DNA of 34,424 nucleotides from Candidatus Jorgensenbacteria bacterium (lineage in GTDB: Bacteria; Patescibacteriota; Minisyncoccia; UBA6257; GWB1-50-10): positions 1 through 34,424 of the forward strand of contig JACRFG010000034.1 of assembly GCA_016234345.1 (NCBI GenBank). Direction: 5' to 3'. The notes beneath the pieces are model-generated. The model did not search any database. It was not told the DNA's origin and was given only the letters and a program-made list of their open reading frames with translations. This document shows positions 1-34,424 of this stretch, piece after piece. How positions within the stretch are numbered: the stretch's first letter is position 1; each line of letters starts with the position of its first letter. A program made the position numbers and the translations under genes.

Positions 1-2
1 CC

Positions 3-896
3 CAAAATTGCCGGTATTGCTTATGGCTTTTGGTAAAACCGGTAAAGGATTGCTGGGATTATACAGAGTTCGGGGACGGCGCAGAACGAGTGTATGAATG
101 CGCAACAGTTGGAAATGGAGCAACCAATGTGTCGTTTTCCATCTATGCTGGTAAGGCGTCCTTTAATATGGAATACGCAGCGTATTGTTTCGGCGTAAGT
201 CATGTTTTCGGTTGCGTAGGGCTCCGAAAAAAAGAGCATTGTATTCTAAACAAACAATATACGCCGCAAGCCTTTGAAGGATTACGCCAAAAGATAATCA
301 ATGGCATGCATGAAACCCCATATATAGATACAAAAGGCAGAGTTTATACGTACGGAGAGTTCTTCCCGGTAGAATTATCTCCGTTCGCTTATAACGAAAC
401 TTCTGCGCAGCAATTTTTCCCATTGGATAAGACTCAGGCAGACCAGTTTGGATTTCGTTGGACAGAATCAGAAGAAAAGAATTACAACATTGATGTGTTT
501 CCGGATGAATTGCCTGATGCGACTTCCGATACGACGGAAGAAATCACTAACAAGATAATAGGGTGCGAGCATAAAGGAACCTGTAAAGAGCAGTGCGCAA
601 CGGCATTCAAAATTACGCCTTCCGAGGTTATTTTTTACAAGAAATGCGGGCTTCCTCTTCCGCGACTTTGTCCGAACTGTCGTCACTATGAACGACTTCA
701 AGAACGTACTCCGCTTATTTTTATAAAACGCGTGTGCGCTTGTAACGGAGAGAAATCCAAAAATGGTGTATATACCAACTCAAGCGTTCACTTTCATGGC
801 GCCAGTAACTGTCCTAATGAATTCGAAACGTCCTATGCCACCGATCGCCTCGAAATAGTATACTGCGAACAATGCTATCAGGCCGAAGTGGCGTAA
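3..896 (+). CDS. Cys-rich hypothetical protein (3' part; starts before window), CPR-type multi-zinc-ribbon family
   Basis: Frame is open from base 3. Motifs CFGxxxxFGCVGLR, CILNKQY, YGEFFP, SPFAYNET, PLPRLCPNCRH and VYCEQCYQAEV resemble a paralog family common in Parcubacteria. Confidence 0.8.
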   Translation, partial: QNCRYCLWLLVKPVKDCWDYTEFGDGAERVYECATVGNGATNVSFSIYAGKASFNMEYAAYCFGVSHVFGCVGLRKKEHCILNKQYTPQAFEGLRQKIINGMHETPYIDTKGRVYTYGEFFPVELSPFAYNETSAQQFFPLDKTQADQFGFRWTESEEKNYNIDVFPDELPDATSDTTEEITNKIIGCEHKGTCKEQCATAFKITPSEVIFYKKCGLPLPRLCPNCRHYERLQERTPLIFIKRVCACNGEKSKNGVYTNSSVHFHGASNCPNEFETSYATDRLEIVYCEQCYQAEVA

Positions 897-1023
897 CCTA
901 AATTTAATCTTCAAACAGCAAAAACCTATGAATTCCTTATGATTCACTCCAAAACTAAAAAGACCAGTTTCTTAACCAATTCTTTGCTTTGTCTTAATTA
1001 GCACAATTGAAATTTGCTGTAAT

Positions 1024-1052
1024 TTGACAGTAAAAATCAGCGGAGTCATAAT
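1024..1052 (+). promoter_or_regulatory. sigma70-type promoter of 75-aa ORF
   Basis: TTGACA (1024-1029), 17 nt spacer, CATAAT (1047-1052). Confidence 0.65.
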
Positions 1053-1093
1053 TTTATCCTCAACTTTTACAAATAAACAATGAAAGAGTGTGA

Positions 1094-1321
1094 ATGGAAA
1101 AAACATTGACGTTCGGCAAACTCGCTGTTGGAGATAAATTCATTGGTTTACCGATCCCGGGCGACGACAAGGGGCACGGCGGACTGAAAGGCGTACATCT
1201 CATATTCATAAAAACAGAAGAGGCTGAAGCTGCTTTTGATTTAAAAGTTAATAGTGTGCAAGTATCTACCGGCATTCTTTCGCACATGCCAGACAATATG
1301 TCGGTTATCCACGTTAGATAA
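1094..1321 (+). CDS. hypothetical protein, 75 aa
   Basis: ORF bracketed by its own promoter and terminator; GDDKGHGG motif. Confidence 0.7.
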   Translation: MEKTLTFGKLAVGDKFIGLPIPGDDKGHGGLKGVHLIFIKTEEAEAAFDLKVNSVQVSTGILSHMPDNMSVIHVR

Positions 1322-1352
1322 CCAGTAAGAAATTGTATGGTTTTAACATTCG

Positions 1353-1383
1353 ACCTCCTGAAGAATTCAGGAGGTTTATTTTT
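1353..1383 (+). terminator. intrinsic terminator
   Basis: ACCTCCTGAA-gaa-TTCAGGAGGT followed by TTATTTTT. Confidence 0.8.
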
Positions 1384-1425
1384 AAGATTGAGAAGGAGGC
1401 AAAACTAATTTGGTATAATATACAT

Positions 1426-1830
1426 ATGGATCAAATTACTAATACGCCTTCAATCCCGGGCGAGACCTCTTTAAAATCCGCATGGTCGTGGGGAGCTTTT
1501 ATGTTCGATATACCATTTCTCATTGCAATTAAGAAATATGTCTGGCTTCTCTTTTATCTTCTGGCTTTTGTTCCAATCGTGAACGCCATATTTTTAATTA
1601 TCTTTAAAATAGTTATGGGAATGAAGGGCGCGGCGCTGGCTGCGCAGAGCCCTCAGTTTACAAACCAAGACGAATACAATGGTTTTATGAGAGCGCTAGA
1701 TCACGCAGGCAAAATTACATTCTTCGGCCTTATCGTTGTTTTTGTTTTGATTATCGGACTAGTACTTTTTGGATTCAAAACTTTCATCCCCTATCTACAA
1801 CCAAAAGTGCCTGGATTCATGACACAATAA
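1426..1830 (+). CDS. hypothetical membrane protein (WSWGAF motif)
   Basis: Hydrophobic segments. ATG 1426 lies 6 nt after extended -10 TGGTATAAT; the ORF-track start at 1333 would run through the upstream terminator. Confidence 0.75.
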   Translation: MDQITNTPSIPGETSLKSAWSWGAFMFDIPFLIAIKKYVWLLFYLLAFVPIVNAIFLIIFKIVMGMKGAALAAQSPQFTNQDEYNGFMRALDHAGKITFFGLIVVFVLIIGLVLFGFKTFIPYLQPKVPGFMTQ

Positions 1831-1860
1831 AACCGCATTGATTTTAAATTGAACTCACAC

Positions 1861-1897
1861 ATCAAAAACGCCGTTACTTGACGGCGCTTTGATTTTT
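1861..1897 (+). terminator. terminator-like hairpin overlapping the -35 (TTGACG) of the next cassette
   Basis: ATCAAAaaCGCCGT-tacttg-ACGGCGcTTTGAT followed by TTTT. Confidence 0.55.
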
Positions 1898-1949
1898 GTA
1901 GTATTTTATTAAACAGTCAAAGACTTTAACAAGAAAAAGGAGAGTAGTA

Positions 1950-2552
1950 ATGCAACGAATCAGAATGCGGGTTGTAGCTGTTGGTATTAAAGGTACCGAA
2001 TCAGTCCTTATTCTTCGAGAAGAAGGGGGTGAACGTTATTTACCCATCTTCATTGATCCGTTTACGGCTCAAGCAATCACGCGACATATGGGTGGAATTA
2101 AATCCAATCGTCCCCTTACGCACGACCTTATGAAAACCCTGATCGAATTCCTCGGATCACGTCTGGCTGAGGTCACAGTAACGAAAATAGAAAACGAAAC
2201 TTTCTATGCTGTGCTCTCTATCGAAGGCAGAGAAATCGACGCGAGACCAAGCGACGCGATAACGCTTGCCTTGAAATGCAACGTTCCCATATATGCGGCC
2301 AGAGAGGTAGTGGACGAAGGAAGCTGTACCCTCGATGAAATGAAATCTGGTTATCCCGCTACAGAGAGAAAGGGTGATCCCCAAGAGAAAACAAAACAGC
2401 CGCAACGCAAAACGGAGATTGTTCGAAAAACCAAGGAGCCCCAAAGCCTGGAAAGCCTTAAAAAACAGCTGGATAGCGCCATTAAACGAGAAGATTACGA
2501 AAAAGCCGCGGAACTGAGAGACGAAATAAAACAACTGGAGGATAAAGATTGA
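1950..2552 (+). CDS. bifunctional nuclease family (DUF151) protein with C-terminal UVR domain
   Basis: LPIFI, RPLTHDL and IDARPSDAI motifs; C-terminal AIKREDYEKAAELRDEIK UVR coiled coil; SD AAGGAG. Confidence 0.9.
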   Translation: MQRIRMRVVAVGIKGTESVLILREEGGERYLPIFIDPFTAQAITRHMGGIKSNRPLTHDLMKTLIEFLGSRLAEVTVTKIENETFYAVLSIEGREIDARPSDAITLALKCNVPIYAAREVVDEGSCTLDEMKSGYPATERKGDPQEKTKQPQRKTEIVRKTKEPQSLESLKKQLDSAIKREDYEKAAELRDEIKQLEDKD

Positions 2553-3067
2553 AAAAATCTCTAATACCCAAAAAGCTAATTCGCTGTAATTGCTGCGGCT
2601 ACGCATTTCACCTACCGCTTATAGAAAACGCAACTAGCCATGATTTATCGAAAATAAAAAGATTCTTGGGCACTTTCATGAATAGAGGCCTCACCCCTGA
2701 AGAATTGAAACATATAATTATTCTTAAAGGTGGAGATGATCCTGACAATCAAATCATACTAGGATGCCTTGTAGCTCTCCCTATATCAGAAAAAACAATG
2801 TATTTGAGCCGCATGAAAATAGGCAAGCCGTTTCGGAAAAATAAGTTGGCGAGTGAACTCCTTGCTCACGCGTTGCACGATGCCAAAGACCGAAAATTTT
2901 CTTTTGCATTCGCTGTAACGCTTTCGGAAAAGGCCGCCCGACTACTCCAAAAGTTTAATGCGGAAGAAATAAACCGTTACGATTTTTTCAAAGAAATACC
3001 TCAATCCATAGCACAGCGAAATTGTCCATGCAGTGAAAACCACCGCTACTGGCGTATCCGCATATAA
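2549..3067 (+). CDS. GNAT-fold protein, divergent, ArgA-like
   Basis: IENAT..DL..I, IILGC, YLSRMKIGKPFRKNKLASELL..AL..AK pattern; TTG start overlaps the upstream TGA. Confidence 0.6.
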   Translation: MKKSLIPKKLIRCNCCGYAFHLPLIENATSHDLSKIKRFLGTFMNRGLTPEELKHIIILKGGDDPDNQIILGCLVALPISEKTMYLSRMKIGKPFRKNKLASELLAHALHDAKDRKFSFAFAVTLSEKAARLLQKFNAEEINRYDFFKEIPQSIAQRNCPCSENHRYWRIRI

Positions 3068-3070
3068 TTC

Positions 3071-3094
3071 AGCCGAGTCTTTGACTCGGCTTTT
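3071..3094 (+). terminator. intrinsic terminator
   Basis: AGCCGAGTC-ttt-GACTCGGCT followed by TTT. Confidence 0.75.
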
Positions 3095-3125
3095 CATTTA
3101 AAATTTGGTGTGTTATTATAGTAAT

Positions 3126-3626
3126 ATCCATTACCGAGTCAACAGCCAAATAACCGCTAAGGAGCTTAGGGTTCTCGACGAAAAAGGGGATAATCTCGAC
3201 GTACTATCTAGAGAAGCGGCGTTGCGCTTAGCCGAAGAGCGTCACGTTGATCTTATTGAAATCGCTCCGAACGCAAACCCGCCTGTCGCGCGTCTCATGA
3301 GTTTCGACAAATTCCGTTACCTCAGAGAAAAAGCCGAAAAGAAACAGCGCCATCTTCAAAAAACCAAAGAGATGAAGCATGTCCGTATTTCACCTCGAGC
3401 CGCCCAGAACGATCTTCAAATTAAAGCGAGTAAAGCCGATGATTTTTTGAAAGAAGGACACGGAGTTGAAATCAGTCTTTTTCTCCGCGGACGAGAAAAA
3501 GGCAATCGCGATTGGAATCTTAAAAAACTTAACGAGTTTCTAACAATGGTCAAGGTTCCGCATCACGTAACGCTCACTCCGAAATTTGTAGGTAAGGGAT
3601 TTATAGTACAGATAGCTAAAAAGTGA
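3126..3626 (+). CDS. infC: translation initiation factor IF-3 (probable non-canonical ATC start)
   Basis: RVNSQI..ELRVLD, DLIEIAPNANPPVARLM, DLQIK..KA..FL and LRGRE motifs; upstream of rpmI-rplT; start position inferred. Confidence 0.95.
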   Translation: MHYRVNSQITAKELRVLDEKGDNLDVLSREAALRLAEERHVDLIEIAPNANPPVARLMSFDKFRYLREKAEKKQRHLQKTKEMKHVRISPRAAQNDLQIKASKADDFLKEGHGVEISLFLRGREKGNRDWNLKKLNEFLTMVKVPHHVTLTPKFVGKGFIVQIAKK

Positions 3627-3680
3627 CGGACGGTTGAAAAAAATATAGAGCAGGGTATAATAGGCTCTGCCTAAAAATCT

Positions 3681-3854
3681 ATGGCTAAAAACAGTATCGA
3701 TCATCGTATCAAAACAACCAGAACAGGCAAGGTGCTTCGCAGAGCTATGGCGCTCGGCCACTCCCGTGGCAACAAAAGCAGCGTACAAATGCAAAGAAAA
3801 AAACGATCAAGAAATCTGTCGCTTTCCCATCTTATTACAAAAAGAGGCTTATGA
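3681..3854 (+). CDS. rpmI: 50S ribosomal protein L35 (57 aa, not in ORF track)
   Basis: Translated by hand: MAKNSIDHRIKTTRTGKVLRRAMALGHSRGNKSSVQMQRKKRSRNLSLSHLITKRGL; between infC and rplT, with ATGA overlap to rplT. Confidence 0.9.
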   Translation: MAKNSIDHRIKTTRTGKVLRRAMALGHSRGNKSSVQMQRKKRSRNLSLSHLITKRGL

Positions 3855-4195
3855 GCCGAGTAAAAAGGGGCATAATCGCCCACAAAAAACGCGAGCGTTT
3901 GCTCCGATATACAAAAGGATTCAAATGGAGCAGAAAATCAAAAGAACGGGCCGCTAAAGAAGCGCTTCTTCATGCTTGGAGCCGAGCTTTCGAAGGACGC
4001 AAAGAAAAGAAACGCGTATATCGAACGTTATGGAATACGCAAATTAATGCTGCCGTGAGGGCCGAAGGGCTAACATACAGCGTCTTCATAAAAAAGCTCA
4101 AGACTAAAAAAATAGTCTTGGACAGAAAAATATTGGCTGATTTAGCCAAAAATGAACCGGCGGTTTTCAAAAAAATAGTGGCTCTGGTCAAATAA
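3851..4195 (+). CDS. rplT: 50S ribosomal protein L20
   Basis: MSRVKRG, RKEKKRVYRTLW..INAA and LDRKILADLA motifs. Confidence 0.97.
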   Translation: MSRVKRGIIAHKKRERLLRYTKGFKWSRKSKERAAKEALLHAWSRAFEGRKEKKRVYRTLWNTQINAAVRAEGLTYSVFIKKLKTKKIVLDRKILADLAKNEPAVFKKIVALVK

Positions 4196-4230
4196 AAATT
4201 CCAATCGCGTTGATTGGAATTTTTTTATTT
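4194..4230. terminator. bidirectional intrinsic terminator
   Basis: AAAAATTCCAATC-gcgtt-GATTGGAATTTTT between convergent genes. Confidence 0.85.
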
Positions 4231-4236
4231 TATAGA

Positions 4237-4539
4237 TTAAACTCGCCAACCGAAAACATGTAAGTCGATCTTTTTACCGATAACAATAATTCCTTCCTGT
4301 TTCAAAAATTCAATTTTCTTTTTAGCGCCTCTCGCGTAACCGCCAACGGTTCCATCCGATCGGATTACGCGGTGACACGGGACTTGTGGCGCGTACGGAT
4401 TGCATTTCAAGGCATGACCAACGGCACGGCTCGCTCGAGGCTTATGAATTGCTCGGGCCACGGCTTGATACGTCGAAACTTTACCTTTGGGAATATTCTT
4501 AACGACTCGGTACGCTTTTTTTGCGAATAATGTTGTCAT
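4237..4539 (-). CDS. ogt: methylated-DNA--protein-cysteine methyltransferase (MGMT, C-terminal domain only)
   Basis: IPKGKVSTY, RAVG and the PCHRV active site; likely start MTTLF at 4539. Confidence 0.85.
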   Translation of the reverse strand: MTTLFAKKAYRVVKNIPKGKVSTYQAVARAIHKPRASRAVGHALKCNPYAPQVPCHRVIRSDGTVGGYARGAKKKIEFLKQEGIIVIGKKIDLHVFGWRV

Positions 4540-4939
4540 AGGCTTTTTTAAGGTTCGACTTAAGATTAGGATACATGAGCATCCGCAAGGCATCTCTCAA
4601 TAAAAACCATCCGTATCCATGATGCTCGCTTGAAATCTTAATAATGGGATTATCAGTCTCCGCCAAATAGTACATTACTATTTTAAAAACTTTTTCTTTG
4701 TTTTTAGTAAACGTAAAGCGATCGTAAACCTTAAACCATTCTTTAAGTCTAAGCTCATTTGAGCTTAGGCCTGTTTCTTCCTTAACTTCCCGGAGTGCTG
4801 CTCGGAAACTTTTTTCACCCTGATCAAGTTTTCCTTTAGGGAAATTCCAATATCGACCTCCGTGATAAAGAAGTAAAAATTTAATACCTTCACTGGTTTT
4901 CCGGTAAATGATTATGCCGGCCGAAATTTCTTTAACCAT
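4499..4939 (-). CDS. NUDIX hydrolase, Ap4A hydrolase-like
   Basis: SAG.IIYR, WNFPKG, Nudix box GKLDQGEKSFRAALREVKEETGL, SSEH; start MVKEISAG. Confidence 0.85.
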   Translation of the reverse strand: MVKEISAGIIIYRKTSEGIKFLLLYHGGRYWNFPKGKLDQGEKSFRAALREVKEETGLSSNELRLKEWFKVYDRFTFTKNKEKVFKIVMYYLAETDNPIIKISSEHHGYGWFLLRDALRMLMYPNLKSNLKKAYDNIIRKKSVPSR

Positions 4940-4949
4940 AATAGATATT

Positions 4950-6719
4950 CTACCGTTTAAAGTATTGTAACATCTTCTCGAACGGCCAGGCATTCACAAT
5001 GTCCTCACGGGTAGCCCAGCCGCGGCGAGCCTGAGAGATACCATATTCAATATACGCAAGATGGCTTACCGAATGAGCATCGGAATCAATGGTCAATTTA
5101 ACGCCGGCATCAACGCATTTACGCACGTATTCGTCTTTCAAATCCAATCGATCCGGATAAGCATCTATTTCCAAAATAGTTCCTGTTTTTTTAGCTGACC
5201 GGATGATGTCGTCGATATCAATATCATATGCTTCTCTTTTCTTTATTATCCGGCCAGTCGGATGAAAAAGGATGTCTACGTGAGGATTTTCCATGGCTCG
5301 CTTGATTCGTTCGGTTTGTTCCTTTCGGGAAAGATTAAAATACGAATGCACAGAGACACCAACAACATCTAGCCTGGAAAGAACACTATCGGACAAATCC
5401 AACGATCCGTCTTTCAAAATATCACATTCGGTTCCTTTAAGGATTTTGAATTTTTTATTACCATTGGTCGATTTAAACTTTGAATTAACGGCGTCTATCT
5501 CTTTCCATTGATCCTTAATTCTTTCATCGTCTAACCCGTGAGTCATAGCAAGTCTTTTAGTGTGGTCGGTAATAGCAATGTACTCTAATCCCAAACCTCT
5601 GGCAGTCTTTGCCATCTCTTCGATGGAATTTGCGCCATCAGTCCAATTAGATTGAATCTGCAGATCACCGTATAAATCTCCGTAGCCGACAAGCTTAGGC
5701 AAATTTGATTTTTTATTTGCATCTTTTAGAATAGCTGCCTCGATTTCACCATTGTTTTCCCTAAGCTCAGGCTCAATATAAGCGAGGCCGAGCGCGTCAT
5801 ATAATTCTTCTTCTGTTTTACAGGCAATACGCATTTCTCTGTTCGATTTCTTTTTAAACAATCCGTATTCATTCAACTTCAATCTCCTCTTTATAGCCAT
5901 TTCTCTCAAGGCAACATTGTGTTCTTTAGAGCCGGTGAAATAATTTAATGCCGCACCATATGATTCTTGACCCACAACCCTCAAATCAACATCAAGTCCG
6001 TTATTAAGTTTAATTGCCGATTTTGTCTCACCATGCGCATAAACACGCGCCACTTCAGGCATCGCTACAAAAAAATCCATTACCGCATTCGGTTTTTTAG
6101 AAATAACCAGGATGTCTATATCGCCTATTGTTTCTTTGCGCCGCCGTACCGATCCGGCAACCACGATTTTATCCACCTCTTTCAAACCGCGTAACCTGGA
6201 TTCTATTTCACGAACGAGCGGCATAACAAACCCCAAAACGAACCGGCCGCTCGATTTCTTTACGAATTCAATGCCTTTCAAAATGTTTTCTTCTGATTTT
6301 TCGCCAAAACTTTCAACGGCTCTAATCTTATGGCTCAAGGCCGCTTTTTCTAAATCGGCGATATTTTTAACATTGAGGGCGCGGTATAACTTGGCAATGC
6401 TTTTAGCTCCTAGGCCTTCAATGCCACGAAAAGAATTGAGATCTACCGGCGTTTTTTTCTTAAGCTCTTTGTAGTATTTAAGACTGCCCGTACGCAAAAG
6501 CTCTTCAATCTTTTCAGCAATTGATACACCGACACCAGGAATTTCTCCAAGCGCTTTAGATCCTCCACGCTCATAAATTAAACCCGCTTCTTCATTCAAA
6601 TTCTCAATAACTTCGGCTACTTTTTCATAAGCGCGTGGCTTAAAAGGAACTGCCTGCATTTCTAAATAAGCGGCTATTTCATAAAACAATCTTGCGATAT
6701 CCCTATTTGTTATTTTCAT
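4950..6719 (-). CDS. polX: DNA polymerase X / PHP fusion
   Basis: HhH motifs, AGSVRRRKETIGDIDIL, DVDLRV, YFTGSKEHN; PHP domain TDH, GTE, HPTGR, SDAH. Confidence 0.95.
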   Translation of the reverse strand: MKITNRDIARLFYEIAAYLEMQAVPFKPRAYEKVAEVIENLNEEAGLIYERGGSKALGEIPGVGVSIAEKIEELLRTGSLKYYKELKKKTPVDLNSFRGIEGLGAKSIAKLYRALNVKNIADLEKAALSHKIRAVESFGEKSEENILKGIEFVKKSSGRFVLGFVMPLVREIESRLRGLKEVDKIVVAGSVRRRKETIGDIDILVISKKPNAVMDFFVAMPEVARVYAHGETKSAIKLNNGLDVDLRVVGQESYGAALNYFTGSKEHNVALREMAIKRRLKLNEYGLFKKKSNREMRIACKTEEELYDALGLAYIEPELRENNGEIEAAILKDANKKSNLPKLVGYGDLYGDLQIQSNWTDGANSIEEMAKTARGLGLEYIAITDHTKRLAMTHGLDDERIKDQWKEIDAVNSKFKSTNGNKKFKILKGTECDILKDGSLDLSDSVLSRLDVVGVSVHSYFNLSRKEQTERIKRAMENPHVDILFHPTGRIIKKREAYDIDIDDIIRSAKKTGTILEIDAYPDRLDLKDEYVRKCVDAGVKLTIDSDAHSVSHLAYIEYGISQARRGWATREDIVNAWPFEKMLQYFKR

Positions 6720-6731
6720 GAGTATCGCCTA

Positions 6732-7361
6732 TTAACGATGGGGGCGATGTTCAGGTAACGCATTGGCTTCACGACGTTTCGGAAAAATGTGGCGCCGCAA
6801 ACCAAGAAGCAATAACGAGGAAGTAGAAGCAATGGTGCCGGCGGCAATAAAAAGCGAATTGAAACCAAACCGATCAACAACGTAACCGCCAAGAGCGGCC
6901 GCAATAGCAGTTGCTAATCCAACCGAAAAAACACTCTGAAGACTCCACTCGAAACTCACGCGCCATTTATCAACGTGGCGCGTAAAAATAGCGTACCAAC
7001 TTGGCACCGCCCAAGCCATACAAACACCATAAAAAGCCTGAAGAACATAAAGATGCCACGGCTCGCTCACAAATAGATAACCGAAGGGCAGAAGACCACC
7101 CAATAAATACCCGAAGAAAAGAGCCCAGAAATCATCAAACTCACCATCGGTTTTATCCAAAAATCGCGCAACAGGCAACTGAACCAAAGATTTAACAATC
7201 CAAAAGACCGAGGTGGCAAAACCAGCCACGCTCGCGCTACCGTTATGAATCTGACCGGTAATGAATATAGCAAAAATAGGCGCAAATGAACCGAATGCCG
7301 AGTTTACGAAAAAATCGGTCATGACCAAAACTTTTACAACTTTATTGATGTGTTTAAACAT
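6732..7361 (-). CDS. half-size MFS-type membrane transporter (about 6 TM)
   Basis: 209 aa, hydrophobic; motif-A-like ARFLDKTDG and GGYVVDRFG. Confidence 0.75.
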   Translation of the reverse strand: MFKHINKVVKVLVMTDFFVNSAFGSFAPIFAIFITGQIHNGSASVAGFATSVFWIVKSLVQLPVARFLDKTDGEFDDFWALFFGYLLGGLLPFGYLFVSEPWHLYVLQAFYGVCMAWAVPSWYAIFTRHVDKWRVSFEWSLQSVFSVGLATAIAAALGGYVVDRFGFNSLFIAAGTIASTSSLLLLGLRRHIFPKRREANALPEHRPHR

Positions 7362-9858
7362 GGTTTAAAATATTTAGCTCAAATTGATTGCCATTAAATG
7401 ATAGCTGAAGGGTGTTGCCACGGCTAACTTCGCGCCGCAGAATTTTTTCGGCCAGTGCGCTTTTAACTTTTTCCGAAATAACCTGGCGGAGAGGACGGGC
7501 GCCAAAAACAGGACTATACCCAAGTTCAGTTATCTTCTGAATGGCATTATCATCAACTTTAAGCTCGATTCCTTGAGATTCCTGTAAAATATCAACAACT
7601 TCTTTAATAAGCATAATTGTAATCTTATTGATCTCTTTCACGGTTAAATTACGGAAAACCATTACGTCTGAAAAACGATTAATAAGCTCCGGTTTAAAAT
7701 AATCAGTTAATTTTTTCTTGAGTTCCTCGGCAACCTCTTCGCTAGTCTTACCTTTTTCGATCTCTTCTTTAATAAAATTTGAATGGGCATTCGAAGTAGC
7801 GATTATAATCGTGTTTTCGAAACTCACCGTTCTTCCTAAAGTATCGGTCAGTCTACCGTCGTCGAAAACCTGCAAAAAAAGATTGAGGATGTCGGGATGA
7901 GCTTTTTCGAATTCATCAAGCAAAACCAAACTGTAAGGAGCGTGAAAAACCGCATCGGTTAAAGTTCCTGTTTGTTCACCGCTTGGAGTTCCTAAAAATC
8001 TGGAAATACTATCTTTGTTTTGATACTCAGTCATGTCAAAACGATGCATGAATTCTTTGGAACCAAACTGAGTTTGGGCTAAAATTTTGGCCAATTCGGT
8101 TTTTCCGACACCGGTTGGACCGACAAACAAAAATGCTGCGATTGGCCCTCCCCGACGGCTAAGACCACTTCGATACTCCCTGAGAGCTCGAGACACCGCC
8201 TTAACGGCCGCTTCCTGATTTACCAACCGATCATGAATAATCTTTTCAAGCTGTAGAAGTTTTTCGGCCTCGGCCGCCCCGGCTTTTTGTATAGGAATTT
8301 TGCTTTGGGTTTCGGCTACATCTATAACCATTTCCTCATCAAGCGCTTTGTGGCCCAGCTGATGGGCTTTGGCTAAGGCCTGTTTTAAAAGATCTAAAGC
8401 GCTACCTGGTAAAACCTTGTTTCTAAAATAGCGTTTGGCTATTTTTACTGCGGTGCGTACGGCGCTAAACGTTATGAATACATTAAATTCTCGTTCCAGA
8501 ATCAAACTCGAATATGTTAGGAACCTCAGACATTCTTCTTCGCTTATTTCTTCGACTTTAATCACCTCAAACTGCTCCAAAAAATCTGACCGCGGTTCAA
8601 TGTATTGTTTAAATTCGCGAGAATAAGTTTCGCCGATTACTGGTATAGCTTCGCTTTTCACGATCGGCAAGAGAAGATCAAGAGCGCTTAAGGCTTTGGT
8701 CTGACTGGTTCGAAAAAGATCATGAATGTTGGGTATAAAAAGAACGATGTTGCCGGCCAAAATAATTTCTTGTACAACTTTCTGAATACGTCCGGCCAGA
8801 ACTTCCGGCGGCGCATCAGCAACCAAATCGCCTATTTCTAGCGAAACCAGTCTTTTATCAAAAAGGATTGACGGAACTTGATCCTTAACCATTCTAAAGG
8901 CAAGGTGTGCGATCATGGTCGATTTGCCTATGCCAGCATCACCAACAAGAAGTGCGTTTGGTTTACCCGGTCTAGAAATAATAGAAAGAAGTTGATCAAA
9001 TTCCTTGGTATGACCTATAAGTAATCCGATCTGTTCGGCCCGGGCCATGTCGGTAAGATCCGTACTAAACTGATCAAGCATTGGCGTCGGCCGAGCTGTC
9101 CAAGCCCGGTTCATAACACGATGACGCAAAAAATACGGCCGATGAGCAAAACCGCCCAGTACAGCCGGCATGCGTCGAAGGCCGGCCAAGCGTTTTCGCC
9201 ATCGGCCGAAAATAATTGATTCTCGAAGATCAACTGCCGAAAGTTCAAAAAACTCGAAAAGCTTTACCAAATCGGGGTTTTGAACCGTGGTCAAGGCCAC
9301 GAAAAGATTGCGCGGCTCGATAAAACGCTCGTTAGTGTCGCGAGCAACGTAATAAGCGGTAACCATCAGATCTTTAATTAGTTTACTGCCGTCGCTTGCG
9401 TTCATCTTGGTTATGGCTGATTGTTGCAACGTTTCATCAATTTTCTTCGCAAGGTCGGACGGGGAAACGCCCAACCGACGAAGCGCTTCTTTTATATCTT
9501 CGCGGTCAAGTAGCGCTTTAAGAAAAATAATATAAAAATTCTGCCTGATCATCCGATGCTTACGCATAGTGTAATCAACAATACGATATGCTGCCGGCGT
9601 CACTGCTGCCGCACAATTAATCTTTTCGCCTTTTAACTCGTTCAGGGCGCGTTCGGCCTCACCAATATGAAAAACCCGATCAACAAGAAACAAACCAAAA
9701 AATACGCCCAGCCAAAACAGCTTGGAAATGTCACTGAAAAGCAAAATTATGGTTACAACCGAAAAGAAAATATACCAACAAGTTGTAATAAGCCTTATCG
9801 AAAATTCGCTAACAGCATTAAATTGTAATCTTGGTTCTTTATAATAGTATGTCTGCAT
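7354..9858 (-). CDS. ClpA/B/C-family AAA+ ATPase with N-terminal transmembrane helices
   Basis: Walker A GDAGIGKS and GPTGVGKT, LLDEFEKAHPD, FDDGRLTD, FGARPLR; hydrophobic residues ~20-60. Confidence 0.9.
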   Translation of the reverse strand: MQTYYYKEPRLQFNAVSEFSIRLITTCWYIFFSVVTIILLFSDISKLFWLGVFFGLFLVDRVFHIGEAERALNELKGEKINCAAAVTPAAYRIVDYTMRKHRMIRQNFYIIFLKALLDREDIKEALRRLGVSPSDLAKKIDETLQQSAITKMNASDGSKLIKDLMVTAYYVARDTNERFIEPRNLFVALTTVQNPDLVKLFEFFELSAVDLRESIIFGRWRKRLAGLRRMPAVLGGFAHRPYFLRHRVMNRAWTARPTPMLDQFSTDLTDMARAEQIGLLIGHTKEFDQLLSIISRPGKPNALLVGDAGIGKSTMIAHLAFRMVKDQVPSILFDKRLVSLEIGDLVADAPPEVLAGRIQKVVQEIILAGNIVLFIPNIHDLFRTSQTKALSALDLLLPIVKSEAIPVIGETYSREFKQYIEPRSDFLEQFEVIKVEEISEEECLRFLTYSSLILEREFNVFITFSAVRTAVKIAKRYFRNKVLPGSALDLLKQALAKAHQLGHKALDEEMVIDVAETQSKIPIQKAGAAEAEKLLQLEKIIHDRLVNQEAAVKAVSRALREYRSGLSRRGGPIAAFLFVGPTGVGKTELAKILAQTQFGSKEFMHRFDMTEYQNKDSISRFLGTPSGEQTGTLTDAVFHAPYSLVLLDEFEKAHPDILNLFLQVFDDGRLTDTLGRTVSFENTIIIATSNAHSNFIKEEIEKGKTSEEVAEELKKKLTDYFKPELINRFSDVMVFRNLTVKEINKITIMLIKEVVDILQESQGIELKVDDNAIQKITELGYSPVFGARPLRQVISEKVKSALAEKILRREVSRGNTLQLSFNGNQFELNILNHV

Positions 9859-9880
9859 ACGATAAATAGAAATTAAAATA

Positions 9881-10225
9881 TCACCATATTATTTTTGCGA
9901 TTACAAAAAGAGGAAATAGAACCCAAATAAGATATATGCCGATCGCCAACATAAAAATATTGAAATAAATGAGCGTTCCAATCATAAGCCGAAGAGATCT
10001 GAAAATAAAACCTAAGATGTGACCAAGCACACTGTAGTCCTTATACAAGGGCTGGAAAAGATGTTTTAACGTAATCCGCCAAGCAAGATAATAATCGAAC
10101 TGCTCCAACTGGCTAATCACGAAATGCCAATACATACGCATGCTCTTCACGTACCAATGACGCAAGAACTCAATAATATGGTAAAAAAAATGATAAATAA
10201 TATAACCGATCGCAAAATTACTCAT
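9881..10225 (-). CDS. small hypothetical membrane protein upstream of the Clp ATPase
   Basis: Aromatic/hydrophobic 114 aa (LFQPLYKDY..GHILGFIFR); 22 nt from the Clp gene. Confidence 0.8.
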   Translation of the reverse strand: MSNFAIGYIIYHFFYHIIEFLRHWYVKSMRMYWHFVISQLEQFDYYLAWRITLKHLFQPLYKDYSVLGHILGFIFRSLRLMIGTLIYFNIFMLAIGIYLIWVLFPLFVIAKIIW

Positions 10226-10273
10226 AGAGGGTTTTGTCTTTATTATACCCGATTTTTAAGTCCTTCTCTAAAC

Positions 10274-10305
10274 AAAATCCCGTTGATTCGAAAGAATCAA
10301 CGGGA
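10274..10305 (-). terminator. intrinsic terminator
   Basis: 12-bp stem TCCCGTTGATTC/GAATCAACGGGA, with TTTT after it on the minus strand. Confidence 0.8.
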
Positions 10306-10333
10306 CGATAAACTGACGCCCGGCTTTTAACCG

Positions 10334-10786
10334 TCAGAACTTAGAAAACAGGAGCATGCCGGCGAGAAAAAGACATACGATCACAATAATTAAGGCTGTT
10401 GTGACGACCACAAACCCATCCTTCTCAAGCTGAACAACAATCTCGTGTGTTTTTGATTTAACCACGATCTTGCCGATCACTTGCCTAAACGAAGCAACGT
10501 TTGGTTTCGACGCGTAGTATACATCTCCTTCTTCGGTATAACCGAAAAAATTAAGATCTCCACCTTCGACCAATGCCTGAATTTCTTCAAAAGGGGTTTT
10601 TGTAAAATCGTGTAGCCGTGAATGCGCTGCTTGAACATCCGATGAATAATCCTCAATTACCGAGATCTTCTCTGCTTTGGGAAGCGCCATCGAAAAAATC
10701 TCTTTATGGTTTTCAGTGACAGTTTTGTACGCACCCGATAAACCCATAGCAAAAACTGCTATAGCAGACATTATACGTAGAAACAT
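10334..10786 (-). CDS. hypothetical membrane protein (N-terminal signal/TM, C-terminal TM)
   Basis: SD TAAGGAG; own promoter and terminator. Confidence 0.7.
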   Translation of the reverse strand: MFLRIMSAIAVFAMGLSGAYKTVTENHKEIFSMALPKAEKISVIEDYSSDVQAAHSRLHDFTKTPFEEIQALVEGGDLNFFGYTEEGDVYYASKPNVASFRQVIGKIVVKSKTHEIVVQLEKDGFVVVTTALIIVIVCLFLAGMLLFSKF

Positions 10787-10836
10787 TCGTTATCTCCTTA
10801 AGATTGTTATTAAATAATACAAATGGACTAAAAATA

Positions 10837-10865
10837 AGCATAGCATATATTATGCTTTATGTCAA
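10837..10865 (-). promoter_or_regulatory. sigma70 promoter
   Basis: TTGACA-17-TATGCT with TG extension; palindrome AGCATA-tat-TATGCT (10842-10856) lies in the spacer. Confidence 0.7.
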
Positions 10866-10900
10866 TAGATAAGATTATGCTTGTTTAGAAAACTCAACTC

Positions 10901-12181
10901 CTAAAACAATCCTTTTTGGGCAGCCAATTCATCACGTTCAGATTCATTAAAAATCTTTATTTTGCCATATTCGCCGTCATAACCCGGCTCAATATGGATC
11001 TTTCTCTCTCGTATACGAATAACGCCTTCAGCCACGGCCGGAGCAAGCCCGGCGCGAAGATCCGATTCGGTTGCATCCATAAGAATAGCGAACTCGGAAC
11101 CAAAACGTTCGACGGCTTCCTCATACGCTTGCCATACCGCTTTCGATTGCTTACCAACGCCGAGCGCCTCTCCGATAACTTCATCAAACGGCACAAAACT
11201 CCAATATGGTTTGCCTGAAGCCGACTTGAATCCTTCAGGACGTTTAGGATCGGCCAAGGCATCGATTCTCGCCATAACCCCTACCGTAACCTTCCTGCCA
11301 CATACACTGCATATACCTTTATTTTTTTTGGTTTCTTCGGGCTTCCACGAAACTTTGCAATCACGATGACCGTCATAATGATATTTACCTTCTTCAGGAA
11401 AAAATTCTACAGTACCGACAAAACGCTTATCTCGGGTTTTAATCGCTTCCATAATTCCGGTATAAGAAATTTCCGAATCAAATATGGTCGCCTCTCTGCC
11501 AATCCGCGGCAACGAATGAGAATCTGAACTGGAAATAATAGCTTTATTATCCAAAAACGGAATTCGCCAGTTCATGGGCGGATCGGAAGAAAGGCCTGTT
11601 TCTATAGCGAATACATGCGGCTCAAGCTCTTCAAAACATTCTTTAAGGGAATCGAATCCTGACGCGGAACCGAAAACTCCAAAATGAGGGGTCCAAACAT
11701 GAGCCGGAACGAGAACGCACTCCGGCGAAGCATCAAGAAGTATCTTTAAGAGGACTTTTGAATCAATGCCTATGATCGGCCGACCATCAGATGCAATGTT
11801 GCCTATTAAACTAAGCTGCACATTAACCCTTTCAGCGACTTCGATTGATGGGGCATAAACAAGATTATGAACTCGCCGCACTCTTCCACCTTTCGAGTAA
11901 ATACAACTGATCTCACCGGAGAGAAGAAATCGAGTGTTCAACGCATTGTGTTTATGAGCATCTCCGGATAAATACTCTTTTTTCAAACGAAAAAGTCCGA
12001 GCTCGGCTGGTTCCAGTTTTTCTTTAATTTCTTTCATCCAGCGGGGGTGGCTAAAATCACCCGTACCCAAAACAGTGATTCCTTTTTTAGCTGCCCAAAG
12101 AGCAAGATTTTCCAAAACCATTTGAGGACTTACGGCCCGGGCATATTTGGAATGAATCTCCAAGTCGGCGACAAAACGCAT
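10901..12181 (-). CDS. endonuclease Q family (PHP + Zn-finger) protein
   Basis: ADLEIHSKYA, GTGDFSHP, PAHVWTP, ETGLSSDP, SDSHS, GKYHYDGHRDC..CSVCG, PGYDGEYG. Confidence 0.9.
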   Translation of the reverse strand: MRFVADLEIHSKYARAVSPQMVLENLALWAAKKGITVLGTGDFSHPRWMKEIKEKLEPAELGLFRLKKEYLSGDAHKHNALNTRFLLSGEISCIYSKGGRVRRVHNLVYAPSIEVAERVNVQLSLIGNIASDGRPIIGIDSKVLLKILLDASPECVLVPAHVWTPHFGVFGSASGFDSLKECFEELEPHVFAIETGLSSDPPMNWRIPFLDNKAIISSSDSHSLPRIGREATIFDSEISYTGIMEAIKTRDKRFVGTVEFFPEEGKYHYDGHRDCKVSWKPEETKKNKGICSVCGRKVTVGVMARIDALADPKRPEGFKSASGKPYWSFVPFDEVIGEALGVGKQSKAVWQAYEEAVERFGSEFAILMDATESDLRAGLAPAVAEGVIRIRERKIHIEPGYDGEYGKIKIFNESERDELAAQKGLF

Positions 12182-12295
12182 AAATTTAATAGTAACACCA
12201 GGGACAAACGCTGCAACAAACTTAAAAATTTAGTATGGTCTTAAATAAACCCCAATCAAACACAAACTAACCATTATTGATATAACGACTTGTTT

Positions 12296-13213
12296 TTAAA
12301 AATACCTGATTTCTTCTTCGAGTTGGATCTTGAATTTTTTGTAGACTTTTAATTTTAAAATTCTGGCCAGCCTTTTTACGTCTTTCGCGGTTGCGCCGCC
12401 CTGATTAATGAATAAATTTCCGTGAAAATCAGCGATTTTAATCCTACCAACCTTCATGCCTTTTGCACCGACTTGTTCTAATAAATAACCGGCTGGAATC
12501 TTACCGTCGATAATTTTTTCTTTAGGAATCATTCGAAGCGAACGCTTAGAAATATTCTTTACGAGAACGTTTTTAAAAAAACTCCCCGGGCATCGAAGTC
12601 CTGGCTTGTATTTTTTAAGACGGAGTTTGATAATCGTGCGCGAAATTCCACGAAGTTTTTTGGTGTTGCCTCTGTGAAACCTCAATACGGCCCGGAGCAC
12701 AAGAAATGGTTTGTATTTCAAAATGCTATCGCGGTACGCAAAACGACATTTATTTTTAGCAATCCATGCACACCTCGCTCCATCCCAAATCTCAACCTTT
12801 TCTACAACTTCAGCGATCGAATGTCCGTAAGCGCCAGCGTTTCCAACGATTGCTCCACCAATAGTTCCAGGAATCCCTGAAAGTGTTTCTAAACCACTCA
12901 ACTTTTTCGAAATTGATTTGCTTATAACATCGCGAAGCGGAGTTCCTGCATGCACGAGCAATCGACGACGAGGCAAAACCTGTATATTTACTCCATTATA
13001 CTGAACCAATAATCCTCGAAATCCTTCATCAGGAAACACAATGTTACTACCGCCGGCAAAAACCCTATACATCAGTCCCCGCTCCAGAGCCCACAAAACA
13101 ACCCACAAAAGATCTTCAGGTGTCTTAACTATACAAAAATATTCGGCTCGGCCTCCGATTTTAAATGTGCTGAATTTTGCTAAATTAACGTTTCTTTTTA
13201 TAACCATATTCAA
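12296..13213 (-). CDS. murB: UDP-N-acetylenolpyruvoylglucosamine reductase
   Basis: STFKIGGRA, GGSN, GIPGTIGGA..NAGAYG, YRDS, GSFFKN, HGN.FIN, LEEE. Confidence 0.95.
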   Translation of the reverse strand: MNMVIKRNVNLAKFSTFKIGGRAEYFCIVKTPEDLLWVVLWALERGLMYRVFAGGSNIVFPDEGFRGLLVQYNGVNIQVLPRRRLLVHAGTPLRDVISKSISKKLSGLETLSGIPGTIGGAIVGNAGAYGHSIAEVVEKVEIWDGARCAWIAKNKCRFAYRDSILKYKPFLVLRAVLRFHRGNTKKLRGISRTIIKLRLKKYKPGLRCPGSFFKNVLVKNISKRSLRMIPKEKIIDGKIPAGYLLEQVGAKGMKVGRIKIADFHGNLFINQGGATAKDVKRLARILKLKVYKKFKIQLEEEIRYF

Positions 13214-13674
13214 CTTATACGAACTCCGGAATCAGACTGCATAAAACTTAAAGCTGTGCTAACTGCCGGAGATAAAAAATCGGGAAGATCTTGAATCGGA
13301 AACCAGCAAGCCTCTCCAACTTCATTCCCGTCTATGCAAAAAATTCTTGAAGCCACTCTAGCATAAAAACAGAAGACTTGATCGCGTTTGTATTCGCAAG
13401 TATTCCAATACTGACCCAAGGATTTTACCGCATCAAGTTTTATACCAACTTCCTCCTCGACTTCACGCACTATACCGCACTCAGGCGATTCCATCTTTTT
13501 TACGCCGCCGCCAGGCAAAGTCCAGTGCATTCTTCCATACGTATTTCGTATAAGCAGGACCTCATCGCCATACTGAAGCAAACACTTAACTCCTTTTGTA
13601 TGCGGACGGAACGCAAACCAATACGCCTTACGAATCGGCCACGCAATTCTATAAAACATCTTTATAATAATCAT
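13210..13674 (-). CDS. NUDIX hydrolase
   Basis: WTLPGGGVKKMESPECGIVREVEEEVGI Nudix box; start may be 13659. Confidence 0.85.
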   Translation of the reverse strand: MIIIKMFYRIAWPIRKAYWFAFRPHTKGVKCLLQYGDEVLLIRNTYGRMHWTLPGGGVKKMESPECGIVREVEEEVGIKLDAVKSLGQYWNTCEYKRDQVFCFYARVASRIFCIDGNEVGEACWFPIQDLPDFLSPAVSTALSFMQSDSGVRIS

Positions 13675-13706
13675 GATCGCAAAAAGATTTAGGTATAACC
13701 GGAATG

Positions 13707-13778
13707 TACCCCCACGAGGAATTGAACCTCGATCTCAGGCTTCGGAGGCCTGCGCTCTATCCGTTGAGCTATGAGGGC
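13707..13778 (-). tRNA. tRNA-Arg(CCG), CCA not encoded
   Basis: GCCCTCATAGCTCAACGGATAGAGCG-CAGGC-CTCCGAA-GCCTG-AGATC-GAGGTTCAATTCCTC-GTGGGGGTA cloverleaf. Confidence 0.95.
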
Positions 13779-13800
13779 TTACAAAAACCATAGTCTCACC

Positions 13801-15108
13801 TCAATTCGATTTAAGATGCTGATTTTTATACCCCATTAGTATTCCTAAAACAACCCAAAACATCAATCTGCCAGACTGCAAATCCCACGTAAAATGATCG
13901 AAAAGACCGAATACGAGAAGACCTATAAACATTATTGAAATGAAATCAAAGCTTCTCTTGATCAAAAGCCACCCAACCAACAACAAAAATGCTGCGAGAC
14001 CCAAAAAACCAATTTCTGAACCAATCAGCAAATAGATGTTATGAATCGGCTGCCAACTCCAGAACCACGTAAGGCCGTGTGATTTATAAATTCCTTCTTC
14101 TACTCCACTAACAAGCTGATTGCCAACGCCTACGCCAAAAGGGTGTTTTTGCATAAGCTCCCAGCCAATTTTGTTGTACTCCCACCTATGAGCAACCGAG
14201 AATTCATGCGAAGTAAAATGAGCTCGTGGAAATATTGCCCAATTTAAAGTGGAAAATAATAAACCTAAAATAAAAACCAGAACCAGAAAAAGGATTGCCG
14301 TTTGATTGCGTAGTTGTTTATTCAAAAAGCCGTAACACAAGGTCGCAACTGTGGCGATTCCAGCCACTATCCAACCCGAGCGAGAAAATGTAAATACAAG
14401 GCCAAGCCAAAGCATGAATATCGATAATACGATAAAAAGTTTATAAACCTTCTTCAAATCATTCGTTCTAAAATAAAGGCAATAAAAACTGACGAGGCCC
14501 ACGACTAAAAATGCGGCTAGAATATTCGCATGAGCCATGGTGCCATAAGCACGCAGAAGTTCAGCGCCTTCAACAGTTGCACGCGCCACCCCAACCGACG
14601 TCTCGGTAATGAACGATTCGCCTAATAATTTAAGGCCAACGCTCCGCTGGAATAAAAACTGAAGGAAGGCGGCAATAGCCTGAAATACGGCCGATGCTCC
14701 AAGAGCTGTCAAAATTCGCTCTATAGATGTGTAACCACTCTTTAAAGCTGCGGCCACGGCTAATGCCGCGAGAATCACGAAAACGAGACGTAAAGAAGCA
14801 TAGAGAGCGAGCGGTACGTTTAAGGCCTGAGAAATAGAAATCAATGATAACCCCACAAACACAGCTGTCATCCACCATTGTTTACATAACTCCGATAAAA
14901 CTTTGCGCAAAAACAAAAAAACCAGCACCACAAAAACAAAACCTATAATATCGGTTCCGTAGAGAAAAACCGATGAATACTCACCAACCGCATTATTCGT
15001 AAACGGGAATGGCAAAAAAAATAAAAACTTCTTGGTGCCAAACGGTATGGCAAATATAAACAGCAAACAAATCCAATTTATTAATTTCTTTCTAAAATTG
15101 CTGTTCAT
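13801..15108 (-). CDS. O-antigen ligase / Wzy_C family membrane protein
   Basis: RAYGTMAHANILA, TFSRSGW, HPFGVGVGN, PIHNIYL, GLFDH. Confidence 0.85.
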   Translation of the reverse strand: MNSNFRKKLINWICLLFIFAIPFGTKKFLFFLPFPFTNNAVGEYSSVFLYGTDIIGFVFVVLVFLFLRKVLSELCKQWWMTAVFVGLSLISISQALNVPLALYASLRLVFVILAALAVAAALKSGYTSIERILTALGASAVFQAIAAFLQFLFQRSVGLKLLGESFITETSVGVARATVEGAELLRAYGTMAHANILAAFLVVGLVSFYCLYFRTNDLKKVYKLFIVLSIFMLWLGLVFTFSRSGWIVAGIATVATLCYGFLNKQLRNQTAILFLVLVFILGLLFSTLNWAIFPRAHFTSHEFSVAHRWEYNKIGWELMQKHPFGVGVGNQLVSGVEEGIYKSHGLTWFWSWQPIHNIYLLIGSEIGFLGLAAFLLLVGWLLIKRSFDFISIMFIGLLVFGLFDHFTWDLQSGRLMFWVVLGILMGYKNQHLKSN

Positions 15109-16214
15109 GAAAATATATTAATAATTTCATACGTTATGGCAGCAAAAAATATAAGATAAAGCGGCCAGACAACCCAACGCCAGCTATTCTCGGGGAATGC
15201 CTTGCGCCACATAGTTACAATGAATAATCCTTCAAGCGCCAGAAAAACGCTCCCCGTAAAACTCACCGCAGACAGAAAATCTTGAAAACCAAGAGAATAC
15301 AAAAACAACGGTATTCCGACAACAACGAGGCCAGCTACTGTTTTGGAAACCTTCATGTCAAAACGTAAAATATCTTTTACGTTTATACCGATCATGAAAT
15401 ACGAAGTCCAAAGGGTAACCAAACCCATTATCCCCAAAAGAGAAAAAATGGTCGGCGGAAGATAACCAAGACTATCTAACGCTTCGGGAGAAACTTGAGG
15501 ATTTAACTTAATAATACCGATCACGAAAAGCGTATACACAATAGCCGGTATTACTGTTCCCCAAACAATTGCTTTGCGCAAAGAAAAGTTTTTGCCGGAT
15601 AAACGGTGTTCTTCAACCATTTTGGAAACGGCCGGCCGGCCGGAAAGAGAGAATAGAAGCGGGCCGAACGGCAAGAAAAATGCCGAGAGCGGCATATTAC
15701 CTAGATTAACCGTGGTCGACGGAAATGGTTTGTCGACCGCTGCAATCAAAACCAAACCGATGATAAATAAAATCGCGACCGTGCCGGCTATTTCAGTTAT
15801 TCCAAGCCACGATAGCCTGACAAACATAAAAACCGACCCAAGAATCCAAAAAATCAAAAGAGCTGTTTTACCACCCACACCAAAAGCTATTTCAAAAAAC
15901 GTCGGAGCAAGAATCAAATAAACAACGAGTACAAGAAGCAGTTCACCAAGAACCGCAAATGTCGCTACACGCGCTGTTAATTTGGATAGATATGTTTTGG
16001 CAAGATAGAAAAATTGATGCTCGCCTTCAAATTTTTCCGAGAGATCTCCGTACATTATATGAATCACCGAATATACGGCGGTAAAAATAGACATATAAAC
16101 CAGACTCGGAATCAGTCCTATTTGATTAAAAACATATGGTAAAGAAAAAATGCCCGCGCCAATAATGGTACCCGCGAGCAATCCTGTCGCTAGGATAAAG
16201 CTTTTACCCTTCAT
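15105..16214 (-). CDS. aromatic amino acid permease family (HAAAP/APC) transporter
   Basis: GTIIGAGIFSLPY; about 11 TM segments. Confidence 0.85.
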   Translation of the reverse strand: MKGKSFILATGLLAGTIIGAGIFSLPYVFNQIGLIPSLVYMSIFTAVYSVIHIMYGDLSEKFEGEHQFFYLAKTYLSKLTARVATFAVLGELLLVLVVYLILAPTFFEIAFGVGGKTALLIFWILGSVFMFVRLSWLGITEIAGTVAILFIIGLVLIAAVDKPFPSTTVNLGNMPLSAFFLPFGPLLFSLSGRPAVSKMVEEHRLSGKNFSLRKAIVWGTVIPAIVYTLFVIGIIKLNPQVSPEALDSLGYLPPTIFSLLGIMGLVTLWTSYFMIGINVKDILRFDMKVSKTVAGLVVVGIPLFLYSLGFQDFLSAVSFTGSVFLALEGLFIVTMWRKAFPENSWRWVVWPLYLIFFAAITYEIINIFS

Positions 16215-16238
16215 AAAGACTTGATTTGTCCCTTTGAT

Positions 16239-16499
16239 TTATTCGGCGTCGTAAATCTCATCGCCTTCGCGAACCTTATCACCGACTTTTATGCCTACCT
16301 CTTGGCCCTTTTTAGCTGACGAAATATCCTTATGGTCATACTGCATTGATTTTATAGTTTCTTCAAAATCGGTTGTTGCTCCCTTGAAGCGGACCTCCGC
16401 ACCGACAGCAACGGCTTTCTTAAACTTAACAATGGCAACGCCGATAGCGCTGTAATAGTGGGTAACTTCACCAATGGGTTTTGGTTCTTTTGAAGCCAT
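16239..16499 (-). CDS. translation elongation factor-like beta-barrel protein (86 aa)
   Basis: IGEVTHYY..IGVA, GATTDF, SMQ, AKKGQEVGIKV..KVREGD. Confidence 0.8.
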   Translation of the reverse strand: MASKEPKPIGEVTHYYSAIGVAIVKFKKAVAVGAEVRFKGATTDFEETIKSMQYDHKDISSAKKGQEVGIKVGDKVREGDEIYDAE

Positions 16500-16508
16500 A
16501 CGCGTTTA

Positions 16509-17132
16509 TTAAATAATTCGACCTTTTACACCGTTTTTTTCTTCTTCTGATTCGATCATATCGAGAAGTTTATCCAAAAGTTCCGACGGATTTTTAGAAA
16601 AAACGACTTTGCCCGGTCCGCGATGCACGTTTTCCAATAAATTCGACACAAGATCGGCCGTACCGCCGGTTCCTTCAAGAATACCAACCGGTTTTTGATC
16701 TTCAAAACCTATGGTAAATTCGTTCAATGTTCCCATTCTGCCGCAAATAACAATTATGGCATCGGAAGATCTCGTAAGAATCAAATTACGGCCAGTGTAC
16801 TCGAATCCCGTATAAACTATTACATCATGGTAATCGAGCGGTAAATGATACGTACGCACATGCTGTGCTTTGGAAGAAGCTGGCGAAAAACCAATCACAA
16901 TACCACTTTCTTCTTTAACTCCTTTGGCTGCCCAATAAGGAATACCGGTGGTGGCTCCGGTTACAAGAACCAATCCTCTCCGCGCGATTTCTCGGCCAAG
17001 CTCTTCGGCTTTCTCAAGCGCATCTTTGGCACAATGACCGGTTTCAGCCGCGCCGGATACGCAGATTTTATACTTTAATTTATGGCTATGATTTGAGTGA
17101 TACTGAGGCGGAATGGTCTTTTTAGGCGGCAT
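16509..17132 (-). CDS. LOG/SLOG family Rossmann-fold nucleotide-binding protein
   Basis: LVTGATTG, GRNLIL, GRMGTLNEF, GTGGTAD; start MPPKK. Confidence 0.85.
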   Translation of the reverse strand: MPPKKTIPPQYHSNHSHKLKYKICVSGAAETGHCAKDALEKAEELGREIARRGLVLVTGATTGIPYWAAKGVKEESGIVIGFSPASSKAQHVRTYHLPLDYHDVIVYTGFEYTGRNLILTRSSDAIIVICGRMGTLNEFTIGFEDQKPVGILEGTGGTADLVSNLLENVHRGPGKVVFSKNPSELLDKLLDMIESEEEKNGVKGRII

Positions 17133-17148
17133 ACGTATGATCAATCTA

Positions 17149-18504
17149 TTATAACACCACCGATTCTCCGAGCGAAGGAACTTCTGCTTCAACAGCCAAT
17201 TCATCTTTTATCTTTTGAGCCAACGGTACGGCTTGATCTTCTTCACCCTGCACAATAAAAAGTCTTTTGAGATTTAATCTCATAGGCGAAACCCACTTTA
17301 ATAACTGTGTTTGATCGGCATGAGCTGAATAACCGCTGATAGATTTTACCCGGCAACGAACCGGTATTTCATTACCGTATATGCGCACCGATTTTGCTCC
17401 ATCCAGAATTTGCCGACCTAAAGATCCTTTGGCTTGATGACCAACTATAAGAATTGAATTGCGATGATCGGAAAGATACTGTTCTTCGTGACGCAGAATT
17501 CTCCCCGCATTCGACATGCCCGATCCGGCAATGATAACTTTTGGTGGCGGTACCTCGCTTATTTCTTTGGATTGATGCCTGGTTAAGGTCATCCGGAGAC
17601 CCGGAAAATTGAAGATCGCATCCCCTTTCTCAATAAGGTGCATAGAATCGGAATTAAAATACGTGGGATCTTGAGAATATTTCTGGTACACCGAAGTAAG
17701 TCTTATCGCCAAAGGACTATCAATAAAAACAGGAATGCGGGGAATTCTGCCGTTTTCCACAAGTTCGTTTAATTCGAAAATCATTTCTTGCGTACGCTCA
17801 AGAGCAAAAGCCGGTATCATAAACGTTCCTTTGGTTTTAACCGTCTCTTCAATCATGTCTTCAAGAATATCCTTCCGTTTAGCCAGATCTTCATGCAAAC
17901 GGTTGCCATAAACCGATTCGATAAGAGCGTAATCGGCGTTTTCTATGTACTCGGTGGATTTTATAAACGGCGATGGATTATTGCCCAGATCTCCGGAAAA
18001 CACTATTTTCTTTCCTTCGGCCTCAATGAATATGGAAGCGGAACCTAAAATATGGCCGGCATCGTAAAATTCGATAACAAAGTTTCCAATAGTAACCCGG
18101 TTATGATATGAAACCTTATGCCACAAAGGCATAAGACGGATAACATCATTAATATCATAAAGCGGCGGCCGTTTATGCTTCTCAGCTTCCTCATAAAGAA
18201 TGTGTTCGGAGTCCAATAACAAAACCTCGCTAAAATCTTTGGTTGGTGGGGTTGAAAATATTTGGCCGCGGAAACCAGCGCGGTAAAACTGCGGCAGTCG
18301 ACCGACGTGATCAATGTGGGCATGAGTTATGAAAACCGCTGTAATTTCACTCGGCTTATAAGGAAATGGCTCGAAGTTCTGTTTTTCAGAATATGAACCC
18401 CCCTGATGCAAACCACAATCAATTAAAATTTTGGTGTCACCGGACTCAAGTAAATAATTGGCTCCCGTAACCGACCGGGCACCGCCACAAAAAGTTAATC
18501 GCAT
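17149..18504 (-). CDS. MBL-fold beta-CASP ribonuclease
   Basis: VTGANY, THAHIDHVG, AGHILGS, SGDLG, ESVYG, AGSGM, YSAHAD. Confidence 0.92.
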   Translation of the reverse strand: MRLTFCGGARSVTGANYLLESGDTKILIDCGLHQGGSYSEKQNFEPFPYKPSEITAVFITHAHIDHVGRLPQFYRAGFRGQIFSTPPTKDFSEVLLLDSEHILYEEAEKHKRPPLYDINDVIRLMPLWHKVSYHNRVTIGNFVIEFYDAGHILGSASIFIEAEGKKIVFSGDLGNNPSPFIKSTEYIENADYALIESVYGNRLHEDLAKRKDILEDMIEETVKTKGTFMIPAFALERTQEMIFELNELVENGRIPRIPVFIDSPLAIRLTSVYQKYSQDPTYFNSDSMHLIEKGDAIFNFPGLRMTLTRHQSKEISEVPPPKVIIAGSGMSNAGRILRHEEQYLSDHRNSILIVGHQAKGSLGRQILDGAKSVRIYGNEIPVRCRVKSISGYSAHADQTQLLKWVSPMRLNLKRLFIVQGEEDQAVPLAQKIKDELAVEAEVPSLGESVVL

Positions 18505-18574
18505 AATATATTAGCTATTATATGCTCAATTGTTTCGAAAGAAAAACCTAGATAGATTATGTTTATCGATTATC

Positions 18575-18603
18575 TTGACATTCTATCAATAGTAGTATAT
18601 TAT
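18575..18603 (+). promoter_or_regulatory. sigma70 promoter
   Basis: TTGACA-17-TATTAT. Confidence 0.7.
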
Positions 18604-18641
18604 TATAATTAGTACTTAACAAACTCTGCGGAGAAAACATC

Positions 18642-18941
18642 ATGATGTCTGACTTCTTATCCGAACAACCAGGTTCGTTCATGTTCTGGTTTCAAATTGT
18701 ATTCAGTATTGTTGGAAATTTCTGTCTTTCTTATTTCTTCCCCTCTCGCCGTTTACAATCAATAAAATGGCGAACTCGTGTTATTGGAAACGCATTTCCT
18801 GCAATAGTAATACCCTTCGCTCTTATTTTCTTCTTCAATACCCAACCACTACTTTCATGCGCTATCGGCTTTGCCTTTTTTGTAGGCGGAACGGTGGCCG
18901 ATCTTATGCTATATGCAAAAGAAAGGGGTAAAATATTGTGA
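18642..18941 (+). CDS. hypothetical 3-TM membrane protein
   Basis: Three hydrophobic stretches; GGAG SD. Confidence 0.65.
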   Translation: MMSDFLSEQPGSFMFWFQIVFSIVGNFCLSYFFPSRRLQSIKWRTRVIGNAFPAIVIPFALIFFFNTQPLLSCAIGFAFFVGGTVADLMLYAKERGKIL

Positions 18942-19216
18942 AACAGAATCCAGAAGTATTTGTAGAAACAGTTGCCTCTGATGGTTCTTCGGTAAAAATA
19001 TGGGCTGGGAGTGTATTCTTTGTTTTTGGTTTAGATGAAAAGGGCCAACCGAAAGAATTGTCTCGTGGAAGCTTGAGCCAATATTTCGATCGTAGCGCCC
19101 TCCGAACACCACCCAAACTCTACGCCGACGCCATAAAACAAGCCGCAGGAATCTTGAGAGATCGAAGAAAAACCATTAAGGTCAAATCATTGCAACTATC
19201 ATTCGTATTTTCATAA
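18938..19216 (+). CDS. hypothetical protein, 92 aa
   Basis: GTGA overlap with the upstream ORF; followed by a terminator. Confidence 0.65.
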   Translation: MKQNPEVFVETVASDGSSVKIWAGSVFFVFGLDEKGQPKELSRGSLSQYFDRSALRTPPKLYADAIKQAAGILRDRRKTIKVKSLQLSFVFS

Positions 19217-19240
19217 AGCCCCATGTTTCATGGGGCTTTT
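19215..19240. terminator. intrinsic terminator, likely bidirectional
   Basis: AAAGCCCCATG-ttt-CATGGGGCTTTT. Confidence 0.85.
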
Positions 19241-19290
19241 GTGTATTACACCAAAACACTTAATCGTTCTCATGGATTTAAAAGAGGACC

Positions 19291-20574
19291 TTAAATGCTT
19301 TTATTGCTAGTGTTTTTTAAAGCTTCTTCCACAGCACACCGTTCACTCCAAGAAATCTTTTTACCGCGCGCCACATGAATCCATCGCTCGCTACCCTTGC
19401 CTGTAATCACTACCACATCTCCTTTTTTAGCGATGGAAACGGCTTTTTGAATAGCCTCCTTGCGATCAAGAACGCAGAAATAATGATCCGGCCTCAACCG
19501 AGGATGGTCAATCTCAAGAAAACCGTCCTCAACTTCTTTTATTATTTCCATAGGATCTTCGTCGTAAGGATCTTCGTTGGTTAATATAATTTTGCTGCAA
19601 TGGGTTGCGGCAATTTTACCCATAGCCGAACGTTTCCACTTGTCACGACCTCCGCCAGCCGACCCCAAAACACAAATTAATTCTCCTCCTGATCGCGGAG
19701 TAAGGGCTACCGGATCAAGTGCTTGATACACTTTCTCAAGCGAATCCGGCGTATGCGCATAATCAATCACCACAGAAAATGGCTGCTTCTGAACAAATTC
19801 AAGCCGGCCGGGAACACCACGAAAACTATCGAGAGCGCGCTGGATACTCGGCCAATCAACTCGTAAAGTGCGTGCAATCGCAACCGCTGCAGCCGCATTC
19901 TCAAGATTAAAATCAGCCAAAAGCCAGTCGCCTATGACGCGACGGCTCGCTTGAGACCTCAAATCATAATGCCGTCCTAATTCCTCTTTTATGAAACGGT
20001 CACGGCTGAAAAAATTTATTTTGGCATCGGGTACCCGACGAGCAGCTTCTTCAAAATAGTGGTGATTTGCGTCGTTTTCATTAATAAAAAAATGCTTCGT
20101 TGTTTTCTTTGATTTGGCTAAATACCGGAAAAAATCTACCTTAGCTTCGCGATATTCCTCAAATGATCCGTGAGACTCTATGTGTTCCGGCGCCAAATTA
20201 ATAAAGACTGCCGCATCCCAATCAATAAAACGGTGGCGGTGCTGTGTTACGCCCTGAGAAGTAACTTCAATGAGCGCGAACTCGCATTTGGCCTTAACCG
20301 CGTCTTTCAAAAAACCTTGTATGGCCAACCTCCCCGGCATGGTGTTATCCGAAAGGTTGGCCGCATCATGCGCACACACTTTTCGGCGCACCGAAGAAAG
20401 GAGCGCTGTCCGCTTGCCAGCCGCCTCAAGCGTAGCATTGATAAGTTCAAGTACGGTTGATTTACCTTTGGTGCCGGTAACGCCTATCACAAAAAGTTTG
20501 CGACTCGGAAAACCGAACAATAAATTACCTAAAAAAGCCAGGATTAAGTGATAATACGATTTAATAAATTGCAT
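19291..20574 (-). CDS. murE: UDP-N-acetylmuramyl-tripeptide synthetase (lacks N-terminal domain)
   Basis: GVTGTKGKST, EVTSQG, NLAPEHIESHG, VPGRLE, DYAHTPDSL, GGGRDKWKR, GKGSE. Confidence 0.9.
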   Translation of the reverse strand: MQFIKSYYHLILAFLGNLLFGFPSRKLFVIGVTGTKGKSTVLELINATLEAAGKRTALLSSVRRKVCAHDAANLSDNTMPGRLAIQGFLKDAVKAKCEFALIEVTSQGVTQHRHRFIDWDAAVFINLAPEHIESHGSFEEYREAKVDFFRYLAKSKKTTKHFFINENDANHHYFEEAARRVPDAKINFFSRDRFIKEELGRHYDLRSQASRRVIGDWLLADFNLENAAAAVAIARTLRVDWPSIQRALDSFRGVPGRLEFVQKQPFSVVIDYAHTPDSLEKVYQALDPVALTPRSGGELICVLGSAGGGRDKWKRSAMGKIAATHCSKIILTNEDPYDEDPMEIIKEVEDGFLEIDHPRLRPDHYFCVLDRKEAIQKAVSIAKKGDVVVITGKGSERWIHVARGKKISWSERCAVEEALKNTSNKSI

Positions 20575-20577
20575 GGT

Positions 20578-21162
20578 TTAGGCATGCCGTGGGCGACCAA
20601 GTTCTTTAAGGGCTAGTTTTAGCTTATCTTCTACTGTTTTAGCCTCTCCTACCTGTTCCAAAGCTTGTCGCACTTCATGCCTAGAGTATCCCAATCCCGT
20701 AAGCACGTCCTCTGCTTCTTGATTAATGTTGATTGCTTGAACCGCTGTTTTTGAACGGGAATTTTTTATTTTACTTTCGAGATCAAGTATGATGCGCTCG
20801 GCTGTTTTTCGACCAATGCCCGAGGCATGCGTTAAAAGATCGCTTCTTTTTTCAATAATCGCGGCCATAATATTAGGGACGGAGTCAACATCAAGAACAG
20901 ATAATGAGGTCCTAGGGCCAACTCCGGCCACCGCATTCAAAAGCTCAAAAAGCCTAAGTGCTTCTTCTTCCAAAAACCCAAAAAGCTCTATCCTCTCTTC
21001 GCGAACATATAAAAAAGTATAGAGATCTATCTCGCTACCCAATGACGGAAGCTTGGTTAGTGTTCGATTGTTGGTAGTTACCTTAAATCCAATGCCGCCA
21101 ATTCGTACCACCAAAAGATTTTCACCGCACTCAACTAATTCACCGTGCAAAGTGTAGATCAT
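20578..21162 (-). CDS. ruvA: Holliday junction branch migration protein RuvA
   Basis: MIYTLHG, YVREE..LFGF, VAGVGPR, GIGRKTAERI, LTGLGYS. Confidence 0.95.
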   Translation of the reverse strand: MIYTLHGELVECGENLLVVRIGGIGFKVTTNNRTLTKLPSLGSEIDLYTFLYVREERIELFGFLEEEALRLFELLNAVAGVGPRTSLSVLDVDSVPNIMAAIIEKRSDLLTHASGIGRKTAERIILDLESKIKNSRSKTAVQAININQEAEDVLTGLGYSRHEVRQALEQVGEAKTVEDKLKLALKELGRPRHA

Positions 21163-21205
21163 CTTTTTTACATTATATATTAGAAAAGGCCTAGCTGCAC
21201 TCACC

Positions 21206-21234
21206 TTGACGCCATGCTTAATTTACTCTATCTT
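21206..21234 (+). promoter_or_regulatory. sigma70 promoter
   Basis: TTGACG-17-TATCTT. Confidence 0.6.
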
Positions 21235-21281
21235 GATCAAAGCCTTAATTTTATTTAAAAACAGACCAAGGAGACAATAAA

Positions 21282-21674
21282 ATGTCGACAAAACAAGCCA
21301 AAGAAAGCATAGAAATAAAATGCGTCTTCTGTCCGGATACAATATTCGTACCCGTATATATACCTACAGATAAAAATCTGCCGGTCTTACCACAATATTT
21401 TGAAAAGCGCTCTGGGCTTTCGGGACGAGATCCGTTCCTCGGTTTTTATATATTCAAAGAAAATGGGTTCGGCGTACAACTGTATAACCCCGAATATAAC
21501 CCGAAACTACCGGAACGCCCAATCGTTCCAAGGCTCGGCCTTGGCAAAGGGTTGGTTTTTTGGCTCTGCGACCATTGTAAAGATTTATTGAATCACGACC
21601 TAGAAAACATCTGGAGCGAGATTATAACCTGTAACCAAAAATACGTAGAATTTCGCATAAGAGGGGCAAATTAA
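21282..21674 (+). CDS. hypothetical protein with two CxxC motifs
   Basis: CVFC and CDHC; SD AAGGAG. Confidence 0.7.
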   Translation: MSTKQAKESIEIKCVFCPDTIFVPVYIPTDKNLPVLPQYFEKRSGLSGRDPFLGFYIFKENGFGVQLYNPEYNPKLPERPIVPRLGLGKGLVFWLCDHCKDLLNHDLENIWSEIITCNQKYVEFRIRGAN

Positions 21675-21691
21675 TGCCTCTCTTTATTTTT
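21659..21691 (+). terminator. intrinsic terminator
   Basis: AAGAGGGGCA-aattaa-TGCCTCTCTT followed by TATTTTT. Confidence 0.7.
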
Positions 21692-21702
21692 AGTTTTTGT
21701 AG

Positions 21703-21731
21703 TTGACTCAAAAAGCGTACATCGCTATAGT
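21703..21731 (+). promoter_or_regulatory. leaderless promoter of rpsT
   Basis: TTGACT-17-TATAGT-7 nt-ATG. Confidence 0.75.
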
Positions 21732-21738
21732 AAACGTT

Positions 21739-22005
21739 ATGCCAAGAATAGCTTCAGCCAAAAAAGCTCTCAGGCAAAACGTCCGGCGCCGAACCCGTAA
21801 CCTAGAACGCCAGAAAAATCTTAAAACAGCCTTAAAAGATTACCGTAAGCTTCTCACAGGCAATAAAACCGAGGAAGCCAAACGATATCTTTCTAGCGTC
21901 TATAAGACACTCGACAAAATGGCTAAGGTTGGTTTTATCAAAACCGGCAGAGCTAATCGCCTTAAATCAAGGCTTTCTAAAAAACTCAAGACAGATAAGA
22001 AATAA
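21739..22005 (+). CDS. rpsT: 30S ribosomal protein S20
   Basis: MPRIASAKKALRQN, DKMAKVGFIK..RANRLKSRL. Confidence 0.95.
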   Translation: MPRIASAKKALRQNVRRRTRNLERQKNLKTALKDYRKLLTGNKTEEAKRYLSSVYKTLDKMAKVGFIKTGRANRLKSRLSKKLKTDKK

Positions 22006-22025
22006 CGGTTTGGGGATCTTTGCGC

Positions 22026-22835
22026 CTATTTACCGATGGCAAAATCGGTCAACGCTTCTTCGTACTCTAGAGAGCCACTTTTTATCGATATATCATAATC
22101 AGCCAGAAGATTAATATCATTGCTCCGGGCTTGATAAGCCATTGAATTAAAAATATACGCTGGAGCATCACCTTGAACCAATGCCTGTTCAAGTAAACAT
22201 AGTTTTTTTGAAACTTGAGAAGTTCCCAAAAATTCTCGAGCCAGACCAAAAACTTCGCTCCGCGGCAACCATTGAACCAGCGAACGTAGATCGAGTAATG
22301 TGATTGGTTGAGAAAAATTAGCCAACGAAATTTTGTCTAATTCATTAATCAACATCCAACTACGGTTTTCAAGTGATTGAACGTATTCGAAGAAAAACCG
22401 TTCCGCCTCCGGAGCAAATACAAGATTCCTTATAAAGGATTCTTTTTTTATAAAACTTTCGAGCAAGCGGCCATCGGGATAATCAAATAATTGTGATTTA
22501 ACTGGATCTTTGAGCAGAAAAGAAAACTTTTTGGTTGGTTTGTCTTCGTCGGAAATTATAACAAAAGTCTTTGTTGTTTTAATTTCAGCCTTAAGAGCTG
22601 AAACCCATTCCGGTTCATCGACTGATCCACCATCTTTCACTATTAAAACTTTCGATTCTACGAACATTGAAGGCTGTGACAAAAAATTCTTGGCTCGCGT
22701 CCAATCAACCGAATCATGACCTAAATCAACTCCATAGAGATCAATAACTTGATTCTTCCTACGATATTCTGAAATAAATTCTTGTGTTTTTTTATGACGC
22801 CGGTACGAATCCGAACCGTAAAGATAAATGATCAC
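22026..22835 (-). CDS. holA: DNA polymerase III delta subunit, divergent
   Basis: IIYLYGSDSY, SQPSMF..KVLIVK, NELDKISL, VFGL; next to rpsT; GTG start at 22835. Confidence 0.75.
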   Translation of the reverse strand: MIIYLYGSDSYRRHKKTQEFISEYRRKNQVIDLYGVDLGHDSVDWTRAKNFLSQPSMFVESKVLIVKDGGSVDEPEWVSALKAEIKTTKTFVIISDEDKPTKKFSFLLKDPVKSQLFDYPDGRLLESFIKKESFIRNLVFAPEAERFFFEYVQSLENRSWMLINELDKISLANFSQPITLLDLRSLVQWLPRSEVFGLAREFLGTSQVSKKLCLLEQALVQGDAPAYIFNSMAYQARSNDINLLADYDISIKSGSLEYEEALTDFAIGK

Positions 22836-22905
22836 TGAATAAGTATAAAACAAAGCCCCCCCGCCTTCGAATGAAGTGTGGGAGGGAATTAATCGATTTT
22901 GCAAA

Positions 22906-23847
22906 TTATTTGTTCTTAGCTGTCTTCTCGCCTGATATATCCATGGTTCCTACAATCGGCACGCCCATCGGGCCAACCGGAAGATAAATAGTCGTATGAT
23001 TCGGGGAATTAACCATTGCTTTCTGAGCATCAATGGCTTCATGCTGAAGATACTGTGATGTAAGTCTGGCATTGATGATCTCCATAGCTTTAGCAATCCC
23101 CTCGGCATCAACGATCCGTTTTTGTTTCTCTTTCTCCTGAATCTTAATCTCGATATCTTTCCGTTCCAATTCTTGGGAAGCGGCTAATTTTTGTGCTACC
23201 GCGTTTGATACCTGCGGCGGATACTGAATGTTCCCGACAACAACGTTTGTAATCTCAAAAGGAGTGTTAATGAATCTTTTTTGAAGCCTCTCGGTAAGAT
23301 TCTTACCGATTTGATCAATCTTATCCTTGATCTCCAAGGCCCTTAAAGATTGGATTTCGCTACGGGCCATTGTCCGCAAAGGCTCTTTAAGATTGTTGTT
23401 GTAGGCAATTTGAGCAACTTGATCGGATTGCTGACCAGCCTCAAGAATAGTAAATCCTTCTACGAAGGATTGAATGCGTTCCGGATTTATCCTGAAAATG
23501 GTATGAATTTTGAAACTAACCTTCAGATTATCACTCGAGAGAACGTCTTGGTCATTCGAGAATTCTTCGGTATAGGTATACGGCGTGATACTCACATTAG
23601 TCACCTCATACATCCAGTTTCTACCAGGTGATCCCGGTCCTTTTTGAAGACCGATGAATTTGGCTTGCCCGAAAACCGCTCCTTGAGTAACGTACCCAAC
23701 ATAGCCAGCCGGCGTATAGGGATTTCCTGACCCCACAAACCAGACGATCGAAACAATGAAAGTAATGACTGCGAACACGATCGCGCCTATCATCATTCTC
23801 TTCCTGTTTCGTGTTTTCTGCTCTTCTTTCACATAATCATCGCTCAT
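22906..23847 (-). CDS. SPFH/band 7/prohibitin family membrane protein
   Basis: N-terminal TM, PAGYVG, VLSSDNL, VGNIQYP..V..AV..K, coiled coil, AEGIAKA. Confidence 0.88.
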   Translation of the reverse strand: MSDDYVKEEQKTRNRKRMMIGAIVFAVITFIVSIVWFVGSGNPYTPAGYVGYVTQGAVFGQAKFIGLQKGPGSPGRNWMYEVTNVSITPYTYTEEFSNDQDVLSSDNLKVSFKIHTIFRINPERIQSFVEGFTILEAGQQSDQVAQIAYNNNLKEPLRTMARSEIQSLRALEIKDKIDQIGKNLTERLQKRFINTPFEITNVVVGNIQYPPQVSNAVAQKLAASQELERKDIEIKIQEKEKQKRIVDAEGIAKAMEIINARLTSQYLQHEAIDAQKAMVNSPNHTTIYLPVGPMGVPIVGTMDISGEKTAKNK

Positions 23848-23918
23848 TGACTTACTTATCCTTTCTTACTTTTTAATGATTGATTTGATTAATTAGATTG
23901 TTAAGGATTGCAAAAACT

Positions 23919-23947
23919 ATTGTGCGTCAATATATTTTATATGTCAA
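23919..23947 (-). promoter_or_regulatory. sigma70 promoter of SPFH gene (-35 overlaps the mutM stop)
   Basis: TTGACA-17-CACAAT. Confidence 0.5.
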
Positions 23948-24822
23948 TGCCTCTGACATTTTGGACAAAAATGGGCTGAACGGCCACCGACCACAATTCG
24001 TTTGATCGGCTGCTTACAACGCGGACAAGGTTCGCCGGTTCGCTGATAAGCGTAACGAACCACATCATATCCGCCCCGCCGACCGCTTACGTCACGATAA
24101 TTATCAATAGAGCTACCATGAAGCGCAAGCGCTTTTTTTAAAATTCTCTTGATTGAGGCGTAAAGACGCTTTAATTGTGCTTCGTTTAATTTCTCGGCCC
24201 TACTTAAAGGGTGTATTCTAGCCAACCATAAAGCCTCATCGGCATATATATTGCCGATACCGCTTATAAAATCCTGATCCATTAACACTGGTTTAATTCT
24301 GCCTCGTTTATTATTGAATAGCGCTTTAAAATTCTTGTAATAAAAGGTTGGCTCGAGTGGTTCCGGCCCGAGTCCTTTTATTTCTGGTAATGAAATTATT
24401 GTTTGGGTAGGTCCAAAACGAACCTTAGCTAACCGACGGACATCCGAAAGACCAAGAGCTTCGTTGTTATCGAAAAACAATATTAACCGGAGATATTGAT
24501 TGATTTTATCCTCTCGAAGAGGCCCGCTTTTTAAGCTTAGCCATTTACCGTTAACCGACTTCCATTTACCAAAAAGCAAATGACCGGTAATTTTTTGATG
24601 TACTAGAAGCATACAATCATCGGAAAGGCTAAATAAAATGTTTTTACCGCGTCTTTCAATCTTTAAAATCTTCTTCCTTATAACGCATTTTCTAAGTGCG
24701 TTTTCTCCGCCGGACGCACGTAAGTATTTGCGCCAATCAGTCCATATTTTCTTTATCTTTCGACCAATAATGCGTTGTTTAAGACCACGAACAATTGTTT
24801 CAACTTCAGGTAATTCGGGCAT
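23944..24822 (-). CDS. mutM: formamidopyrimidine-DNA glycosylase
   Basis: MPELPEVETI, RRGK, GLGPEPL, GIGNIYADE, CPRC..GRSAHFCPKCQ. Confidence 0.95.
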   Translation of the reverse strand: MPELPEVETIVRGLKQRIIGRKIKKIWTDWRKYLRASGGENALRKCVIRKKILKIERRGKNILFSLSDDCMLLVHQKITGHLLFGKWKSVNGKWLSLKSGPLREDKINQYLRLILFFDNNEALGLSDVRRLAKVRFGPTQTIISLPEIKGLGPEPLEPTFYYKNFKALFNNKRGRIKPVLMDQDFISGIGNIYADEALWLARIHPLSRAEKLNEAQLKRLYASIKRILKKALALHGSSIDNYRDVSGRRGGYDVVRYAYQRTGEPCPRCKQPIKRIVVGGRSAHFCPKCQRH

Positions 24823-24840
24823 GCTTCTATTGTAAAACAT

Positions 24841-24868
24841 ATAGCCCCATTCTTCCGAATGGGGCTAT
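24841..24868 (-). terminator. terminator hairpin
   Basis: 12-bp stem ATAGCCCCATTC/GAATGGGGCTAT, followed by ATGTTTT on the minus strand. Confidence 0.7.
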
Positions 24869-24880
24869 TGATAAACATGA

Positions 24881-25696
24881 TCAATACATACGATGGAGGT
24901 CGCTGGGACCGAAAAGATATTGAACCGCGTGAGGATGGCTATCTTTGAGATTGCCTGCCTCAACATAAAAAGATCCATAATCTTTGGTACCACCGGTGTG
25001 TAAGAGGTCGCCACTTGGAGTCCGCTGCACAAATCGAACAACAAGCTTACGCTCAATACGGTAATCCCTATCGTTCGCATCAGCCGTAAAAAATACCTCA
25101 CCAGGTCCAACCACGTAAACGTCGGATGCGCCATCGATATCAACGTGAGCTTCGTAATTAGTTGCATTCGCAAACTGCTCACCGGTAATCGAACGAATCG
25201 GAAGTGTCGGAAACTTTATTTCCTTTGGCGCGTACAACACGGTTGCTGGATACGGACTCGCAGTACCCCAGTTTTGCCAATACTCAACGCGATTATCTAT
25301 ATAGACAATCTCGTTCTTGTAGAGCGGCCATTTCTCGATGAACTCTTGACCTGGCCCAGGATTACCTTGAACCCACAACACTTTTGCAGCCATTCCGATA
25401 AAATTCTTGTGGCAACTGTCGGAATATATCCGACGAACAATAGAGAGGGGCACTCTTTGAAAACCGGTGCTTACATAACCAAACGCTTCCTGACCGGGGT
25501 TTAGCCAACCCACGATTTTTCCCTCAACCACCACGTCTTCGTAAAAAGGCGTGTGGCTTTCGAGAACCACTCTGGTCTTCGGACCAATACCGAAAATCTG
25601 AGTCGGACCGGAAATAGTTACCTTGACGCCAAATTCGATTTGCGCTGACGCCATAAGAGGTATAAATAGAAAACTTAACAATATTAAGTGTTTCAT
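24881..25696 (-). CDS. hypothetical secreted protein
   Basis: Signal peptide MKHLILLSFLFIPLMASA|Q; SD AAAGGAG; beta-rich composition. Confidence 0.75.
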   Translation of the reverse strand: MKHLILLSFLFIPLMASAQIEFGVKVTISGPTQIFGIGPKTRVVLESHTPFYEDVVVEGKIVGWLNPGQEAFGYVSTGFQRVPLSIVRRIYSDSCHKNFIGMAAKVLWVQGNPGPGQEFIEKWPLYKNEIVYIDNRVEYWQNWGTASPYPATVLYAPKEIKFPTLPIRSITGEQFANATNYEAHVDIDGASDVYVVGPGEVFFTADANDRDYRIERKLVVRFVQRTPSGDLLHTGGTKDYGSFYVEAGNLKDSHPHAVQYLFGPSDLHRMY

Positions 25697-25747
25697 TTCT
25701 GAACTCCTTTGTTGGTTAATGAAAAAGAATGAAATTTACTAATATAT

Positions 25748-25820
25748 ATTATACTATAAAATCAACATTTGTCAAATTACCTGTATTTTCCTTGCATTTA
25801 AGGCGTTAAAAAGATACACT
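25748..25820. promoter_or_regulatory. divergent sigma70 promoters
   Basis: Minus strand: TTGACA (25775-25770)-16-TATAAT. Plus strand: TTGCAT (25792)-17-TACACT-7 nt-ATG of pilB. Confidence 0.7.
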
Positions 25821-25827
25821 GGATATA

Positions 25828-27507
25828 ATGCTCAAGGCTTCAAAAGACCTCGAAGAGCAATTATTAAAACAGCGACGGCAAGCCGAAGAAAATGACGCTA
25901 AACGCAGAGCCGATCGTTTAGGACTCGCTTACATCGATCTTATTTCGGTTAAGGTACCCACGGAAATAAAAGCTATGCGGCTTGTTCCTGAAGAAGAAGC
26001 AAAAAGGGCACTGCTTGTCCCTCTTCAGGTACTCCGTAAAAAACTTATTGTTGCCGCATTCGACCCCGATATACCTGAGGCTAAAAAAGCTATTGAAAAA
26101 CTTAGGAAAATATACGAAACCGAGGTTGCTGTTGTTTCCATGACAAGCCTTAAACACGCGTGGTCATATTACCACTATGTTATTAAAGAAGAAGGTGAAA
26201 TTAGCGGCAAAATAGAAATAGACGAAACAAAACTTCAGAGCCTCCAAGCGACCATCAAAAATCTGGAGCAACTCAAAGAAACCATCAGATCATTCAAGAG
26301 TCCGCTCGTGTCGCAAACTCTGGAAATTATAATTGCCGGAGCTTTATCGCTTAAGGCGTCTGATATCCATCTTGAACCCAACGACGAACGCGGCGCAATC
26401 AGATTACGCATTGATGGGCTCTTGCATGCCGCTTACGAAGAGTTTACTCCAGCAACTTATCATTCAGTCGTCACGCGCATAAAACTCCTCTCGAATTTGA
26501 AATTGAATATAACCGACCAACCGCAGGACGGCAGATTCACCATCGGCCTCAAGGATCGGGATATAGAAATAAGAACTTCGGTTATACCATCGGAATACGG
26601 CGAAACAGTTGTGCTCAGAATTCTCGATCCTCTGGCACTTAAGGTTAATTTGGAGGAACTCGGCTGGCGACCGGACGATTTAGCTATCGTAAAGGCTGAA
26701 ATTGCCAAACCAAACGGCTTGATACTCAATACCGGACCAACTGGATCTGGAAAAACAACAACCCTCTATGCTTTCTTAAAATACGTGTTCAGACCGGAAA
26801 TTAAAGTGATCACCGTAGAAGACCCAATAGAGTATCATCTGGACGGCATTTCACAAACCCAAGTCGACCCTGGCGCCGGCTACACTTTTGCATCAGGCTT
26901 ACGTTCAATTCTAAGACAAGACCCTAACGTCATACTCGTCGGCGAAATAAGGGATAAGGAAACGGCCGAAATTGCTATGAACGCGGCCTTAACCGGACAT
27001 ATCGTATTTTCCACACTACACACAAACGATGCGGTCGGAGCAGTACCAAGATTAATCGATCTCGGCGCCAAACCGCAGATATTAGGACCGGCTCTCGCCT
27101 TAGTTATAGCTCAACGCCTGATCAGAATACTCTGTCCACAATGTAAAACGACAAAACCCAACGATTCTAAATTCAAAACAAAAGCCGAGGAATTTCTGAA
27201 AAATCTCCCGTCTCGAGTCGACCGAACGCTTTATAAGCAATTATCTATCTACGAACCGAAAGGATGTGATCAATGTGGAAGTTTAGGTTACCGCGGGAGA
27301 ATTTCGATATTCGAACTTTTCGTGGTAAATGAAAATATAGAACAAGCAATCTATGCCAATCCTACCGAATTAACCTTAACCGACTTGGCAAAAAAGCAGG
27401 GCATGACTACAATGCAGGAAGACGGAATTTTGAAAATGTTCATGGGGATTACAAGCCAAGCCGAAGTCGAACGGCTAACCGGACCAATTAACTGGCTTAA
27501 GGACTAA
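25828..27507 (+). CDS. pilB: type IV pilus / T2SS assembly ATPase (PilB/GspE)
   Basis: ASDIHLEP, RLRIDG, PQDGR, GPTGSGKTTTL, TVEDPIEY, LRQDPNVILVGEIRD, TGH..STLHTN, CPQC/CDQC. Confidence 0.9.
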   Translation: MLKASKDLEEQLLKQRRQAEENDAKRRADRLGLAYIDLISVKVPTEIKAMRLVPEEEAKRALLVPLQVLRKKLIVAAFDPDIPEAKKAIEKLRKIYETEVAVVSMTSLKHAWSYYHYVIKEEGEISGKIEIDETKLQSLQATIKNLEQLKETIRSFKSPLVSQTLEIIIAGALSLKASDIHLEPNDERGAIRLRIDGLLHAAYEEFTPATYHSVVTRIKLLSNLKLNITDQPQDGRFTIGLKDRDIEIRTSVIPSEYGETVVLRILDPLALKVNLEELGWRPDDLAIVKAEIAKPNGLILNTGPTGSGKTTTLYAFLKYVFRPEIKVITVEDPIEYHLDGISQTQVDPGAGYTFASGLRSILRQDPNVILVGEIRDKETAEIAMNAALTGHIVFSTLHTNDAVGAVPRLIDLGAKPQILGPALALVIAQRLIRILCPQCKTTKPNDSKFKTKAEEFLKNLPSRVDRTLYKQLSIYEPKGCDQCGSLGYRGRISIFELFVVNENIEQAIYANPTELTLTDLAKKQGMTTMQEDGILKMFMGITSQAEVERLTGPINWLKD

Positions 27508-27525
27508 AAAATGCATTTTTAATAA

Positions 27526-27704
27526 TAAAAAGCACCCCACCCTAAGATCTGTGGGCAATTGCCTTACGGCATGTTTCGAAAACTTTTCTGAAATGAATTT
27601 CAGAAAAGGTAGGATATTCCCGAGGAGTTCTCCAGCGTAAAGCCAGGGAGTCCTGAGACGTGAGGATGATATCCATATGCCCACAGATCTTAGTTTAGGA
27701 TGCT
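27526..27704 (-). ncRNA. structured ~180-nt non-coding RNA (6S RNA candidate or novel class)
   Basis: 5' and 3' ends pair (8 bp with G-U plus a perfect 16 bp); internal hairpins include a GNRA loop; dedicated promoter; 3' U-tract. Confidence 0.75.
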
Positions 27705-27710
27705 GTATAA

Positions 27711-27739
27711 AGTCTAGCATAAATGTAATAATTTGTCAA
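27711..27739 (-). promoter_or_regulatory. strong sigma70 promoter driving the ncRNA
   Basis: TTGACA-17-TAGACT with TG extension; predicted TSS about 27704. Confidence 0.8.
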
Positions 27740-27771
27740 TCATCAACGTCACGCATTAAAAATACCTAACA

Positions 27772-28770
27772 ATGCAAGAAATAACCAACTTAAATCCGGA
27801 AGATCAAACAGTTGATCTTGCTCTACGCCCCAAAACCTGGGATGAGTACGTCGGTCAGGACAAGGTAAAATCTAACCTCCGTCTAATTATTGATGCCGCC
27901 AAACAACGAAGTGAGGCGTGCGACCATTTACTCTTCTATGGTCAAGCTGGCTTAGGCAAAACCACCTTAGCTTATCTCATTGGCAAAGAAATGGGCGTAA
28001 ACATTAGGCCGACCACCGGACCTACACTAGAACGGGCCGGTGATGTTGCCGCGCTTCTATCAAACCTGGAACCTTATGAAATACTATTTATTGACGAAGC
28101 TCACCGCCTAAACAAACTTGTTGAAGAAATTCTATACCCAGCCATGGAAACGCGCCGCCTACATCTGATTGTCGGAAAGGGCCCTTCAGCTAGAACTTTT
28201 TCCATTGACCTGCCACCATTTACCATTGTCGCCGCAACCACCAAAGTTAATCTTCTCTCCGGTCCTCTTCGCTCCAGATTTGGCGCCACATTTAGACTTG
28301 ATTACTATCAACATTCGGATATAGAAAAAATAATCAAAAGATCAGCTAGCATGCTTAATGTAAGTATATCCTCCGAAGCGGTAGCGACGTTAGCTAAGGC
28401 TGCCCGGTTTACACCACGAGTAGCCAATCGCCTTCTCAAACGCACGCGTGACTACGCCCAAGTAAACAATCTTAAACAAATCGACGAGACGACAATAAAT
28501 CAAACACTCGAACTTCTTGATGTTGATACGCTGGGCCTAGAAAACGCGGACCGCCAACTTCTTACTACCATAATTAAAAAATTCAACGGTGGACCGGTGG
28601 GCTTAAAAGCCTTGGCCGCAGCATTGAATGACGAAGTTGGAACAATAGAAGACGTATACGAACCATTTTTGATGAAATTGGGCTTTATTCATCGCACGCC
28701 AACCGGCCGAATCGCTACCGCTTTAGCCTACGAACACTTAAATCTCCCCAATCGCGCAACTCTAGTTTAA
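27772..28770 (+). CDS. ruvB: Holliday junction branch migration helicase RuvB
   Basis: LRPKTWDEYVGQ, GLGKTTLA, LFIDEAHRL, PLRSRFG, TPRVANRLLKR, GGPVGL, YEPFL. Confidence 0.97.
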   Translation: MQEITNLNPEDQTVDLALRPKTWDEYVGQDKVKSNLRLIIDAAKQRSEACDHLLFYGQAGLGKTTLAYLIGKEMGVNIRPTTGPTLERAGDVAALLSNLEPYEILFIDEAHRLNKLVEEILYPAMETRRLHLIVGKGPSARTFSIDLPPFTIVAATTKVNLLSGPLRSRFGATFRLDYYQHSDIEKIIKRSASMLNVSISSEAVATLAKAARFTPRVANRLLKRTRDYAQVNNLKQIDETTINQTLELLDVDTLGLENADRQLLTTIIKKFNGGPVGLKALAAALNDEVGTIEDVYEPFLMKLGFIHRTPTGRIATALAYEHLNLPNRATLV

Positions 28771-28794
28771 TTTACCGAAAACGGCGATATCCCT

Positions 28795-29283
28795 ATGACC
28801 CACTACGTAAGCCGTTCCTCAAACACAACCAAGAAAATAGGGGCTGTTTTGGCCGCTGAAGCATCTAGTCATCTCCGCAGAACCAACCAATCCCTAGTTA
28901 TAGCTCTAGTTGGAGAATTGGGGTCAGGCAAAACAACTTTTATACAAGGGTTTGCTCGCGGCCTCGGCATAAAACAACGCCTTACAAGTCCCACCTTTTT
29001 AATATTAAAACGTTATTATTTACCTAAAAAACAAAAGGGCGTTAAATCTCTCCTATCAATAAATAAAAACTCGCTTTTCCACATTGACGCTTACCGAATC
29101 AAAAGATCGAGGGATTTAAATTTTGTTGATCTTAAAAAGATAATCAATAACGGAAAATGTATATTATTAATCGAGTGGGCCGATAAAATAAAACGTCTGA
29201 TGCCTAAAAGCACTCTCTGGATTTATTTTCGTCATGGATCGGACGAACATGAAAGACTAATCGATTTCAGCACCAAACCATGA
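28795..29283 (+). CDS. tsaE: tRNA t6A biosynthesis ATPase TsaE
   Basis: GELGSGKTTF, TSPTF, HIDAYR, IEWAD. Confidence 0.93.
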   Translation: MTHYVSRSSNTTKKIGAVLAAEASSHLRRTNQSLVIALVGELGSGKTTFIQGFARGLGIKQRLTSPTFLILKRYYLPKKQKGVKSLLSINKNSLFHIDAYRIKRSRDLNFVDLKKIINNGKCILLIEWADKIKRLMPKSTLWIYFRHGSDEHERLIDFSTKP

Positions 29284-31763
29284 AAACCTTTCTGCTCATT
29301 GATGCAAACGCCTTAATACACAGATCGTTCCATGCCTTGCCACCGTTAACCACGCCTGATGGTAGAGCGGCTGGTGCGCTTTATGGCCTCTCAAGCACGC
29401 TTCTTAAAACACTGAAGGATCAACCTCCCGAATACATCGCCGCCGCCTTTGATCGTCCCGAACCTACCTTCCGGGACGAAATCTTCGATGATTACAAAGC
29501 CCACCGACCGCCGGCCGCTCAAGAACTTATAGATCAAATTATTGCTGCACACGAACTCTTTAAACGATTCGGCATAACCACATTCGAACAGCCCGGCTTT
29601 GAAGCTGACGATATTATCGGCACCCTAGTTCAACAATTTAAAACAGAAAAAGATCTCCGTGTTGTTATACTTACCGGCGATCTCGACACGCTTCAGCTAG
29701 TAGAAAATGATAAGGTGCTTGTCCAAACCATGAAAAAGGGTGTAAGCGAAACCGTTCTATATAATGAAGAAGCAGTTAAACTGAGATACAATCTTTCGCC
29801 TCTACAACTTCCCGATTATAAAGGCTTGGTCGGTGATCCTTCTGACAACATTCCTGGAGTTTTAGGAATTGGACCTAAAAGCGCCTCCAAGCTCCTTAAT
29901 GAATATCAAACCTTAGAAAATGTATATGCTCATCTATCAGTTTTAAGCGATGTCCTACACAAAAAATTGGCGCCGCAAAAGGAACAAGCATTATTGTCAA
30001 AAAAATTGGCCATCATCCGCCGCGATGTGCCGATCGAAACAAACCTAGAGACGCTAAAATTCGACAAGATCGATCCAGTAAGCCTTGTTAATTATTTTAA
30101 CAAACTGGGTTTTGAAAGCTTGATTAAACGATTTGATAAAATTAATACTAATGAAACGGATAACGGAACCGTTGATTCTCGATCGATGATCGAAACATCA
30201 GATATAATAGTAGTTACAGACGAAAAAGACGCACGCGAAAAAATAAAATCTATTACCACCGACGACGGGTTAAAAGTGGCATTTGATTGGAAATCTATCA
30301 TCAAAAACATGGAATCTCCGCGGTTGGCCATTAAGCCGCCTATTTTCGATATACAAATAGCTGGCTGGTTACTTGATCCGGATCAAAAAGATTTTTCTAT
30401 TAAAGCTCTCAGTCGTCGTCTCTTAAAAAAATCGGTGTTGGACGATCTTTATCCAAGCAAAAACGCTGTTGTTGATCTTTTTTTATTTCTTGATAAAAAG
30501 ATTAAATCTTATGAACTTGATCATGTATTCAAAAATATAGAAATGCCGCTTATTCCTATATTAGCGGCTATGGAACGAAGCGGCATTGCGGTACACACCA
30601 AAACTCTCTCGTCGCTAAAAAATGCCCTGGATTCAGAACTTAGTTCACTAACTTCACAAATTTATAAAGAAGCGGGTGAAGAATTCAATATCAACTCACC
30701 TCAACAAGTGGCTCATATTCTATTCGAAGTATTAGGTCTGAAACCCAAAAAACGGGCTGGTAGCGGACACCACCGTACCGACAAAGAAGTGCTCTCTACG
30801 CTTGTAGAAAAACATCCCATTATCTCCTTAATGCTTAATTACCGGGAAGATTTCAAAATAAAAACAGCTTTTATTGAGCCTTTAATAAAATCGATCGAAG
30901 AAGACGGAAGAATACGTACTACCTTCCTGCAAACCGGAACAGCTACCGGACGCTTAGCCTCCGAAAAACCAAATCTTCAAAACATTCCTCAAGAATCAAA
31001 ATGGTCCAAAGAGATAAGAAAGGCTTTCGAAGCCACTCCGGGTTACACCTTGCTCTCCTTTGATTATTCTCAACTTGAACTCCGCGTACTTGCTCATTTA
31101 TCAAACGACAAAAATCTTATACGGGCGTTTTGCGACAATCGCGACATCCATCAACACACCGCCTCAAAAGTTTTCAATGTTTCTCTAGACCAAGTAACAC
31201 CGGCTATGAGGAGAACCAGTAAAACCTTAAACTTTGGAATAGTTTACGGCATGGGAGTGCGCGCCTTCAGCCGTGAAAGTGGTTTTAATCTAGATGAAGC
31301 CGAACGGTTTATGGACGAATATTTTATGGAATTTCCCACCATAAAAGAATGGCAAGACCGAATTAAAGCTGACGCACAAACTTTCGGCTACATAAAAAAT
31401 GAAAATGGGCGGCGGCGTTGGTTTATTAAAATGGCTGGTAATGGTTTGTTTTCAGGGGAGTTTGAGCGGGCGGCTATAAACATGCCAATTCAATCTCTCG
31501 GAGCCGATATCTTGAAATTGGCTATGATCAAAATAGCCGCAATGGTTAAAAAGAACGATTGGAACGAAAATATTCTAAGATTACTTCTTACCATACACGA
31601 TGAATTGCTCTTCGAAGTACGCGATGATATGCTTAAAATTATAGCGCTAACTATTAATAAAATAGCAGAAGAGGCATATCCCTTAAACGTGCCATTGGTA
31701 GTGGAAGCGAAACACGGTAAAAATTGGGGAATGATGAGCAAATTATCCGTAAACGCATCGTGA
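29280..31763 (+). CDS. polA: DNA polymerase I
   Basis: 5'-3' exonuclease motifs (LIDANALIHR, FEADD, GDPSDNIPGV); polymerase motifs DYSQLELR, KTLNFGIVYG, HDELL; vestigial 3'-5' exo region. Confidence 0.95.
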   Translation: MKTFLLIDANALIHRSFHALPPLTTPDGRAAGALYGLSSTLLKTLKDQPPEYIAAAFDRPEPTFRDEIFDDYKAHRPPAAQELIDQIIAAHELFKRFGITTFEQPGFEADDIIGTLVQQFKTEKDLRVVILTGDLDTLQLVENDKVLVQTMKKGVSETVLYNEEAVKLRYNLSPLQLPDYKGLVGDPSDNIPGVLGIGPKSASKLLNEYQTLENVYAHLSVLSDVLHKKLAPQKEQALLSKKLAIIRRDVPIETNLETLKFDKIDPVSLVNYFNKLGFESLIKRFDKINTNETDNGTVDSRSMIETSDIIVVTDEKDAREKIKSITTDDGLKVAFDWKSIIKNMESPRLAIKPPIFDIQIAGWLLDPDQKDFSIKALSRRLLKKSVLDDLYPSKNAVVDLFLFLDKKIKSYELDHVFKNIEMPLIPILAAMERSGIAVHTKTLSSLKNALDSELSSLTSQIYKEAGEEFNINSPQQVAHILFEVLGLKPKKRAGSGHHRTDKEVLSTLVEKHPIISLMLNYREDFKIKTAFIEPLIKSIEEDGRIRTTFLQTGTATGRLASEKPNLQNIPQESKWSKEIRKAFEATPGYTLLSFDYSQLELRVLAHLSNDKNLIRAFCDNRDIHQHTASKVFNVSLDQVTPAMRRTSKTLNFGIVYGMGVRAFSRESGFNLDEAERFMDEYFMEFPTIKEWQDRIKADAQTFGYIKNENGRRRWFIKMAGNGLFSGEFERAAINMPIQSLGADILKLAMIKIAAMVKKNDWNENILRLLLTIHDELLFEVRDDMLKIIALTINKIAEEAYPLNVPLVVEAKHGKNWGMMSKLSVNAS

Positions 31764-31765
31764 AT

Positions 31766-33100
31766 ATGAATAACGTCTCTACAAAATCTTCCCAAACGCT
31801 CCAAGAACACTTGCGAAATCCTGAGATACTTTCACTGTTCATACTCATCGGCATATCTTTTATTTTGTCGGTAATTACTCTGTTTGTAGCCCCGCTTTTT
31901 ATCGGCGCTATTCTTATCATGACCGTTGCCGGTCTCGGATTTTCGGTAGTACGGATAACCCTAAAGACCTTATCCGTAGAACGGGGCTTGATATTAACTG
32001 GCAGCGAGCTCGATGCTATTATCAAACACTTAAAAGACGGTGTGGTTATTTATAGCCCGAACTTCACCATACTTTCGATGAACCGGGCGGGTGAAGAGAT
32101 TTTCAACGTAGAAACCAAAGACGTTGTCGGAAAATCCATAGACCCAAGCTTAGTCAAAAACCCCAAGCTCCGTACCCTAACACAGGTTATTTTCCCTTCG
32201 TTGGCTCCGACCGTCCGACAAACATCCGAAGCTGATACCTGGCCTCAAATAATTGATATATCTCTGGATGAACCGAGATTGGAACTAGAAACAACCTTAC
32301 ACCGTCTGGCTGACCAAAATGGCAAATCTATTGGCTTTCTAAAAATAGTGAGGGATAGGACTCGGGAAAAAACTATTATCGAATCCAAAACAGAATTTAT
32401 CAATGTAGCAGCCCATCAACTAAGAACGCCTCTTACGGCTATGAATTGGGCTCTGGAAAACCTTAAAAAAATGGCTGCTTCAGGATCCCAAGAGATGCGA
32501 GACTTAATTGACCAAGCTTTCCAAATATCCGAACGCTCTCTCAAAATCACCAACGATCTTTTGGATGCTTCGAAAATAGAGGACGGTAAATTCGGATACC
32601 AATTCAAGGCTATTAATCTTTCCGAACTTATACAAAAAGTTGTGGGCGCCGCAACTCCCATAGCCAACCAATACTCTGTCCGCCTTTATATAGATTTAAA
32701 AACTATCCCATCACTCGAGATACATGCCGACCACGATCGCATAATTACCGCCCTTTTAAACCTTATCGAAAATTCAATTAAATATAACGTTAAAAATGGT
32801 AAGGTTGTAATTACTACAGAATCTAGCTCTGGTGCACCCTTTGTTAAAATAAGCGTTGAAGACAGCGGCATCGGCGTACCAGAAGAAGATCTAAAAAAGG
32901 TATTTCAAAAATTTCATCGCAGCTCAAACGCAGTTCAAGTCGAACCCAACGGCACTGGCTTAGGACTATACATAACCAAAAACATAATAGAGCGTCATGG
33001 CGGAATAATCGGCTTTACATCAACCCTAAACAGAGGCACCACTTTTTGGTTCACCCTACCACTAAACCCGGATTTAATACCTCACAAAGAGTTTGTTTAA
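31766..33100 (+). CDS. membrane PAS sensor histidine kinase (no adjacent response regulator)
   Basis: 2 TM, PAS, H-box AAHQLRTPLT, NLIENSIKY, DSGIG, GTGLGL; start uncertain (31724, 31760 or 31766). Confidence 0.9.
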   Translation: MNNVSTKSSQTLQEHLRNPEILSLFILIGISFILSVITLFVAPLFIGAILIMTVAGLGFSVVRITLKTLSVERGLILTGSELDAIIKHLKDGVVIYSPNFTILSMNRAGEEIFNVETKDVVGKSIDPSLVKNPKLRTLTQVIFPSLAPTVRQTSEADTWPQIIDISLDEPRLELETTLHRLADQNGKSIGFLKIVRDRTREKTIIESKTEFINVAAHQLRTPLTAMNWALENLKKMAASGSQEMRDLIDQAFQISERSLKITNDLLDASKIEDGKFGYQFKAINLSELIQKVVGAATPIANQYSVRLYIDLKTIPSLEIHADHDRIITALLNLIENSIKYNVKNGKVVITTESSSGAPFVKISVEDSGIGVPEEDLKKVFQKFHRSSNAVQVEPNGTGLGLYITKNIIERHGGIIGFTSTLNRGTTFWFTLPLNPDLIPHKEFV

Positions 33101-33123
33101 ATAGAAAATAATTATATTATCCT

Positions 33124-33657
33124 ATGGCCGGACATAGCCACTGGAAACAAATAAAAACTCATAAGGGGGTGGCCGATCAGAAAAGAGGAATAGCTTTTTC
33201 TAAACTATTGAATGCTGTAGCTATTGCGGCCAAAAGCGAACCTAACCCCGATTTTAATCCTCGCCTCCGAACCACTATTAATAAAGCACACACAGCCGGA
33301 GTTCCAAACGAAAACATCGAACGGGCCATAAAGCGAGCATCAAGTCAAAACGATAACCTAGAAGAAATTATGGTCGAGGCGTATGGACCCGGCGGCACCG
33401 CTATAATAATCGAAGCGATCACCGACAGCCGAAACAGAACCATACAAGAACTTAAGGCCTTACTTAAAGAACTGGGAGCAAAATGGGCCGAACAAGGAAG
33501 CGTACGATGGGCCTTCGAATTCCAATCGCAAACCAATGGTTGGTTGGCAAAATTTTCTCAACAAATTTCACCCGAAGATATGACAAAATTAAAATCGCTG
33601 ATTCAAACAATCGAAAATCACGGTGACGTACAATCTGTTTACGCCAACGCTATCTAA
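33124..33657 (+). CDS. yebC: YebC/PmpR family protein, short form
   Basis: MAGHSHWKQIK, NPRLR, EAYGPGG, TDSRNRT, DVQSVYAN. Confidence 0.92.
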   Translation: MAGHSHWKQIKTHKGVADQKRGIAFSKLLNAVAIAAKSEPNPDFNPRLRTTINKAHTAGVPNENIERAIKRASSQNDNLEEIMVEAYGPGGTAIIIEAITDSRNRTIQELKALLKELGAKWAEQGSVRWAFEFQSQTNGWLAKFSQQISPEDMTKLKSLIQTIENHGDVQSVYANAI

Positions 33658-33658
33658 T

Positions 33659-34129
33659 ATGGTCATACTTGGTATCGATCCAGGAACAACCAGGGTTGGT
33701 TACGGCGTAATTAAAAAGAGTGGACCAACTATTTCGTATATAGATGCTGGACTTCTAGATATACCGAAAGCAGCGCCAAAAACTACTAAGCTTGTTATAC
33801 TTGATCGTGAAATAAATGATCTACTTGACCGTTTCTCACCAGCACGAGTCGGCATAGAACGTATTTTTTTCTCAAAAAATCAGAAAACTGCTTTAGACGT
33901 GGCCGAAGCCCGTGGGGTAATCATGACTTCAATAGTGAAAAAATCCATACCAATGCTTGAGTTTACGCCGTCCAGCGTCAAAGCCGCCCTAACTGGCGAC
34001 GGACGGGCCTCAAAAACAGGGGTGGCCAAGATAGTATCATATATTCTCAAACGCGATGTAGGGCTTATTGACGACGTAACCGACGCTCTAGCAATCGCCA
34101 TTGTAACTAGTAATGAACCTTGGAACTAA
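33659..34129 (+). CDS. ruvC: crossover junction endodeoxyribonuclease RuvC
   Basis: ILGIDPG, GIERIFF.KN, EARGV, VKAALTGDGRASK, DDVTDALAIA. Confidence 0.95.
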   Translation: MVILGIDPGTTRVGYGVIKKSGPTISYIDAGLLDIPKAAPKTTKLVILDREINDLLDRFSPARVGIERIFFSKNQKTALDVAEARGVIMTSIVKKSIPMLEFTPSSVKAALTGDGRASKTGVAKIVSYILKRDVGLIDDVTDALAIAIVTSNEPWN

Positions 34130-34151
34130 CATCCGTCCACTTGGTTGGGGA

Positions 34152-34179
34152 TTGACACCCACAAAACCCTAGTTATACT
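34152..34179 (+). promoter_or_regulatory. sigma70 promoter
   Basis: TTGACA-16-TATACT. Confidence 0.7.
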
Positions 34180-34238
34180 ATCCCCAAGTAATCACCGCAT
34201 TTGCGGAAAAGGTCGTTTGAGCAACAACGAATTACACT

Positions 34239-34403
34239 ATGGTAAGCACGCTACCCTCATCAACAAAAACACCGTGGTTAAACTACAGCGCCGACGACGA
34301 TCTAGACACCAACGACGACGCGCTCACAGACGATGAAGAAGACGACTTAAAACCACAGGAAGATGCTGAGGAATTAGAAGAATCACCAGAAGATCAATAT
34401 TAG
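34239..34403 (+). CDS. 54-aa highly acidic small protein (not in ORF track)
   Basis: MVSTLPSSTKTPWLNYSADDDLDTNDDALTDDEEDDLKPQEDAEELEESPEDQY; tandem TAGTAG stops; promoter upstream. Confidence 0.65.
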   Translation: MVSTLPSSTKTPWLNYSADDDLDTNDDALTDDEEDDLKPQEDAEELEESPEDQY

Positions 34404-34424
34404 TAGTGTAAATTAAAGTTTTAA

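Follow-up and report, generated by a model that had tools for sequence, protein, structure and literature searches.

The spacer between a pilB-type ATPase gene and ruvB in the window (the whole 34,424-nt stretch of DNA analysed) raises the question of whether it encodes an RNA and, if so, of what kind. A first-pass annotation had described an unannotated, independently promoted, multi-helix RNA of ~180 nt on the minus strand, and had named two possible identities for it, a divergent CPR 6S RNA or an undescribed class of ncRNA. This description was borne out by the fold, the promoter, the homologues and the covariation. We consider it highly probable that the element is a real, independently transcribed RNA representing a new structured family. 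It encodes, in single copy, a structured non-coding RNA of ~180 nt that occurs in one small-genome (CPR/Patescibacteria-like) class and belongs to no Rfam 15 family. Judged by the literature, this class is probably Parcubacteria/Paceibacteria. The CPR/Patescibacteria form a very large, mostly uncultured share of bacterial diversity and have stripped-down genomes. No published description of the RNA was found in the literature searched, with subscription journals and supplementary files outside the scope of the search. The coordinates of the RNA, its parts and its neighbours are given in Table 1.

Table 1. Features of the RNA locus and its flanking genes, in window coordinates.
Feature	Position	Strand	Basis and remarks
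RNA itself	27526..27704	−	~175–179 nt; predicted ends, 5′ by the promoter and 3′ by the U run
pilB-type ATPase gene (T2SSE and MshEN domains)	25828..27507	+	Pfam; convergent with the RNA; conserved context rather than a demonstrated functional part
ruvB gene	27772..28770	+	Pfam; divergent from the RNA; conserved context rather than a demonstrated functional part
P1, 5′ strand	27678..27704	−	Outer part 27696–27704 variable and covarying; inner part 27678–27693 with nearly invariant GAUCUGUGGGC
P1, 3′ strand	27531..27557	−	GCCCACAGAUC and variable outer part; fold and covariation
P2 long arm	27612..27674	−	Fold and covariation; closed by GGAUAU/AUAUCC
P2 apical module (most conserved)	27623..27654	−	Alignments; class consensus roughly GGA-N5-UGGYUYCGRCUG-N5-YUCCUCGG
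P3 hairpin	27583..27608	−	Inverted repeat I2, 12-nt arms, 100% complementary; covarying, optional
P4 small hairpin UGCC-GUAA-GGCA	27560..27571	−	Window fold
−35 hexamer TTGACA	27734..27739	−	Sequence and consensus scan; complement TTGTCA reads towards ruvB on the plus strand
Extended −10 (TG 27719–27718, C, TAGACT 27716–27711)	27711..27719	−	Sequence and consensus scan; conserved in the family alignment
U run after the closing stem	27526..27530	−	Sequence and fold; likely intrinsic termination site

The minimum-free-energy fold of positions 27526–27704 on the minus strand reached −79.9 kcal/mol, compared with −43.9 ± 4.3 kcal/mol for shuffled sequences (z = −8.42), a stability equalled by 0 of 200 shuffles. 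The plus strand was slightly less stable (−71.0 kcal/mol, z = −7.2). The predicted structure is a three- or four-way junction composed of P1, P2, an optional P3 and P4. Its outer pairing joins AGCAUCCUA with UGGGGUGCU, G-U pairs included, and a perfect 16-bp helix (27678–27693 with 27542–27557) was found both in the fold and as inverted repeat I1 in the repeat scan. These two elements had been recognized in the first-pass annotation together with the long bulged arm closed by GGAUAU/AUAUCC, and all three are present in the window fold. Beyond two basal stems, P2a (GGAUAU/AUAUCC) and P2b, the arm (P2) has an asymmetric internal loop, a GGA/UCC stem that is invariant, a 4-bp stem that covaries and a hairpin as its cap. 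The loop of its apical module is usually of the UUCG or UNCG type and reads UUUAC in the window. Two further annotated elements held for the window but not throughout the family. The 11-bp hairpin (P3) is present here but missing in L222, L225, L226, L234, L235 and L241. UGCC-GUAA-GGCA (P4) appears in the window fold with its GNRA tetraloop, but that loop is not conserved; most homologues have a hairpin at the matching place, with varying loop and length. P4 was left out of the covariance models R1 and R2 built in this study.

The promoter annotated on the minus strand, TTGACA and TAGACT separated by a 17-nt spacer ending in TGC, was confirmed in the sequence and recovered by a consensus scan, with 10/12 consensus matches and TG before the second hexamer. 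Promoter-like sites in the region 27200–28000 numbered 3, versus 1.2 ± 1.1 in shuffled sequences. With a criterion of a −35 hexamer with at most one mismatch, a spacing of 16–18 nt and TAnnnT, the upstream promoter was kept in 54 of 75 homologues, versus 0/75 in the opposite-strand control at the other end; TGnTAnnnT at the right spacing occurred in 43/75. At the 3′ end, where the RNA had been said to finish in a U run, the window fold carries a UUUU tail, and a run of at least four T was found near the 3′ end of 56/75 homologues. The terminator scan of the window called no simple terminator at this position because the closing stem encloses ~120 nt.

Orientation had initially been argued from G-U wobbles in the outer pairing, and the homologues agree: read on the minus strand, the helix cells of their alignment contain 204 G-U and 37 A-C cells. 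This excess and a promoter kept on one strand only fix the minus strand as the predicted RNA strand. The window scored 160.2 bits (R1) and 136.2 bits (R2) on the minus strand, versus 40.5 and 39.6 bits, respectively, on the plus strand.

Covariation in relatives, which had been suggested as a check, proved extensive. Compensatory changes affected 23 of 42 pairs in an alignment of 14 sequences. In an alignment of 48 sequences, which was fitted to the model and therefore leans towards the model structure, 94.2% of cells were paired, versus 71.8% after shuffling, and 35/42 pairs had changed on both sides. The covariation score of this alignment was 0.582, compared with 0.188 for shuffled sequences and at most 0.147 with partners slid, and 0/500 shuffles reached the observed pairing or covariation values, these shuffle controls being inflated by kinship of the sequences. 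By helix, 22 of the 24 pairs of P1 had changed on both sides (94.2% of cells paired), as had 5 of the 10 pairs of P2 (95.8% paired) and all 8 pairs of P3. For the eight basal pairs of P2, with the same lean of the alignment and the same inflation of the controls, 86.4% of cells were paired, versus 76.4% in shuffles, and the covariation score was 0.513 versus 0.328.

Other pairs hardly change. The core pairs of P1 are unchanged in 40–47 of 48 sequences, with rare compensatory flips (CAGUGGG/CCCACUG, CUGGGGG/CCCCCAG and CUGCGGG/CCCGCAG), and in GGA/UCC both G-C pairs are the same in all 48 sequences and the A-U pair in 41 of the 48. Since invariant GGA/UCC gives no covariation, such pairs may perhaps be unpaired in the working state of the RNA. 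A coding sequence was rejected, as a conserved open frame was not found among 35 homologous sequences: for any frame, at most 7/35 were stop-free, and anchor-to-anchor lengths modulo 3 were spread 13/9/13, giving no coding signal.

R1 matched 90 of 96 genomes of the family (41/43 genera) and 100 of 151 genomes of the order. R2 matched 70 of 151 sampled genomes of the class, where searches used stricter filters and the 81/151 apparent absences may be misses; in the phylum sample, it found the RNA in 0/144 genomes outside the class. A sequence-pattern scan returned at least 120 stretches, almost all of them chance matches in unrelated phyla, the pattern being too unspecific. R1 was used to score 11 of these loci, namely nine with matches on both strands together with L132 and L147. 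Weak scores of 21–42 bits were obtained for four of the 11 (L174, L134, L117 and L164), and their interiors look unrelated.

The genomic position of the RNA is nearly fixed. PilB adjoins it at 13/13 family, 26/27 order and 28/28 class loci, and RuvB at 13/13, 27/27 and 25/28, respectively. The source genome holds one full-length copy, and each of the 90 family genomes with the RNA has one locus. Single copy number excludes a MITE; the dispersed copies that would mark one, raised beforehand as a possible outcome, were seen neither in the source genome nor in the family genomes, and a mobile repeat was rejected on one copy per genome and fixed synteny. A riboswitch or other cis-regulatory leader was also rejected: the next gene on the path of the RNA is pilB, which is convergent and on the opposite strand. 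In the order search with R1, one genome (G214) showed an additional weaker, partial match beside the main locus. A single-copy RNA retained at a constant locus throughout a class with reduced genomes very likely serves something basic to the biology of these bacteria, and it provides a defined starting point for experimental work with enrichment cultures or metatranscriptomes.

Comparison with known RNAs was based on Rfam 15, as had been advised at the outset. No family matched the RNA of the window at the gathering score, nor did RF00013 match at E ≤ 10 (27400–27850), and 20 homologous loci gave 0 matches at E ≤ 0.01. With a conserved, covarying fold and no Rfam match, the second of the two original suggestions, an undescribed ncRNA class, is the one that held. 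RNase P RNA, tmRNA and tRNAs are present in the source genome, and some relatives have 6S RNA. As it matches no standard housekeeping RNA, the RNA adds a new, well-supported family to the few widespread RNAs of bacteria that still lack an assigned function. Large orphan structured RNAs of bacteria, such as raiA, OLE, ROOL, GOLLD and HEARO, came from comparative genomics. The present RNA resembles them in its intergenic conservation, covarying multi-helix fold, restriction to a lineage and a function unknown at first description. Unlike them, it is confined to one CPR-like class and has a fixed pilB/ruvB neighbourhood; it is smaller than most and has no Rfam match to any.

One of the two identities named in the first-pass annotation, a divergent 6S RNA, which would bind the RNA polymerase holoenzyme, is a reading we regard as very improbable. 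Like 6S RNA (SsrS, RF00013; ~150–190 nt), the RNA has a long closing stem formed by its paired ends, its own promoter, a single copy and a conserved position, and its size of ~180 nt fits. RF00013 found no 6S RNA in the source genome (E ≤ 10) or in five relatives, nor did an nhmmer profile from 13 CPR 6S sequences, which leaves a gap that a 6S-like RNA could fill; a loose 6S motif search of the source genome gave noise only. However, RF00013 matches the element nowhere, even at E ≤ 10 (Rfam cut-off 46.4 bits). 6S RNA is a rod with a large two-sided bubble, whereas the consensus here is a branched junction in which, on the 5′ side, only 0–4 unpaired nt separate P1 from P2. Moreover, seven genomes of the class have a 6S match, and five of them (G248, G291, G334, G284 and G261) carry the RNA at a separate locus. 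The 6S match of G248 reached 52.1 bits, above the Rfam cut-off, and that of G284 shows the signature GGGAGCC...CCCACCUGGA; synteny of the G284 6S locus is not conserved in the source genome. On the RF00013 searches, the shape of the fold and the five genomes with both RNAs, 6S RNA was rejected.

SRP RNA is likewise small, single-copy and of housekeeping type, with a long terminal helix in both its 4.5S and large bacterial forms. However, the RNA has no module like the GNRA-capped helix 8 of SRP RNA, a comparison made here through the Rfam model only. RF00169 and RF01854 matched neither the region nor anything else in the source genome or five near-complete relatives. The absence of an SRP hallmark, remarked on at the outset, is reinforced by the protein partners: Ffh and FtsY were not found, in contrast to what an SRP RNA would need. 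PF02978 (Ffh M domain) matched 0/41 family genomes. PF00448 matched 0/5 genomes, 0/151 class genomes and 1/201 phylum genomes; in the order, 33 genomes passed E ≤ 0.001 and 6 exceeded the cut-off, tallies that include weak P-loop matches, and 1/151 (G228) had a match of real Ffh/FtsY strength. With tblastn, the best E value in the source genome was 0.028. This loss has been reported in print (PMC8080830). SRP RNA was rejected on these grounds.

That the element is no RNA gene at all, being an inverted repeat that works as DNA (in protein binding or recombination) or a MITE, or that it is a divergent SRP RNA, is hardly credible. The perfect 16-bp inverted repeat would suit a DNA site, and the failure of RF00169 and RF01854 to find any SRP RNA leaves room for a divergent one. 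Against a DNA repeat stand the 204 G-U versus 37 A-C cells, the UNCG-type loops and the confinement of promoter and T run to one strand; a MITE is contradicted by one copy per genome and fixed synteny, and a divergent SRP RNA by the missing partners Ffh and FtsY. Y RNA and YrlA share with the RNA an end-to-end long stem, a sequence-conserved helix as a possible protein site and an internal structured module. They differ in that no Ro60 gene, no Rfam Y-RNA match and no tRNA-like module were seen here. TROVE/Ro60 (PF05731) had no match in the source genome (92% complete), and a Y RNA with Ro60 (Rsr) was rejected because the TROVE protein gene was not found there.

Two surfaces of the RNA are conserved beyond the needs of pairing, which led us to propose sequence-specific recognition. 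We suggest tentatively that the RNA is a stable, protein-bound structural RNA that would act in trans. One recognition site would be the inner P1 helix GAUCUGUGGGC/GCCCACAGAUC and the other the P2 apical module, GGA...UGGYUYCGRCUG...UCCUCGG, while the variable outer P1, P3 and P4 would act as scaffold and protect the ends. As a whole, a new RNA gene encoding a trans-acting, protein-bound structural RNA is the best explanation, to which we assign a probability of about 0.45; the protein-bound mechanism taken alone is a tentative proposal, held slightly less firmly. The fixed pilB-ruvB position across the class could instead point to a role in cis, confined to the locus.

Such a local role, in which cis-antisense pairing or promoter interference would uncouple or throttle expression of pilB and ruvB-tsaE-polA, appears rather unlikely. 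It would account for the PilB and RuvB genes that flank the RNA at nearly every locus checked, and any plus-strand transcript reading through the pilB-ruvB spacer would be complementary to the RNA over its full length, the terminator scan having called no simple terminator after pilB on the plus strand. The TTGACA of the strong RNA promoter reads TTGTCA in the opposite direction and lies 33 nt ahead of the ruvB start codon, so that a possible, back-to-back ruvB promoter would share the −35 region. In the source genome, TATAAT-like words are enriched immediately before start codons, which fits short or absent leaders. However, antisense action needs complementarity only and leaves the compensatory branched fold and the minus-specific G-U pairs unexplained. 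Homologues differ in how far the RNA promoter lies from the ruvB start, and housekeeping RNAs often sit in conserved gene order without this implying function. A base-pairing sRNA, whose conserved YUCCUCGG would bind purine-rich AAGGAG sites of some mRNAs, is unlikely. UCCUC is nearly invariant across the class, a subset of source-genome ORFs has AAGGAG 6–9 nt before ATG, and of 22 AGGAG occurrences within −30 to −5 of 561 ORFs, 18 fall at −14 to −11. Yet the UCCU pairs with an equally invariant GGA in the consensus fold, and the complementarity spans only 5 nt, with hypothetical targets. We find it improbable that the RNA is a ribozyme or works independently of protein (e.g., by self-assembly), like other large orphan bacterial RNAs. 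The branched, highly conserved fold, with nucleotides that do not vary in P2 and within and near the junction, and the absence of a known protein partner speak for it; no Rfam ribozyme family matched the window or the 20 homologous loci, and a sign of a cleavage site is absent.

The last reading connects the RNA with the loss of the anti-Shine-Dalgarno (anti-SD) tail of 16S rRNA. The RNA would be a ribosome-associated stand-in for the lost 3′ tail, either as a pre-formed SD/anti-SD-like helix beside a helix-45-like hairpin or as a carrier of CUCCU in trans; this is distinctly improbable. Equally doubtful is its fuller version, a new ribosome-associated small RNA that is a detached functional piece of small-subunit rRNA, with the invariant GGA/UCCUC helix, beside a capped hairpin, filling the conserved 30S pocket for the SD helix near h26, or CUCCU provided in trans for the minority of mRNAs that retain AAGGAG. 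Like the 16S 3′ end (helix 45 and anti-SD), the RNA has a short capped hairpin with CUCCU a few nt later. In contrast to it, the loop is of the UNCG type rather than the GGAA type of these 16S rRNAs, and CUCCU is paired internally.

The source genome and G001, G036, G028, G026, G241 and G350, all with the RNA, have no CCUCC after helix 45. Outside the class, where the RNA was found in 0/144 genomes, 74 of 78 genomes keep GGAUCACCUCCUUUCU; the tails examined represent 80 of 87 16S matches outside the source genome, with G429, G398, G425, G390, G438, G385 and G439 left out. Within the class, G264 keeps the tail and has no RNA match. SD-like AAGGAG still precedes some genes, and PMC9297842 describes anti-SD loss in a subgroup of Parcubacteria and continued conservation of h26, a contact of the SD helix, with unknown role. 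However, the likeness to the 16S 3′ end was first noticed by eye, after the fact, and these 16S rRNAs retain their own helix 45. Against the canonical in-class tail, 75 RNAs gave a median local alignment score of 13, versus a shuffle mean of 12.8, with 7/75 at p ≤ 0.05; sequence resemblance to the 16S tail, being not significant across the family, was rejected. Two genomes break the pattern, G248 with the RNA and an intact anti-SD tail and G259 with neither, and counted by family the association is only 3:1 for carriers of the RNA and 1:1 for genomes that do not carry it.

That the RNA occurs in the class in which the anti-SD tail is missing from many 16S rRNAs is a weak lead on function, set beside the preferred reading of a protein-bound structural RNA. 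If the link held, it would bear on translation start in these bacteria, a question left open in PMC9297842. Anti-SD status covers ten in-class genomes, the 16S matches of G252 and G243 being partial and ending before the 3′ end. Among the ten, seven (three families) have the RNA and no tail, one has the tail only (G264), one has neither (G259), and one has both (G248); when the RNA of this last genome is aligned with the 16S tail of the same genome, 18 of 22 positions match.

The pilB-ruvB RNA, a predicted transcript of ~180 nt, represents a real and well-supported class-wide family from a part of the bacterial tree about which little is known. It occurs once in its source genome (912,756 bases in 91 contigs, 92% complete). 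A DNA search of 60 relatives returned a dozen homologues with 66-79% identity, all from the same family. R1, a covariance model built from 14 of these family sequences, detected the RNA in 90 of 96 family genomes (41 of 43 genera) and in 100 of 151 sampled order genomes. With the broader model R2, it was detected in 70 of 151 sampled class genomes and, in the phylum-wide sample of 151, in 4 of the 7 genomes belonging to the class and in 0 of the 144 outside it; since filters were stricter in searches spanning over 40 genomes, a genome without a match counts here as "not found" and not as "absent".

Each genome carried one locus; G214 alone had an additional match, which was partial and weaker. 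The reverse strand of a locus was often listed as a further match, with a far lower score (e.g., 160 versus 40 bits). PilB flanked the RNA at 13/13 family, 26/27 order and 28/28 class loci, with RuvB on the opposite flank at 13/13, 27/27 and 25/28 loci, respectively. A single copy in the source genome and a constant pilB/ruvB neighbourhood do not fit the mobile repeat (MITE) considered in the first-pass annotation; rather than a repeat, the element is a conserved gene present in single copy.

In the window, the promoter-like site first described as TTGACA-17-(TG)-TAGACT was confirmed at its place on the minus strand, with 10 of 12 consensus matches plus the TG extension. A consensus promoter scan found 3 promoter-like sites in 27200-28000, compared to 1.2 ± 1.1 in shuffled sequences. 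The 179-nt segment 27704-27526 (-) had a fold energy of −79.9 kcal/mol (shuffles −43.9 ± 4.3, z = −8.4), which none of 200 shuffles matched. Every proposed part of the structure was recovered: the outer pairing containing G-U, the perfect 16-bp helix, the long bulged arm, the 11-bp hairpin, the small GUAA-capped hairpin and the U tail. The plus strand of the same stretch also folded well (−71.0 kcal/mol, z = −7.2), so the strand is not settled by the fold alone. As both neighbouring genes lie on the plus strand, the minus-strand RNA opposes each of them. Its 5′ and 3′ ends are predicted positions.

Features of the window at and around the pilB-ruvB RNA, and sites bearing on translation starts
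Feature	Position	Strand	Remark
-35 hexamer TTGACA	27739-27734	-	sequence
Spacer, 17 nt, last bases TGC	between TTGACA and TAGACT	-	sequence
-10 hexamer TAGACT	27716-27711	-	sequence
PilB-type ATPase gene	25828-27507	+	flanks pilB-ruvB RNA
RuvB gene	27772-28770	+	flanks pilB-ruvB RNA; followed by TsaE and PolA
Start with AAGGAG	1950	+	example
Start with AAGGAG	21282	+	example
Start with AAGGAG	25696	-	example
Start with AAGGAG	10786	-	example
ORF, 271 aa	24881-25696	-	upstream of pilB; no Pfam match
tRNA gene	13707-13778	-	Rfam match, 68 bits

RNAalifold applied to the 14 family sequences predicted the closing stem P1, the apical part of the long arm P2, and helix P3; 23 of the 42 consensus pairs were preserved by two-sided changes. 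Among 48 order-wide sequences, standard pairs occupied 94.2% of cells (71.8% after shuffling), and double changes were seen in 35 of 42 pairs. The covariation score was 0.582; shuffles gave 0.188, and sliding the partners by 1-3 columns gave no more than 0.147. All of these values are somewhat inflated, because the sequences were aligned by fitting to the model and are related to one another. None of 500 shuffles attained the observed pairing and covariation. Eight additional pairs at the base of P2 were likewise above controls. The nearly invariant inner P1 is a real helix, since rare compensatory flips occur in it (CAGUGGG/CCCACUG, CUGGGGG/CCCCCAG, CUGCGGG/CCCGCAG and CUAUGGG/CCCAUAG). The covariation that the first-pass annotation had proposed to look for is present.

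The minus-strand orientation, originally claimed from G-U wobbles, held across homologues, where G-U filled 204 cells and A-C 37. A -35/-10 pair lay upstream of the RNA in 54 of the 75 homologues, and 43 of these pairs had the TG extension; the control, run at the other end on the opposite strand, gave 0/75. At the 3′ end, 56 of the 75 had four or more consecutive T. No conserved reading frame was found across the homologues, indicating that the element is not coding. Judged from these sequence data, it is an RNA of the minus strand. The single feature contradicting this reading is in the P1 core at 27680/27555 (column 23 of alignment A1 and its partner): the pair is U-A in the window, and about half of the family has C opposite A (GACCUG... 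versus ...CAGAUC), a recurrent mismatch that would be G-U on the other strand.

Throughout the class the RNA is closed by P1, a stem of ~25 bp with a freely variable outer half; its inner half reads GAUCUGUGGGC/GCCCACAGAUC in the source genome's order and, outside that order, CUGUAGGC/GCCUACAG. A gap of 0-4 nt separates P1 from P2. This arm is built from two stems at its base, an internal loop that is asymmetric (5′ side 4-12 nt, 3′ side ~1 nt) and the invariant GGA/UCC stem, followed by a bulge of 3 nt, a 4-bp stem that covaries freely, and a capped hairpin, usually with a UUCG/UNCG-type loop. The class-wide conserved string is approximately GGA-N5-UGGYUYCGRCUG-N5-YUCCUCGG. P3 covaries and is absent from several members. 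P4 is variable; its GNRA loop, correctly recognized in the window, is not conserved among homologues. Several other orders of the class have an extra hairpin of ~25-40 nt between P1 and P2 (loci L243, L248, L249, L251, L256, L264, L265 and L269), and in some of these RNAs the P2 capping hairpin is also enlarged.

The RNA had no match in Rfam release 15, either in the window or, at E ≤ 0.01, among 20 homologous loci. The tRNA gene listed in the table was the window's only Rfam match at gathering score. The source genome has RNase P RNA, tmRNA and 49 tRNAs at other sites. Y RNA was rejected as an identity, as no TROVE/Ro60 gene was found in this genome. SRP RNA was likewise rejected: the earlier remark that no SRP hallmark is visible agrees with the lack of a covariance-model match and with the missing partner proteins. 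SRP-model searches of the source genome and 5 near-complete relatives found no SRP RNA. The Ffh M domain (PF02978) was found in 0/41 family genomes, and the SRP54-type GTPase domain (PF00448) at Ffh/FtsY strength in 1/151 order genomes (G228; the raw order tally of 33 at E ≤ 0.001, 6 over cut-off, includes weak P-loop matches), 0/151 class genomes and 1/201 phylum genomes. The G228 Ffh and FtsY queried against the source genome by tblastn gave a best E of 0.028. Absence of these two proteins from many CPR bacteria is described in an earlier study (PMC8080830), so the loss itself is already known; its extent in these samples is striking. In G228, the two genes lie side by side (locus L098, contig C16, 2958-6533; 211 and 193 bits); this genome has either kept its SRP or received the contig by mis-binning.

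Of the two identities originally offered, a divergent CPR 6S RNA is contradicted: RF00013 gave no match, and the fold is a branched junction, not a rod. Seven of the 151 class genomes had a 6S match, and five of them carry the pilB-ruvB RNA at a separate locus; an element orthologous to RNAs coexisting with 6S elsewhere cannot be the 6S gene. The 6S match of G248 scored 52.1 bits, above the cut-off, and that of G284 shows the signature GGGAGCC...CCCACCUGGA. Other classes of the phylum also had 6S matches (22/151 genomes in the phylum sample, 7 above cut-off). No 6S was found in the source genome and its order by Rfam or by an nhmmer profile of 13 CPR 6S sequences. Short 6S RNAs of ~143-197 nt with the signature GGGAGYC...CCCACCUGG were observed in other classes and a few genomes of this class (L274-L293). 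The other identity, an undescribed ncRNA class, stands, with no Rfam 15 family and no description found in the portion of the literature searched.

Sequence conservation goes beyond pairing needs at two surfaces, the inner helix of P1 and the apical module of P2. These may serve as recognition surfaces for one or more proteins, with the remaining helices acting as a scaffold. A stable RNA recognized by protein(s) is our preferred, still tentative reading (probability about 0.4), and it fits the two conserved surfaces, single copy, near-universal presence and strong promoter. A local role at the pilB/ruvB locus is possible, given the fixed position between the two genes, the antisense relation to any pilB-to-ruvB read-through, the lack of a simple terminator after pilB in a terminator scan, and the reversed -35 hexamer, TTGTCA, 33 nt ahead of the ruvB start; however, such a role alone leaves the branched fold with strand-specific compensatory changes unaccounted for.

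The boldest reading, a ribosome-associated stand-in for the lost anti-Shine-Dalgarno (anti-SD) tail of 16S rRNA, is in our view very unlikely. The 3′ half of P2, CGGCUGG-N4-CUCCUC, recalls the 16S end, a resemblance seen first and tested later. CCUCC is missing past helix 45 of 16S rRNA in the source genome (contig C84, ~6938-6951 (-)) and in six other carriers, G001, G036, G028 and G026 of its family and G241 and G350 of other families (loci without the tail: L294-L297, L334, L379). Out-of-class genomes keep GGAUCACCUCCUUUCU in 74 of 78 cases, with point variants in the remaining 4. Such anti-SD loss is documented for a Parcubacteria subgroup in PMC9297842, where the conservation of h26, the helix in contact with the SD helix, is presented as a puzzle. 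This published pattern suggests that the class is Parcubacteria/Paceibacteria. Within the class, G264 keeps the tail and has no RNA match, G248 has both, and G259 has neither. Local alignment of 75 RNAs to the in-class canonical tail gave a median of 13 versus 12.8 for shuffles (7/75 at p ≤ 0.05), and only the RNA of G248 stood out (18/22 positions identical). Despite the missing anti-SD, AAGGAG occurs 6-9 nt upstream of ATG in a minority of source-genome ORFs, and upstream of 561 ORFs 18 of 22 AGGAG occurrences lie at -14 to -11.

TATAAT-like words were the most enriched directly upstream of start codons in the source genome, pointing to many mRNAs with a short leader or none. The ORF upstream of pilB has a clean AAGGAG ahead of its start codon and a hydrophobic, signal-peptide-like N terminus.

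Among the matches listed in a contig pattern scan were long hairpins from distant taxa with AUCUGUGGG/CCCACAGAU stems ~120 nt apart: L134 (5100-5221), L174 (4081-4207), L164 (2668-2808), and L117 (2500-2637) and L123 (739-879) from two contigs of one Companilactobacillus MAG. R1 scored them only weakly, at 21-42 bits, and in their interiors they do not look related to the pilB-ruvB RNA. The two near-identical Companilactobacillus hairpins suggest a repeat element in that MAG.
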